Positions 1 to 64,000 of a DNA stretch of 64,000 nucleotides are shown here, one piece after another. The notes beneath the pieces were generated by a model. It was not told the DNA's origin and ran no database searches. It saw nothing but the letters and a program-made list of their open reading frames with translations. Source of the DNA: Gaiellaceae bacterium (GTDB lineage Bacteria > Actinomycetota > Thermoleophilia > Gaiellales > Gaiellaceae); assembly GCA_037720595.1 (NCBI GenBank), contig JBBJLW010000016.1:1751-65750 (forward strand). Direction: 5' to 3'. The number at the start of each line of letters is the position of its first letter. Within the stretch, counting starts at the first letter, position 1. The translations under genes and the position numbers were made by a program.

Positions 1-63
1 CCACGGAGTCTCCGGCAGGACGACGCCCTGCCGCATGATCCGTTCCCGTTCGCGTCGCTCCAT
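1..63 (-). CDS. partial CDS (5' end only, continues beyond window); unknown product
   Basis: ATG at 63..61 shares one base with the TGA stop of the upstream MFS gene (TGATG). The open frame MERRERERIMRQGVVLPETPW runs to the window edge. Confidence 0.25.
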   Translation of the reverse strand, partial: MERRERERIMRQGVVLPETPW

Positions 64-1307
64 CAGACGGTTGCCGCTTTCGCCTCGAGCCCCTCGCTCT
101 GCGGCCGTGAGCGGACGCCGCGGCACGCAGCCGCACCCGTGATCGCCGCGAGCACGGAGAACGCGGCGAACATCCCCCACATCGCGTCGTCGCCGAACGC
201 ATCGCGGACCTGGAGCCCGAAGAACGGCGCCAGCGCGAATCCGGCTGCCGCGGTGCTGCTGAACGCGCCCATGTAGGCACCGCGTACGTCCTCCGGTGCG
301 AGCGCGGCGACCACGGACTGCGAGGTCGGCACCCAGAGCATCTCGCCGACGACGAACACCGTGATCATGAATGCGATTACCGGGATCGCCGAGCTGACCG
401 AGAGGAGCAGGAACGGAAAGCCCATCAGCAGCATCGCGACGACGAGCTTCGGCGCCGCCGGAATCCCGCTCACGCGCCTCGTGAGACGCAGCTGGAAGAA
501 GGTGACGAGCGCAGGATTGATGATCACGAGGAAGCCCCACAGCGTCGGCGAGAGCCCGTGCGTGTCGGTCAACGAGATCGGCAGCGCAACCTCGTAGGCC
601 ACATAGACGAGAAACGCAAGCATTCCGGAGAAGAGGAAGACGAGAAAAACGCGGTCGTGAGCGATCACGCCGAACGAGCCGCGCTGCGGCGGCGCCTCGG
701 GCGAGTACGCGCCGCGCGCCGGGATGAACCGGTATGCAAGCGCAGCCGCGCCCGCCGCGAGCAAGCTCACACCGACGAAGAGGCCGTTCCAGTCGCCGAC
801 CAAGATCATCAGGCCGCCCAGCGGAGGGCCGAGCGTGACGCCGAGATTCGAGGCGACGCGGACGGAGGCGTACGCGGCCTCGTGCTTCTCCGGCGGGACG
901 AGGTCGGCGACCATCGCCTGGTCGGCGGCCCCGCCGATCGCGCCGAAGACGCCGACGCCGGCCATCAGCCCGAGCCCGAGCAGCAGATTCTCGCCGGCGA
1001 GGAGGAAGAACGGGGTGTAGAGCACCCAGCCACCCCAGCCGGCGAGGATCAGGCGTCGACGGCCGAAGTGGTCGGAGAGGTGGCCGCCGAGATACCCGCC
1101 AGCGGCTGCGAGGATCGCGCCGACGAGGAACGTCGCTCCGAGCGACCGCCCGCTCGCGCCGAGCTCCTTGATCGCCCAGATCCCCATGAAGGTAAAGAGC
1201 GACGAGCCTGCGATCGAGCCGGCGAGCGCGACGGCGAGCACCGGCCGCAGCGCGCGGTCGATCTCGCCGCCCCAGACGAGCTGGAAGAGGCGTCCGAAGA
1301 TGCGCAT
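63..1307 (-). CDS. MFS transporter
   Basis: 414-aa ORF with about 12 hydrophobic helices and an MFS motif-A-like GGHLSDHFGRRRLILAG. Confidence 0.85.
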   Translation of the reverse strand: MRIFGRLFQLVWGGEIDRALRPVLAVALAGSIAGSSLFTFMGIWAIKELGASGRSLGATFLVGAILAAAGGYLGGHLSDHFGRRRLILAGWGGWVLYTPFFLLAGENLLLGLGLMAGVGVFGAIGGAADQAMVADLVPPEKHEAAYASVRVASNLGVTLGPPLGGLMILVGDWNGLFVGVSLLAAGAAALAYRFIPARGAYSPEAPPQRGSFGVIAHDRVFLVFLFSGMLAFLVYVAYEVALPISLTDTHGLSPTLWGFLVIINPALVTFFQLRLTRRVSGIPAAPKLVVAMLLMGFPFLLLSVSSAIPVIAFMITVFVVGEMLWVPTSQSVVAALAPEDVRGAYMGAFSSTAAAGFALAPFFGLQVRDAFGDDAMWGMFAAFSVLAAITGAAACRGVRSRPQSEGLEAKAATV

Positions 1308-1418
1308 CGTCCCAGCCTAGCGAGCGGCTCAGCGCTCTTGAAACAGGCGACGGGCACCGCACCTCGCATGTCCGCATGCCCCGAGCACGAGGCAGCGGCG
1401 CGTCGCCGGCGCGAGCCT

Positions 1419-1799
1419 TCAGGCGGTGCGCGGGTCGAGCCTGGTCGCGACCTCGGCCGCGGCTCCGAGCTTCTCGATCACGAGGTGATCGTCCGCGTGC
1501 TCGACCACGTACTCGATCTCGTCGGTGACGTGTCCGTGGGCAAGGACGAAGCGCTTCCCGTCTCCCCGGACGTGGTCATACTCGACGCGGCTGAGCGTCA
1601 GCCGTTCCGTGCAATGCGGGTCGGAGCACTCGCAGACGAACTCGTAGCGGTGGTCGTCTGCGCCGAACGAGACGGCGGCGTCGTTGATTCGCTCGTTCAG
1701 CTCACGGAAGAAGGACTCGTTCCGGGCGAGCCGTTCCGTGTGCCCGACCTCCATCCCGCGCAGTGTAGCCGCGTCGCGGACGTCCAACGAGGCGCGCAT
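1419..1799 (-). CDS. hypothetical protein with a Cys cluster (CECSDPHC)
   Basis: 126-aa ORF with non-shadow-like composition, tightly packed against the neighbouring gene. Confidence 0.55.
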   Translation of the reverse strand: MRASLDVRDAATLRGMEVGHTERLARNESFFRELNERINDAAVSFGADDHRYEFVCECSDPHCTERLTLSRVEYDHVRGDGKRFVLAHGHVTDEIEYVVEHADDHLVIEKLGAAAEVATRLDPRTA

Positions 1800-1801
1800 G
1801 C

Positions 1802-2461
1802 TCAGCGATCTTGCAGATCGAGCCGCATGAACGCGTAGAGCACGAGGTAGCTGAGCGTGAGAAAACCGGAGAGCAGAATCGTCATCGCGAGCGCGCGCGG
1901 ATCGACGAGGATGCCGTCGAGCTGGCGGAGCAAGCCGGGATCGGTCAGGACGTCCCAGCTATTCCAACGCAGGACTCGGCCGAGGTAGACGCCGAAGCTC
2001 GCCAGCCCGAGCGCCCCGATTGCGACCACCCACCCGACGGCGCGGCCGGCCAGTCGGCGCACGACCGCTTGCACGAGATAGAGCGAGAGGAACCCCAGCA
2101 GCATCCCGGTCCAGGCGGGTGCGGCGATCACGACGACGTCGAACCAGAGCGGCACGCGACCGCTTTGCTCGAGGTGCTTGAAGTCGGTGACGATGTAGGG
2201 CGCGTTCGGCAGGAAGAGAAGCCAGAGCGCGGCGAACGGCAGCAGACCCGCCGTGCGAGCACCGACGCGGTGGCGGTCGTAGACGAAGATTGCGAGCCCG
2301 AACGGAATCCAGGCGAGGAAGAGATTCCAGATCAGACCGCCGAACCGCGGCTCCTGGGAGTAGGCGTACCGTGCGACGACGAGCGCGACGGAGAAGAGCG
2401 AGAGGAGCGCGAGCGCCGCGTAGATCGCGCGACGACGACGGCTCGCATCCCGATCCGGCAT
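1802..2461 (-). CDS. DUF1361-like integral membrane protein
   Basis: Start trimmed to the internal ATG (MPDRDAS). Multiple TM helices. Motifs NLFLAWIPF and FLPNAPYIVTDFKHL are as I recall for DUF1361. Confidence 0.6.
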   Translation of the reverse strand: MPDRDASRRRRAIYAALALLSLFSVALVVARYAYSQEPRFGGLIWNLFLAWIPFGLAIFVYDRHRVGARTAGLLPFAALWLLFLPNAPYIVTDFKHLEQSGRVPLWFDVVVIAAPAWTGMLLGFLSLYLVQAVVRRLAGRAVGWVVAIGALGLASFGVYLGRVLRWNSWDVLTDPGLLRQLDGILVDPRALAMTILLSGFLTLSYLVLYAFMRLDLQDR

Positions 2462-2709
2462 GGAGTCCAGTCTACTGACGCTCGCTTTGCCGACTCGAAA
2501 GCGTTCGCGGGCCCGTGCGGTGGCGCTGAAACCTTGCCGCATCCACCGCAAAGCCCTGCACACCGACGCGCGCAGAGGCGAGTTCTGTCGAGCGCTCTTC
2601 GCGCTCGACCTGCCGACGGCCGTCGCCGATTTCTCGGCGTCGGAGGTGATTGATGATGATGGAGGCGATGGGTTGGAATGACGCGAAGATCCCCGCGAGC
2701 AAGCCATAG

Positions 2710-3624
2710 TCAGACCGCCTTGCGTCCCTTATGCGACCGTTCCGCATTACTGATCGGGATCACCGTCGCCGAGTAGGCGCGCTTCAGGCGCTCGCGCGCC
2801 GCTTCGTCCGAAGGGTGACCGTACGTCGACATAACGAGCGCGCCGCCGTCCGTGTGCCCCAGTTGGACAGCAACGTCCGCGTGAGAGACGCCCAACTCCA
2901 ACAGGTGCGTCGCGCAGAAGTGGCGAAGCTCGTAGTAGTCCATCCCAGGCCGCCCGAACGCCGCACGCACCGGATTCCAGTAGTAGTAGAGGCTGCTCTT
3001 CGAGAAACGCCGGTTACGGGGAGTCACGAACAACCACGGCACGTCTAGCCTCGCCGGAACGTACGCAAGAGCCTCACGCGCAGGCGGAGGCAAGACCACG
3101 ACTCGCTCCCGCCCATTCTTTGGCGCTTTGATCTCGCCTGTCCCGTCGAGGTTCCGGCGGATGGAGACCTCGTCCCGGCCCACGTCGCTGCGCTCGAGAG
3201 CGAACAGCTCACCCGGACGAAGCCCAACGTACGCGGAGAAGAGGATCATCGCCCGGAAGATCGGCACGAACTCACCACCGACCCGCAACGCGACCTCGGC
3301 GAGCTCGTCGAGCTGCTCGGGCGTGAGCGCGACCAAATCCTTGCGTCCGCGCGACTGTTCAAGCCGCAGGTTCGCAAAGGGATTCGGCCCCGGATGGACG
3401 CCGTCGTTGATCGCATCGTTGAACATCGCCCGCACGACTCGGACGTTCGATTGCGGCGCTTGCAAGGCCCACGCCCGCGCGCCCAGCCGATCCACATCGG
3501 CCAGACGGACGTGCGCGAACTCTTCCGAGAACGCCATCACTCCATAGCGATACGTGCGCCGAGTCGCGCCAGCAGCACGCGGATACTGCTCCAGCCAAAG
3601 CGTGGAGAACTCCGCGCACGTCAT
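2710..3624 (-). CDS. int: tyrosine recombinase / phage-type integrase (core-binding plus catalytic domains)
   Basis: C-terminal ELRHFCATHLLELGVSHADVAVQLGHTDGGALVMSTYGH carries the R..HxxR..Y integrase signature. It lies downstream of an excisionase gene. Confidence 0.85.
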   Translation of the reverse strand: MTCAEFSTLWLEQYPRAAGATRRTYRYGVMAFSEEFAHVRLADVDRLGARAWALQAPQSNVRVVRAMFNDAINDGVHPGPNPFANLRLEQSRGRKDLVALTPEQLDELAEVALRVGGEFVPIFRAMILFSAYVGLRPGELFALERSDVGRDEVSIRRNLDGTGEIKAPKNGRERVVVLPPPAREALAYVPARLDVPWLFVTPRNRRFSKSSLYYYWNPVRAAFGRPGMDYYELRHFCATHLLELGVSHADVAVQLGHTDGGALVMSTYGHPSDEAARERLKRAYSATVIPISNAERSHKGRKAV

Positions 3625-3679
3625 CCGCGCCGCAACAGACCGACGACGCCCCGCCTCGCGCTCGGCCTCGCGCGCCTCC

Positions 3680-3772
3680 CGCCTTCGTCTTGAACGTCCC
3701 CACCCAACGCTTCCGCCTCAGCGCCGCGTCATACACGCTCACCCCGTAACCACTACCCCGCTTGACGATCAC
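3680..3772 (-). pseudogene. integrase N-terminal arm-binding (AP2-like) segment, in a different frame from the catalytic ORF
   Basis: GTG at 3772 overlaps the xis stop (GTGA). It translates VIVKRGSGYGVSVYDAALRRKRWVGTFKTK, a typical integrase N-terminus. The frame switches near 3680-3690 into ...RREAREAEREAGRRRSVAARMTCAEF. Confidence 0.55.
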
Positions 3773-3975
3773 GCCGCCCCCTTCTCCATCAGCCAAACCT
3801 CACATTCGCTGAGCCGGAACTTCCGATGCCCACCGATAATCTGCGACGGCATCCCCTCTCGAACGCGAAGCTCCACCCACCGCGTCGAATACCCGAAGTA
3901 GCCGGCGACCTGACGCTTCGACACCCAAGGCTCCGCACCGGGTCGCAGAGGTAGACGCAGAACCCGACCCATCAC
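3769..3975 (-). CDS. xis: excisionase-family HTH DNA-binding protein
   Basis: 68 aa, WVSKRQVAGYFGYSTRWVELRVREGMPS..KFRLSECEVWL, immediately upstream of int. Confidence 0.75.
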   Translation of the reverse strand: MMGRVLRLPLRPGAEPWVSKRQVAGYFGYSTRWVELRVREGMPSQIIGGHRKFRLSECEVWLMEKGAA

Positions 3976-4421
3976 GCCCTCACCATCAGCCGAGTCGGCA
4001 GCATCGCGATCTGAACCTTGCTCATCTTCGGGTCGAGCTGCCCCAAGATCTGGCGCGCGAACTCGTTCGGCGTCTCGAACTCAGGCCAAAGCTCCCGAAA
4101 CTCGCTCTGAAGCCGGTAAGTCTGACGCTCGCCGTCATTCCAGTACCGCTGATACTCCGTGATCGAGTACTCGTCCACGCCCTCATCGAGCATCGCGGCG
4201 GCCCACATCACCATGAAGCCCGCGACACGAGAGGCCTTGCCTGTCGCCTTCACAACCGCCCTGGACGCCGTCCATTTCGACATCCGCTCCGCCTTAGGGC
4301 CGTACTTCTCGGTCGCCTCCTCTATCCCACCCTGATCCGCGATCACAGCCCGCGCGATGCAGTGAGCAAGAAGCGAATCCCTCCGCTTGTCTGACTTCCG
4401 GTTAATGACTTTTTCTGTCAC
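3972..4421 (-). CDS. hypothetical protein of the integrative element
   Basis: 149-aa ORF whose stop overlaps the xis start by 4 nt (ATGA). No motif recognised. Confidence 0.55.
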   Translation of the reverse strand: MTEKVINRKSDKRRDSLLAHCIARAVIADQGGIEEATEKYGPKAERMSKWTASRAVVKATGKASRVAGFMVMWAAAMLDEGVDEYSITEYQRYWNDGERQTYRLQSEFRELWPEFETPNEFARQILGQLDPKMSKVQIAMLPTRLMVRA

Positions 4422-4595
4422 CTGTCAGACCCTAGCAGGTGCCATCGGATGTCAGGGACTGTGGATGCTCTGCCTAAAAGGCTTTCAAGTCGCTCGACCC
4501 ACACGGCTCAGGTGTGAGGACACTCGCCCAGGTCGTGATGCTGTGGTCTGGGAAGCGGACCCGTTAGAACTCGTTGAGGATTGCGGTCGGCGTAC

Positions 4596-5252
4596 TCATC
4601 CGGTCATCGGGGCGATGGGCTCGCCGACGAGCTCGCGGAACGCAGGTTCGTTTCGGAGCAGGTCGAAGTCGGTGTCCTGCTTGGACAGTTCGCGAAGGCT
4701 GGGCCGCCGCTCGAAGGCGTCCCGAAGATGAGCGATTGCGTCCTCGGTCCGGCCGGTCTGTGCCTCGCAGCAAGCGAGGTTGTAGAGCGGCGTCGCGTAG
4801 CCGGCCGTCTCGAGGGTGCTGCGACCCCGCTCGATCACGCCCTCGTAGTCGCCGGCCTCGTACGCGGGATGGAACTCGGCCCAAACCTCCCAACCGCCGA
4901 CCTCGTAGGGCTGCCCTATCTTGCTACCCACCGCGAGCACGGTCGTCTCGGGCTCAACCGCGAAGGCTGTCCGGCTTGTCTCCGGTCCGACGAACACGAG
5001 CGCTCCTGCGGGCGCGTCGACAGTGTCGCCGTCGATCTCGAAACGCGCCCGTCCGCGGAGTACGACGTACAGCTCCTCGATGCCCTCGTCCTCTGCGTGC
5101 TCGGGCATGAGCCGGTCGCCCTCCTTGGTGCTCGTCCAGGCGTTCGTCCCGAACGCTGTGATCCCCAGGTGGTGTCGCACGGGCCGCATGTGCGTGTCCT
5201 CCCGGTAGGGAATGTCCTGCAACTCATCGACTGTCGCAACTCGATAGCCCAC
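4596..5252 (-). CDS. cupin-domain protein with a helical (TPR-like) C-terminal region
   Basis: 218 aa. The cupin-like core is HAEDEGIEELYVVLRGRARFEIDGD..APAGALVFV. Confidence 0.65.
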   Translation of the reverse strand: MGYRVATVDELQDIPYREDTHMRPVRHHLGITAFGTNAWTSTKEGDRLMPEHAEDEGIEELYVVLRGRARFEIDGDTVDAPAGALVFVGPETSRTAFAVEPETTVLAVGSKIGQPYEVGGWEVWAEFHPAYEAGDYEGVIERGRSTLETAGYATPLYNLACCEAQTGRTEDAIAHLRDAFERRPSLRELSKQDTDFDLLRNEPAFRELVGEPIAPMTG

Positions 5253-5614
5253 AGTTGTCTCTGCTCCTTCCCGTCCAGTGGACGGACGTCGGTATCCCGT
5301 CGACGTGCCGTCCGTCGACCTCGATATGAATCAAATCTTAGGAATTCCCCTCTCGGGTCGCCACGTAAACCGACTGGGGTTCTGTCAGGCAGAGCTATCG
5401 GAACAGGCCGGTATTCAGCGCGTATCCGGGCCGTGAGGACAACGATCTCTTCTGGCTGCCGTCGATCAACGCGGTCGTCACCGGCGACTCGCTCTCCGAG
5501 GCGAGGGACTGGAGATCCGGCTCGGCGGTCGCAGCGCGTGACGCGTGACGTTGTCGTCCGACGCGCCCGTCCGCTGCTTGACCTGCCGGTCGCTGCTTTC
5601 CTGAGCCGCGCTGT

Positions 5615-6124
5615 CTATCGATCGAGTCGATAGATGCGCTCGACGACCTCGGCGCCAACTCCTGGCGCGAACGACGTTTCGGAGCCCACCTCGACGAAGC
5701 CCGCTCGAGCAAGTACCTTCGCCGATGCGGCATTGTGACTAGCTACGCGACCATTAAGGGGTCTGGTCGATTCGATCGCAAGGAACGCACGGAGGGCCTG
5801 TGACGCGAGCCCTTGACCCCATCGCGCCGGTGCGATCCAGTACGTGACCTCGCGTTCTCCCTCCATTGTGAAGCTGCCTACCGTCCCCACGAATTCTCCG
5901 TCATCATCGATCGCTAGCAGCTTGTTTGAAGGGTCGCTGCGGACGCGCTCGTAGTGGGCGTCGAACGCGCTACGGTCGGAGGGATTCGCCCGCGTGAACG
6001 CCGCCATCTGGACCGCACGAGGATCGCTCTCCCAGGTAAAGAGGGCGTCGAGATCGCTGTCTGCGAACGTCCGAAGAGTTATCGCCATAAGCACAGCCCG
6101 TCGATCGTCTCCCGGCGCACTCAA
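5615..6124 (-). CDS. GNAT family N-acetyltransferase
   Basis: 169 aa with acetyl-CoA motif A-like WIAPARWGQGLASQALRAFL. Confidence 0.8.
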   Translation of the reverse strand: MSAPGDDRRAVLMAITLRTFADSDLDALFTWESDPRAVQMAAFTRANPSDRSAFDAHYERVRSDPSNKLLAIDDDGEFVGTVGSFTMEGEREVTYWIAPARWGQGLASQALRAFLAIESTRPLNGRVASHNAASAKVLARAGFVEVGSETSFAPGVGAEVVERIYRLDR

Positions 6125-6129
6125 CGAGC

Positions 6130-7545
6130 GTAGCGTCAGGGGTCATTCCCGAACTGTGAGTGTGTGGCTGTCCCGTCTGGGGCGTTTGTCAGGTTGGTGT
6201 CGGTGCTCTTTGGTTGTGACTCGATTCTCGAATGACCCGCTGGGGCGGTGTCTTTCCAGTGATGTGTCCGATCAGAGAGTCCGGTACCGGCCTGGCGCCC
6301 GCTTGCTGGCCTGATCAGAAGCCTGTCCGCGTTGTGAGCGCGTGACCCGTCACAGTTATGCCGCCAGCGGTTTCCACCCCAGACCGGCACCGGTTCGTGT
6401 CCCCCAACGCTTGGGCTGGAGGTCGGTGTTCGGATGCTCGCAGATCAGCTGGACTACATCGTCGGTGTCGATCCACACCGCGACTCGCACGCCGTCGCGG
6501 TCGTGCACGTCCGAAGCGGCGCGGTCGTCTTCGAGACGAACGTCGTCGCTAACAGCGACGGCTACGCACAGGCGCTGAAGCTCGTCGACCGGCACGCGCC
6601 ATGCCGGCGTGCGTTCGCGGTTGAGGGGACAGGCTCGTTCGGTGCCGGTCTCACGCGTTTCCTGACCGAGCGGGGTGAGCGGGTGCTCGAGGTCGGCAGG
6701 CTGCGCCGGGAGCGCCGCTCCGGCGGCAAGAACGACGCGCTCGACGCTGTCCGTGCCGCTCGCAGCGTCCTCGCTGGGCAGCGGCCGGCGACGCCACGGG
6801 CGGGTGGTGAACGCCAGGCTTTGCAGGCCCTGGTGGCCGCACGAGAAGGAGCCGTGAACGCGAAGCGTGCCGGGCTCTGCCAGCTGCGCGATCTGCTGAT
6901 CACAACCCCGGAGCCGGTGCGCAGCGAACTGCGGCCGCTCACGCGTGCACGGCTTTTGCAGCGGCTTGCAGCAACCCGACCCGACGGTCGACGCGATCCA
7001 GAGTTGCGCGGCAGCATGCTGGCGCTGCGCTCGATCGCCCGACGGGTGCTGCAGCTGACCGCCGAAGAGCGTGAGCTCGCCCGCGAGATCGAAACGCTTA
7101 CCCGCAAGCTCGCACCGCAACTGCTCGACCAGCCCGGCGTCGGTCCGCACGCCGCAGCTCAGCTCGTCCTGTCGTGGTCACACCGCGGCCGGATCGAGTC
7201 GGAGGCCGCATTCGCAAGGCTCGCCGGCGCAGCACCGATCCCCGCCTCCTCCGGCCAGACAGTCCGCTACCGGCTCGACCGATCAGGCGACCGCAAACTC
7301 AACCGCGCACTGCACATGATCCTCGTCACGCGCAAGCGCTCACACCCCGCCACGATCGCCTACATCGAACGACGCGTGCAAGAAGGCAAGACCCGACGCG
7401 AAGCAAGCCGCTGCCTCAAGCGCTACCTCGCCCGCAGCCTCTACCGCCTCCTCGAACACGGAGCGCCACTGGCCACTTGACAGACATAGAAGCATCACTG
7501 GCGCATGCCGGTGCCCTGGAGCCCCGCATCCCGCCGGCGTAGGTC
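6130..7545 (+). mobile_element. IS110-family insertion sequence (ends approximate)
   Basis: A single DEDD-type transposase gene with about 300 nt of non-coding DNA upstream and about 65 nt downstream, wedged between two minus-strand GNAT genes. No terminal inverted repeats seen, as expected for IS110. Confidence 0.6.
6434..7480 (+). CDS. IS110 family transposase/recombinase
   Basis: N-terminal DEDD domain (IVGVDPHRDSHAVAVV, AFAVEGTGSFG, KNDALDAVRAA). C-terminal Transposase_20-like part (GVGPHAAAQLV...PASSGQTVRYRLDRSGDRKLNRAL). Confidence 0.92.
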   Translation: MLADQLDYIVGVDPHRDSHAVAVVHVRSGAVVFETNVVANSDGYAQALKLVDRHAPCRRAFAVEGTGSFGAGLTRFLTERGERVLEVGRLRRERRSGGKNDALDAVRAARSVLAGQRPATPRAGGERQALQALVAAREGAVNAKRAGLCQLRDLLITTPEPVRSELRPLTRARLLQRLAATRPDGRRDPELRGSMLALRSIARRVLQLTAEERELAREIETLTRKLAPQLLDQPGVGPHAAAQLVLSWSHRGRIESEAAFARLAGAAPIPASSGQTVRYRLDRSGDRKLNRALHMILVTRKRSHPATIAYIERRVQEGKTRREASRCLKRYLARSLYRLLEHGAPLAT

Positions 7546-8109
7546 TCACGGCACGACCCTGCGCATCACACAGTTCCTCTTGCCCTTGGGCCGCACATAG
7601 CTGAAGCCGGCCCGCTCGTACAGGGACCGGGTGCTGTTGTAGAGGACGGACACCTTTTGGCCGCCGGTGTCGTGCGGGTACCCCTCCACAACTCCGCCGC
7701 CGGCCTGCGCAATCAGATCCACGGCACCACGCAGAGCGACCGCCGTCACGCCTTTGCGCCGGTACTTCTTGTCCACAAAGATGCAAGTGATCCTGTAGTC
7801 GGTCGGCCTGTCGAGAGCGGCCTCGTACTCCTTGCGGTGGTGGATGTTCGGCAGTTCCTCCGGGGTGCCGTACTGGCACCACGCCACTGCCTCATCACCG
7901 TCGAACACCAGCGCAGCGTGTGCGCGGCCCTCCTCGACCAACCGCTTCTTGAGGGCGTGGTTGCCCTCGGCGGTGAACGTCTTCTCGGCATGGAAGGTGT
8001 GGAACCAGGTGCACCAACAGCCACCGAACACACCGTTGTGCCGCTCGACGAGCCGCGCGAATGCGTCCCAGGTATTCGCATCGAGCGGCTTGACCACGTA
8101 GTCCGTCAT
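7546..8109 (-). CDS. GNAT family N-acetyltransferase
   Basis: Start trimmed to MTDYVVKPLD (ATG 8109..8107). Motif IFVDKKYRRKGVTAVALRGAV. Confidence 0.8.
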   Translation of the reverse strand: MTDYVVKPLDANTWDAFARLVERHNGVFGGCWCTWFHTFHAEKTFTAEGNHALKKRLVEEGRAHAALVFDGDEAVAWCQYGTPEELPNIHHRKEYEAALDRPTDYRITCIFVDKKYRRKGVTAVALRGAVDLIAQAGGGVVEGYPHDTGGQKVSVLYNSTRSLYERAGFSYVRPKGKRNCVMRRVVP

Positions 8110-8240
8110 GGGATCTCCTTGGCTCTCGTGCGGGCTAGCGTAACGCGGCACTTCGCGAGCCGTGAGCGCGAAGGGTCGAACGGAGGAACACCCCGTTTCT
8201 CTGGCGTCATTCGGGAACGCTCGCCCAGGCGATCGGCGCT

Positions 8241-8783
8241 TCAGGGAGCGTTCGGAGCTGCCACCACCGGGCCAAGAAGACGCAACACCAGGCCCTCCTG
8301 ATCCTCGGTCATCTTCGGCATGTCGCAGAACCCCTTCCGTGCGGCCCACACGCGCCGTGTCAGGCGAGAGACAGTCATCGTGACGCCGGAGAGCCGACTT
8401 AGCCACGGCGCGACGTAGAAGATCCGCTCTCCCGAATGCCGGAGAAGAAACGCGGAGGCCCCCTCGCCCTTCGACAGGTACCTCCCGAGCTTCGACATAT
8501 AGTGCCGCAGCCGACCTGCCTCGTATTTCCCCTGTTCCAGGAGAGCCCGCTCGTAGGTGGAGGTATGCCCGAGCCCCTGCGCATAGGCGGCAGACTTCAG
8601 CGACCGGAAGAACTCCCGAGCGAACGCCTTCTCCAGAGCCGTTGTGTGACCGAGGACGAAGTGCAGATGCGGAACCCCTCGTGACTGATCCTCCAGCACC
8701 CACAGCAGCAGGCTAGGCCAGGCATCCTCCGCCCAGCCCTCCCGACGCAGCTGACGTATTGCCGCCGTCCGGGCCGTGTTCAA
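8241..8783 (-). CDS. replication initiator fragment (HUH / RepSA-like), probably N-terminally truncated
   Basis: SRGVPHLHFVLGH fits an HUH-type motif. RLRHYMSKLGRYLSK has two YxxK-like motifs. The HUH motif lies only about 40 aa from the ORF start. Confidence 0.5.
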   Translation of the reverse strand: MNTARTAAIRQLRREGWAEDAWPSLLLWVLEDQSRGVPHLHFVLGHTTALEKAFAREFFRSLKSAAYAQGLGHTSTYERALLEQGKYEAGRLRHYMSKLGRYLSKGEGASAFLLRHSGERIFYVAPWLSRLSGVTMTVSRLTRRVWAARKGFCDMPKMTEDQEGLVLRLLGPVVAAPNAP

Positions 8784-9518
8784 CGTGTCACGTCGACGCG
8801 CCGACCACAGCCGCCGCTGATCCTCCGCGACTGACTCCAGTACACGACATCCACCCGGCCCCGAGCACGGGACATCAGGCCCGTGGGAGCATTTCGTTTG
8901 ATCCCACCACCACGGCTCCGCGCTTCACGTCAGAACGCCCTGCAGAACCTTCGACTCCGTTCCGTAGACCTCGCAGTACGCGTCCAGCGCGCCGTGAACT
9001 ACGGCCCGGAACGACGAAGCCCAGGACGGCCGAACCGCGTCACACCACCGACGCCCACACGACCGACGCTCCCTTCGGATGACCTTCCCGCAATCACCTG
9101 GACACCACCGCTCAGAGCGGGATCGAGACCACTTCCGCGGATCGCGTCGAGAACAGCCTCACACCGCGCGAAAGCCTGGCGCTCCGCCGCCGTGTGTACG
9201 TGCCGATACCTCCCACGCCCCCGAGTCGTCCGTTCCCCTGACGCGGGAAGAGCCTTCGAGCGGGCCTCAAACGCCACCAGCTGGTCGGGATGAACGCGCT
9301 CAGACACCAAATCGCCCCAGGCACTCCCACCCGCATGGCGGTGCCGCTGTGGGTCGCATGCGACCCACGAACGCCACCGCCGCGACCCGACTGCGACCGC
9401 AAGCGCCAGGCTCGGTCGCAAACCGGCATCTTTTCCCGCGAAGCTTTTCGCACCCTTTCGCAGGCTTTGTCCCTGCGCAGCGCGATTTCTCGCGCCTCTT
9501 CGTACCTTCTCTGCAGAG

Positions 9519-9544
9519 TGGAGGCGGCGGGAATCGAACCCGCG
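9519..9544 (-). repeat. 26-bp direct repeat identical to the 3' end of ssrA (distal att site)
   Basis: TGGAGGCGGCGGGAATCGAACCCGCG is identical to 15024..15049. The flanks diverge immediately on both sides. Confidence 0.9.
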
Positions 9545-9662
9545 ACACGTTCCAATCGTGTGCGTAGGTGCCAAGTGCGGGATTCGGACGGCCTACGCTT
9601 CGTCGCGGCGACGCCGTAACGCACGAGGAAGTCGCGCACACGCAGCGTCAGTAGTGAGCCGA

Positions 9663-10661
9663 CTAGACGCCGCTGGGCGCGTCTCCGTACTGAAACAGCG
9701 CCTCCGTCAGCACCTCGCGCTGATCATCGGGCAGTGACGCCTCCGTGTAGTTCGGGACGACGACGAAGCTCGACGCCTGCCCTGCGGCCTGCTCGCCTGC
9801 CCAATGCCAGGAGTAGTTCGTGAAGAAGACGGCGCTGAACGGGTCCGGATTCTCCTCGCTTGCGGGCCCGAGGTGCTCGAGTGCGGCCTCGTGGAGCTCA
9901 CGCATCCAGTCCTCGAATGAACGCTGGCCGGCCTCGGGCAGGTTCAGGTCGATGCAGACGACGAAGGGCCGACCGTCCACCTCCTTCTCGAGCGCCGCGT
10001 CCATCAGATTCCCGACGTCGAGCTTGACAGTGTCCACCTCTGGCGCCTCGCCTGCGCGCCCGAGGATGCCAGGACGGTGGCGGCTCTTCGCCTCCACCGC
10101 GATCTCCGTCCCGATGGCCGGATGGCGTGCGATGAACTCGGGCAGGCGGCGGTCGGTTTCGGTGATCCAGTCGATCGTGTAGCCAGCGCGGGCAAAGACC
10201 GCGGCGACCGCGAGTTCGTAGCGAGCTCCCTGGAACTGGTCCGGGTGGCCGAGCCGCTTGAAGATCGGGTCACCGTCGGAGACGTACCCGTGGTGCAGGA
10301 GCGTGTAGACGTCGTAGGACAGGCAGATGAGCGGCCACAGCTCGCCGGCCGCCGTTGACGAGTAGACGCCCTCGGCCTCCTGCCGTTTGTCAATCGCCGA
10401 GCCACCTTTCCGGACCTCCATGAGCGCGTCCATCCACTGCGCGATCAAGTGCCGCTTCTCGGGCTCGAGCGCCCGCTGCTGCTCCGCCCACCCCGTGCCC
10501 AGGGCCTGAAGGAGCACGGCGACGTAGAACTCCTGTTTCGTCTCGTTCGGCGGCCGGAAGTGCAGCCGGCTGCCCACAGCGCGCACGCGCTTGCCCTGCC
10601 AGACAGCGTCGATCTCGAGGCGGCCGACGAGCCGGCCCTGGTCGTCACGGATCGGGCTCAT
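9663..10661 (-). CDS. hypothetical protein with a PD-(D/E)xK-nuclease-like motif set
   Basis: 332 aa, last gene of the operon. The segment GARYELAVAAVFARAGYTIDWITETDRRLPEFIARHPAIGTEIAVEAKSRH fits E...PE-x15-ExK. Confidence 0.6.
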   Translation of the reverse strand: MSPIRDDQGRLVGRLEIDAVWQGKRVRAVGSRLHFRPPNETKQEFYVAVLLQALGTGWAEQQRALEPEKRHLIAQWMDALMEVRKGGSAIDKRQEAEGVYSSTAAGELWPLICLSYDVYTLLHHGYVSDGDPIFKRLGHPDQFQGARYELAVAAVFARAGYTIDWITETDRRLPEFIARHPAIGTEIAVEAKSRHRPGILGRAGEAPEVDTVKLDVGNLMDAALEKEVDGRPFVVCIDLNLPEAGQRSFEDWMRELHEAALEHLGPASEENPDPFSAVFFTNYSWHWAGEQAAGQASSFVVVPNYTEASLPDDQREVLTEALFQYGDAPSGV

Positions 10662-10682
10662 GCTGGAACGGTAGTGGCTGAA

Positions 10683-11525
10683 CTAGGCGGCGACGGGTGC
10701 TGAGTTCCGAAAGTCGCGCAGCGTGAGGATGACGAGGTCCTTGATGAAGCCGTCGAGCCGCTTCGCCTTGCGTAGAGCCTCTGCCTGATGGTTCTCCGTG
10801 ACAATCGCCTCTACGTACGGGGTTGCTGCCGAGATGACGATGTCGAACGCGTCCGAACGCGACGGCTTGCGCGTCGCGTCCGCGTAGAACTTGTGCCAGA
10901 CCGTGTACGTGGTCGCCTTGAGGGATGGAAAGGCGGCCATCTCCACGGCTTCGTTGTTGTCGACAGCCTCTTCGGCGAAGCTCCGCTGACGCATAGCAAG
11001 CTGCGAGAAGGACGAGATCTCAACAAAGGCGCGGATCTCGGATCGACGATACGTCTCGGCTTCAGGCGGGAAATTGGCCACGAGGGACGTGACTCCCTCG
11101 ACGATCCCGTCTTGAGAGGCATTCCAATAGCGCTCCTGCTCCCCGAACACCTCGTCTTCCTCGGCGCGGCAGAGAACGCGCTCGAGATCCATCCCTTCAC
11201 CGCCGAGTGGAGAGAAGCCGAGCAAGGATGGATCGATACGCGAGGGATCTGGATAGCAGCCCGTCTCCTCCTCCAAGAGCTGCTCGTGACTCTTCAGCAT
11301 CATGCAGGGGATCATCCGGAATAGCTCGAGGAAGCGTCGGTAGACATCCGGGCTGCGACGCAGTTCGAGCACGGTGAAGAGCGAGAAGCACGGCACGAAC
11401 GCCGGCTTGGCATCAATCGACCAGGTCAGGAAGTGACGAAGGACCTGCTCGCGCTTAACCATCTCGCTAAGCGCGTTTGTGTCGAGAAGACAAAGTCGAT
11501 AGTCGGTGCCGTTGAGCGTCACCAT
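10683..11525 (-). CDS. PIN-like nuclease-domain protein with a large internal insertion
   Basis: 280 aa. Candidate PIN acidic residues are in LLDTNALSE (D15), TVLELRR (E54) and SDAFDIVISAATPYVEAIVTEN near the C-terminus, with about 150 aa between them. Confidence 0.6.
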   Translation of the reverse strand: MVTLNGTDYRLCLLDTNALSEMVKREQVLRHFLTWSIDAKPAFVPCFSLFTVLELRRSPDVYRRFLELFRMIPCMMLKSHEQLLEEETGCYPDPSRIDPSLLGFSPLGGEGMDLERVLCRAEEDEVFGEQERYWNASQDGIVEGVTSLVANFPPEAETYRRSEIRAFVEISSFSQLAMRQRSFAEEAVDNNEAVEMAAFPSLKATTYTVWHKFYADATRKPSRSDAFDIVISAATPYVEAIVTENHQAEALRKAKRLDGFIKDLVILTLRDFRNSAPVAA

Positions 11526-11588
11526 CGTTCAGACGGTACCCGCCGCGGTGGACACGAGAGTCGGCGGTGGCGATCGAAGACCAGACGA

Positions 11589-12173
11589 TCAATCCATCGG
11601 CGGATCGAACGTGCCGAGGTCGTCCTCGAGCCAGCCCGAGTAGAACCAGACAAGCTTACGCTGCAGCTGCTGCGCCCCGCGGTATGCGAGCTGCGAGACC
11701 CGCTGACCCTCGAGGAACGCGTGGTGGAGCGTCACCGGCATGTACAGGAGCGCCACACTCTCCGGCAACGTGAACTCCAGATCGTCGGCGGCAAGCGGCG
11801 GCATGTACATGTAGTTGATCAGATGGTCGAAGCGCCGAAGGTCCGCGAGCGCCGTCTCCTTGACGACGCCGCGCTCGACGAGCTCCGCAAGCGGAATCAC
11901 TGGCACGAGCGTTCGAACCGGGTGACCGTAGCCCGCCGCACCCTGAGCCCCGAGGGAGCAGCTCGGCGTGATCAGCATCGCCGGGCCGAACTCCAGCGGG
12001 CCGCTCAGGAAGCGTCGGCTGACTCCACCCTCTGCGTCGTCGACCACGAGCTCGTCGGCCGGCAACGGATACGCGAGCGGCACGTCGCGGAACAGGTCGC
12101 CCTGGCTGAGGAGCTCGACGCGATCACACTCGTAGTACTCAGCGTCGGAAGGTCGTTCGGGTCGCGGCGACAT
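11589..12173 (-). CDS. hypothetical protein (no recognisable family)
   Basis: 194 aa, with 44-nt and 63-nt gaps to its operon neighbours. Notable segments are SQGDLFRDVPL and AMLITPSCSL. Confidence 0.55.
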   Translation of the reverse strand: MSPRPERPSDAEYYECDRVELLSQGDLFRDVPLAYPLPADELVVDDAEGGVSRRFLSGPLEFGPAMLITPSCSLGAQGAAGYGHPVRTLVPVIPLAELVERGVVKETALADLRRFDHLINYMYMPPLAADDLEFTLPESVALLYMPVTLHHAFLEGQRVSQLAYRGAQQLQRKLVWFYSGWLEDDLGTFDPPMD

Positions 12174-12217
12174 CGGCGGGCCAGCCTATCGGCGGCCCCG
12201 GTCGACTTGTCCTGGCC

Positions 12218-12481
12218 TTACTCGGTGGCGTCGCCGAAGACGAGCCGGCCGCTGCGCTTGCGGCCGGGGTTCACGACTGGACCCTCGGTCGCGGGCGCCA
12301 GCTGCTCGAACATCTCGGCGCGCAGCCGCTCGACGTCCTGCGCAGCGAACCGCCTGAAGCCGCTGCCGGGAAGGTGAACCGCGCGCAGCACACCGCGGCT
12401 CTCCCAATTGCGGATCGTGTTCTCGTGCACGCCGAACGCTCTGGCTGTGTCACGGACGTTGAGGAGTTCCTTGGTAGTCAT
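12218..12481 (-). CDS. MerR/excisionase-family HTH DNA-binding protein
   Basis: 87 aa, LNVRDTARAFGVHENTIRNWESRGVLRAVHLPGSGFRRFAAQDVERL. Confidence 0.75.
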   Translation of the reverse strand: MTTKELLNVRDTARAFGVHENTIRNWESRGVLRAVHLPGSGFRRFAAQDVERLRAEMFEQLAPATEGPVVNPGRKRSGRLVFGDATE

Positions 12482-12490
12482 CGTTCACGG

Positions 12491-12519
12491 ACTATAGCGC
12501 TCGATGTCGCCTTTGTCGA
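12491..12519 (-). promoter_or_regulatory. putative sigma-70-type promoter (TCGACA-17 nt-TATAGT) for the HTH operon
   Basis: On the minus strand TATAGT ends 9 nt before the ATG at 12481, implying a very short leader. It lies in a lower-GC 348-bp intergenic region. Confidence 0.35.
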
Positions 12520-12829
12520 GTATGTTGACTTTGTCTACTACCGCCTATCGTCCAGTGACGGCCGATCATCAAGCGGGAACCACCGCCATGACTAGCGAGA
12601 CACAGATGCATCATTCGATGATGAGCTCCTCAGACCCGACTTCCAGCGGCGATCGGAACAGTTGGTCAACCCATCGTCATCGTTCCGATCGACGGGAGGC
12701 ATCCGCGCTCCGTGAGACCGAGCTCAGTTTTCGGGAGGGCATTTCAGCATCAGGATGCATCTGTGTGACTCCTGCTATCGAGGTGAGTTCGACGCCGCCG
12801 CTTCGGGCGAGTGGCGCCGTTCGTTCGAG

Positions 12830-13321
12830 CTACCGCTCGAGGCTGATTCCGCGGCTTCGTTCGTGCTCGAGCTCGATGAGCCGGCGGAGGCGGCGCAGCT
12901 TCTCGGAGTCTTCGTCGCGGCCAAGAGCGGCGAGCATCCGCGCGAGGTCACCTGGTGATGCGACGGAGGGACGCACGCCCTGCCCCAACGGCTCGCGGTT
13001 CGCGGCGCGGCGGAGGTCGTCCCAGCCGCGCGTGCCCGCCGGCGTGGGGACGATGGTCACGTCACCGAGCGGTGTTGTGACCGTCGTCGGCTCGCTGGGG
13101 TCGACGTCGGAAGCCGCAGCGCCGATCTCGTCGAGCGCGGCCGAGAGCCGGCGTAGGTTCTCCGGTCGCGTCGAGGGGGCGATGTCGATGCCGATCGTCG
13201 TCTCTCCGGTTCCATGGATGACGCGGGCGACGCCGCCGATGACGACGAAGGACACGTGGTGGCGTTCCAGAGCGGCGAGCACGCCCATCGGGTCGAACGA
13301 TCTCGAGCGCGGTCGTGTCAC
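12830..13321 (-). CDS. nucleotidyltransferase-fold-like protein (possible toxin/antitoxin partner)
   Basis: 163 aa. VSFVVIGGVARVIHGTGETTIGIDIA resembles the hGG..x..DxD minimal NTase motif, but only one Asp is retained. Confidence 0.55.
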   Translation of the reverse strand: MTRPRSRSFDPMGVLAALERHHVSFVVIGGVARVIHGTGETTIGIDIAPSTRPENLRRLSAALDEIGAAASDVDPSEPTTVTTPLGDVTIVPTPAGTRGWDDLRRAANREPLGQGVRPSVASPGDLARMLAALGRDEDSEKLRRLRRLIELEHERSRGISLER

Positions 13322-13608
13322 TTCGTGGTCGCTCTCAGGAGGTCATGGAACCGTTCCTGGGGCGAGAGCCGGAGGTTCGCACGTAGCTCCGCGTCGTCGG
13401 CTTCATTCGTCGCGCGCGGCGCGACGGCGACGGAGAGCTCGAAGCCGCACGCCTCGACGAGCTCCCGCAGTGTCTCGAAGCTCGGCTGCACCGCCCCGCG
13501 CTCCCAGCGTGCGATCTGAGCCCGGTCCTTTCCGACGCGGTCACCAAGCTCGCCCTGCGAGAGACCGGCAAGCAGTCGCGCCTCTCGAATCAGCAATCCA
13601 CTCGTCAC
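13318..13608 (-). CDS. XRE-family helix-turn-helix protein
   Basis: 96 aa, IREARLLAGLSQGELGDRVGKDRAQIARWERG. Its stop overlaps the downstream start by 4 nt. Confidence 0.8.
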   Translation of the reverse strand: MTSGLLIREARLLAGLSQGELGDRVGKDRAQIARWERGAVQPSFETLRELVEACGFELSVAVAPRATNEADDAELRANLRLSPQERFHDLLRATTK

Positions 13609-13669
13609 GTCGCTAGATTCTAGCCTCTGGGTTGATATCCTCCTACGGAACGTTTATGTTACGTGCACC

Positions 13670-14788
13670 TTGAGCCAACCCGCCTTCGTCCAGCTCAGCT
13701 TGGACATGGCCGCGCCGGAGGCGACCAGCGTCCCACCCCGGTCGCTCCAGCCTCGGCCGGCGACGCTCCGGAAGCGCGCTCGCTTGACGCTCGGCGACGC
13801 CGCACGGATCATGCGAGAGGCCGTGAAGGACAAGTCCTACCGGGCGACGCCCGTCGGTCTGCTCGTCGGGCGCTACCTGCGCTGGTTCCGGAACGAGTGG
13901 GGCGCGACGGCCACGACGATCCGCGACTACGAGGCGATCCTCGCGCGCATGTCCCTCACCCTGGCTGACAAAGACCCGCTCGAGGTCACGGTCGACGACC
14001 TGCGAGACGTGATCGATCTCTGGGCCGACCGAGAGGCACGGACTCGCGCGAAGGTGACGTCTGTGGTGCGGGCATTCTGGGCTTGGGCTGAGGAACAAGA
14101 TCAGGTGCCGTTCTCACCAGCCGCAAAGCTGCGGCGACCACGGGCACCGCGAAAGACGGCGCCGCTTCTGCCGCAAAGCGCCGACGCCCGACTTCTCAAC
14201 GCCGCGACGACAGCGCGCGATCGCGTCGGTCTGCTCCTCCTGCTTGACCTCGGCATCCGACGAAGCGAGTTGACGGGCATCCGCCCGAATGACATCGACT
14301 TGGGCCGTCGTCAGATCACCGTCTTCGGTAAAGGCCAGAAGAGCCGCGTGATTCCCCTCCGCGGCCGCCTGGTGCTGGAGATCGAGGCGTACCTGCTGGA
14401 GCCTCTGCCGCTGCTGGAGCGGACACCGGAGCCGGACGACTTCATCCTCTACCCCGAGAAGCGGACGGGCGGAGGGCGGCTCCTAGCGGCGTATCCCAAG
14501 CGCCGCATGAGCGGGCCGACCGTGCACCGCTGGTGGTATCGCCACGCAGCGGCGGCGGGTCTGGTCGGCGCGGGCATGACGAGCGGCCTGAACATGCACC
14601 GCGCTCGGCACACGTTCGCCACCGACCTCCGGCGCGTCGCAGACCTCGGCGCGGCCTCGCAGGCACTCGGGCACTCCGACCTCTCGACCACGGCGTCGAT
14701 CTACGGTCACTACGACCTCAGTGACCTGGAGCGCGCGATGGACGCTCTCGCCAAGGCGCGGCGGTCGAGCGAGCGCGAAGAGCCGTAG
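13670..14788 (+). CDS. int: tyrosine recombinase / site-specific integrase
   Basis: 372 aa. HRARHTFATDLRRVADLGAASQALGHSDLSTTASIYGH carries the catalytic HxxR...Y. It lies next to ssrA. The TTG start is uncertain; an internal ATG lies at 13706. Confidence 0.9.
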   Translation: MSQPAFVQLSLDMAAPEATSVPPRSLQPRPATLRKRARLTLGDAARIMREAVKDKSYRATPVGLLVGRYLRWFRNEWGATATTIRDYEAILARMSLTLADKDPLEVTVDDLRDVIDLWADREARTRAKVTSVVRAFWAWAEEQDQVPFSPAAKLRRPRAPRKTAPLLPQSADARLLNAATTARDRVGLLLLLDLGIRRSELTGIRPNDIDLGRRQITVFGKGQKSRVIPLRGRLVLEIEAYLLEPLPLLERTPEPDDFILYPEKRTGGGRLLAAYPKRRMSGPTVHRWWYRHAAAAGLVGAGMTSGLNMHRARHTFATDLRRVADLGAASQALGHSDLSTTASIYGHYDLSDLERAMDALAKARRSSEREEP

Positions 14789-15023
14789 TGCCGCGTTGGA
14801 TCAGGCTGCGCGTTCGACCTGGAACCGGACTACACGCCGGTGACCAGCACTTCCGACCGGGCGACGAGTTCGTCGTGTCGTACGCCGACGCCGCGACGCT
14901 TCTTCGCGACCGCGGCCGCCGCGCCTTCGACACGGTTGAGGACTACGAGACCGACTCTGAGGAGCCGCCCGACGGAATGCTTTCAATCGGGCAGCCCTCA
15001 GAACCGCTTGGTTGAGCCAAAAA

Positions 15024-15049
15024 TGGAGGCGGCGGGAATCGAACCCGCG
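15024..15049 (-). repeat. 26-bp direct repeat within the 3' end of ssrA (proximal att site)
   Basis: Identical to 9519..9544. It covers the 3' acceptor strand and part of the T-arm of the tmRNA. Confidence 0.9.
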
Positions 15050-15386
15050 TCCGCGGACGCACCGGACAGAACATCTACAAGCGTAGTCTGCGCTTTGGTT
15101 TCGCCCGGCGGCCGGTTCGCAGACGACCTACCGACGGACTAGCCATCCTGCACTGTCGCGCCTCGGGCGATTGGCTCTCCCTCGGCGCCGAGCCCGAACG
15201 TTGGCGCCGCTTACCTGACCTCGGGCCGAGTCAGGAGCGGCGTCGCCAATCCTAGTTTTACCTAGGCAGCGAGTGCGAGATCATTCTTCGCATTTGTTCG
15301 TTTCCCGGTGGATTATCGAGGCCAACCGGGGACCTCGGCTTGCAGCTCTGCCGGAGAACCGACCACGTCGAAACCAGGTCGCCCCC
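15024..15386 (-). ncRNA. ssrA: transfer-messenger RNA (tmRNA)
   Basis: The 5' end GGGGGCGACCTGGTTTCGACG pairs with the 3' end CGCCTCC-A, giving a G3:U wobble. T-arm is GCGGGTTCGATTCCCGC. Internal tag ORF is GCG AAG AAT GAT CTC GCA CTC GCT GCC TAG (..AKNDLALAA). It lies directly downstream of smpB. Confidence 0.9.
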
Positions 15387-15413
15387 GTATGTGTGTTCGT
15401 TCGAGTGTAGCCG

Positions 15414-15878
15414 TCAGCGGCGCGCCTTGAGCGCTCGCTCCATCTGCCGCTTCGCGTCCTTCGTGGCGAGATCGCGACGTTTGTCGAGCCGCTCCTTGCC
15501 GCGAGCGACCGCGAGCTCGAGCTTCACCTTGCCGTCCTTGAAGTAGAGACGCGTCGGAACGAGGGTCAGACCCTTCTCGCGCACCTTGGCGTGCAGCGTC
15601 GAGATCTCGTGTCGCTTGAGCAGTAGCTTACGATCGCGCGTCGGCTCGTGATTCGCGCTGTTGCCCTGTCGGTACTCGGCGATCTCGGCCCCGATCAGCC
15701 AGACCTCGAGCCCGCGCACGTCCGCGTACGCCTGCCCGAGCGTGACTCGACCCTCACGCAGCGACTTGACCTCGGTGCCGGTCAGGACGATCCCGGCCTC
15801 GTAGCGCTCGAGCAGCTCGTAATCGTGTCGCGCACGGCGATTTTCAGCGATCTGCTTGGTTCCCGTTGCCCTGGCCAT
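15414..15878 (-). CDS. smpB: SsrA-binding protein SmpB
   Basis: IAENRRARHDYELLERYEAGIVLTGTEVKSLR...LLLKRHEI. Start trimmed to MARATGTK. Confidence 0.92.
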   Translation of the reverse strand: MARATGTKQIAENRRARHDYELLERYEAGIVLTGTEVKSLREGRVTLGQAYADVRGLEVWLIGAEIAEYRQGNSANHEPTRDRKLLLKRHEISTLHAKVREKGLTLVPTRLYFKDGKVKLELAVARGKERLDKRRDLATKDAKRQMERALKARR

Positions 15879-15906
15879 TCGGAGGATTGTAGGTAGCGTC
15901 AGACGC

Positions 15907-16182
15907 GTGACCGCCGAGACCGCGCTCGCCTTCATCGCGTCCTCATACGGGATCCTGATGGCGATCTCGCCGCTCCTTCAGATCCGCGCGATCCTGCGGC
16001 ACCAGAGCTCCCACGGCGTCTCGATTGCCTACCAATGCGTGTTGCTCGTCGGCTTCGCGCTCTGGTTCTCCTACGGAATCGCCAGCGACAACTGGGCGAT
16101 CATCGTTCCGAACGTCGTCGCGATGGTCGTCTCGGCACTGACGATCGGCGTCACGCGCCACTATCGCGTGCCGGTTCTCTAG
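15907..16182 (+). CDS. PQ-loop / SemiSWEET-type small membrane transporter
   Basis: About 91 aa from the GTG at 15907, with 3 TM helices and ISPLLQIRAILRHQSSHGVS (PQ-loop-like). The track ORF starts at 15856 and would overlap smpB. Confidence 0.6.
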   Translation: MTAETALAFIASSYGILMAISPLLQIRAILRHQSSHGVSIAYQCVLLVGFALWFSYGIASDNWAIIVPNVVAMVVSALTIGVTRHYRVPVL

Positions 16183-17825
16183 CGACGACCCGCGAAGCAG
16201 CGATCGCAGAGAGGGAACCACGGCGCGCAGCTCTGGCCGCACGATCGGCAGCGGCCGACGGTCGGCGAGCGCACCTCGTCTGCGAGCCGCGCGCTGACTC
16301 GGTCGGAAGCCGCCTGCTCGAGGGTCGCCGCCTTCTCGATCGTGACCCCGCCCACGTCCGGGTACTGGAGCGCAAACCAGCGCAGGATGCTGGCGGTCCG
16401 CGCCGCTTGCTCGGCGTCCTCGAGCGAGGAGTCGCGCAGGCGGCTCGCGTCAAGCAGGTACGCGAGGATCGGCCGCTGCGCGCGGTCGCCCGCGACAGCG
16501 AGCGCGAGCGTTGCGAGCAGCTCGAGGTTGTCGTCATCGACGGGAGCGTTGACGAGCTTCCACGTCTGCTCGAGCGCGAGCTTGCGCCCCCGCTCCCGCA
16601 GCCGTCGCTGCACTGTGTCGAGCCGGTTCAGAAGCGGGCCGATCGACTCGACCGAGAGCCAACCCTCGGTTGCCCACTGACGCAAGGCAGCGGTGTGCCA
16701 GGCGCGGAGCGCAGCCGCGAGCTGCGCCGGATTCTCGATCGGCAGGTCCTCGAGGCGCGGCCTGATTCGCGCGGTATCGACGACGCGGTAGCCGAAGTGG
16801 CCACCCGGGAGCTCGATGTGCGGCACGAGCGCCGACTCGACGATCTCCGCCTCGGCCTGAGCCCAGACGATCCCGGTCAGCACCCCCACGTGACCGCGCT
16901 CGACCAGCCCGAAGCGGCCGGCTCTGCCCGCGATCTGGGCGATCTCCCAGGGGTGGAGATCGCGCCGCTCGACGCCGTCGAACTTCGTCGTCTCGGCGAA
17001 GAGCAGCGTTTCGCAGGGCAGGTTGACGCCGTGCCCGAGCACGTCCGTGGAGGCGCAGAAATCGGCCTGCCCGTTCAGGAATCGGTCGATCTCGACGCGG
17101 CGCGAGGCGAGCGGCATCGCGCCGTAGAGAACGGCCACCCGGCCGGCGTGGCGGCGGTTCAGCTCGCCCGCGAGCGCGAGGACGGCGCGGCGACTGAACG
17201 CGACGACGACAGTGCCCGGCCGGAGAGCGTTGAACGCGACCTCGCCGGTCCAGTCGAGCGGCGCCTTGCGCTCGAAGAAGCGGATCTCTGCCTCCGGAAA
17301 GGCGTTCTGGACGAGCGGCAGAGCCTCGACCGCGCCGAGCAGAAGAATGTGCCGGTACTCGCCGGCGAGCAGGAGTCGGGTCCACGCCGAGCCGCGCTCC
17401 TCGTCCTCCGCCCACTGGATCTCGTCGAGTACGAGCACCTCGCCGCGCAGCGGGGCCATTTCGGCGGTGCAGCAGATGATCGGCGCATCCTCGTTGACGC
17501 GTTCTTCGCCCGTGACCAGGCCGACACGCTCGGCGCCGAGCTGCGCAGAGAGCTTCCGGTGCGCCTCTTGAGCGAGCATCCGCAGCGGCGCGGCGAAGAC
17601 GCCGCGACCGGACTCGGCGAGGAACTCGAGCGCGGAATGGGTCTTCCCGGAGTTCGTCGGGCCGAGATGCGCGACGACGCTCTCGGGCTGGGAGCCGCGG
17701 GTCGGGAGCCGGATCTCCGGCTCGGTCAGGTGCGTCGGGCGATGCTGCCTGGCCTTGCGCGTCGCGCGGCTCGGCCGCTTCTGGCGGCCGCCGCGGTGTT
17801 CCCGTCTCGCCGCCATGGCGTCCAC
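16179..17825 (-). CDS. SUV3-like ATP-dependent (RNA) helicase with C-terminal zinc ribbon
   Basis: Walker A GPTNSGKTH, motif II VLDEIQW, a helicase C-domain, and terminal CRSCGQSCAPWFPLCDRC. Confidence 0.8.
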   Translation of the reverse strand: MDAMAARREHRGGRQKRPSRATRKARQHRPTHLTEPEIRLPTRGSQPESVVAHLGPTNSGKTHSALEFLAESGRGVFAAPLRMLAQEAHRKLSAQLGAERVGLVTGEERVNEDAPIICCTAEMAPLRGEVLVLDEIQWAEDEERGSAWTRLLLAGEYRHILLLGAVEALPLVQNAFPEAEIRFFERKAPLDWTGEVAFNALRPGTVVVAFSRRAVLALAGELNRRHAGRVAVLYGAMPLASRRVEIDRFLNGQADFCASTDVLGHGVNLPCETLLFAETTKFDGVERRDLHPWEIAQIAGRAGRFGLVERGHVGVLTGIVWAQAEAEIVESALVPHIELPGGHFGYRVVDTARIRPRLEDLPIENPAQLAAALRAWHTAALRQWATEGWLSVESIGPLLNRLDTVQRRLRERGRKLALEQTWKLVNAPVDDDNLELLATLALAVAGDRAQRPILAYLLDASRLRDSSLEDAEQAARTASILRWFALQYPDVGGVTIEKAATLEQAASDRVSARLADEVRSPTVGRCRSCGQSCAPWFPLCDRCFAGRR

Positions 17826-17835
17826 GGTAGCGGCG

Positions 17836-18699
17836 CTAGACGTCGAGGAAGCGCCTGAGCGTGATCCCGGACGCGAGTGCGCCGAGGCCGAGGCCGAGGC
17901 CGAGGACGATCAGCCCGACGAGCGAGAACTGGAGCGCGTTCACGTTGTCCTCGTTTGTGATCTGGGGGATCCGCGCGATCAGAAGCACCTTTCCGAGCCA
18001 CAGCAACAAGACGGCCCCGAGGGCGCCGGCGAGGCCGCAAAGCAGTCCTTCGAGCATGAAGGGCCCGCGCACGAACCAGTTCGTCGCGCCGACGAGCTTC
18101 ATCACCTCGACCTCTCGGCGACGGGAGAAGATCGAGAGCCGGATCGTGTTCGCGATCAACATTGCCGACGCGATCAACAAGATCAGCACAGCCACTCGCA
18201 CGGCCCATTCGATCACGTCGAGATAGCCGAGCACCTGCTCGGTTCGCTGCTTCCCATAGGTGACCTTGTCGACGCCCGAAGGAAGCGGCGACAAAGACGC
18301 GGTGATCCCCTTGAGTTGATCTGCGTCGAACGGCGTGACCTTATGAGCCGGAGGAAGCGGGTTGGCCGACAGGTTCGCCGTCGCCTCGGGGAGGCGCTGT
18401 CGCATGATTCTCAGCGCCTCCGCTCTGGACACGAACTCGATGTTCTTCACCCGCGGATCAGCGTCGAGCTGGGCGCGGACGGCGTTGATCCGCCCCGGCG
18501 CGACATCGGTGTCGTAGTACACATTGATGACGAGCCTGTTCTGCACGTTCTGAGACCACGAGGACAGCCACGTACTGAGCGAGATGGAAAGTCCGAGCAG
18601 GAACATCCCGATCAGAACAGTCATCGACGCCGCGACGGTTGTCGAGATGTTTGCCCCCAAAGAGCGGAGCGACTCGCTGAAGATGAGCCGTAGCCTCAT
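17836..18699 (-). CDS. ftsX: cell division permease FtsX
   Basis: 287 aa with 4 TM helices and MKLVGATNWFVRGPFMLEG. Overlaps the ftsE stop. Confidence 0.9.
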   Translation of the reverse strand: MRLRLIFSESLRSLGANISTTVAASMTVLIGMFLLGLSISLSTWLSSWSQNVQNRLVINVYYDTDVAPGRINAVRAQLDADPRVKNIEFVSRAEALRIMRQRLPEATANLSANPLPPAHKVTPFDADQLKGITASLSPLPSGVDKVTYGKQRTEQVLGYLDVIEWAVRVAVLILLIASAMLIANTIRLSIFSRRREVEVMKLVGATNWFVRGPFMLEGLLCGLAGALGAVLLLWLGKVLLIARIPQITNEDNVNALQFSLVGLIVLGLGLGLGALASGITLRRFLDV

Positions 18700-19598
18700 T
18701 CGGAGGCATACCCTCCGCGGCGCTCGTCGCGAGCAAGTCGCCCGTCCTCGAGCGCGATCACGCGCTTGCGCATCTTGTCGACCATCTCGCGATCGTGGGT
18801 GACCATCAGGATCGTCGTGCCGGCGCGATTGATGCGATAGAGCAACTGCATGATCCCGACGGACGTGTCCGGGTCGAGGTTTCCCGTCGGCTCGTCGCAG
18901 ATCAGGAGCGGCGGGTGATTGACGACGGCACGCGCGATCGAGACGCGCTGCTGCTCGCCGCCGGAGAGCTCGTCGGGCAGCGATCCGGTCTTGTCGGAGA
19001 GGCCGACCAGGGAGAGCACCTCGGGGACGTTGCGGCGGATGCTCGCCTTGCTCTCGCCCTGCACCTTCAGGGCGTAGGCGATGTTCTCGCCCGCCGTACG
19101 GTTCGGCAGCAGCTTGAAGTCCTGGAAGACGCAGCCGACATTGCGACGCAGGAGCGGTACCCGTGAGCGCTTGAGCCGGGTGAGGTCACGGCCGCCCACG
19201 ACGACGCGGCCCGAAGTCGGCTCCATCTCCTTCAGCAGCAGGCGGATCATCGTCGACTTGCCCGACCCCGACGCGCCGACGACGAAGACGAACTCGCCCT
19301 TGTCGATCGTGAAGGAGACGTCGTTCAGGGCCACGACGTTCGGCTCGTAGATCTTCGTCACGCGCTCGAAGACGATCATCGTCCCCGATCCCGGGTCGAG
19401 CGGAGCGACCTGCCCGTCGCCCTCGACCGGGTCGACGAGCGCGGAGACGCCGTTCTTGCCGGATACGCCGTTGGCGGCCGCGCTCTCGCCGGAGGGAACT
19501 ACCTGGGTGTGGACGTCGGGTTCCTGCACCGGATTCGAAGAGGAAGCCCCCGCACTGCCGCTCGAGTGGTGGCGAGGCGCTCCGGTCTCTGGAGCCAT
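18696..19598 (-). CDS. ftsE: cell division ATP-binding protein FtsE
   Basis: Walker A GASGSGKST, signature LSGGEQQRVSIARA, Walker B LLICDEPTGNLD. The real start may be the ATG at 19379 (MIVFERVTKIY). Confidence 0.9.
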   Translation of the reverse strand: MAPETGAPRHHSSGSAGASSSNPVQEPDVHTQVVPSGESAAANGVSGKNGVSALVDPVEGDGQVAPLDPGSGTMIVFERVTKIYEPNVVALNDVSFTIDKGEFVFVVGASGSGKSTMIRLLLKEMEPTSGRVVVGGRDLTRLKRSRVPLLRRNVGCVFQDFKLLPNRTAGENIAYALKVQGESKASIRRNVPEVLSLVGLSDKTGSLPDELSGGEQQRVSIARAVVNHPPLLICDEPTGNLDPDTSVGIMQLLYRINRAGTTILMVTHDREMVDKMRKRVIALEDGRLARDERRGGYASE

Positions 19599-19619
19599 CA
19601 GTCTAGCCGACGCTTCGGG

Positions 19620-20724
19620 CTAGACCACTCGCCCGGTCGCCTTCGCCAGGAGATAGGCGTGGACGAAGCCGTCGAGATTCCCGTCGAGAACCCCCTGCGT
19701 ATTGCCCACTTCGAAGTCGGTTCGATGATCCTTGACGAGCTGGTAGGGATGGAGCACATAGCTGCGGATTTGACTCCCGAAGCCGATGTCCTGCGCAGCG
19801 CCGCGCTCCTTCGCGAGCTCCGCTTCGCGCTCCTCCTCCTGCAACTCGACGAGGCGCGACTTGAGGATCCGCAGCGCCGTCTGCTTGTTCGAGGTCTGGG
19901 AGCGCTCGTTCTGGCACTGCACGACGATCCCCGACGGGATGTGCGTGATCCGCACGGCCGAGTCGGTCTTGTTCACGTGCTGCCCACCGGCACCTGAGGC
20001 ACGGTAGGTGTCGATCCGGAGGTCGGTCTCGTCGATCTCGACCTCGCTCTCGTCCGCCAGGAGCGGCGCGACGACGACCTGCGAGAACGCCGTATGGCGG
20101 CGGTGCGCGCTGTCGAACGGCGACTGCCGCACGAGCCGGTGGACGCCGCGCTCGGCCTTCATGATCCCGTAGGCGTTCTCGCCCTTGACGGTGAAGGTGG
20201 CCGACTTGAGCCCCGCCTCCTCACCCGGGCTCGCCTCGATCAGCTCGGCCTGGAAGCCGCGGTCGTCGGCCCAGCGCAGATACATGCGCAGCATCATCTC
20301 GGCCCAGTCCTGGGCGTCGGTTCCACCGGTGCCGGAGTGGATCGAGGCGACCGCGTCGCCGCTGTCGTACTCCCCGGTGAAGAGCGCGTCCTCTTGCAGC
20401 CGGGCGAGCTCGCCGCGCAAGGGCTGGAGCTGCGCCTCGATCTCGTCGCCGAGGTCGGGGTCCATCGCGAGCAACTCAGCGGCGTCGTCGTGCTCGCGTT
20501 GGAGGCGCTCGTAGCGCTCGAGGCGCTTGGTGAGACGGGAATGCTCGGTCGAGACGCGGGCTGCGTGGCTCTGGTCGTCCCAGAAGCCGGGCTGGCCTAG
20601 CTCCTCCTCGAGCGCGGTTATGCGGACAGAGACGGCATCCGGGTCAAAGGTAATCACGAACCCAGGCGAGCTGGGCTCTGATCTCCTCGAGCTGCTGGTC
20701 GAGTGGAATCGCGGTCTCGGACAC
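19620..20724 (-). CDS. prfB: peptide chain release factor 2, requires a programmed +1 frameshift
   Basis: ORF0 is GTG 20724 ..VSETAIPLDQQLEEIRAQLAWVRDYL then TGA. The +1 frame continues DPDAVSVRITALEEELG... and contains SPF and GGQ (ASGAGGQHVNKT) motifs. Confidence 0.92.
20643..20649 (-). other. RF2 autoregulatory +1 frameshift site CTT TGA C
   Basis: The canonical CUU-UGA-C heptamer sits exactly at the junction of the two prfB frames. Confidence 0.85.
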
Positions 20725-20798
20725 GGCGTGATGGTAGCGACCGAGCGGATCGCTTCGACGTGATCGGGCTTGAGCCCGGGCCGCGGCTGGTCGAAGGA

Positions 20799-21925
20799 CT
20801 ACGCGAGAGTCAGCGTGCCGTTCGCATCACCGGCGCGCATCATGCGGAGAGCCTGTTCAGCACGGTTCTCGAGCGAGGCCGGCGTATCGTCCGGACGCAG
20901 CTCGGCGAACGCGCCTGTGCAGGCGAGCGTTGCGCCTGCCCTCGCCGCGAGCTCGTCCAGCGACGTCCGGAGCTCGGCGACTGCGGTCCGCGCCGCCTCA
21001 GCGGACTGCCCGTCCGTCAGGACGAGACCGAGTTCGCCGCCGCCGAGTCGGCAGGGCTCACCGGAGCCGGGAAGCAACGCGCGCAGTCGGTCTGCGATCT
21101 GCGCCAGCAGGATGTCGGCCGCGGCTGCTCCACTGCGCTCGCCGAGTCCCCCCAGCCCGAGCACGCTCACGACGAGGAGGCCGAGGACGCCGCCGTTTCG
21201 CTGAGCCTGATCGACCTCGTCCGCGAGCCGGCCGTCGAAATACCGCCGGTCGAGGAGACCCGTGCCCGCGTCCCGAACGGAGAGTGCGGCGATCGCATCG
21301 AACCGAAGCGCGGTCTCGAGCGAGCCTGCGGCGACTCCGACAATCCGGGTCAGCTCGAGAAGTCGGACGTCGGCCTCCTGCTCGAGATCCGTGCGCCAGA
21401 TGGCCGAGATGTTCCCGCCGCATCGCCGTCCGCATCCTGCAGCGGGACGAGCAGGACTGTACGGATGTCGTCCGCCGACTCGCGAACGTACCGGGTGATG
21501 ATCTCCGACTCGTTGCCGGCCGCGAGCATCGCTTCGAGCCACTCCAGCTCGTACGGCGTGAGCCCGCGTGATTCGACGAGGGGAGGCTCGGGCTCCGAAC
21601 GGTGAATCGCGATCGCGGCTGCGTCGGGAGCACACGATCGCATCACGGCGTCGAGCAGCCGTGACGTGAGCTCTGGGAGGTCGACTGTCCCCCCGAACCA
21701 AGCCTCCTCGCGCAGGCGTCTGAGCTCCTCCGCCTCGTCGTCGGCCGTCGTGTCGTCCGACGGCACCGCGGCGACTTGTGCGACCCGCGCGGGAGATCGC
21801 AGCCACAGTGCAAGTGAAAGGAGCGCGAGCAAGGCTGACCCGGAAGCCGCTCCAACCGCCACGAGCCAGAGCGTCACCGATGAGTTCCACCGAAAGCCAT
21901 CAGGGGGTGTGGTCTCGCACGACAC
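20799..21925 (-). pseudogene. membrane-anchored sensor with a degenerate GGDEF domain, split by a frameshift near 21415
   Basis: The N-terminal ORF (21350..21925) has a TM helix plus a sensory region. The GGDEF-type domain (DAGTGLLDRRYF...RLGGGELGLVL) continues in another frame with no nearby start codon. Confidence 0.55.
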
Positions 21926-22235
21926 AGCGGCGCAGGCTCAGAGCTGTACGGGCTTAGAGGCGGAACGGGGAGAAGTCGTAGCGGCGACGCCACGGACGAG
22001 AGCAGGTCGACACCGGACGGCGAAAGTTGCGGTCGGTGTCGTGCTTGTCTGCGTGCTCGCTTCGCGGCGCGCACGTGACCACGCAACGACGATCCTCCAG
22101 CGCGCCTGGGAGCAGTCGCTCGAGGCCGCTCGCGCCGTTCTCTGCACGGAAGGCCGAGGAGCAGCCGTCGCCGAGCCATTCGAAGGTCACGACGATCCAA
22201 TCTTCGCGGAGTCGATCGATCTCATCGCGACATCG

Positions 22236-22883
22236 ATGGAGCCGTCCGCGATCGACCCACCCGAGCCTGCGCACGAGCCGGAACCGATCTCAGTCGGTCT
22301 CGAACCTCCGCCGGTCCTCGAGTCGACGCTCGACGTCGAGGCGGAGCTGGTCGCCGCCGACTCGAATTTCGAGCCCGCGAGCGCCGCCGGCGCCTTCGAG
22401 ACGCCGCCGCCGAACGACACCGACCGTCGACGCCGCCGTCGGGCGGTCACGGCCTCGGTCGCGGCGATCGCGGCTGCCGCCGTGGCGGCGGGAGCGGCGT
22501 CCTGGGCTCTCTGGGCGAACGACGACAGCTCCGGTCCGATGGGCGACGTCCTCGCCGCGATCTCGAGCAACGACGCCGAGCGGATCCCGCTCTCCGGCTC
22601 GTCGGACGGGCTCGCGGTGGTAGTCGGCCGGGACGGCCAGGCTGCGCTCGTCAGCTCGACGGTGCCGAGTGCCCCGCAGGGCAAGCAATACGAGATTTGG
22701 GTGATCCATGCGAAGCAACCGGCCCAGGCCGCCCTGTTCTCGGGCGGCCCGGGGCGAATGGTCGTTCCGCTCAGCCTGCCGGTTCGACCAGGAGACACGG
22801 TTGCGGTGACGCTCGAGGCGAGTGGAGGCGTCGGTGCGCCTACCAGCCCCGTGCTCTACGCGGCTACGAGGAGCGCCGAATAG
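22236..22883 (+). CDS. anti-sigma-K (RskA)-like C-terminal-domain membrane protein; start uncertain
   Basis: A TM segment AAIAAAAVAAGAASWALW is followed by GKQYEIWVIH...AVTLEASGGVGAPTSPVLY. It may start upstream (GTG 22041). Confidence 0.6.
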   Translation: MEPSAIDPPEPAHEPEPISVGLEPPPVLESTLDVEAELVAADSNFEPASAAGAFETPPPNDTDRRRRRRAVTASVAAIAAAAVAAGAASWALWANDDSSGPMGDVLAAISSNDAERIPLSGSSDGLAVVVGRDGQAALVSSTVPSAPQGKQYEIWVIHAKQPAQAALFSGGPGRMVVPLSLPVRPGDTVAVTLEASGGVGAPTSPVLYAATRSAE

Positions 22884-22947
22884 CTGCGGATCTTGCTGCC
22901 GGGCCGATGGAGACGTTCTAGGACGAGGTCAGAATTTGCGACGGGCG

Positions 22948-25620
<2,673 letters not shown>

Positions 25621-25710
25621 CCGGCACAGGGTAGCCATTCGGCCCGTCCTTCATCGACCCCTTACACGGGCGCCGCGGGACCCTTACAGGGTCGCTGTAA
25701 CGTCGCTCTC

Positions 25711-26631
25711 ATGAGATCGCTCCTCCTGCTCGCGGCCGTGGCCGCTCTCGTCCCGACAGCGCTCGCCGGCTCCGTCCGCTCCGTTACAGCGCCGGCGCCT
25801 GTGCTCGCCGTTGCGTTCGATGGATCCCGCGTCGCCTATGCGGCCGGCCGCTCGACGACGGACTGCAACCGCGTCTTCGTCTGGAACCTCGCCACGCGCG
25901 GCGTCTCGAAGCTGGGGCGAAAGACCCACTGCGAGGAGACGAGCACCGGCAACGCGGTCGCGGCCGTCTCGATCGCCGGCAAGCGGGTGCTCTGGGTCCA
26001 CTACGTCGGCGGTAACCTCCGCGACTGGACGCTCTGGACTGCGACGACTACGGCACCTGCGCCGATCCGCATCAGGCTCGTGACTCGCGAAGCAGATGCG
26101 CCCGCACCGATCGTGATCGGAGACGGCGGCGGTGCCCAGTCCGGCAATATCCTTCCCTATGGGGTCGACCGCACAGTGGTTGCGTTGCGCCCAAGCGGCG
26201 CGCGTCAGTTTCGGTGGACGGCCCCGGCAAAGGTCGTCGCGCTCTCGGCATCCGGCGCCCGGCTAGCCGTCGCGATCGAGGGCGGACGAGTAATCGTGCT
26301 CGACGGCAATGGGCGCATCCTTCGTTCGGAGACGTTCGCTCGGACCGTCGAGGCCGTCAAACTCACCCCCAACGCCCTCCTCGTCCAGTCGGGCAGGACT
26401 CTCGAGGTGCGTGATGACGGTGGTATCCGTTCGTACAGCCTCCTTGCGGGTATCCGGCTCGCCGATGCGACCAGCGAGAGCGCGATTCTCGTCGGGGGCG
26501 GCAAGGTGCTGCGGCTCGAGCTCGACTCGAGCCGTGGGGGCGTCTTCGCGAACGGCACGCTGACGGCGCTCGCGGACGAACGGGTTGTCGTCGCCACGAG
26601 TCGGAGCGTCACCCTCCGGGCGCTTCCCTAG
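25711..26631 (+). CDS. secreted hypothetical protein (repeat/beta-rich)
   Basis: Signal peptide MRSLLLLAAVAALVPTALAGS. Start trimmed from the track ORF. Confidence 0.6.
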   Translation: MRSLLLLAAVAALVPTALAGSVRSVTAPAPVLAVAFDGSRVAYAAGRSTTDCNRVFVWNLATRGVSKLGRKTHCEETSTGNAVAAVSIAGKRVLWVHYVGGNLRDWTLWTATTTAPAPIRIRLVTREADAPAPIVIGDGGGAQSGNILPYGVDRTVVALRPSGARQFRWTAPAKVVALSASGARLAVAIEGGRVIVLDGNGRILRSETFARTVEAVKLTPNALLVQSGRTLEVRDDGGIRSYSLLAGIRLADATSESAILVGGGKVLRLELDSSRGGVFANGTLTALADERVVVATSRSVTLRALP

Positions 26632-27176
26632 AGCCGGTTCAGCTCGACCTCCCAGAGCATCTCGTCGAGGCGCTGCGCGGTCACGACGACATCGTCGCCG
26701 CCGAGTCGCTCGAGGGTGGGAATCGAGCCGAATGCGGTCATTCCGTCGAGCTCGAGCGTGCGCGCGCCGTCGCGGAGCGTCAAGGTGGCGCGGTCGCCGT
26801 CGACCTCCTCCGGGATCTCGACCACCTGAACGCGCCGGCCGGCGACCGCCCAGAGCCCGTCGCCTCGACGAACGGCCTCGGCGCGGTACGGCGCTTCGAG
26901 CGCGCCCTCGAGTGCGGCGGCGAGCGTCTCGAGCTCGAGGTCGTCGGTCTCGGCCAGGATCGAGCCGTCCACCAGCACGACGAAGCGCGCCTCGTCGCCC
27001 TCGAGCTCGGGTGCCTCGGCGATCGCGACGGCGTCCCACTCGCGTTGCCGGTGGACCCCGTGAATCCCCACCTCGCCCCAGCGCGGAGCTGTGTCCAACG
27101 GCCCGTGCTCGACCGGTGTCATTCCGCCGTCTCGGGCAAGCTGCTCGTGCAGCGGCTCGCGCTTCCGCCAGAACAT
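26628..27176 (-). CDS. hypothetical protein
   Basis: 182-aa ORF with coding-like composition between hpf and the secreted-protein gene. The convergent stop codons overlap. Confidence 0.55.
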   Translation of the reverse strand: MFWRKREPLHEQLARDGGMTPVEHGPLDTAPRWGEVGIHGVHRQREWDAVAIAEAPELEGDEARFVVLVDGSILAETDDLELETLAAALEGALEAPYRAEAVRRGDGLWAVAGRRVQVVEIPEEVDGDRATLTLRDGARTLELDGMTAFGSIPTLERLGGDDVVVTAQRLDEMLWEVELNRL

Positions 27177-27204
27177 CAGGTCTGCGAGGGTGGCTGGGAG
27201 CCCA

Positions 27205-27759
27205 TCAAGCTTGGGGCTCGATGTGCCCGTAGTCGCCGTCGCGGCGCCGGTAGACGACGTCCGTCTTGCCGGTCGCCTCGTTTCGGAAGACGAAGAAGTC
27301 GTGCCCGACCAACTCCAGCTCGAGCACCGCCTCTTCGGGCGAGAGCGGCTGGAGGTCGAACTGCTTGGACTTGACGATCATCGTGTCGAGCTGCTCGGCC
27401 GTGAAGTTCGGCTCCTGCGACGCGGCCAGGCCGTTCGCGCTTGCGCGCCGGCCCGACTCGCGACGACTTCGCTTGGCGCGGTAGCGCTGAACCTGGCGGT
27501 CGAGCTTCTCGACGATCTGGTCGATCGACGATTCAAAGGACGTCGAGCACTCCCGCGCGCGCAACGTCGGTCCCTTCGTCCAGATCGTCGCCTCCGCCAC
27601 ATGATCGTCCGCGATGGAGGGATTGTGCTCGACCGCGAGCTCGAGCTCGACCTGCGTGGGATCGGCGAGCAGCCGCTCGAGCCGTCCAAGCTTCTCCTCG
27701 GCATACGTCCGGATCTGATCGGTGACCTCGACGTTTCGGCCCTTGACCTGAAGTCGCAT
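27205..27759 (-). CDS. hpf: ribosome hibernation-promoting factor (long HPF)
   Basis: MRLQVKGRNVEVTDQIRTYAEEKLGRLERLL... plus a C-terminal dimerisation domain. Confidence 0.9.
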   Translation of the reverse strand: MRLQVKGRNVEVTDQIRTYAEEKLGRLERLLADPTQVELELAVEHNPSIADDHVAEATIWTKGPTLRARECSTSFESSIDQIVEKLDRQVQRYRAKRSRRESGRRASANGLAASQEPNFTAEQLDTMIVKSKQFDLQPLSPEEAVLELELVGHDFFVFRNEATGKTDVVYRRRDGDYGHIEPQA

Positions 27760-27843
27760 CGCGTCTCCTTCTCTGTCCGGTTGAGGCTTCAGGGTAACGG
27801 ACGCCGAGCCTCGGCGAACGACCGGATCGTGCCTGGGAGCGGA

Positions 27844-28500
27844 TCAGCGGACAGCCCTCGCAAACGTAATCACCTCGACGTGTCGCGCACCTCCTTTCCT
27901 GAGCGCCGAAGCCGCGGCGGCGGCCGTTGCTCCGCTTGTAAAGACATCGTCGACGAGGCAGACGCTCGCCGGCGAGGCACGAGCCGACGCAAAGGCGCCG
28001 GCAACATTGCTCCGGCGCTCCTTCAGGCCGAGACCGCGCTGCGGGTCGACCGACCGGATCCGACGAACGAGCGACTCGACGGGCAATCCCCACTCCACTC
28101 CGAGCGCACGAGCAAGCGACTCTGCAGGCCGATGGCCCCGTTCGAGCGAGCGGTCGCGATCGGCAGGCACGAACGCGAGCACCGCTACGGCCGGCCGAGC
28201 GAGAGACTCGACGACGATCGCGGCGGCGATCCGCGCCAGGTGGCGCTGACCGCGTTCCTTCCACGCCGAGACGAACTTCCGTGCCCTGTCGTCGTAGACG
28301 ATCGCGGCGCGCGCGGACGCGAACGCGAGCCGGCGTCCGCGGCATTCGGCACACCGTCGGATCGGCCAGGCACCCGGCGAGCCGCACCGCTCGCAGAGTG
28401 GCGGCGCCAGCCGGACGAGGCCGTCGCGGCAGGCCTCGCAGAGCGATGAGCCGGTGATGCCACAGGAGGCACAGCGCCGGGGAAGGAGGAGGTCGAGCAC
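27844..28500 (-). CDS. comF: ComF-family phosphoribosyltransferase
   Basis: N-terminal double Cys pairs (CASCG..CEAC, CERCG..CAEC) and a PRTase motif VCLVDDVFTSGAT. Confidence 0.85.
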   Translation of the reverse strand: MLDLLLPRRCASCGITGSSLCEACRDGLVRLAPPLCERCGSPGAWPIRRCAECRGRRLAFASARAAIVYDDRARKFVSAWKERGQRHLARIAAAIVVESLARPAVAVLAFVPADRDRSLERGHRPAESLARALGVEWGLPVESLVRRIRSVDPQRGLGLKERRSNVAGAFASARASPASVCLVDDVFTSGATAAAAASALRKGGARHVEVITFARAVR

Positions 28501-28569
28501 ACCCTCGACGCTAGCCGTCGAACCGTCACGAAACCGTCACAGCTTTGTGTCGAATCCGTGCCATTTCAG

Positions 28570-29672
28570 CTACTCGAGGGTCGACTTCTCGAGTAGCTCC
28601 CGCAGCGGCTCGCGGGCCGCTTCGAGGTCGGCGGGCGTCTTCACCGGTAAGAAGCGACCGCGCGGCCCCTCTCGCGGCACCTCCAGGTAGGTCGTCGGCA
28701 CGAACGCCGTGATCTCGTGGTAGAGATGCTCGAGCTGGACGGCGACGCGCCCGTCCACCGTCTTCTCGACGTGGAGCCAGGTGAGATCGTAGGCCCGCTC
28801 GAGCACGTCGAGATCGCAAGTGAGGGTGTTGACGTTGAATACCGAGATCCGGCGCTGGTCGAAGCCGGGCGGGAAGCGGGGGCCTTCGAGCAGCAACAAC
28901 CGGCCGTCGACCCGCGCGGGCGCACCGCCGATGTCACCCCTCTTTCGGGCGACCTCGGCCGTCACCGGCCGGCCGCAGAGCAGGTGCATTCCGAGCACCG
29001 CGGGGTCAATCCGCGCGCCGAGGTTGTCGACGTTCGAGACCATCACCGTGCGGATTCCTCGCGTTCGGAGCCGCTCGAGCATGCCCGAGCGCGCGAACGC
29101 CGCAAGGAAGTCTCCGTGACCGGGGCTGTAGAGGGAGACGCGCCCGTCGTCCTCGCGGAAGAGCGAGCCGTCGGGCTCGAGGCGCAGGGAGACGGATTGA
29201 GCGAAGCTCAAAGGCTCCGGCAGAGGGAGAGCCGCGACGAAGTCACGGACGATCTCGTCAGTCGCGAAGCTCGTCATCAGCACGGTCGGAATCTCGGTAC
29301 CGAGCGCCGACGCGACCGCCGCGGTCTGCGCGAGCTTGAGCTCCAGGAAGCTCCGGCCGTCGAGCACCTCGACCGTGCCCTTGACGACGCCGCCGAACCG
29401 GGTCGCCATCCCGCCCGTGAGCACGACCGAAGCGACCTCGCCTGACTGGAGGGCCGTCAGACCGGCGGCCCTCGCCTCGCGGTCGTCGCCTCGCTCGGGC
29501 AGCTTTACGATGTCGTTCGCGCGCGGCGGCTCGACCTCGCCGCCGACGGCGTTCGATTCCGGCGCGAGCGAGCCGTCTGCGACCCTCGCCTGCAACCCGA
29601 GGAATGTCTCCTCGTCGAAGCCGTAGCGCTCGAGCGTCGCACGGCTTTCGGCGTCGATCTCGTCGAGCAACG

Positions 29673-29676
<4 letters not shown>
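28570..29676 (-). CDS. UTP--glucose-1-phosphate uridylyltransferase family (UDPGP-type) protein
   Basis: Start trimmed to MTLLDEIDAE (ATGA overlap with the mtnA stop). VVLTGGMATRFGG, SPGHGDF, VSNVDNLGA. Confidence 0.7.
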
Positions 29677-32266
<2,590 letters not shown>

Positions 32267-32268
32267 CG

Positions 32269-32300
32269 GCCAACCTTACCACAAGCGTGGTAAGGTTGGC
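32269..32300. promoter_or_regulatory. perfect 14-bp inverted repeat (GCCAACCTTACCAC-AAGC-GTGGTAAGGTTGGC)
   Basis: Read directly from the sequence. It fills the whole gap between the upstream stop codon (32300..32302) and the merR ATG (32264..32266). Confidence 0.6.
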
Positions 32301-32716
32301 TAAGCCTCGCTCGTTCCTTTGCGCCCGTAGAGATCCTCGAGGCGGACGACGTCGTCGAGCTGCGGCGTCGAGACCTCGAGAATCGTCGTGTCCTCGATCG
32401 CCGTGACCCGATGGATCGTGCCCGGGCGGTAGCGAAAGGCCGCGCCGGCCCCGATCACCTCCTCCGTGAGAACCGCCTGGCCGACCTCGCCGAGCTCGAG
32501 CTTCGCTTTCCCCGACTGGACGAGCCACGACTCGTCCTTCTCCTTGTGGAACTGAAGGCTGAGTGCCGCCCCCGCCTTCACAAACAGCACCTTGCCGACG
32601 TAGATCTCCGAATGCGCCCAGATCAGCTCGTGTCCCCACGGCTTCTCGACGCGACGCACGGCGAAGCTCCAGCGGTCGAGCGAGTCGAAGTTGGGGGAGT
32701 CGGGATCCGTGGTCAA
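32300..32716 (-). CDS. cupin, type II phosphomannose isomerase C-terminal-domain-like
   Basis: KPWGHELIWAHSEIYVGKVLFVKAGAALSLQFHKEKDESW. Confidence 0.75.
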   Translation of the reverse strand: MTTDPDSPNFDSLDRWSFAVRRVEKPWGHELIWAHSEIYVGKVLFVKAGAALSLQFHKEKDESWLVQSGKAKLELGEVGQAVLTEEVIGAGAAFRYRPGTIHRVTAIEDTTILEVSTPQLDDVVRLEDLYGRKGTSEA

Positions 32717-33840
32717 GAGAAGGTCAGAGCACCCGGAGGGATCGACTCACCGGCGGCGATGCGGATGCCGTGAGCGAGCATATTCCTCTCGCCGAGCTTC
32801 GCGCCGGGTCCAACGACGGAAAGGCCGCGAATCTCGCAGCCGGCGCCGATCTCGGCCTGCTCGCCCACGATCGAGCCGATCACCGACGTCGTCTCCCCCA
32901 CGCGCGCGCCCGCGGCGATCACGGACGAGTCGATCACGGCGCGAGCGCCGACCCACGCTCCCGCGCCGACCACCGCGAGGCTGCCGACCCGCGCCCCGTC
33001 CTCGATCACCGCGGCCGCGCCGACGTAGACGGGCGGTACGAGTCGCGCCCCCGCCGCGACCTGCGCGCCGGATGCGACGAGCGTGTAGTCGGGGCCGAGC
33101 AAATCGCCGAGCTCCGACGGGAAATTCCGCTCGAGCACGTCGCAGTGTGCGTCGAGATAGCTCTCGGGCGTGCCGATGTCGCGCCAGTAGCCGTCGAGCC
33201 GGAAACCGTAGAGCGAGCCCGCCTCGACGAGGCGTGGGAAGACGTCGCGCTCGATCGAGACCGGACGGCCGGGCTCGACCAGGTCGAGCACCTCCGGCTC
33301 GAGGACGTAGAGGCCGGCGTTGATCAGGTTCGTGTCGATCTCCTCCGCCCGCGGCTTCTCGACGAACGCCCGCACTCGGCCGTCCTCGGCACAGCGGACG
33401 AGCCCGTAGCGACTCGGATCGTCGACGGGTGCGAGGAGAATGGTTCCGGCGGCGCCGCGCTCGCGGTGGAACGCGAGCATCGCGCCGAGATCGGCCCCGT
33501 GGAGCACGTCTCCGTTCAGTGCGACGAACGTCTCCGAGATGCCTTCGGCGCCGAAACGGATTCCTCCGCCTGTGCCGAGCGGCGTCGGCTCGACCCTGTA
33601 CGAGAGGGCGAGGTTCCCGTGCCGGTCGCTGAAATGGGCCTCGATCTGCGTCGGCAGGTAGCCGCAGGAGAGGATCGCGCGGTCGACGCCGTGCCGGGCC
33701 AGATGCTCGAAGGTATAGGCCAGGAGAGGCCTGTCGACGAGCGGGAGCATCGGCTTCGGCGTCCTCGCGGTCAACGGTCGCAGGCGGGTGCCTTCACCCC
33801 CGACGAGGATGACCGCGGGCAGGCTTCCTGGGGCGCTCAT
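32713..33840 (-). CDS. mannose-1-phosphate guanylyltransferase-like NDP-sugar pyrophosphorylase
   Basis: Start trimmed to MSAPGSLPAVILVGGEGTRLRPLT (ATGA overlap with the ugd stop). C-terminal left-handed beta-helix repeats. Confidence 0.85.
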   Translation of the reverse strand: MSAPGSLPAVILVGGEGTRLRPLTARTPKPMLPLVDRPLLAYTFEHLARHGVDRAILSCGYLPTQIEAHFSDRHGNLALSYRVEPTPLGTGGGIRFGAEGISETFVALNGDVLHGADLGAMLAFHRERGAAGTILLAPVDDPSRYGLVRCAEDGRVRAFVEKPRAEEIDTNLINAGLYVLEPEVLDLVEPGRPVSIERDVFPRLVEAGSLYGFRLDGYWRDIGTPESYLDAHCDVLERNFPSELGDLLGPDYTLVASGAQVAAGARLVPPVYVGAAAVIEDGARVGSLAVVGAGAWVGARAVIDSSVIAAGARVGETTSVIGSIVGEQAEIGAGCEIRGLSVVGPGAKLGERNMLAHGIRIAAGESIPPGALTFS

Positions 33841-35117
33841 CCGGCAGCGCGGCCGATCCCCTCGACTGTGAAGCCGGCCGCGCGCAGGACCGCCGGATCG
33901 AGCATGTTGCGCCCGTCGACGAGCAGCGCCCGTCGCATCGCCTTCGCAGCCTCCGGCCAGTCGAGATCGGCGAGCTCCGGCCACTCGGTCACGAGAATTG
34001 CGGCGTCGGCGCCTCGCATCGCCTCGAGCGGGCTCTCGCAGATCGTCGCGTGCGGGAGCACGGCCTTACCGTCGGCGACAGGATCCCACGCCCGCACCTC
34101 CGCGCCCTCGGCCACGAGCCGCCCGGCGAGCACGAGGCTCGGCGCCTCGCGCGTGTCGTCGGTGTTCGGCTTGAACGCGAGCCCGAGCAGCGCGATCGTG
34201 CTCCCGCGCAGGCTCCCGAGATGCTGCTGGAGCTTGCCGATCACGCGCCGCTTTTGCAGCTCGTTCACCTCGATCACGGCGTTCAGGAGCTGGAAGTGGT
34301 AGCCCGAGTTCGCCGCGAGCTGTTTCAGTGCCAGCGAGTCCTTCGGAAAACAACTCCCGCCGTAGCCGATCCCCGCGCGCAGGAAGCTCGAGCCGATCCG
34401 TCGGTCGAGCCCCACTCCCTCGGCGACGCGGACGACGTCGGCGCCGGTCGTCTCGCAGACGTTGGCGATCTCGTTGATGAAGCTGATCCGCGTCATCAGC
34501 GCCGCGTTCGCAGCGAGCTTGATCATCTCGGCGGAGGCGACGTCGGCTCGGACGATCGGGGCGTCGATCCCGCGGTGCAGCTCGGCCACCGCGTCGGCGT
34601 CCGCTTCGTCGAACGCGCCGATCACGATCCGGTCGGGGTGCTGGAAGTCGCGGATCGCCGTGCCCTCGGCGGTGAACTCGGGATTCGACGCGTAGCCGAC
34701 GTGCTGGAGGCCGCGCGCGTCGAGTCGGTGGCGAACGTTCTTGCCCGTACCGACGGGAACGGTGCTCTTCATCACGACCACCGTCCGTCCGCCGACGCCC
34801 TCGAGACTGTCGATTACCGTCCAGACGGCGGAGAGATCCGCGTCGCCGGAGTAGGTCGGCGGCGTCCCGACGGCGACGTAGATGAAGTCGGCGCCCTCGA
34901 CCGCCTCCGACACCTCGAGCGTGTACGCGAGACGCTCACGGTTCCGCTCCAGGAGCACGTCGAGTCCCGGCTCGTAGATCGGCACCTCGCCGGAGCGGAG
35001 GGAGGCGATCCGCTCCGGAAGAATGTCTGCGATCACGACCTCGTGGCCGAGGTCGGCGAAGCAGGCGCCGGTCACGAGCCCGACGTAGCCCGCACCGAAG
35101 ACCGCGACCTTACTCAC
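33837..35117 (-). CDS. ugd: UDP-glucose/GDP-mannose 6-dehydrogenase family
   Basis: MSKVAVFGAGYVGLVTGACFADLGHEV...GGSCFPKD. Confidence 0.9.
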   Translation of the reverse strand: MSKVAVFGAGYVGLVTGACFADLGHEVVIADILPERIASLRSGEVPIYEPGLDVLLERNRERLAYTLEVSEAVEGADFIYVAVGTPPTYSGDADLSAVWTVIDSLEGVGGRTVVVMKSTVPVGTGKNVRHRLDARGLQHVGYASNPEFTAEGTAIRDFQHPDRIVIGAFDEADADAVAELHRGIDAPIVRADVASAEMIKLAANAALMTRISFINEIANVCETTGADVVRVAEGVGLDRRIGSSFLRAGIGYGGSCFPKDSLALKQLAANSGYHFQLLNAVIEVNELQKRRVIGKLQQHLGSLRGSTIALLGLAFKPNTDDTREAPSLVLAGRLVAEGAEVRAWDPVADGKAVLPHATICESPLEAMRGADAAILVTEWPELADLDWPEAAKAMRRALLVDGRNMLDPAVLRAAGFTVEGIGRAAG

Positions 35118-35132
35118 CGCGGAGAACCCTAC

Positions 35133-37121
35133 TTACCTGATGTTGGAAAGCGGCTTGAGACCCTTCGCGATCGCGAGCATGGTCTCGTTCGAGAGGGCGT
35201 CGAGCACCGAGTTGACGACCCAGTAGGTGGCGCCGCCTTGACGCAGCACGACCATGTGCAGCTTCGGGCCAGAGTAGTGGAGCTCGTATCGCCGGCCTCC
35301 GATCGAGCGGACGAAGTTGCGCTCGCCGAGGACGGGCGCGTCCTCCCAGTCGGTCATCTGCACGCCCCAGTACTCACTCGCTCCCGTCCGATAGGTCAGC
35401 CTGATCGTCTTGTGCTTTCCGTCAGGCCCGATCCGGTAGAGGCGGATCGGCCGCTCGGGATCGATGATCGAGTTGCGCTCGATCGCGGTGGGCACCATCA
35501 GCGGGAACGGCAGCTTCTTCGCGCGTTCCCGCAGGAGCGCGAGCGACTGCTCGGCTCCCGGCGTGACGAAGGGCGGCTGTCGCTTGGGCGTCTTGTCGAC
35601 CGGAGCGGCCGCGATCGTGCCGTGGAAGGTCTGGCCGACCACGACCGTGAGCATGGCGCCGTTCGCCAGCGCTCTGAGCCTCGGCGTCTGGGCGATCATG
35701 TCCTCTGTCGCGAACAGGGTTGCGACCTTGCGCGCCGCCTCCTTGCCGCCCGGCTGCGCGGGGTCGTAGGCGACGCGCGTCGCGAAGAAATCCCAGTTGG
35801 GCGCGTTCGCGGGCTTCCCGTCGGGCGGGTAGATCATCGAGTAGCCACGCTGCGAGAGCAGGTAGCTCGCCGTCGAAGCCGAGCCGGTGATCCCATTGCC
35901 GTTCAGCACCGTGATCGTGGTGTCGCCCGGCGGCGGCGCTTTCGGCTTCGCCTTCGCCCGCTTCGTCGCGCCGAGCGCGACCGTCGTGGCCTTCTCGGGC
36001 GACTCCACATCGGGATTCGAAAACTCCTGGACGGCCCGCTGGATGTTCTCGGACGCCGTCGTCAACTCCCCGTACCCCTCGAGCCCGTCGATCTTCGACT
36101 GGAAGAAATGACCGGGCGGGAGCCCATAGGCGAAGAGCGCGTAGGAGAGCAGCGTCGAGACGTCGAGCTCGTCGCCGCCGCCCACCCCGACCTCGACGTT
36201 GCTCGTCACCGTGCGGACGAGCTTCGGCAGCCGGATCGGGCTGAACTCGCTGCGGATCTGATCCTTGAGCGCTCGAACGAAGAGCTGCTGCCTCGCGATT
36301 CGGGAGAAGTCGGAGTCGGTGTGGCGGAAGCGAACGTAGTCGAGGGCCTGATAGCCGCCCAGACGCTGGTAGCCGGGGAAGAGATTGATCGTGGCGAAGC
36401 CGGCAGGGCCGCTCAAATCGTTGAAGTAGCGGCGGTCGACGTCGACCCAGACCCCGCCGACTGCGTCGACGAGCTGGCGGAAGCTCTTGAAGTTGACGGT
36501 GATCAGGTAGTTCACCGGGAGACCTGTGAGCTTCCGCACGGTCTCGAGCGTGCCGCGAGTGCCGCACTCCGTGTAGGCCTCGTTGATCCGGCCCCGATAG
36601 GTCGGCTTGCCGGGGCACGTCACGTCGACGACGAGATCGCGCGGGAACGAGAGCAGCGAGATCGACTTCGAGGTCGGATCGGCGCGCACGAGCATCACCG
36701 TGTCCGACCTCGGCGGCGTCCCCTGATCGGCGCCCTTGCGCTCGTCGTAGCCCACGATGAGCGCATTGGTCGGGTGGTCCGCCACCGGTACGTCGAGGCG
36801 CTCCGCCGCCTTCTTCACGTCCAGCGACTTGACAGCGACGGCGCCCACCACGTCTTCGTGCACCCACAGATAGAGCCCGCCCGCGAGCGCCGACGAGCTC
36901 ATCAGGAGCGCGACGAAGACGTAGAGGAGAATTGTTCGGAAGGTCGCCCAGCGCGAGCGCCGGGGCGGCTCGGGCTGCCGGTAGATCGTGATCGGGGAGA
37001 GCGCTCCGGGCGGTAGCACCGGCCGGCCGTTCCCGTTCACGGCCGCACCGCGGCCCATCCCTCTTTTCGTCGTGGTGCGCATAGACAGAGGCGGGCACCT
37101 GGGCACCCGCGCAGGCGCCAC
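35133..37121 (-). CDS. LytR-CpsA-Psr (LCP) family cell-envelope polymer transferase with a long C-terminal extension
   Basis: A TM anchor followed by SDTVMLVRADP...SLLSFPRDL...VNFKSFRQLVDAVGGV. An alternative start lies at 37082. Confidence 0.85.
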   Translation of the reverse strand: MAPARVPRCPPLSMRTTTKRGMGRGAAVNGNGRPVLPPGALSPITIYRQPEPPRRSRWATFRTILLYVFVALLMSSSALAGGLYLWVHEDVVGAVAVKSLDVKKAAERLDVPVADHPTNALIVGYDERKGADQGTPPRSDTVMLVRADPTSKSISLLSFPRDLVVDVTCPGKPTYRGRINEAYTECGTRGTLETVRKLTGLPVNYLITVNFKSFRQLVDAVGGVWVDVDRRYFNDLSGPAGFATINLFPGYQRLGGYQALDYVRFRHTDSDFSRIARQQLFVRALKDQIRSEFSPIRLPKLVRTVTSNVEVGVGGGDELDVSTLLSYALFAYGLPPGHFFQSKIDGLEGYGELTTASENIQRAVQEFSNPDVESPEKATTVALGATKRAKAKPKAPPPGDTTITVLNGNGITGSASTASYLLSQRGYSMIYPPDGKPANAPNWDFFATRVAYDPAQPGGKEAARKVATLFATEDMIAQTPRLRALANGAMLTVVVGQTFHGTIAAAPVDKTPKRQPPFVTPGAEQSLALLRERAKKLPFPLMVPTAIERNSIIDPERPIRLYRIGPDGKHKTIRLTYRTGASEYWGVQMTDWEDAPVLGERNFVRSIGGRRYELHYSGPKLHMVVLRQGGATYWVVNSVLDALSNETMLAIAKGLKPLSNIR

Positions 37122-37144
37122 GATAGCCGACGGCTCTGACGGCT

Positions 37145-38245
37145 CTACGCGGTTGCTGCGCGTACAGAGGTCAGCGCATCGGCGAAGAACGCGTTCTCGT
37201 CGGGCGTTCCGACGGTGATCCGGAGCGCTCCGGGCGCGCCGAACGCGCCCAGCGGCCGAACAATCGCGCCCTGACGAAGCAGCGCCTCGAAGAGCGGGCC
37301 CGCTTCGTCGCCGACCTCGACGAAGAGGAAGTTCGCAACCGCGGGTCCAGCCGGCTCCAAGCCGTGCTCGCGGAGCGCCCTAGCGAGCGTCTCCCGTCCC
37401 TCGACGGTCAGCCGTCGCCGGCGCTCGAGCTCGGCAGCGTCGTCCATGCTCGCGAGCGCCGCGACCTGCCCCTGCGTGTTGACGTCGAAGGCGCGGCGGA
37501 TCTTGGCGATTCCCTCGATCACGTCGGCGGCGCCGACCCCGTAGCCGACCCGCAGCCCCGCGAGGCCGTAGATCTTGGAGAAGGTGCGCAGGACGAGTAC
37601 CCGTCTTCCGGCTTTCAGGTACTCCTCGATCGCGTCGGGGTAGTCCGGCTCGTCGATGTACTCGAAGTAGGCCTGGTCGACGACCGTGAGTACGTGCGCG
37701 GGAACCCGCTCGAAGTAGGCGTCGAGCTCCGCCCGGGCCGTCATCGTCCCGGTCGGGTTGTTCGGCGTCGCAATGAAGACGAGCTTCGTGCGCGGGCCGA
37801 TCGCGGCGAGCATCGCTTCCAGGTCGAGATGCCGGTCGCGTAGCGGCACCCGCTTCGGGATCGCGCCGACCTTGAGCGCGTCGAGGACGAAGCTGATGAA
37901 GGAGGGCCAGCCGGTGACGATCTCGTCACCGGGGTCGAGGGACGCGACCGAGAGGTGACCGATGATCGCGTCGGCGCCGGCGCCGGTGATCACCTCCGCG
38001 GGCGTGACTCCGTGCCGATCGGCGAGGGCGTTCCGCAGGTGGAAGGCGCCGCCGTCCGGATAGCGGTTGAGCGATCCGACGCTCCGCTCCATCGCCGCGA
38101 GCGCTGCCGAGAAGGGACCCCACGGTCCCTCGTTGGAGGCGAGCTTGACGACGCGCTCGAGCCCGAGCGCGCGTTGTACCTCCTCCTCCGGCTTGCCCGG
38201 CTCGTACGGAACGAGCCCGTCCAGGGCAGGCCGAAAGAGACTCAC
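37145..38245 (-). CDS. hisC: histidinol-phosphate aminotransferase
   Basis: LASNEGPWGP, NPNNPTG, RTFSKIYGLAGLRVGY. Confidence 0.9.
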   Translation of the reverse strand: MSLFRPALDGLVPYEPGKPEEEVQRALGLERVVKLASNEGPWGPFSAALAAMERSVGSLNRYPDGGAFHLRNALADRHGVTPAEVITGAGADAIIGHLSVASLDPGDEIVTGWPSFISFVLDALKVGAIPKRVPLRDRHLDLEAMLAAIGPRTKLVFIATPNNPTGTMTARAELDAYFERVPAHVLTVVDQAYFEYIDEPDYPDAIEEYLKAGRRVLVLRTFSKIYGLAGLRVGYGVGAADVIEGIAKIRRAFDVNTQGQVAALASMDDAAELERRRRLTVEGRETLARALREHGLEPAGPAVANFLFVEVGDEAGPLFEALLRQGAIVRPLGAFGAPGALRITVGTPDENAFFADALTSVRAATA

Positions 38246-38252
38246 CGCGTGC

Positions 38253-38474
38253 TCAGCTCTCGAGGGGGGCCTGGTCGTCGTCGCTCTTGCGACGCCAGAA
38301 CCAGAGTGCGCCGCCGACCGCGGCGAGCAGCGAGACGATCGCGCCCTTGTTCGGCCGCTTCGAGCCCTCGACCGTGCCGGGCACCGCTTCCTTCGCCTTC
38401 TTCTTCAGCACGCGCTTGGCGGTCAGCCAGGTGAGCCAGCCGAGCGCCGCATTCCGTCGATTCATGATGCTCAT
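38253..38474 (-). CDS. small membrane protein (hypothetical)
   Basis: The 73-aa tail of a longer shadow ORF, MSIMNRRNAALGWLTWLT...IVSLLAAVGGALWFW. Two hydrophobic segments. Confidence 0.35.
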   Translation of the reverse strand: MSIMNRRNAALGWLTWLTAKRVLKKKAKEAVPGTVEGSKRPNKGAIVSLLAAVGGALWFWRRKSDDDQAPLES

Positions 38475-38640
38475 GCAGGAGAGGCTAACAGCAGGCGCTG
38501 CGGGAGGGCGTGCCCTCGCGCTGTCGGAAGAGGATCTGGCCGGCGGCCCCGAGGTCTGTCCTAGGACGCGGTTCGAAAGACCCGCCCGAGTGAGGTGAGA
38601 GACTGGAAACGTCACGGGTCTTCCGGACAGCCTCGGGGCG

Positions 38641-39879
38641 TTGCGGGAGCGGCCGTTCAGGCTGCTCTGGCTCGGCCAGGGCGCGAGTGCCGTAGGCGAC
38701 GCGATGACCGGCGTCGCCCTCACTTTCGCCGTCCTCGGCACGAGCGGCTCGGCGACCGACCTCGGAATCGTCCTCGGTGCGTTCACGATCTCGCACGCCG
38801 TCTTCATCCTCGTGGGCGGCGTCTGGTCGGACCGGCTCCCGCGCCGGCTCGTGATGCTTACCGCAGACATCGTCCGCGCCGCCGTCCAGGCGACGCTGGC
38901 CGTGCTCCTGATCACCGGCAACGCAGCGCTCTGGCACTTCATCGCGATCGCGTTCGTCACCGGGGCGGCCGAGTCGTTCTTCGGCCCGGCTTCCACCGGC
39001 CTTATCCCTCAGACGATCAGCGCCGAGCGGCTCCAACAGGCGAACGGGCTGATCGCGTTGACTCGGAGTGGCACCTGGATCTTCGCCCCTGCGCTCTCAG
39101 GCGTGCTCGTGGCGACCGTGGGCGCCGGCTGGGTGTTCGCGATCGACGCGGTCAGCTTCGTGGTCAGCGCACTCTTCCTCTCCCTGCTCCGCGTGAGGCT
39201 TCCGCCGGCGCCCGAACGGCAGAGCTTCGTCGCCGACCTCGCACACGGCTGGCGCGAGGTGCGCTCACGCCAGTGGGTGTGGGCGAGCCTCCTCGCGTTC
39301 GGGATCGGGAACATGGCGTGGGGCGCCATGTCGGTGCTCGGACCGGTCGTCGCGGAGCGCGAGCTGAACGGGCCGACCACGTGGGGGCTGCTCTCGGCCG
39401 CCGGCGGAATCGGAGGCGTCGTCGGCGGCGTGCTCGTGCTGCGCTGGCGGCCACGGCGGCCGCTCCTGACGAGCCATCTCGTGATCCTCGTCTTCGGCGT
39501 TCAGCTCTTCGCGTTTGCAGTTCCGCTCTCCGTCCCGGTACTCATGACGCTCTCGTTCCTCGGGGTCCTCGCCGTCGTGCTCGCGAACACGATTTGGGAG
39601 ACGGTGCTCCAGGCCAGGGTGCCGCGAGCATCGCTGTCCCGCGTCAGCTCGTACGACTACGCCGTCTCGTTCATCTTCATGCCGATCGGGTACGCGATCT
39701 GGGGGCCGCTTGCGGACGCGATCGGGATCCGGGCGACGCTGCTGCTCGCTGGAGGGATCGTGATTGCGACCAAGCTCGTGGTCGTGCTGGCGCCCGAGAT
39801 CCGTCAGATGGGTCAGGTCGGGACTGCGACCGGGGCGGCCAACGACGAGGAGACCGCCGCCCCGGTCGCGACTTCCTAG
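38641..39879 (+). CDS. MFS transporter (MFS_3/EntS-like)
   Basis: 412 aa, 12 TM helices, GGVWSDRLPRRLVM. Confidence 0.85.
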   Translation: MRERPFRLLWLGQGASAVGDAMTGVALTFAVLGTSGSATDLGIVLGAFTISHAVFILVGGVWSDRLPRRLVMLTADIVRAAVQATLAVLLITGNAALWHFIAIAFVTGAAESFFGPASTGLIPQTISAERLQQANGLIALTRSGTWIFAPALSGVLVATVGAGWVFAIDAVSFVVSALFLSLLRVRLPPAPERQSFVADLAHGWREVRSRQWVWASLLAFGIGNMAWGAMSVLGPVVAERELNGPTTWGLLSAAGGIGGVVGGVLVLRWRPRRPLLTSHLVILVFGVQLFAFAVPLSVPVLMTLSFLGVLAVVLANTIWETVLQARVPRASLSRVSSYDYAVSFIFMPIGYAIWGPLADAIGIRATLLLAGGIVIATKLVVVLAPEIRQMGQVGTATGAANDEETAAPVATS

Positions 39880-41282
39880 GAACTCGCGGCGGCCTTCTTC
39901 CTGTTCGGAATATGGATCGCACGACCGAGCGCGACGAGGCCCGCCTCCTTGATCGCCTCGGAGAGAGTCGGGTGCGCGCACATGCCGTCGGCGACCGTCT
40001 CGACCGTCGCCTCGGCGTCGATCGCGACCGTACCGGCCTCGATCAGGTCGGTCACGTGGGGGCCGACCATGACGAGGCCGAGCAGCTCCCCGTACTTCGT
40101 CTCGTGGATCGACTTGACCCAGCCGACCGTCTCGTTCTGCATCACGGCGCGGGCGTTCGCGACCCACGGGAAGACGCCGACAGCGACGTTGTCGCCGTGC
40201 AGCTCGCGCGCCTCCGCCTCGGTCAGGCCGACGCCGGCGATCTCCGGATCGGTGTAGATCGGGCGGGGGACGGCCGGGGATCCGACCACGATGTCGTGAC
40301 CCAGCGCGTTCTCGGCGGCGACCTCGCCCTCGCGGAAGGCGGTGTGCGCGAGCTGCCAGTAGCCGGCGCAATCGCCGACCGCGTAGATGTGTGGGATGGT
40401 CGTGCGGCGGCGCTCGTCGGCGGCGATCCCCTTCCGCTTGTCGAACTCGATCCCGGCGGCCTCGAGCCCGATTCCCTCGACCACGGGGCCACGACCGACG
40501 GAGACGAGCATCAGCTCGGCCTGCACCGTCTCGCCGTCGCCGAAATGGACGGTGAGCTGAGAGCCGTCGTCCTCGACCTTCGTGCACTGCTTGCCGAGCT
40601 GGACCGCGATTCCGCGCTTGCCGAAAGCCTTTGCGAGCTCCTTCGCCGCGTCGGCGTCCTCCTGCGGGATCAGCGCGTCGAGCATCTCGACGATCGTGAC
40701 CTCGGAGCCGAAGCGCTGGAAGATCGAGGCGAACTCGCAGCCGATGATCCCGCCCCCGAGGATCACGAGCCGGCGCGGCACCTCGGTCGCCGCGAGCAGG
40801 CCCGTCGAGTCGACGCAGCGCGGCGAATCGAGGCCATCGATAGGGGGGCGAAGCGGAAACGAGCCCGTCGCGACGATCGCCGTCTTGAAGGTGACGTCCT
40901 CCCCGCCCTCGACCGCGAGTGTGTTCGCGTCCTTGAAGCTGCCCGCGCCCTTGACCCACTCGACGCCGTTCGCCTTGAAGAGGCCCGCGATCCCGCCGGT
41001 CATCTGCTTGACGACCCCGTTCTTCCACTCGGCCGCCTTGCCGAAGTCGAGCTCCGGCGCGCCGACGTTGACCCCGAGCTTGGCGAACGTCGCTTCCGCC
41101 TGGTGGATCGCGTGCGCGGTCTGCACCCACGCCTTCGTCGGGATGCAGCCCACGCGCAGGCAGGTGCCGCCGAGCTCCGGCTCCGCCTCGATGCAGACCA
41201 CCTTCGCGCCCAATTGGGCCGCGCGAATCGCTGCGGTGTAGCCGCCGGGACCTCCGCCCAGGACGGCGACGTCACATTCCAT
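39876..41282 (-). CDS. lpd: dihydrolipoyl dehydrogenase (E3)
   Basis: VLGGGPGGYTAA and the redox-active LGGTCLRVGCIPTK. Confidence 0.95.
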   Translation of the reverse strand: MECDVAVLGGGPGGYTAAIRAAQLGAKVVCIEAEPELGGTCLRVGCIPTKAWVQTAHAIHQAEATFAKLGVNVGAPELDFGKAAEWKNGVVKQMTGGIAGLFKANGVEWVKGAGSFKDANTLAVEGGEDVTFKTAIVATGSFPLRPPIDGLDSPRCVDSTGLLAATEVPRRLVILGGGIIGCEFASIFQRFGSEVTIVEMLDALIPQEDADAAKELAKAFGKRGIAVQLGKQCTKVEDDGSQLTVHFGDGETVQAELMLVSVGRGPVVEGIGLEAAGIEFDKRKGIAADERRRTTIPHIYAVGDCAGYWQLAHTAFREGEVAAENALGHDIVVGSPAVPRPIYTDPEIAGVGLTEAEARELHGDNVAVGVFPWVANARAVMQNETVGWVKSIHETKYGELLGLVMVGPHVTDLIEAGTVAIDAEATVETVADGMCAHPTLSEAIKEAGLVALGRAIHIPNRKKAAASS

Positions 41283-41296
41283 GTCGAGTCAACTCC

Positions 41297-41779
41297 TCAG
41301 TCCGTAGTCAGGCTCGGTGATGCTAGCGAGGCCACCATCGTCCACGCCTCGGCGCCTTCGGTGACGACCTCGAAGCCGTGGCGCTCGTACAGCTTGCGGG
41401 CCGGATTGCCCGGCTCGACGCTGAGGCTGAGCTGCGCGAAACCGCCGTCGCGCGCCTTCTGCAGCAGCGCCTTCAGGAGCTCGTCGCCGATTCCGTGGCC
41501 TCGCTTCGAGGGAACGACGGCGATCGCGAGCTCGGGCGTCCCCTCGTTCACGTAACCGTAGCCCGGCTCGTCCGCCCGGAAGAGGCGGTACCAGGCCGCG
41601 CCGACCGGAAAGCCGCTCTCGAGCGCGATCACCGCGGTATCGCCGGCCCGTCCCCAGCCGCGCACGTAGCGCGAGGTGAGCGAGCCCGGGACGCGTTCGC
41701 GCCAGTAGTAGGCGTGGTGGAGCATGTCGCGCAGGAAGCGACCGTCCTGGGCCCCTCCTCTGCGCAGGACGACGGGCAT
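41297..41779 (-). CDS. GNAT family N-acetyltransferase
   Basis: AVVPSKRGHGIGDELLKALL. Confidence 0.8.
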   Translation of the reverse strand: MPVVLRRGGAQDGRFLRDMLHHAYYWRERVPGSLTSRYVRGWGRAGDTAVIALESGFPVGAAWYRLFRADEPGYGYVNEGTPELAIAVVPSKRGHGIGDELLKALLQKARDGGFAQLSLSVEPGNPARKLYERHGFEVVTEGAEAWTMVASLASPSLTTD

Positions 41780-41943
41780 CAGTGGCTCGTCCGGTGCCGT
41801 TCTCGCGTCTCTGGCGTGCGAGGCGCAAGCGAGGCTAGGACGCAGGGAGCGCTCAGGCTGGATTGCCTGGGCGCGACTGAGGACGACGCATCGCGCCGCG
41901 GATCGCGCGTCAGAGGCGCTCTGATCGGTGCCGGCCGAGCCAC

Positions 41944-42288
41944 CTAGTCGAGCGACTGCGCGAGCTGGATGCGGTTGCCGTCCGGATCGAGTACGTCCAG
42001 GAGTCGAATCTCCCCCGTCAGCTCGAAGACCACGCCGACCTCGACTCCCGCCGCGCGCAGGCGGTCGGCCTCGGCCTTGACGTCGGGCACGTCGACGTGC
42101 GCGACGCCGCCCGCCTCCTCCGGCTCGCCCTCAGCTAGGGCGATCTCCATCCCGCCGTGCTCGAGCTTCGACCAGCGATCCTGGAAATCGACGAACGTCT
42201 CCTCGAAGCCCAGCGTCTCCCTGTAGAAGGCGCGGGCGGCGTCGAGGTCGCGAACGCGATACCAGACCGGCGTCGCGCCGCCGTTCAT
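41944..42288 (-). CDS. VOC/glyoxalase-family protein
   Basis: 114 aa, VRDLDAARAFYRETLGFE...DPDGNRIQL. Confidence 0.8.
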   Translation of the reverse strand: MNGGATPVWYRVRDLDAARAFYRETLGFEETFVDFQDRWSKLEHGGMEIALAEGEPEEAGGVAHVDVPDVKAEADRLRAAGVEVGVVFELTGEIRLLDVLDPDGNRIQLAQSLD

Positions 42289-43574
42289 AGAGCGAGCGCC
42301 GGCTCCTCGAGCAGCTCCTTGACGGTGCGCAGGAACTCCGCCCCGTCGGCGCCGTCGATCGCCCGGTGGTCGCAGGTGAGCGTCAGAGACATCAGCGGTC
42401 GCACGACGACCTCGCCGCCGCGCGCCACGGGCGTCTCGACCGTCGCCCCGACCGCGAGGATCGCGGCCTGCGGCGGGTTGAGCACGGCCACGAACTGCTC
42501 GATCCCGTACATGCCGAGGTTGGAGATCGTGAAGGTGCCGTCCTCGAGGTCGCCCCGCTGGAGCTTGCCGTCGCGGGCGCGGGCGACAACGTCTGAACGG
42601 GCGGCGGCAATCTCCTGGATCGTGCGGCGGTCGGCATCGCGAATCACCGGCACGACGAGGCCGTTCGGTGCGGCGACGGCGATCCCGACGTGTGCAACCG
42701 GGAACCGGCGGATCGACTCGCCGGTGAAATGCGCGTTCACCGCCGGATGGCGGACGAGGGCGGCGGCTGAGACCTTCGTCAGCAGATCGCTGACGGTCGG
42801 CTTCGTCTCGCCCTCTGCGAGCCGCGCGACGAGGCGCTCGCGCAGCTCGAGCGCGCGAGTCATGTCCGCCGAGATGGTGAGCTGGAAGACGGGCGCCTGC
42901 CAGGCCTCGGTCAGCCTGCGGGCGATCGTCTTGCGGGTCGAGGTGAGCGCAATCTCCTCCACGTCGCCGGCCACGGCGGGGACCGCGGCGGCTGCCGGTT
43001 CGGCAACCTGGAAGCGCTCGACGTCGTCGGCGACGATGCGTCCCTCGGGGCCGCTGCCAATTACATGCGAGAGCTCGAGGCCCTTCTCGCGCGCGAGCCT
43101 GCGTGCGAGCGGCGAGGCCTTGACCCGGCCGCCGTCCGCGGCGGCGACAACCGGCTCCGCAGCCGCCGCTGCCGCGGCGGCTTCCTGCCCTCGGCGGCGC
43201 TGCTCGTCCATCTGTGGCGCGGACGAGCCTTCCGTCTCGGCCTCGTCCTTCTCCTCCACCGCGGCATCGGCTTCGCCGTCGCCCTCGGCGGCCGGCGCCT
43301 CGGCCGGAGCGGAGCCGTTGCCGGATGCGACTTCCTCACCCTCCTTGCCGATGACGCCGATCGTCGTGCCGACGTCGACCTCGCCCGAGTCGACGAGGAT
43401 CTTCAGGAGCACGCCGTCGGCCTCGGCCTCGACCTCCTGCGTGACCTTGTCGGTGTCGAGCTCGTAGAGCGGCTCGCGTTTCTTGACGGCCTGTCCCTCG
43501 CTCTTCAACCACTTGACGATCGTGCCGGACTCCATGCCCTGGCCGAGCCGCGGGAGCTTGACGTCCGTCGCCAT
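42285..43574 (-). CDS. dihydrolipoamide acyltransferase (E2)
   Basis: Start trimmed to MATDVKLPRLG. Lipoyl ELDTDKV, E3-binding domain ASPLARRLAREKGL, catalytic DHRAIDGA. Confidence 0.9.
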   Translation of the reverse strand: MATDVKLPRLGQGMESGTIVKWLKSEGQAVKKREPLYELDTDKVTQEVEAEADGVLLKILVDSGEVDVGTTIGVIGKEGEEVASGNGSAPAEAPAAEGDGEADAAVEEKDEAETEGSSAPQMDEQRRRGQEAAAAAAAAEPVVAAADGGRVKASPLARRLAREKGLELSHVIGSGPEGRIVADDVERFQVAEPAAAAVPAVAGDVEEIALTSTRKTIARRLTEAWQAPVFQLTISADMTRALELRERLVARLAEGETKPTVSDLLTKVSAAALVRHPAVNAHFTGESIRRFPVAHVGIAVAAPNGLVVPVIRDADRRTIQEIAAARSDVVARARDGKLQRGDLEDGTFTISNLGMYGIEQFVAVLNPPQAAILAVGATVETPVARGGEVVVRPLMSLTLTCDHRAIDGADGAEFLRTVKELLEEPALAL

Positions 43575-44554
43575 CAGCTTCGAGCCACGGTGCGCTTGAC
43601 GGCCTCGAGCACATCCGCGGCATGCGGCACCGCCCACTGCTCCATCGCCGGGGCGAACGCGAGCGGGGCGAACTTGGCGCCGACCCGCTCGATCGGTGCG
43701 TCGAGATAGTCGAAGGCCCCGTGCTGGACGACGGCCGTCAGCTCTGCGCCGAATCCACCGCGCGTGACCGCCTCGTGCGCGGTGACGCAGCGGTTCGTCT
43801 TCTGCACGGAGGCGATGATCGCCTCTTCGTCGAGGGGCAAGAGCGTCCGAGGGTCGAGCACCTCGACGGAGATTCCGAGCGTCTCGGCCTCCTCCGCCGC
43901 CTTCAGCGCCTCCGGCACCATCCGACCGATCGCGATCACGGTCACATCGGTGCCCTCGCGCATGATCCGCGCCTTCCCGAACGGAATCGGCTCGAGCTCC
44001 TCCGGAACCTCGCTCTTGAGCGGATAGAGCAGCCGGTGCTCGAAGAAGACAACCGGGTTGTCGTCGTAGATCGCGCTCCAGAGCAGGCCGCGGACGTCTT
44101 CGGCCGTCGACGGATAGACGACCTTGAGCCCGGGCACGTGGACGAACCACGACTCGAGCTGCTGCGCGTGCTGCGCACCCGGGCTCCAGCCGGCGCCGCC
44201 CTGAGTCCGGATCGTGAGCGGCACCTTCAACTGGCCCCCGCTCATCGTCCGGTGCTTCGCGGCCTGGTTGACGAGCTGCTCCATCGAGAGCGTCAGGAAA
44301 TCCTGGTACATGATCTCGACCACCGGGCGCATTCCTTGCATCGCGGCCCCGATCCCGGTGCCGACGATGGCCATCTCGGAGATCGGCGTGTTGCGGACTC
44401 GCTCGGGCCCGAACTCGGCGAGCATCCCCTGGGTCACGCCCATCGAGCCGCCCATCTCGGCGATGTCCTCGCCCATGATGAAGACGTCGTCGTCTTCGCG
44501 CATCGCGCGCGAGAGCGCGTCGCGGACTGCCTCGCGGTAGGTCAGCTCAGGCAT
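43574..44554 (-). CDS. 2-oxoacid dehydrogenase E1 beta subunit
   Basis: Start trimmed to MPELTYREAVRDAL...GEDIAEMGG...ERVRNTPISE. Confidence 0.9.
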   Translation of the reverse strand: MPELTYREAVRDALSRAMREDDDVFIMGEDIAEMGGSMGVTQGMLAEFGPERVRNTPISEMAIVGTGIGAAMQGMRPVVEIMYQDFLTLSMEQLVNQAAKHRTMSGGQLKVPLTIRTQGGAGWSPGAQHAQQLESWFVHVPGLKVVYPSTAEDVRGLLWSAIYDDNPVVFFEHRLLYPLKSEVPEELEPIPFGKARIMREGTDVTVIAIGRMVPEALKAAEEAETLGISVEVLDPRTLLPLDEEAIIASVQKTNRCVTAHEAVTRGGFGAELTAVVQHGAFDYLDAPIERVGAKFAPLAFAPAMEQWAVPHAADVLEAVKRTVARS

Positions 44555-45542
44555 AGACCCACTTGAGCGCGTCCTCGGGTTTGGGATCCGTACCCGCTTT
44601 CGCGAACGCAACCGACTCCTCGACGATCGCCGTCACCTCCGTGTCGAGCTGCTCGAGCTCGTCGTCGGAGAGCTCGAGGCGGGTGCGGAGGAGCTCGATC
44701 GGATCCTTCGTCTCGCGCAGCTCGTTGAGCTCGTCCTTCTCGCGATAGACCTGCGGGTCGCCGATGTAGTGCCCGACGAGCCGATACGTGCGGACGTTCA
44801 GGAAGACCGGGCCCTTGCCCGAGGCGGCGTGCGCGCGCGCTTTCTTCGTGGCCGCGAACACGGCCTCGACGTCCTGGCCATCGACGTCGACCGAGTGCAT
44901 GCCGAAGGCGACCGCGCGTTGCGAGAGGTCTGTGATCGGTAGGTGCTGGCTCATCGGGGTGGATTCCGCCCAGCCGTTCATCTCGAGGACGAAGAGCGCC
45001 GGCACCTTCCAGAGCTGGGCGAGATTGAGCGACTCGTGGAACGTGCCCGTGTTCGTCGCGCCGTCACCGAAGAAGGCGACCGCGACCTTGCTCTCCTTGC
45101 GGAACTGATAGGCGAGCGCCGTTCCGGTCACCTGCGGGAGGCCGCCGCCCACGACGGCGTTCGCGCCGAGCATCCCGTTGGCGATGTCGTAGAGGTGCAT
45201 CGAGCCGCCGTAGCCGCCCGAGCAGCCCTCGGTTTTCCCGTAGAGCTCTGCCATCACGGCGTTCGGGTGCGTCCCCTTCGCGAGGGTGTGCCCGTGCGCG
45301 CGATGCGTCGACATGATCGTGTCCTCGGGCTCGAGCCCCGCCATCACGCCGGACGCGACGGCCTCCTGGCCGATCGCGACGTGGAGGAAGCCTGGGAGCT
45401 CGCCAGCCCGGAAACGCTCCTCGACCTTCTCTTCGAAGCGCCTGATCAGGAGCATCTCGCGAAAGAGCTCGCGGAGCCGTTTGTCGGAGAGCGCGCCTTC
45501 GGAACGAGCTTTCTTCTCGACCTTCGCCATCTGGGGCTCCAT
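44547..45542 (-). CDS. 2-oxoacid dehydrogenase E1 alpha subunit (TPP-dependent)
   Basis: IRRFEEKV, GFLHVAIGQEA, GDGATNTG, YRLVGH. Confidence 0.9.
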   Translation of the reverse strand: MEPQMAKVEKKARSEGALSDKRLRELFREMLLIRRFEEKVEERFRAGELPGFLHVAIGQEAVASGVMAGLEPEDTIMSTHRAHGHTLAKGTHPNAVMAELYGKTEGCSGGYGGSMHLYDIANGMLGANAVVGGGLPQVTGTALAYQFRKESKVAVAFFGDGATNTGTFHESLNLAQLWKVPALFVLEMNGWAESTPMSQHLPITDLSQRAVAFGMHSVDVDGQDVEAVFAATKKARAHAASGKGPVFLNVRTYRLVGHYIGDPQVYREKDELNELRETKDPIELLRTRLELSDDELEQLDTEVTAIVEESVAFAKAGTDPKPEDALKWVYA

Positions 45543-45557
45543 TATGCTGACCCTCGC

Positions 45558-46202
45558 ATGGGACTCGTCGAGGACTGGCGCCGGATCGAGCGTGACCTAC
45601 CGGATGGCTGGGCGGACGCCCGGCTCGCCCTGAAGATCGCCGATCGAAACCGGCTCGACCGCGCGGCGGCGCTGCTCGGGCCTGCCAATCCCGGGCGCGG
45701 CGCCGGCGAGCTTCGCTTCTCCGCGATGCGATCTCCTGGAACCGGCGTCGGACCGGACGCCGTCAAGCGGCTGCTCGGCCGGCTCGAGGAGGAAGGCATC
45801 GCCGGACAGCTCCGGCTCCGGGAGGCGGTCGCGGGCCTGGTTGCCGATGACGAGCCGACGACGAGGCTTGTCGCGGGCTGGGACGCTGCGGTCGCGACGC
45901 TGCCGCCCGACTGGAGCGACCTCTACTGCGAGCTGGAGCTCAACTCGAGCGACTACCTCCAGCGAGGCGCGCTCCTCCTGGCGCCGATCAATCCTGCCCG
46001 GATCCCCGGCAAGTCGATGTTCCGCTTTCGGGTCGCCCACCGCTTCGGCTACGGGGCGTCGGAGCCGATGACCCGTCGCTGCCTCGCACGCGTGGACGAC
46101 GAGGGCCTCACGGGACGCGTCTCGATCCTTCGAACCCTCTCGGACACCCACAACGTCGACACGCAGGGTCCCGTCTGGTACGTGGAAGGGAAGGCGGTAT
46201 GA
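45558..46202 (+). CDS. hypothetical protein
   Basis: Start trimmed to the ATG at 45558, just beyond the divergent E1-alpha start. 214 aa, no motif recognised. Confidence 0.55.
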   Translation: MGLVEDWRRIERDLPDGWADARLALKIADRNRLDRAAALLGPANPGRGAGELRFSAMRSPGTGVGPDAVKRLLGRLEEEGIAGQLRLREAVAGLVADDEPTTRLVAGWDAAVATLPPDWSDLYCELELNSSDYLQRGALLLAPINPARIPGKSMFRFRVAHRFGYGASEPMTRRCLARVDDEGLTGRVSILRTLSDTHNVDTQGPVWYVEGKAV

Positions 46203-46504
46203 CCGACACCGATCCTGTCTCATGGCTGCTGATCGAGCACGGCTGGACCGTGGTCGGTAGCGACGGCGCCGATCTCGGCAAGGTCGCCGAGGTCGTGGGC
46301 GACTCGGACAAGGACATCTTCAACGGGCTTTCCGTCTCGCACGGTTTCCTGCGCTCCAAGCGCTACGTGCCGGCGGAGAGCGTTGGGACGATCACGGAGG
46401 GGCGCGTCGAGCTCGACCTGGACGCGGACTCCTTCGCCGGGCTCGACGACCACGACGAGCCGCCACCATCCGAGACGATCCGCTCGGATACGACAGACCT
46501 CTAG
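46199..46504 (+). CDS. PRC-barrel-like domain protein
   Basis: 101 aa, GWTVVGSDGADLGKVAEVVGDSDKDIFNGLSV. 4-nt overlap with the upstream gene. Confidence 0.65.
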   Translation: MTDTDPVSWLLIEHGWTVVGSDGADLGKVAEVVGDSDKDIFNGLSVSHGFLRSKRYVPAESVGTITEGRVELDLDADSFAGLDDHDEPPPSETIRSDTTDL

Positions 46505-46962
46505 GAAAGCTCTCGGACAAGCGCCTTCGCATCGGCGGCGCTGCCGGCGATCACGAGACACGTGTCGTCGCCCGCAAGCGTGCCGACGACCCGTGGATGG
46601 CGGATTCGGTCGAGCGCACGGGCGATTGCCGGGGCAGAGCCAAGCTCCGAGCGAATCACGACGATGTTCTGTGCGGCAGTGAGCCCGCGACCGTACTGGC
46701 TGAGGATCTCGGCGAGCGCGGCCCGCGGATCGCGGCCGCGTGGGCGGCCGGAGAGGACGTAGCGCGGCCGCCCCAGCTCGTCATCCACCTTCTCCACCGG
46801 GAGCTCGCGGAGGTCGCGCGACAGCGTCGCCTGAGTCACCGTGCAGCCGGCCGCGGCGAGGGCCTCCCGGAGCTCGAGCTGCGTGCCGATCCGTCGCCGC
46901 GTGATCACGCTCTCGATCAGTCGCTGGCGCTCGAGCTTCGTCAGCCGCGTGTGCCCGTGCAT
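46501..46962 (-). CDS. argR: arginine repressor
   Basis: TQLELREALAAAGCTVTQATLSRDLREL plus the C-terminal GTLAGDDTCLVI. Confidence 0.9.
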   Translation of the reverse strand: MHGHTRLTKLERQRLIESVITRRRIGTQLELREALAAAGCTVTQATLSRDLRELPVEKVDDELGRPRYVLSGRPRGRDPRAALAEILSQYGRGLTAAQNIVVIRSELGSAPAIARALDRIRHPRVVGTLAGDDTCLVIAGSAADAKALVRELS

Positions 46963-47016
46963 GGCCTCACCGTAGCCAGACGTTTGCCGAATTCCGGCCG
47001 TGGCAACGACGAGACC

Positions 47017-47145
47017 ATGCTGCGCAAAGTTCTCTGGCTCGGTCTGTACGGTGTTCTCGGTGCCGCTTCGACGATGGCTGCGCGCCGCGCGGCGTCGGGG
47101 ATTTGGCGCGTCGCAACGGGCGAGAAGCCACCGGCCAAGCGATGA
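47017..47145 (+). CDS. DUF4235-like small membrane protein
   Basis: 42 aa, MLRKVLWLGLYGVLGAASTMAARRAASGIWRVATGEKPP. Confidence 0.45.
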   Translation: MLRKVLWLGLYGVLGAASTMAARRAASGIWRVATGEKPPAKR

Positions 47146-47498
47146 CGAAGGGCGACGAGGCGGTCGAGAAGGGCGCGGACAAGCTGGACGCGCTCGCCGA
47201 CAAGGCGGCTGCGCGAGGCGGGCTCACCTCGAAGCTCGCCGACGAGTTGGCCGACGACGCGAGCTTCCTGCGCAAGCTGAAGCCCTCGCTGATCGCGGCA
47301 CGCGCAAAAGGGGAGGCTCCGAAGGATCGAGAGCCCGGCTCGACGGAGGTCCGCGCTCCCTCCGGGCCTCAGCACAGGCCGCGAACGTCGGGCACCGACG
47401 GACCTAATCCGTTCGTCGTCGCCGGCGCTGCGTTCGGTCTGGGCTCGCTGCTCGCCAAGGCGATCGACTGGAGAGGCCATGCCCACCCGCGTCGATAA
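47142..47498 (+). CDS. hypothetical small protein
   Basis: ATGA overlap with the preceding ORF. 118 aa with a C-terminal hydrophobic segment. Confidence 0.45.
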   Translation: MTKGDEAVEKGADKLDALADKAAARGGLTSKLADELADDASFLRKLKPSLIAARAKGEAPKDREPGSTEVRAPSGPQHRPRTSGTDGPNPFVVAGAAFGLGSLLAKAIDWRGHAHPRR

Positions 47499-47880
47499 CT
47501 CGTCCGGAGTCGGAGGCGCCGCGAAGCAGGTGGCGGAGCACGCCAGCTCCCTCGCGAAGCTCGAGCTCGAGCTGGCAGGTCTGGAGCTGAAGCGGAAGGT
47601 CGGCGCGCTCGGAGCCGGTCTCGGACTAGGTCTTGGGGCCGCGCTGTTCGCTCTCTTCGCATTTGGGTTCCTCCTCGCGACGGCCGCAGCCGCGCTCGCG
47701 CTCGTGCTCGACACCTGGCTTGCACTCCTGATCGTGACCCTCGGGCTGGTCGCCGTCGCAGCCGTTCTCGGCTTCCTGGCGCTCGGTCGAATCAAGAAGG
47801 GCACGCCGCCCGTTCCCGAGCAGGCGATCCGCGAGGCGAAGCTGACCACGGAGGCGCTGAGGGCCAATGGCAACCACTAG
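47479..47880 (+). CDS. phage-holin-family (actinobacterial holin-X-like) membrane protein
   Basis: 133 aa. An amphipathic N-terminus is followed by two long TM helices. Confidence 0.65.
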   Translation: MPTRVDNSSGVGGAAKQVAEHASSLAKLELELAGLELKRKVGALGAGLGLGLGAALFALFAFGFLLATAAAALALVLDTWLALLIVTLGLVAVAAVLGFLALGRIKKGTPPVPEQAIREAKLTTEALRANGNH

Positions 47881-48115
47881 CCTGAACGGGCGTACGCCCG
47901 AGACGATCCGTCGCGAGATCGAGACCGAGCGCGAGCATCTGGCCCACGCCGTCGAAGACCTGCGCGAAGGGCTCGGCGCGGCGACGGACGTCGCCGGCAA
48001 GCTCCGCGCGAATCTTCCCGTGGTCGCCGCCGGCGCGCTCGGCGCGGGTTTCTTCCTCGCTGGTGGAATCGGCGCGACCATGCGCTTCCTCGCCCGCAAG
48101 GGCCGCGAGCGCTGA
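47867..48115 (+). CDS. DUF3618-like protein
   Basis: 82 aa, TPETIRREIETEREHLAHAVEDLRE plus a C-terminal TM helix. Confidence 0.6.
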   Translation: MATTSLNGRTPETIRREIETEREHLAHAVEDLREGLGAATDVAGKLRANLPVVAAGALGAGFFLAGGIGATMRFLARKGRER

Positions 48116-48116
48116 G

Positions 48117-49049
48117 ATGTCGTCCCGCGCCGAGCGGGCCCGCGTCGGATCTCCCCCCGCCAGTCCTTACCGGCTCTCTCCGAGCCGCTGGATCGCGGTT
48201 TTCAAGCGCGCGTTCCGCGAGTTCCTCGCCGACGACTGCATGGGTCTCGCCCAGCAGATTGCCTTCAGCTCCCTGCTCGCGTTCTTCCCGGCCGTCGTCT
48301 TCCTGGTGGGTCTGCTCGACCTCGTCGATGCGTATCCGACGCTGAAGGATTTCCTCGCTCCGATCGCACCCGGCGATGTCCTGGAGACGATCGACACGCT
48401 TCAGCGGGAGACGTCCAAGAGCACCTCGGTGCTCGCGTTCTTCGTGGGCGCCGCCGGCGCCACCTGGGCCGCGAGCGGGGCGATGAACTCCGTGCTGAAG
48501 GCCGTCAACCGAGCCTACGAGCGCGTGGAGACCCGGCCGTTCTGGAAGACGAGGCTGATCGCGATAGTGCTCGTGATCCTGACCGGGATCACGACTGCCG
48601 GGCTCCTGCTGCTCATCGTCTTCGGCGAGCCGCTTGGCAACGCGATCGCCGAGCAGGCGAGGCTCGGCGGCGCCTTCGACCTCGTCTGGTCGATCGCCCG
48701 CTGGCCGATCGCGTTCGTCGCCGTTCTCTTCTTCTTCGCGATCGTCTACTACCTCGCGCCGAACGTCGACTCCCGCGACTGGCGCTGGCTGACCCCGGGC
48801 TCGCTCGTCGGCGGGATCCTGTGGCTCGCGCTTTCGGGGTTGTTCGCGCTCTACACGAGCTTCTCGGAGTCGTACTCGAAGACCTACGGCGCCCTCGCGA
48901 GCGGAATCGTGCTCCTCCTCTGGCTGAACTACTCGGCGTTCGCGCTTCTCTTCGGCGCGGAGCTGAACTCCGAGCTCGACCGCGAGGCCGAGATCCAGGC
49001 GGCCGGCGGCCCGGACGCGGGGCTCGTCAAGCCCAGCCGCCGCGGCTAG
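48117..49049 (+). CDS. YihY/BrkB family membrane protein
   Basis: FKRAFREFLADDCMGLAQQIAFSSLLAFFP, six TM helices. Start trimmed to the ATG at 48117. Confidence 0.85.
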   Translation: MSSRAERARVGSPPASPYRLSPSRWIAVFKRAFREFLADDCMGLAQQIAFSSLLAFFPAVVFLVGLLDLVDAYPTLKDFLAPIAPGDVLETIDTLQRETSKSTSVLAFFVGAAGATWAASGAMNSVLKAVNRAYERVETRPFWKTRLIAIVLVILTGITTAGLLLLIVFGEPLGNAIAEQARLGGAFDLVWSIARWPIAFVAVLFFFAIVYYLAPNVDSRDWRWLTPGSLVGGILWLALSGLFALYTSFSESYSKTYGALASGIVLLLWLNYSAFALLFGAELNSELDREAEIQAAGGPDAGLVKPSRRG

Positions 49050-49726
49050 GTAACCGCGACCGTGCCGCGGAGCGTCACCGGGCTCTTGTCCGAGCGGAAG
49101 ACGAGCGTGCCCCGCTTCAGCATCAGCTTCCAGGTGACCGTCGCGACCTGCGCGATCCCCGTCTTGCGGTCGACGCCGGCACCGGTGACGTGGAAGTTGT
49201 GCAGCTTCGTGCGATCGCGGACGGTGGCGACGTAGGCGCCTGCCTTCAGCGCGCGCACGCGGACCCCAGCCTGAGTGCGAAGCGAGATCGTGGCGCCCGG
49301 GCCGACGGTCGCGGTCAGCTTGGTCGCCGCCACGGGAGGTGGTGGAGGCGGCGGCGGGGGCGGACCCGTGCCGACATCGAACGCGCCTCGCATCGTGTTC
49401 GAATGCGGATCGCAGAGAAATGTGTAGCGCCCATCTCTGAGCGTGATCGTGAACGTTTGTGCGCCGACGTCTTCGACGGGCGTCACGACGTCCACACCCG
49501 GGCCGGAGAGGTGGAAGTTGTGCTCGGGCGAGCGATCGTCGACCGCCAGCTCATAGGTGCCTGGATCGAGCCTCTGGACGGGAAGGCCGTCCGCTCCGAG
49601 GAGTCCGATCGTGAAGCCAGGGCCGACGGTGCCGGTCAGCTTCCCGTCCGCGGCCAGCGCGACGGCAACCGATGCGGCACCGGCGACGGCGAGGAAGGCG
49701 GCGACGATGGAACCGCGGAAGCGCAT
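49046..49726 (-). CDS. secreted tandem cupredoxin-like protein with a poly-proline linker
   Basis: Signal peptide. Domain 1 has HNFH...CDPHSNTM (type-1 Cu-like). Then P10. Domain 2 has HNFH but no Cys. Confidence 0.7.
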   Translation of the reverse strand: MRFRGSIVAAFLAVAGAASVAVALAADGKLTGTVGPGFTIGLLGADGLPVQRLDPGTYELAVDDRSPEHNFHLSGPGVDVVTPVEDVGAQTFTITLRDGRYTFLCDPHSNTMRGAFDVGTGPPPPPPPPPPVAATKLTATVGPGATISLRTQAGVRVRALKAGAYVATVRDRTKLHNFHVTGAGVDRKTGIAQVATVTWKLMLKRGTLVFRSDKSPVTLRGTVAVT

Positions 49727-49796
49727 CAGCCGACACTACGCGCTCGTGCGAAGATCGGATTGCGTCCCCACCGATGGATCGCGTACAGTCGCCTCC

Positions 49797-50213
49797 GTGA
49801 GGCTCGGGAAGAACGCGAAGGCGGATCTGATCCGTAATGTGCCGCTCTTCGCGCACTGCTCGAAGGGCGAGATCGCCGAGGTCGCGTCGATCGCGGACGA
49901 GGTCGATGTGCCCGCCGGCAAGGATCTTCTGCAGGAAGACGACCGCGGCCGCGAGTTCTTCGTCCTGTTGAACGGCGCGGCGGACGTCCGCAGCAAGGGG
50001 CGCAAGCTGAACACGCTCGGCCCCGGGGATTTCTTCGGCGAGATCGCGCTCGTCTCCCGCTCGCCACGGACGGCGACGGTGACCACGACCGAGGACTCGA
50101 GACTGCTCGTGATCACCGCCAGCGCGTTTCGCGGCTTACTCGATCATTCGCCGCGAATCCAGATTCGCGTGCTCGAGGCGCTCGCGGATCGCCTTGCACC
50201 AATTTCCTTCTAG
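49797..50213 (+). CDS. cyclic-nucleotide-binding domain protein
   Basis: Starts at the GTG at 49797. FFGEIALVSRSPRTATV. Confidence 0.75.
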   Translation: MRLGKNAKADLIRNVPLFAHCSKGEIAEVASIADEVDVPAGKDLLQEDDRGREFFVLLNGAADVRSKGRKLNTLGPGDFFGEIALVSRSPRTATVTTTEDSRLLVITASAFRGLLDHSPRIQIRVLEALADRLAPISF

Positions 50214-52495
50214 GCTCTCAGCTCCGCTCCGAACCGCTCGGCGAGGGAGGCCACGATTCGCTCCCGGATCGGGGCCACGTCGGCGTCTGTGAGTGTCCGC
50301 TCGGGCGAGCGGAACTCCACTCGGAAGGCGAGCGACTTCTTCCCGGCCGGGATCGGCGGCTCGCGGAAATCGCTGAGGAAGCGCACGTCGCGCATCTCAG
50401 GGCCGGCGGCTTCGCGGGCAGCGGCGAAGATCGCGGCCGCGGGCACTCTGAGATCGACGACGAAGGCAAGATCCTGCTTGACCGGCGGGAACGTGATCAC
50501 GTCTTCGTACTGGACGGGATCGCGGGAGCCGGCGAGCAGCAGCTCGAGGTCGAGCTCGAACGCGCTCCACTGTCCATCGAGCAGTTCCGGATGCAGCTCG
50601 CCGAGCCAGCCGGCTTCGACTCCGGCGGCGCGCCCAGGATAGAGGAACGGCTGCGTCGCGGGCGCGACCGAGAGCTCGACCTTCAGCGACCCGTAGAGGA
50701 CCTCGAGCACGCCCTTCACGCGAGCGAAGCCACCCTCGACGAGCCCACCCACGCGCAGGTGTTCCTCGGGAAGCTCGGAGCCGCGCGGCAGGTAGACGCG
50801 CGCGATCTCGAAGAACGCGAGGCGCTCGTTGCCGGACGAGACGTTCCCGCGCGCAGTCTCCACGAGGCCGTGCAGCAACGTCGTCCGCATCGTCGCCTGG
50901 TCACCCACGGGATCCGGGAGCGTCAGGCCGCCCGGCTCGGCCGCGGTCGGGACGAGCGACGGCGTGTAGACCTCGGCCAGACCCGCCCCGACGAGCACGT
51001 CCTCGACGCGGCGGCGCAGACGCTGATTCGGTGAGAGCGATCCGAACATCGCGCGGCGCGCGGGCAGCGTGAATGGAACATCGTCGAGTCGCACGCGCGC
51101 GATCTCCTCGACGAGGTCGACCTCGCGGGTCACGTCTCGCGCGCGCCAGGTCGGCACGATCACGTCGTCGTCCGCGACCTCGAACCCAAATCGCTCGAGA
51201 AGCGAGCGCTGCTCCTCGGGCGGGGTTTCGAGACCGATGAGCCGATCGGCGCGCTCGGGCCGCAGCCGGACCACTTGGCGCTCCGGCAGCTCACCGTGCA
51301 CGTCCGCGTGGCCAACCCAAGTTGCGCCCGTAAGCTCGACGAGAAGCTGCGTCGCGAGCGCCGCCGCTTGCGACGCGAGATGCGGATCGACGCCCTTCTC
51401 CCACCGGTTCGAGCCCTCGGTGCGCAGCTTCAGGCGCTCGGACGTCCGCAACAACCCGACCGGCTCGAAGTTCGCCGCCTCCAGCAAGAGCTCCGTCGTC
51501 GAGTCGCGTACCTCGGTTTCCTCCCCGCCCATGATCCCGGCGAGCGCGACGGCGCGCTCCCCGTCGGCGATCACGAGATCTGCAGCGACGAGCTCGCGTG
51601 CGGTTCCGTCGAGGGTGCGCAGCTTCTCGCCGGCGGCGGCCCGCCGAACGACGATCCGATCCTGCGCGAGCGTCGAGCGATCGAACGCATGGATCGGGTT
51701 GCCAAGTGCCAGCATCACGTAGTTCGTGACGTCGACCACGTTCGAGATCGGCCGCATCCCCGCAGCCGAGATCCGGGCACGGAGCCACGGCGGTGAGGCC
51801 GCGACTTCGACGTTCGCGAAGGTACGGCCGATGTAGCGCGGGCAACCGATGAGATCGTCGATTGCGATCTCGATGCTCTCATCGCCTCCCTGCTTCGGGT
51901 CGCGGCCGGGCGGCGGCTCGAGCTCGAGTCGGAAGAGCGCCGCCACCTCGCGCGCAAGACCGTAGACGGAGAGCAGGTCGACCCGGTTCCCGGTCGGCTC
52001 GACGTCCATGATCGCGTCGGCGAGCGGGAGCACGTCGGCGAGCGACGTCCCCGGCTCGGTTTCGGGGAGCACGAGGATCCCGTCGTGGTCGGCACCCAGC
52101 TCGAGCTCGCGCTCGGAGAGGATCATCCCGCGCGAGACCTCGCCGCGGAGCTTCGCCTCGCCGAGCGGCTGCTCCGCACCCGGGAGCCTCGCCCCGGGCA
52201 GAGCGACCGCCACGGTCGCGCCCGCGCCGAAATTCCAGGCGCCGCAGACGATCTGGCGCGGCTCGCCCTCGCCCACGTCCACCTGGCAGAGCTGGAGCCG
52301 ATCGGCGTTCGGATGCTTGCCCGCTTCGAGCACGCGTCCGACGAGGAAAAGCGCATGGTTGCCGTTCTTGTCGATGGGGCCGCGCGCCTCGACCGTATTC
52401 ACCTCGGCAGCGCTGATGCTGAGCCGGTGCACGAGCTCCGCGACCGGCATTTCGAGGGCGACGTAGTTACGCAGCCAGGACAGCGGCACCTTCAT
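50210..52495 (-). CDS. pheT: phenylalanine--tRNA ligase beta subunit
   Basis: 761 aa, MKVPLSWLRNYV..., with tRNA-binding, B3/4, B5 and FDX-ACB domain order. Confidence 0.95.
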   Translation of the reverse strand: MKVPLSWLRNYVALEMPVAELVHRLSISAAEVNTVEARGPIDKNGNHALFLVGRVLEAGKHPNADRLQLCQVDVGEGEPRQIVCGAWNFGAGATVAVALPGARLPGAEQPLGEAKLRGEVSRGMILSERELELGADHDGILVLPETEPGTSLADVLPLADAIMDVEPTGNRVDLLSVYGLAREVAALFRLELEPPPGRDPKQGGDESIEIAIDDLIGCPRYIGRTFANVEVAASPPWLRARISAAGMRPISNVVDVTNYVMLALGNPIHAFDRSTLAQDRIVVRRAAAGEKLRTLDGTARELVAADLVIADGERAVALAGIMGGEETEVRDSTTELLLEAANFEPVGLLRTSERLKLRTEGSNRWEKGVDPHLASQAAALATQLLVELTGATWVGHADVHGELPERQVVRLRPERADRLIGLETPPEEQRSLLERFGFEVADDDVIVPTWRARDVTREVDLVEEIARVRLDDVPFTLPARRAMFGSLSPNQRLRRRVEDVLVGAGLAEVYTPSLVPTAAEPGGLTLPDPVGDQATMRTTLLHGLVETARGNVSSGNERLAFFEIARVYLPRGSELPEEHLRVGGLVEGGFARVKGVLEVLYGSLKVELSVAPATQPFLYPGRAAGVEAGWLGELHPELLDGQWSAFELDLELLLAGSRDPVQYEDVITFPPVKQDLAFVVDLRVPAAAIFAAAREAAGPEMRDVRFLSDFREPPIPAGKKSLAFRVEFRSPERTLTDADVAPIRERIVASLAERFGAELRA

Positions 52496-53504
<1,009 letters not shown>

Positions 53505-53533
<29 letters not shown>

Positions 53534-54218
53534 TGCGAGGGTGTACGACTCGTGGAGCGCGAGCGTTGTCGAGGACGTCGATTTCTACGTCGAGGAGGCG
53601 CTGGCCGCGGGCGGTTCGGTCGTCGAGCTCGCCTGCGGAACCGGCCGGATCGCAATTCCGATCGCGCTCGCAGGCGTGCCGGTGATCGGCGTCGACGGTT
53701 CTCTCGGGATGCTCGAGATCGCCCGCGAGCAGGCCCTCACCGCCGGCGTCGACGCGCTCGTCGACCTCCGTCACGGAGATCTGCGCGAGCCGCCGGTCAC
53801 CGAGCGCGTGCGACTCGTGCTCGTCCCTTTCCGCTCGCTGCTCCACATGACGACGGAGGCCGATCGCGCGCATGCCCTCGCCGCCGCCTACACCCTGCTC
53901 GAGCCCGGCGGCCGGATGGTCTTCGACGTCTTTGCCCCCGGCAAGGAGGACGTCGAGGCGACGCACGGACGCTGGCTCGAGCGCGAGCCGGGGATCTTCG
54001 AGCGCGCCGACTGGGACGAGGGAGAGCGGACGCTGACTCTCTCTGTCCGCCGCGGCGAGGAGGCGTCGACGATGCTGCTCGCCTGGCTCTCGCCGGTCGA
54101 GTGGTCGCGCCTCCTCGAGCGCGCCGGCTTCGAGATCGAGGAGCTCTACGGCTGGTTCGACCGCCGTCCCTACGGTGGCGGGGAGGACGTCGTCTTCGTC
54201 GCCAGGCGGCCCGAGTGA
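53505..54218 (+). CDS. class I SAM-dependent methyltransferase
   Basis: VVELACGTGRIAIP motif I. The GTG start is uncertain and overlaps the divergent pheS start. Confidence 0.8.
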
Positions 54219-54379
54219 TTGCGTCGCCGACCCGGACTCCGGCTGGATCCAGCGGGATCTCGGTGTGGTGCTCGAGCCCGAGACTCTTGACCGGCGCGAC
54301 GTTGAAGCCCGCTACGGCAGGGATGTGAAGAGACCACAACGGTTGGCATTCGTCCTGGCGTATCGGGTACGGTCGGCCC

Positions 54380-54925
54380 ATGCTCTGGATCGTTCTCGGC
54401 GTGGTCGTCTTCATCGTGCTCGCGCTCGTCCTGCTCTACAACCGGCTCATCCGGCTGCGGAACCGTGTCGAGAACGCGTGGGCGCAGGTCGACGTCCAGC
54501 TCAAGCGCCGCTACGACCTGATTCCGAACCTCGTCGAGACCGTCAAGGGCTACGCCGCTCACGAGCGCGAGACCTTCGAGGCCGTCACGAACGCACGAAC
54601 GCGTGCTCAGGCCGCGCAGGGGCCCGCCGAACAGGGCGCCGCAGAGGGCATCCTCGGGCAGGCGCTCGGCCGCCTCTTCGCGGTCGCAGAGGCGTATCCG
54701 GAGCTTCAGGCCGACGAGAACTTTCGCCAGCTCCAGGACGAGCTCGCGCAGACGGAGAACCGGATCGCGGTCTCCCGCCAGGTCTACAACGACACCGTCC
54801 TCACCTACAACAACGCGATTCAGACGGTACCGACCGTCTTCATCGCCGGCATGTTCGGGTTCGCGAAGAAGGACTTCTTCGAGACGGAGGAAGCGGCCCG
54901 GGAGGCGCCACGCGTCACGTTCTAG
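54380..54925 (+). CDS. lemA: LemA family protein
   Basis: An N-terminal TM helix followed by [40 protein letters not shown]. Confidence 0.9.
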
Positions 54926-54930
54926 CGGGA

Positions 54931-56787
54931 CTGACCGTCGCCGTTCTCGCCGCCCTCGGGCCGGTCGGGAACGCGGGGGCCAAGTCCTTCATGCTTCCGA
55001 CCGCCGACGTTCTCGTCCAGGTCGAGCGGGACGGCGCCCTCGTGGTCGACGAGCGGATCACGTTCAGCTACGACGGCGATTTCAGCGGCGCGTTCCGCGA
55101 GATCCCGCTCGAGGACGGCCAGAGGATCGATGACGTTGCCGTCTTCGAAGGCGAGCGGGCCTACGCGCCGGGGGCGTCCGCCGAGCTGGGTTCGAGTGGC
55201 TCGCCCGACACCTTCGGCACGATCGAGACGGGCAAGGGGTTGCGGATCGTCTGGCACTACCGCGCGCTCTCGGAGGAGCGCACATTTCGAGTCCACTACC
55301 GGCTGAGCGGCCTCGCGACCGCCTACGACGACGTCGTCGATCTCAACCTGAAGGTCTGGGGAGACGAGTGGCAGACCGGCCTCGGACGCTTGACCGCGCG
55401 GCTCGTGGCGCCCGGCGAGGTCACGCGCGCGTGGGGTCATCCGGTCAGCGTTCGCGGCGACGTCACGCTCGACGGCTCGATCGTCCGCCTGCGCGCGCTC
55501 GACGTTCCCTCGGAGCAGTTCGTCGAGCTGCGCGCGCTCGTCCCGCGGCGCTTCTTCACCTCGACCGCTGCGATGGCGGTCGAGGCGGGAGCAGGGCTCG
55601 AGAAGATCGTCGCCGAGGAGCGCGAGGACGCGGCGGCGTACGAGCGCGACCGGGGAAAGATCGACGAGGCGCTCGACAACCTGCCGCGCACGATCGCGAT
55701 CCTGCTCGCGCTCGCGCTCGGCCCCGCGCTTCTGATCGCCGGCCTCGTCTGGTGGCGGTATGGCCGCGAACGCGAGACGACGTACGACCGCGAGTACGAG
55801 CAGGAGCCGCCGACGGAGACGCAGCCGGCACTCGTCCCGTCGCTGCTCGCCCAGGGCGGCACGCCTGGCTCGCTCGAGTTCACCGCGACCCTCTTCGACC
55901 TGATCAGGCGCGGGCGCTACCGCTCGGCCCCGGTCACCACCGAGCGGAAGATCTGGGGCGGACTGAGGACGCAGCAGGTCGCGGATCTCGAGCTGGAGCT
56001 CGACGATCTCGAGGCGCCGGTGGAAGCGTTCGAAGCTCCCGTCGCCCAGGTCGTCGACGGAATCCTCGCCGACGGGCCCGAGCGGCTCTCACGCTTCCGC
56101 GACCGGATCGAGGAGCACCGCACCAGCAACTCGACGCGCTTCACCTCGTTCAAGTCCGGAATCGACGCGGAGATCACCGGTCGGAAGTGGTTCCAGAACC
56201 ATGGCATCGTCCTGCTCCTCGGAGGCGCTGCTCTGCTCGCGGTCGTGGGAGGGCTGTTGCTCTTCGGCGGATTCGAGTCGTTCGACTCGGTGGCGCCCAC
56301 GTGGCGTAGCAACGTCGTGCTCGCGCGCGGCGGGTGTGGGCGCGGAAACGCGGGGGTGCTCGTCGTCGCGGCCTTCAATCGACGCCTCTGGCGTCGGCGC
56401 TCACCGGAGGCCCAGGCGGAGGCCGAACGGTGGGAGGCCTTTCGTCGCTACCTCACCGACTTTCCGCGGCTCCAGGAGGCGCCGCCGGCGACGCTCGAGC
56501 TCTGGGAGCGTTTCCTCGTCTATGGGATCGCCTTCGGGATCGCCGAGCGCGTCCTCCAAGGCGCCCAGCTCCATATGCCCGAGGCGCTGGCGCAGACTAG
56601 CTCGCTCTACTGGATCGGCCCGTACGGCGACCTCGGCTCCGGCCCGACCTCGATGGCGATCGGCGATCTGGCGGCCGGCTTCGGCTCGGCGCTCGCACCT
56701 CCCTCCTCCGGCTCCGGCGGGATGGGTGGCGGGTTCTCGGGCGGAGGCGGCGGGGGCGGCGGTGGAGGTGGAGGTGGCGCTTGGTGA
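54931..56787 (+). CDS. DUF2207-like membrane protein with a poly-Gly C-terminus; start codon uncertain
   Basis: Canonical LemA neighbour. The signal-like LTVAVLAALGPVGNAGA is only included if translation starts at CTG 54931. The first ATG is at 54991. Confidence 0.75.
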   Translation: MTVAVLAALGPVGNAGAKSFMLPTADVLVQVERDGALVVDERITFSYDGDFSGAFREIPLEDGQRIDDVAVFEGERAYAPGASAELGSSGSPDTFGTIETGKGLRIVWHYRALSEERTFRVHYRLSGLATAYDDVVDLNLKVWGDEWQTGLGRLTARLVAPGEVTRAWGHPVSVRGDVTLDGSIVRLRALDVPSEQFVELRALVPRRFFTSTAAMAVEAGAGLEKIVAEEREDAAAYERDRGKIDEALDNLPRTIAILLALALGPALLIAGLVWWRYGRERETTYDREYEQEPPTETQPALVPSLLAQGGTPGSLEFTATLFDLIRRGRYRSAPVTTERKIWGGLRTQQVADLELELDDLEAPVEAFEAPVAQVVDGILADGPERLSRFRDRIEEHRTSNSTRFTSFKSGIDAEITGRKWFQNHGIVLLLGGAALLAVVGGLLLFGGFESFDSVAPTWRSNVVLARGGCGRGNAGVLVVAAFNRRLWRRRSPEAQAEAERWEAFRRYLTDFPRLQEAPPATLELWERFLVYGIAFGIAERVLQGAQLHMPEALAQTSSLYWIGPYGDLGSGPTSMAIGDLAAGFGSALAPPSSGSGGMGGGFSGGGGGGGGGGGGGAW

Positions 56788-57051
56788 CGTGCCCGCAAGA
56801 GACATCTGGCGTAACCCACGGATTCAGGGCACGATTCAGCGATGATGTCGGAGGACGATGTCACGTCTATCATCGAGGCCCTGTTCGATATCCGGACCGA
56901 GCTTCGCCGGATAGTCGTATTGCTGGAGGAGAACGATGGCGAGCAAGGAAACGAAGCGACGGATTCGTGAGGAGATCGCAGCCGATCAAGCTCGCTACGA
57001 CGAGGTGACCAGACGCCTCAAGGAGCGCATCGAGCGTGGGCGGGCGAAACC

Positions 57052-57750
57052 TCAAGAAGACCGACGCGACCGCTCGTAAAGCGCGATCGCGCCGGCGGCG
57101 GCGACGTTGAGCGACTCCGCCGCACCCGGGGTCGGGATCGTGGCGACTTCGGCGCTCTGAGCCACTAGGTCCTCCGGCAGCCCCTCGCGCTCGGCTCCGA
57201 GCAGGAACGTCACGGGGCCTGCGAGGTCGAGCTCCTGAAGCGGACGCCCGCCGTGAGCGGCGAGCGCGATCCACGGCTTCGGGGCATCCTCGAGCGCGAG
57301 CAGCGGGACGCGGAAGATCGCCCCGGCCGACGCGCGTAGCGCCTTCGGGCCGAGCGGGTCTGCGCATCCGGGCGAGAGCGCGAGCGCAGCACCGAAGGCG
57401 TCCGCCGCGCGCAGCAGGGCGCCGACGTTGCCGGGATCCGTCACGCGCCAAAGGGCAAGTGTCGTCTCGCGCTCGCCCCGCGGCAGATCGGCCTGACGGT
57501 AGACACCGATCGCGCGAGCCGGATGCGGCAGCGTCGAGAGGTCGGCGAGCAACTCCTCCTCGACGGTCTCACCGGAGACGAGGAGCTCGATCGGCTCGAT
57601 TCCGGCTGCGCGGGCCGCTTCGACGAGATCCTCGCCCTCGACCACGAAGAGCCCGAGCTCGGCCCGCTTGCGCTTCTGCGCGATCAGCTTCCGGACGAGC
57701 TTCAGCGTCGGATTCGTCCTCGACGTGATCACGCGAGCCACTCGATCCAT
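57052..57750 (-). CDS. TrmH/SpoU-family RNA 2'-O-methyltransferase
   Basis: DPGNVGALLRAADAFG, LLGAEREGL, IPTPGAAESLNVAAAGAIALYE. The alternative GTG start at 57732 overlaps the upstream stop (GTGA). Confidence 0.85.
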   Translation of the reverse strand: MDRVARVITSRTNPTLKLVRKLIAQKRKRAELGLFVVEGEDLVEAARAAGIEPIELLVSGETVEEELLADLSTLPHPARAIGVYRQADLPRGERETTLALWRVTDPGNVGALLRAADAFGAALALSPGCADPLGPKALRASAGAIFRVPLLALEDAPKPWIALAAHGGRPLQELDLAGPVTFLLGAEREGLPEDLVAQSAEVATIPTPGAAESLNVAAAGAIALYERSRRSS

Positions 57751-58559
57751 GCGCCGTGGAAGTCGGCGTGCGCGACAAGCTCCGGTCCGTTGCCGGGCCA
57801 GAGCTGCAGCCACAGGCCCCAGTAGTCGTGGACGTCCTCGGCGGGACGGGCTGTCCACACGAACGCGAGCGATCCGTCGCGGCCGGCCTCCGCGAGCGAA
57901 TCTCCGACGCGCTCCCAGTCCCCGTAGGAGAGGTAGCCGAGAACGGCGGTCTCGAAGACGACCGTGAGTACATCCGGGTCATGCGCGGCTAGGAGTTCCG
58001 GCAGCAACTCGGCGAGGTCTCCGCGCAGAAGCGTCGGCGGTGCGCACCGCACCGCCTCGATCGCCTGGTCGAGCCGCTCGAGCCTGCCCTCCTGCCCCGG
58101 CCAGACGAACGAGCGCAACCACAGCGCTCCCTCCTCGGTCGTCACGTCTACCGGGTCGAGGTCGACCCCGATCCGGCGGCGCACTCGCGGCTGGAGCTCG
58201 AGCAGCTGCGCAGGTACAGGCGGGTGCTCCTCGCCGTCGAGCTCGAGCAGCGCGTCCTGTGGGCCCGAGCTCCCGGCGTCGTAGGCGTACTGGTAACGAT
58301 CCCAGAGCAGGTTGAACCCCGCGCTGGAGCCGAGCTCGATCACGTCGAACGTCGGGGCGTCCGTGCGGCGCGAGAGCTCGAGGAAGCACGGCAGCAGCAC
58401 CCACGAGCGGCGAACCTCGTTCGTCTGGATGGAGCGCGCGGCGAGCCGCCGAAGATCATCGTGCTCGAGCGCCGCGTCGAGATCCTCCCAGCTGGCGCCG
58501 CCGGAGAGGACGAGCGCATGCAGCCCGCCGAGGAGGCGGAGCGGCGCATCCCACGACAT
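57729..58559 (-). CDS. DUF2332-like protein (probably extends 5' to 58682)
   Basis: LRLLGGLHALVLSG...VIELGSSAGFNLLWD. The open frame upstream encodes the family's N-terminal GxSPLY segment. Confidence 0.75.
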   Translation of the reverse strand: MSWDAPLRLLGGLHALVLSGGASWEDLDAALEHDDLRRLAARSIQTNEVRRSWVLLPCFLELSRRTDAPTFDVIELGSSAGFNLLWDRYQYAYDAGSSGPQDALLELDGEEHPPVPAQLLELQPRVRRRIGVDLDPVDVTTEEGALWLRSFVWPGQEGRLERLDQAIEAVRCAPPTLLRGDLAELLPELLAAHDPDVLTVVFETAVLGYLSYGDWERVGDSLAEAGRDGSLAFVWTARPAEDVHDYWGLWLQLWPGNGPELVAHADFHGAWIEWLA

Positions 58560-58678
58560 CTCGCCGACGAGCGTCGGCGCGCGCGGATCCTCGGCGAGGC
58601 GCCGGCACAGGTCGACATAGAGAGGCGAGCGGCCCTCGCACTGCCCCGCTTGGGAGCGAAAGATCTCTGCCTGCGTGC

Positions 58679-59050
58679 TCAGGCGGCCTGGGCGGATTCG
58701 TTCGCCGCTTTCGCCTGCTCGGCGACGGCCGCGAACGCGGCGGGGTCGCTGACGGCGAGGTCGGCGAGCACCTTGCGGTCGAGCTCGATCCCGGCCTTGT
58801 GGACACCCGAGATGAACTGGTTGTACGACATCCCGTTCACCCGCGCGGCGGCGTTGATCCGCACGATCCAGAGCTGCCGAAACGTCCGCTTCTTGTTCTT
58901 GCGGTCGCGGTAGGCATAGACGAGCGAGTGCTCGACCTGCTCCTTTGCGTACTTGTAGCTCGACTTCTTGAGCCCCCAGTAGCCCTTCGCCTGCCCGAGG
59001 ACCTTGCGGCGCTTCTTGCGCGCGTGAACGGATCGCTTAACTCTTGGCAT
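58679..59050 (-). CDS. rplT: 50S ribosomal protein L20
   Basis: [26 protein letters not shown]. Confidence 0.97.
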
Positions 59051-59816
59051 CTGCGCCTACTTCAGCCCCAACAGGCGCTTGATCCTCGGCACGTCCACCT
59101 TCGCGACCGGATGATCCTGGCCGAACGCTCGCTTTCGCTTCGCCGACTTGTGCTCCAAGTTGTGGCTCTTCATCGCGTGCCGGCGCGTCAGCTTGCCGCT
59201 GCCCGTCACCTTGAATCGCTTTTTCGCCCCGCTCGATGTCTTCACTTTCGGCATCAGTCTTCACTCCTGCGTTCTTGGTTGGGCCCAGCAGCATCACCAT
59301 GTTGCGACCGTCGAGTAGCGGCGGCGATTCGACCGCGCCGATCTCCTTGATCTCCTCTGCGAGCCGGAGCAGCAGATCGCGGCCTCGCTCCGGGTGCAGG
59401 TTCTCGCGTCCCCGGAACATGATCGTGACCTTGACCTTCGCGCGCTGGTGCAGGAAACGCACGACATGGCCCTTCTTCGTCTCGTAGTCGTGGATGCCGA
59501 TCTTCGGCCTGAACTTGATCTCCTTGATGTTGATCTGCTGCTGGTGTTTCCGCGCGAGCTTGGCTTTCTGCTCCTGCTCGTAGCGGTACTTCCCGTAGTC
59601 CATCACCCGCGCGACCGGCGGGTCAGCTTGGGCGGCGACTTCGACCAGGTCGAGCCCCTTCGAGTACGCGTACTCCCGCGCCTCGTCCGTCGATTTGATC
59701 CCGATCTGCTCCCCGTCTTCGCCCACCAGCCGGACGTTCGGAACCCGGATCGCCTCGTTGATCCGATCCTGCGGCTGCGGGCGCGTGCGGTCTTCCGGGC
59801 GCCGTCTCGGTCTCAA
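59037..59816 (-). CDS. infC: translation initiation factor IF-3 (anomalous 3' end; start codon uncertain)
   Basis: [22 protein letters not shown]...[23 protein letters not shown]...[11 protein letters not shown]. The frame has no stop before rpmI and runs to 59037. Confidence 0.85.
59057..59254 (-). CDS. rpmI: 50S ribosomal protein L35
   Basis: [27 protein letters not shown], with AGGAG 9 nt upstream. Confidence 0.97.
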
Positions 59817-59848
59817 AGGGCCTTCACCAAGCTACGAATCCTCTCTCT

Positions 59849-59878
59849 CAAACGACAAGAACCGCTGCAAGCAGCGGC
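59849..59878 (-). terminator. putative intrinsic terminator/attenuator between thrS and infC
   Basis: On the minus strand, CCGCTGC-TT-GCAGCGG is followed by TTCTTGTCGTTT. Confidence 0.4.
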
Positions 59879-59972
59879 CACATTTCCTCGTCCAACCGGG
59901 TCGGTTGAACCCCCGCGAACGCCAATCAACGAGTGGCTCCGGGAGGTGAGGGGCAGTGATCCGCTCCTTCTT

Positions 59973-61874
59973 TCAGGGCTGGATCGTAGCAAGCTCTGCA
60001 CGGAAGTCGGCGATCAGCTCCTCGAGGCTCCGCGTCGACTGCTCACCGCCGCGGGCGCGCACGGCAAGAGCGTCGTCCGACTCCTTGTCGCCGTAGACGA
60101 CGGTGAAGGGGATCTTCTCGAGCTCTGCCTCGCGGATTCGCTTGCCGAGCGTCTCGTCCCGCTCGTCCACGTCGACGCGGAATCCGTCGGTCTCGAGGCG
60201 TCGGCGCAGGTCCTGGACGGCCTCGCGGTGCTTCTCGGCGACCGGGATCACGCGCAGCTGGACGGGAGCCAGCCAGAAGGGGAAGGCGCCGCCGAAATTC
60301 TCGATCACGATCCCGAGGAAGCGCTCGTACGAGCCGTAGAGCGCCCGGTGCACGACGACAGGCGTGTGCTCGGCGTTGTCGGCGCCCATGTAGGTGAGCC
60401 CGAAGCGCGCGGGCATCTGGTAGTCGATCTGGATCGTCCCCATCTGCCAGCTCCGACCGAGCGAGTCCCCCATGAAGAGGTCGATCTTCGGGCCGTAGAA
60501 GGCGCCCTCGCCGGCGGCGATCGTGAACGGGATCTCGTGGCGCTCGAGCGCGAGCTGGAGCGAGCCCTCGGCCCGGTCCCAGGTCTCGTCCTCGCCCAGC
60601 TTGTTGTCGGGCCGGGTCGCGAGCTCGGCGCGCGCCGACATCCCGAACAGACCGTAGAGGTAGCGGGCGTAGTCGATCATCCCGTCGATCTCCGGCTGGA
60701 TCTGATCCTCGGCGCAGAAGACGTGGGCGTCGTCCTGGACGAAGAGCCGCGCGCGCAGCAGGCCGTGGAGCGCGCCGGCGAGCTCGTTCCGGTGCAGCGA
60801 GGCGGCCTCGGCGAACCGGAGCGGAAGATCGCGGTAGCTGCGGAGCCGGCTGCCGAAGAGCAGCATGTGCCCCGGGCAGTTCATCGCCTTGACGCCGAGT
60901 CGCTGCTCGTTGGCCTCGAGCGTGAACATCAGGTCTTCGTACTTCGGGTAGTGGCCGGACGTAACGAACGTGTGCTCGTCGTAGATCAGCGGTGTGCGTA
61001 CGTCCTCGTAGCCGCGCCTCGCGTTTTCTCGCCGGCGGATGCGTTCGAGTTCGTCCCAGAGCACGGTCCCCTTCGAATGCCAGAACGGTGCGCCCGGAGC
61101 GCGCTCGGAGAAGTGGAAGAGGTCGAGCTGCGGCCCCAACTTACGGTGATCGCGCCCCTTCGCGAGCTCGAGCCGCTCCAGGTGCGCGTCGAGGTCGGCC
61201 TGGGTGTAGAACGCCGTGCCGTAGATCCGCGTCAGTTGCGTGTTGCGCTCGTCGCCGCGCCAGTACGCGCCTGCAAGCGAGGTCAGTTTGACCGCCTTGA
61301 TCGGCGTTGAGTCCTGGAGGTGTGGGCCCCGGCAGAGATCCGTGAACCCTTCCTGGCTATAGAGGGAGATCGTGCCCTCGGCGGTCTCGACGAGCTCGAC
61401 CTTGTACGGCTCGTTCTCCTCGAGGAACCGCTGCTTCGCATCGGCCGCGGAGATCTCCTCGCGCTTCCACGTCCGACCCTCGCCGAGCAGGCGGCCGATC
61501 TCCGACTCGATCCGCTCGAGGTCGTCCTCGCGGATCGGCTCCGGGAACTGGAAGTCGTAGTAGAAGCCGTTCTCGATCGGGGGGCCGATCGCGATCTTTA
61601 CGCCCGGGTAGAGCCGCCGAACCGCCTCCGCGAGCAGGTGGGCGGCCGAGTGGCGCAGGACATAAAGCGCGTCCGGGTCGGAGGTATCGCGCGTCGTGAG
61701 GAACTGGATCGGCTTTCCGTCCTCGAGCGGCAACCGCACGTCTTGCACGCTCCCGTTCGAGCGCACGAGCACGGCCTGCTCGGCCAGCTTCGGCCCGATC
61801 GCGCGAGCTGCATCGAGCCCGGTCGCACCGTCGGGAAGTTCGAGTTCCTTGCCATCGGGCAGGATCGCCTTCAT
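59973..61874 (-). CDS. thrS: threonine--tRNA ligase
   Basis: 633 aa with a TGS domain, an editing-domain HSAAHLL motif, class II core motifs and an anticodon-binding domain. Confidence 0.95.
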   Translation of the reverse strand: MKAILPDGKELELPDGATGLDAARAIGPKLAEQAVLVRSNGSVQDVRLPLEDGKPIQFLTTRDTSDPDALYVLRHSAAHLLAEAVRRLYPGVKIAIGPPIENGFYYDFQFPEPIREDDLERIESEIGRLLGEGRTWKREEISAADAKQRFLEENEPYKVELVETAEGTISLYSQEGFTDLCRGPHLQDSTPIKAVKLTSLAGAYWRGDERNTQLTRIYGTAFYTQADLDAHLERLELAKGRDHRKLGPQLDLFHFSERAPGAPFWHSKGTVLWDELERIRRRENARRGYEDVRTPLIYDEHTFVTSGHYPKYEDLMFTLEANEQRLGVKAMNCPGHMLLFGSRLRSYRDLPLRFAEAASLHRNELAGALHGLLRARLFVQDDAHVFCAEDQIQPEIDGMIDYARYLYGLFGMSARAELATRPDNKLGEDETWDRAEGSLQLALERHEIPFTIAAGEGAFYGPKIDLFMGDSLGRSWQMGTIQIDYQMPARFGLTYMGADNAEHTPVVVHRALYGSYERFLGIVIENFGGAFPFWLAPVQLRVIPVAEKHREAVQDLRRRLETDGFRVDVDERDETLGKRIREAELEKIPFTVVYGDKESDDALAVRARGGEQSTRSLEELIADFRAELATIQP

Positions 61875-62086
61875 GACAGATCAGGATACGCACCCACGCG
61901 AAGACGATCGCAACGAGGAACTCGAAGGCTCGCCCGTCCCGGATCCGGAGGAGGAGCAGGGCGACGCCGAGGACGTTCCGGGCGCCGACTAGTAGCGAAG
62001 GCGCATGGCCGGCCAGGAGCGGCAGTCGTTTTCACGATCGTGCGCGAGGGTACCCCTGGCACGAGAATCGACGGAAGGAGAAGACC

Positions 62087-62500
62087 ATGCATCACACCGT
62101 TCGCGATGCCATGACGGCGAATCCGACGACGGTCGAGGGCAGCACGACAGCCGAGGAGGCTGCCCGCACGATGAAGTCCGAGGACGTCGGCTCGCTCCCG
62201 ATCCTGGACGGGAACCGGCTCGTCGGCGTGATCACCGACCGGGATCTCACCCTCCGCGTACTGGGAGAGGGCAGGGGCGGCGAGACGACCGTCGGCGAAA
62301 TCGCTTCGAAGGACGTCGTCACGGTCGATCCGCAGCAGAGCCTGGAGGAAGCAGCCCGTCTGATGGCGGAGCACCAGTTGCGGCGCCTCCCGGTCTGTGA
62401 GGAGGACGGCAAGCTGGTCGGGATCGTCGCCCAGGCGGACATCGCCCAGTCCGGTCACGACACGCTCACCGGCGAGACGGTGCAGCAGATCTCGAGCTAA
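62087..62500 (+). CDS. CBS-pair domain protein
   Basis: 137 aa with two CBS repeats (VGSLPILDGNRLVGVITDRD and LRRLPVCEEDGKLVGIVAQAD). Confidence 0.85.
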   Translation: MHHTVRDAMTANPTTVEGSTTAEEAARTMKSEDVGSLPILDGNRLVGVITDRDLTLRVLGEGRGGETTVGEIASKDVVTVDPQQSLEEAARLMAEHQLRRLPVCEEDGKLVGIVAQADIAQSGHDTLTGETVQQISS

Positions 62501-62654
62501 TGCCGAGCAAGAAGGCCGCCGGTCGCAAGGGCGGCAAGGCCACGGCGCGCAAGTCGTAGACCTTCTCGGCTCGCCGCGTCCGTGAGGCGCGGCGAGCCGT
62601 GCTCGATCGCACGTCCCTCATCGGGGCTGCAGGACTTCGGCGACGCATCCGATA

Positions 62655-63998
62655 GTGGATGGGATGCCCGCCGCCGTCTACAGGGGCCCATTCGCCCGCC
62701 GGCAGGCCGAGCGCCTGCTGTGGCGCGCCGGCTTCGGCCCGCGCCGCGGCGAGGCCGAGGCGCTCGCGAAGCTCGGCCTCGAAGGCGCGGTCCGCACGCT
62801 GACCCGGCCGCGAGCCGAGCGCTTCCTCGGCGCAGCGCCCCGCGACGACAAGGGTAGAGCGCTCGCTCCGACCGATGCATGGGGCCACGACCACATCTGG
62901 TGGCTCGACCGGATGGTCCGCACCTCCCGCCCGCTCGTCGAGCGGTTGACGCTCGTGTGGCACGACTGGTTCGCGACCTCACTCGCCGGCGTCGGCTCGC
63001 AGAAGCTGATGCTGAACCAGAACAAGCTGCTGCGCACTCGCTCGCTCGGCTCGTTCGGGACGATGCTGCACGAGATCACGCGCGATCCGGCGATGCTGCT
63101 CTGGCTCTCCGGGACGAAGAACACGAAGTGGTCGCCGAACGAGAACTACGCCCGCGAGTTGATGGAGCTCTTCACGCTCGGCGCCGGCCGCGGCTACAGC
63201 GAGCAGGATGTGCGGGAGCAAGCGCGGGCGCTGACCGGCTTCGACAACGAGTGGCGTCGTGGTCTCGGCGCGCACAACTTCCATTTCGAGCGCAAGCGGC
63301 ACGACGCCGGGACGAAGCGCATCTTCGACAAGAGCGGCTCCTTCGACTGGCAGGACGCCGTGCGCCTCTGCCTGCGCCATCCAAACCATCCCTCGTTCTT
63401 CGTCGAGAAGCTCTGGGGCTATTTTGTCCCCACCGCGCTCGACGGGGCAACGCGCCGCTCGCTCGAGCAGCTCTACCGTCCCGATCTCCAGATCCGCCCG
63501 GTTGTCGAGGCGATCCTCCGCCACCCCGCGCTCTACACCGGGCCGCGCATGGTGAAGCCCCCTGTCGTCTACACGGCAGGGCTTCTGCGGGGCTGCGGCC
63601 GTGGGATCGACACGACTTCATGGTCGTGGATCTCGAACATGGCCGGTCAGCGCCTCTTCATGCCCCCGAACGTGTCCGGCTGGGACGACGACCGCTGGTT
63701 GGACACCGCCACGTTCCGCGGCCGCTGGACGACTGCCAACCAGGCGGCGCGGGCGTTCTCGGTCACCGACAAGCAGGCGGGCTCGATTTCGGGCGACCCG
63801 GAGAAGCTCGTCGCCGCGGCGATCGCCTTCTGGGGCTCGCCGACGGTCCGCCCCGAGACGCGCGCCGCACTGCTCGAGTTCGCGCGGCGCTCGATGCACG
63901 ACGCCAACCAGAGCTGGAAGCGCAAGTCCTACCCGGTGCTCGTCACGAACGCGCTCCGCCAACTCGTCGCCGTGTCCCCCGACCTCCAGACCTGCTGA
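62655..63998 (+). CDS. DUF1800-like protein
   Basis: WHDWFATS, NENYARELMELFTLG, MPPNVSGW. Confidence 0.8.
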   Translation: MDGMPAAVYRGPFARRQAERLLWRAGFGPRRGEAEALAKLGLEGAVRTLTRPRAERFLGAAPRDDKGRALAPTDAWGHDHIWWLDRMVRTSRPLVERLTLVWHDWFATSLAGVGSQKLMLNQNKLLRTRSLGSFGTMLHEITRDPAMLLWLSGTKNTKWSPNENYARELMELFTLGAGRGYSEQDVREQARALTGFDNEWRRGLGAHNFHFERKRHDAGTKRIFDKSGSFDWQDAVRLCLRHPNHPSFFVEKLWGYFVPTALDGATRRSLEQLYRPDLQIRPVVEAILRHPALYTGPRMVKPPVVYTAGLLRGCGRGIDTTSWSWISNMAGQRLFMPPNVSGWDDDRWLDTATFRGRWTTANQAARAFSVTDKQAGSISGDPEKLVAAAIAFWGSPTVRPETRAALLEFARRSMHDANQSWKRKSYPVLVTNALRQLVAVSPDLQTC

Positions 63999-64000
63999 GG

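Follow-up and report, generated by a model that had tools for sequence, protein, structure and literature searches.

A small tmRNA-integrated island of a Gaiellaceae bacterium probably combines a toxin–antitoxin-like core module with separate nuclease-like cargo

Gene pairs of the MazEF, Kis-Kid and CcdAB type carried on mobile elements act in maintenance or abortive infection. Small integrative elements such as P4-like satellites (Rousset et al. 2022, PMC9122126), pipolins (PMC11551731) and tycheposons (bioRxiv 10.1101/2020.12.28.424599) form defence-gene hotspots with which the present locus can be compared. The locus lies in a 64,000-nt stretch of a Gaiellaceae contig, called the window below. 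A sequence-only reading of the window had described four co-oriented minus-strand genes of 87, 194, 280 and 332 aa behind a TCGACA-17-TATAGT promoter on an integrase island, and had proposed them as one new defence or abortive-infection system. The positions and spacing of the genes (gaps of 44, 63 and 21 nt, in order), the promoter and the island were all correct (Table 1). The island measures 5.5 kb and is bounded by a perfect 26-nt direct repeat, one copy of which coincides with the tmRNA 3′ end; the same att core also flanks sister islands. Sister islands sometimes occurred in tandem arrays at the tmRNA. The proposal of a single system fared differently, and our results suggest that the region is probably a mosaic of a toxin–antitoxin (TA)-like core module and separate cargo.

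Table 1. Features of the island and its attachment site in the window.
Feature	Position	Strand	Assignment	Basis
Distal att repeat	9519–9544	minus	Copy of the tmRNA 3′ end, closes the island	Perfect repeat with 15024–15049
332-aa ORF	9663–10661	minus	Putative Mrr-like PD-(D/E)xK protein, independent cargo gene	Invariant motif, family profiles
280-aa ORF	10683–11525	minus	PIN-like protein, stand-alone cargo, candidate nuclease/defence gene	Invariant residues, AF2, Foldseek
194-aa ORF	11589–12173	minus	Predicted MazF/CcdB-fold protein, candidate toxin, conserved core of the island family	AF2 and Foldseek
87-aa HTH ORF	12218–12481	minus	HTH_17/MerR-type DNA-binding protein, candidate antitoxin and autorepressor	Pfam, PADLOC, linkage
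Promoter TCGACA-17-TATAGT	12491–12519	minus		Sigma-70-like match and sister-locus alignment
Imperfect palindrome GTAGACAAAGTCAAC	12524–12538	minus	Candidate HTH operator	Just upstream of the -35 hexamer
Tyrosine integrase	13670–14788		Island gene	
tmRNA gene	15021–15386			Rfam 178 bits; ARAGORN

The distribution of relatives divided the four genes. The HTH and 194-aa genes were found together in all 26 GTDB species-level genome loci, as well as in L001, L002, L006–L012 and L044, and neither the 280-aa nor the 332-aa gene was present in any of the 26. Relatives of the 280-aa protein occurred in 62 metagenome loci; only the two closest follow an HTH–194 pair, the remaining 60 lacking the pair, and a 332-aa relative was next to none of the 62. 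Furthermore, the closest sister islands (L006–L012 and L044) carry the 280-aa gene without the 332-aa gene, and a homologue of the 332-aa protein (81% identical) is located in an unrelated mobile element. Co-conservation of the homologues, which had been set beforehand as one test of a joint function, was not seen, and the four genes are not considered one system because their components are not co-conserved. A multi-component system in which the HTH protein regulates, the 194-aa protein senses or acts as a partner and two nucleases are the effectors would be in line with the tight co-oriented arrangement, the single recognisable promoter, the absence of terminator-like sites between the four genes, the two nuclease-like folds and the mobile-island setting. 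The co-occurrence data nevertheless largely refute this explanation, and we regard it as very improbable. Genes arranged as a tight operon on an island are not thereby shown to form a single system; co-occurrence splits the backbone from the cargo.

The boundary between the two parts is sharp. Homology among sister islands extends to the PPMD-stop that ends the 194-aa gene and no further, and this stop on one side and the att repeat on the other delimit a slot with roughly a dozen or more distinct contents among the 26 species loci (by inspection). Elsewhere, the slot holds a fused AriAB (PARIS) gene (1.7e-22), an AAA_16+TPR (STAND-like) ATPase, an ECF sigma factor, an HNH_5 protein, an FRG protein or nothing. 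With conserved flanks and a variable content that includes a known defence system (PARIS), the islands appear from these comparisons to be defence hotspots, and the ECF sigma factor indicates that the cargo is not exclusively defence-related. Because the variable region starts exactly at the 194-aa stop codon, a modular defence system could also be envisaged, in which the 194-aa protein is the constant sensor or adaptor and the variable downstream genes are interchangeable effectors. Several of these genes encode nucleases or ATPases, and a large AAA_16-TPR ATPase gene starts within the 194-aa stop in L040 and L041, an overlap which hints at functional coupling of the 194-aa protein with downstream genes in some lineages. 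However, at least one island is without cargo (L033, with merely 199 bp between the 194-aa stop and att), the AriAB PARIS fusion in the cargo is a known system that is complete and autonomous, the ECF sigma factor is a non-defence gene, and both cargo genes of the window occur alone in many other genomes. This modular arrangement is thus judged improbable.

In the core, every locus examined had an HTH_17/MerR gene of 77–131 aa beside the 194-aa gene. The two genes remained adjacent in relatives of 34%–44% identity, where the HTH gene was upstream or convergent; the convergent orientation, found in two distant relatives, is not the usual arrangement of classical type II TA operons. Across sister Gaiellales islands, the 194-aa protein is 82%–93% identical; where all four proteins were compared in the same loci, identities were 82%–92% for the HTH protein and 82%–90% for the 194-aa protein, compared with 60%–77% for SmpB and 34%–76% for the integrase. 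All four genes are under purifying selection relative to sister copies (dN/dS 0.05–0.2), with values of 0.05–0.07 for the HTH gene and 0.07–0.13 for the 194-aa gene, i.e., 0.05–0.13 for the core pair at dS 0.3–1.3. Within our overall explanation, it is reasonably likely that the pair is the signature of a family of small islands that Gaiellales and Solirubrobacterales carry at the tmRNA gene. In one locus, L023, the HTH gene was apparently frameshifted and the 194-aa gene apparently intact; this metagenome-assembled genome may contain sequencing errors.

The 87-aa protein matched MerR_1 (1.2e-8) and HTH_17 (3.7e-6) in Pfam, mad1 in PADLOC (1.8e-10; a generic small HTH) and the excisionase-type profiles phrog_66 (1.2e-7) and TIGR01764 (0.005), consistent with its initial description as a MerR/Xis-type HTH. 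The earlier suggestion that it is simply the island's excisionase is disfavoured. The pair is retained in three loci with att directly upstream (L023, L025 and L029), in whose flanks a tblastn search with the window integrase gave no match, and in distant relatives (L106–L109) on short contigs with other gene neighbourhoods. A tail alignment showed a conserved C-terminal tail (…APATEGPVVNPGRKRSGRLVFGD) positioned after the HTH. An HTH with such a tail, linked to a candidate toxin, suggests an antitoxin-like layout.

None of the three larger proteins was assigned by a PADLOC, Pfam, NCBIfam or PHROGs model, and, as had been expected, they gave no match to known defence systems at E ≤ 1 (PADLOC-DB v2.0.0). 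For the 194-aa protein, this threshold also left no match in Pfam or NCBIfam. Its AF2 model (pLDDT 86.5, pTM 0.82) points to the SH3-like barrel fold of MazF/Kid/CcdB. The top 43 Foldseek matches in the PDB were all MazF or CcdB, with probabilities of 0.90–1.00, target-normalised TM scores of 0.50–0.74 and a best E-value of 1.7e-3, although E-values no better than about 2e-3 count against this assignment. The model contains a long insertion in the loop between the first two core strands, plus extra helices. No PemK/CcdB profile matched any of 48 family members, and hhalign against three MazF/Kid sequences returned a probability of 0.7%. The MazF catalytic pair was sought as an Arg at the end of the strand 1–2 loop and a Thr/Ser after strand 3; by a crude secondary-structure mapping, these positions are occupied by Gly63 and Pro94/Leu95. 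Only G25 and D26 (‘SQGD’) are invariant across the family. Given the apparent lack of counterparts of the MazF Arg and Thr and the restriction of invariance to these two residues, the 194-aa protein may not be an RNase and could be non-toxic. Two motifs had been singled out as conserved-looking; the Gly and Asp of ‘SQGD’ proved to be so, whereas distant relatives do not retain the Cys of ‘ITPSCSL’. The protein had also been called an unknown partner of the nucleases. It matches no profile, but it has a predicted MazF/CcdB fold (Foldseek) and forms its own module with the HTH protein.

These features bear on a further possibility, namely that the HTH protein is an excisionase or transcriptional regulator and the 194-aa protein a non-toxic island life-cycle factor (e.g., in excision control or helper-phage interference) that merely shares the barrel. 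Such roles would be compatible with the excisionase-type matches, with the location of the pair nearly always within integrase/att islands and with the MazF catalytic residues not being evident, and the high conservation could reflect contact with a conserved host or phage partner. They are harder to reconcile with the persistence of the pair in the loci and relatives described above, with the restriction of the top 43 structural matches to TA toxins and with the combination of an HTH-plus-tail protein and a promoter palindrome, which is typical of antitoxin autorepressors. Therefore, we consider this possibility unlikely.

The promoter is the sole sigma-70-like match in 9400–13000, where shuffles predict 0.4. 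In an alignment of 12 sister loci, the stretch from the palindrome (consensus GTGGACAAAGTCCAC) to the ATG is nearly invariant. The same applies to the -35 hexamer; in the -10 hexamer, TATA and the final T are invariant, and L026 and L029 have a C at the fifth position. The ATG of the HTH gene (12481) lies only 9 nt beyond the -10 hexamer, and therefore the mRNA is probably leaderless.

In the 280-aa protein, the acidic residues that the sequence-only reading had described as PIN-like are invariant. D15, T16, N17, E54, D225, D228, T243 and E244 are all retained in 38 sequences of 55%–90% identity, and the LLDTNA motif is kept in relatives down to 21%–30% identity. The acidic set (D15, E54, D225, D228 and E244) resembles the pattern of a PIN metal site, and in the AF2 model (pLDDT 88.8), the succession of strands and helices is compatible with a PIN fold, about 110 residues forming a helical insertion. 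The best PDB matches in Foldseek were PIN domains, although weak ones (E 0.2–0.5, 60–90 aligned residues), with probabilities of 0.66–0.87 for Utp24/Fcf1 and 0.23–0.35 for SMG6/SMG5; the top BFVD match, also weak, was a viral ‘PIN like domain’ protein (E 0.018). The window protein matched no Pfam PIN or PIN-like model, and one of the 38 relatives matched PF01850 (E 0.046). The 280-aa-like family spans Actinomycetota to low-G+C contigs, often inside restriction-modification loci; distant relatives were solitary genes within restriction loci of type I or of MmeI type, between hsdS and hsdM or beside an MmeI-type enzyme. The 280-aa protein was also considered as a VapBC-type TA toxin. This assignment was not supported: by inspection of ORF lists around 31 relatives, neighbours vary from locus to locus, and no recurrent small VapB-like partner or conserved antitoxin gene was seen.

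All 46 sequences of the 332-aa family, with identities as low as 33%, share E149, P174-E175 and E190-A-K192, suggesting an E/D...(P)D/E...(D/E)xK catalytic motif. The motif had been reported as E...PE-x15-ExK; its residues were confirmed, but the spacer between PE and ExK has 14 residues, not 15. Mrr_cat was matched by 17 of the 46 relatives, all under the gathering score (best E 0.0022), and by the window copy not at all (Pfam). An N-terminal SEC-C zinc motif, absent from the window copy, is present in 27 of the 46 and was the sole match in a PDB profile search. Exactly 27 relatives matched the E2, E1-E2 and PDC-S12 models of PADLOC, and given this equal number, these matches are probably driven by SEC-C; seven relatives matched PDC-S01 at 1e-4. 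Homologues of the 332-aa protein also occur alone in other mobile-element and defence contexts. Relatives of both cargo genes lie among restriction, defence or mobile-element genes, in agreement with the initial view of two nuclease folds in a defence setting.

Taken together, the mosaic explanation, which we favour as fairly probable, divides the region as follows. The first part (12538–11589) would be a self-contained two-gene module, with the palindrome and promoter in front, that works like a type II TA pair. The HTH protein would bind the palindrome and thereby autorepress the operon, and the MazF/CcdB-fold protein would be kept inactive by the C-terminal tail of the HTH protein. Island loss, or phage shut-off of host expression, could then free the toxin, resulting in island maintenance and possibly abortive infection. 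An island-maintenance module, initially listed as an alternative for the whole operon, fits this pair best. The second part (11525–9663) would be cargo in a replaceable slot, comprising two unrelated single-gene nuclease candidates. Transcription from the core promoter probably continues into both, and each probably acts alone, with defence against foreign nucleic acid as the most likely role. A bolder proposal, which we consider doubtful, is that the HTH_17–194 pair represents a branch of the MazF/CcdB superfamily that has so far escaped recognition and differs in active site or target, serving as the addiction and expression platform of undescribed Thermoleophilia tmRNA mini-islands. The leaderless, autoregulated promoter would then place the cargo under TA control, and the 280- and 332-aa families would be two new single-gene anti-phage systems.

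Three families outside the curated libraries emerge from this locus: the MazF/CcdB-like and HTH_17 pair, the PIN-like protein with a helical insertion, and the SEC-C plus Mrr-like putative nuclease. Each is a concrete candidate consisting of a single gene or a gene pair. Thermoleophilia is a soil clade, represented here by metagenome-assembled genomes only, and no experiments on its defence systems are known to us. The islands provide a compact natural cargo slot, PARIS included, for mining defence genes of this clade.

Compared with known systems, the core module resembles MazEF, Kis-Kid and CcdAB in the predicted fold of the 194-aa protein, in its two genes with a small tailed DNA-binding protein and a palindrome at a conserved promoter, and in its location on a mobile element. 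It differs in that the 194-aa protein has no detectable sequence membership in MazF/CcdB, is about 80 residues larger and has no evident Arg/Thr catalytic pair under the crude mapping used. Its partner is of the HTH_17/MerR type instead of an AbrB-, RHH- or CcdA-type antitoxin, and distant relatives vary in gene order. The 280-aa protein shares with PIN nucleases (VapC, Utp24/Fcf1, SMG6 and Pfam ‘PIN-like’) an LLDTNA motif that follows strand 1, together with invariant acidic residues (D15, E54, D225/D228 and E244) at PIN-typical positions. Unlike VapC, it lacks a conserved VapB-like neighbour, is not recovered by Pfam PIN models and is twice the size because of its helical insertion. The 332-aa family shares the invariant E...PE...ExK arrangement with Mrr_cat, to which 17 of 46 members show sub-threshold similarity, and 27 of 46 members carry a SEC-C motif of a pattern identical to that of the SecA C-terminus; in contrast, the window copy lacks SEC-C, and the large regions at both termini have no known match. 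Similar to P4-like satellites, pipolins and tycheposons, the islands combine a backbone (the integrase, regulators and the HTH–194 pair) with a sharply bounded, fast-changing slot whose contents include PARIS, and they integrate at the tmRNA 3′ end, tycheposons being an example of cargo islands that target tRNA/tmRNA genes. Genes for capsid hijacking, replication or transfer were not seen in the islands. In contrast to those elements, the islands reside in Thermoleophilia hosts, are very small (about 2–7 kb) and have a TA-like gene as the left border of their slot.

Four co-oriented minus-strand ORFs with intervening gaps of 44, 63 and 21 nt were confirmed from their coordinates in the window, as the sequence-only reading had described them, together with the TCGACA-17-TATAGT promoter ahead of them and their location in a delimited integrase island. 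The island measures 5.5 kb and is bordered by a perfect 26-nt direct repeat, of which the copy at the integrase side coincides with the tmRNA gene's 3′ end; copies of this core are hereafter termed att. Because only 9 nt lie between the −10 hexamer and the ATG of the HTH gene, the transcript of this operon would probably be leaderless.

Coordinates of the island, its genes and neighbouring features in the window
Feature	Position	Strand	Remark
HTH gene (87 aa)	12218-12481	-	ORF
194-aa gene	11589-12173	-	ORF
280-aa gene	10683-11525	-	ORF
332-aa gene	9663-10661	-	ORF
Promoter-like site TCGACA-17-TATAGT	12519-12491	-	
Perfect 26-nt direct repeat	9519-9544 and 15024-15049		island borders; second copy is the tmRNA 3′ end
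Tyrosine integrase gene	13670-14788		same island
XRE/HTH_3 gene (96 aa)	13318-13608	-	second TA-like pair
163-aa gene	12830-13321	-	second TA-like pair
17-nt upstream element	12594-12610	-	
Imperfect 15-nt direct repeat	10671-10685 and 9651-9665	-	
Permuted-tmRNA and sub-threshold tmRNA calls	9068-9608 / 9439-9705	-	ARAGORN and Rfam
180-aa ORF	8241-8783	-	weak Rep (REP_ORF2-G2P) match and HLH-type motif
GNAT-like ORF	7546-8703	-	
IS110-family transposase gene	6434-7480	+	

Further features were observed in and beside the island. A second TA-like pair consists of an XRE/HTH_3 protein and a 163-aa protein with a weak match to the DUF6036 nucleotidyltransferase (E = 0.18), and their genes overlap by 4 nt. 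It recurs in many sister islands (50%–75% identity) and seems broken up, with pieces in different frames, in four of the homologous loci from other genomes or metagenome contigs, which are numbered L001 onwards (L001, L002, L021 and L039). At the opposite border, ARAGORN reported a "permuted tmRNA" whose tag peptide is odd, and the Rfam tmRNA matches there were sub-threshold (26–27 bits vs. a gathering score of 47); both signals appear to stem from the att duplicate and not from a second tmRNA gene. Mobile-element remains, including an IS110-family transposase gene, lie just past this distal att (6434-8783).

The proposal that all four genes constitute one new defence or abortive-infection system did not hold. 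With one genome scanned for each GTDB species, relatives of the 194-aa protein were identified at 26 loci in Gaiellales and Solirubrobacterales (51%–93% identity); an HTH gene lies immediately upstream in every case (26/26), and no locus encodes a 280- or 332-aa relative (0/26). Most of these loci are flanked by copies of this tmRNA-derived core, often in tandem. The closest relatives of the 280-aa protein (85%–91% identity) come after the HTH and 194-aa genes without any 332-aa gene, and an att copy directly follows the 280-aa gene in L006–L012 and L044, the contig of L045 being too short to show the sequence downstream. The remaining 60 metagenome loci with 280-aa relatives contained neither the pair of HTH and 194-aa genes nor a 332-aa relative. 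A 332-aa homologue of 81% identity resides in a different element with YopA, resolvase and integrase genes. More distant homologues occur alone, some close to genes encoding a methyltransferase and a STAND-like NTPase, others with REase-ARP/PDDEXK_13 and GIY-YIG genes in the vicinity. When the convergent neighbours in L004, L013 and L015 were compared in search of a conserved partner for the 332-aa family, they proved mutually unrelated. A single four-gene system, although suggested by the compact operon, is thus highly improbable, as its genes are not co-conserved across loci, and we are confident that the architecture is a mosaic of backbone and cargo.

Alignment of sister loci located the boundary between these layers. 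Similarity stops immediately past the conserved C-terminal PPMD-stop of the 194-aa gene, and the next common sequence is an att copy. The content of this slot was the 280-aa gene alone in some sister loci and, elsewhere, a 298- and 248-aa pair, unrelated proteins of 280, 282 and 381 aa, a nucleotidyltransferase, an ECF sigma factor with a partner, or HNH_5 and FRG proteins; the slot of L033 spans only 199 bp. These cargo ORFs were chosen by longest-ORF selection, a GC3-based filter having discarded genuine cargo genes. In L023 (8621-10524), the slot holds a fused AriA-AriB gene of the PARIS anti-phage system (PADLOC, 1.7e-22), which an apparent frameshift divides into 139- and 496-aa ORFs; the HTH gene of this locus likewise looks frameshifted, and both may reflect sequencing errors of the MAG. 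The cargo is therefore diverse and includes known defence genes, and the pair is independent of any particular downstream gene. A conserved 194-aa sensor serving variable effectors would also place changing genes behind a constant one, and in L040 (Solirubrobacterales; 8552-8560) the gene for an 825-aa AAA_16-TPR (STAND-like) ATPase has an ATG that overlaps the 194-aa stop (GACTGATG), suggesting translational coupling in that lineage; a similar ORF, read by eye without a Pfam scan, begins 4 nt past the stop in L041 (8555-8575). We nevertheless regard the sensor reading as improbable.

In the window, an imperfect 15-nt direct repeat (TAGTTCAGCCACTAC and TAGTCGGCTCACTAC, 12/15 identical) was observed, each copy beginning at a TAG stop, that of the 280-aa and that of the 332-aa gene. 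Homology with the closest sister islands (L044 and L006) stops at the first copy, where the window 280-aa gene has lost the longer C-terminal tail of their copies. This repeat may be a footprint of 332-aa gene insertion. Three tmRNA-derived att cores were also seen within 10–16 kb in L001, L006–L011, L018, L020 and L030–L033, a sign of small islands arrayed in tandem at the tmRNA gene; in L028, the three copies are weaker and all lie downstream of the pair. Beyond the second att of L006–L011 lie aminoglycoside-resistance-type genes (APH and AadA_C).

The 194-, 280- and 332-aa proteins had no significant match in Pfam, NCBIfam, PADLOC, PHROGs or PDB sequences, the PADLOC result having been anticipated, and a literature search found these families and islands nowhere described. 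A Gaiellaceae MAG encodes a hypothetical protein identical to the 194-aa protein. At loci where SmpB could be compared, identity to the window copy was 60%–77% for SmpB and 34%–76% for the integrase, and reached 82%–92% for the HTH protein and 82%–90% for the 194-aa protein. Because dS of the pair is substantial (0.3–1.3) with dN/dS of 0.05–0.13, this conservation reflects strong constraint and not only recent transfer. The 194-aa family is small (196 representatives at 50% clustering in an exhaustive profile search), and full-length relatives of 34%–44% identity still adjoin an HTH_17/MerR gene, upstream or convergent, although the surrounding genes on their metagenome contigs are different ones. 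The 70 nt upstream of the HTH gene are nearly invariant in 12 loci, this block comprising, in order, a palindrome (GTGGACAAAGTCCAC), the adjacent −35 hexamer, the −10 hexamer and the ATG. Separately, L001, L006, L020 and L033 share a 17-nt element (TGCATCTGTGTCTCGCT) with the window, situated some 110 nt ahead of the HTH start; it is almost kept in L024 and absent in the others, and neither an ORF nor an Rfam family explained it.

An AlphaFold model of the 194-aa protein, built on an alignment of 48 diverse members, was confident (pLDDT 86.5, pTM 0.82), and its top 43 Foldseek matches in the PDB were all MazF or CcdB toxins (best E = 1.7e-3, probability 0.90–1.00, target-normalised TM up to 0.74). 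Compared with MazF, the model has extra helices, and the loop joining its first two core strands is extended by a long insertion of low confidence. The relationship was invisible to sequence methods; hhalign of the family against three MazF/Kid sequences gave no significant match, no MazF Arg/Thr pair was evident, and only G25 and D26 are invariant throughout the family. R53/R54, D116, Y123 and R158 count among its other conserved residues. The Cys of ITPSCSL, previously noted as conserved-looking, varies across the family. A weak match to the E2 enzyme UFC1 (E = 0.08–0.2) had raised an E2-like Cys enzyme as a candidate, which was rejected because the family does not conserve this Cys and the modelled fold is a MazF/CcdB barrel.

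In profile searches, the HTH protein was of the HTH_17/MerR/excisionase type, and it has a conserved C-terminal tail behind the DNA-binding domain. The anatomy of the pair is that of an autoregulated type II toxin–antitoxin module, from which we infer toxicity, neutralisation and DNA binding, and a TA mechanism is somewhat favoured. The rival reading, in which the HTH protein of excisionase-type profile is indeed the excisionase and its MazF/CcdB-fold neighbour a non-toxic island factor, appears rather unlikely. The 194-aa gene was frameshifted or truncated in approximately seven of some 30 loci (L034, L035, L036, L037, L039, L042 and L044), which could be toxin decay or MAG assembly errors. 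Decay is often seen for TA toxins.

The PIN-like reading of the 280-aa protein stood in part. Ten residues, most of them acidic, are invariant among 38 sequences (D15, T16, N17, E54, E81, E87, D225, D228, T243 and E244), and the confident model (pLDDT 88.8) shows alternating strands and helices with a helical insertion at residues ~114–214. Its best Foldseek matches in the PDB were PIN domains (Utp24/Fcf1, SMG6 and SMG5) but were weak (E = 0.2–0.5 over 60–90 residues); the best viral structural match was a "PIN like domain" protein (E = 0.018), and Pfam PIN matched only 1/38 members. The protein is likely PIN-like and a candidate member of the PIN family. Its relatives extend to low G+C contigs. 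One relative lies between hsdS and hsdM (PDB matches 1e-52 and 3e-108) and another adjoins an MmeI-type enzyme (7e-196), and no recurrent small neighbour gene was seen among them. Such a context would be expected if the gene acts alone and is associated with defence islands.

The earlier assignment of the 332-aa protein to PD-(D/E)xK nucleases is reasonable, with E149, E175 (in LPEF), E190 and K192 invariant, as are A191, D238 and N240, among 46 sequences down to 33% identity. Sub-threshold Mrr_cat matches were obtained for 17/46 members (best E = 0.0022). An N-terminal SEC-C zinc motif occurs in 27/46 members and is missing both from the window copy and from its nearest relatives. PADLOC matches to E2, E1-E2 and PDC-S12 involved exactly 27 members and are probably driven by this motif, because the count equals that of SEC-C carriers; a weaker PDC-S01 match was found in seven members. 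In the viral contigs scanned, the 280- and 332-aa families each had only one distant relative.

Taken together, these observations best support a small tmRNA-targeting island in two layers. The backbone includes a TA-like pair, the HTH protein and a MazF/CcdB-fold protein, with its own conserved promoter and candidate operator, and the variable slot directly after the pair here carries two independent single-gene nuclease candidates. The two cargo families would be uncharacterised members of known superfamilies, likely PIN-like for the 280-aa protein and, on a reasonable reading, PD-(D/E)xK for the 332-aa protein. The pair resembles MazEF and CcdAB in its inferred mode of action, whereas it differs from them in failing sequence membership and in having another antitoxin type. 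As a whole, the tmRNA islands are similar to defence hotspots on P4-like satellites (PMC9122126) and pipolins (PMC11551731), and to tRNA/tmRNA-targeting cargo islands (bioRxiv 10.1101/2020.12.28.424599).
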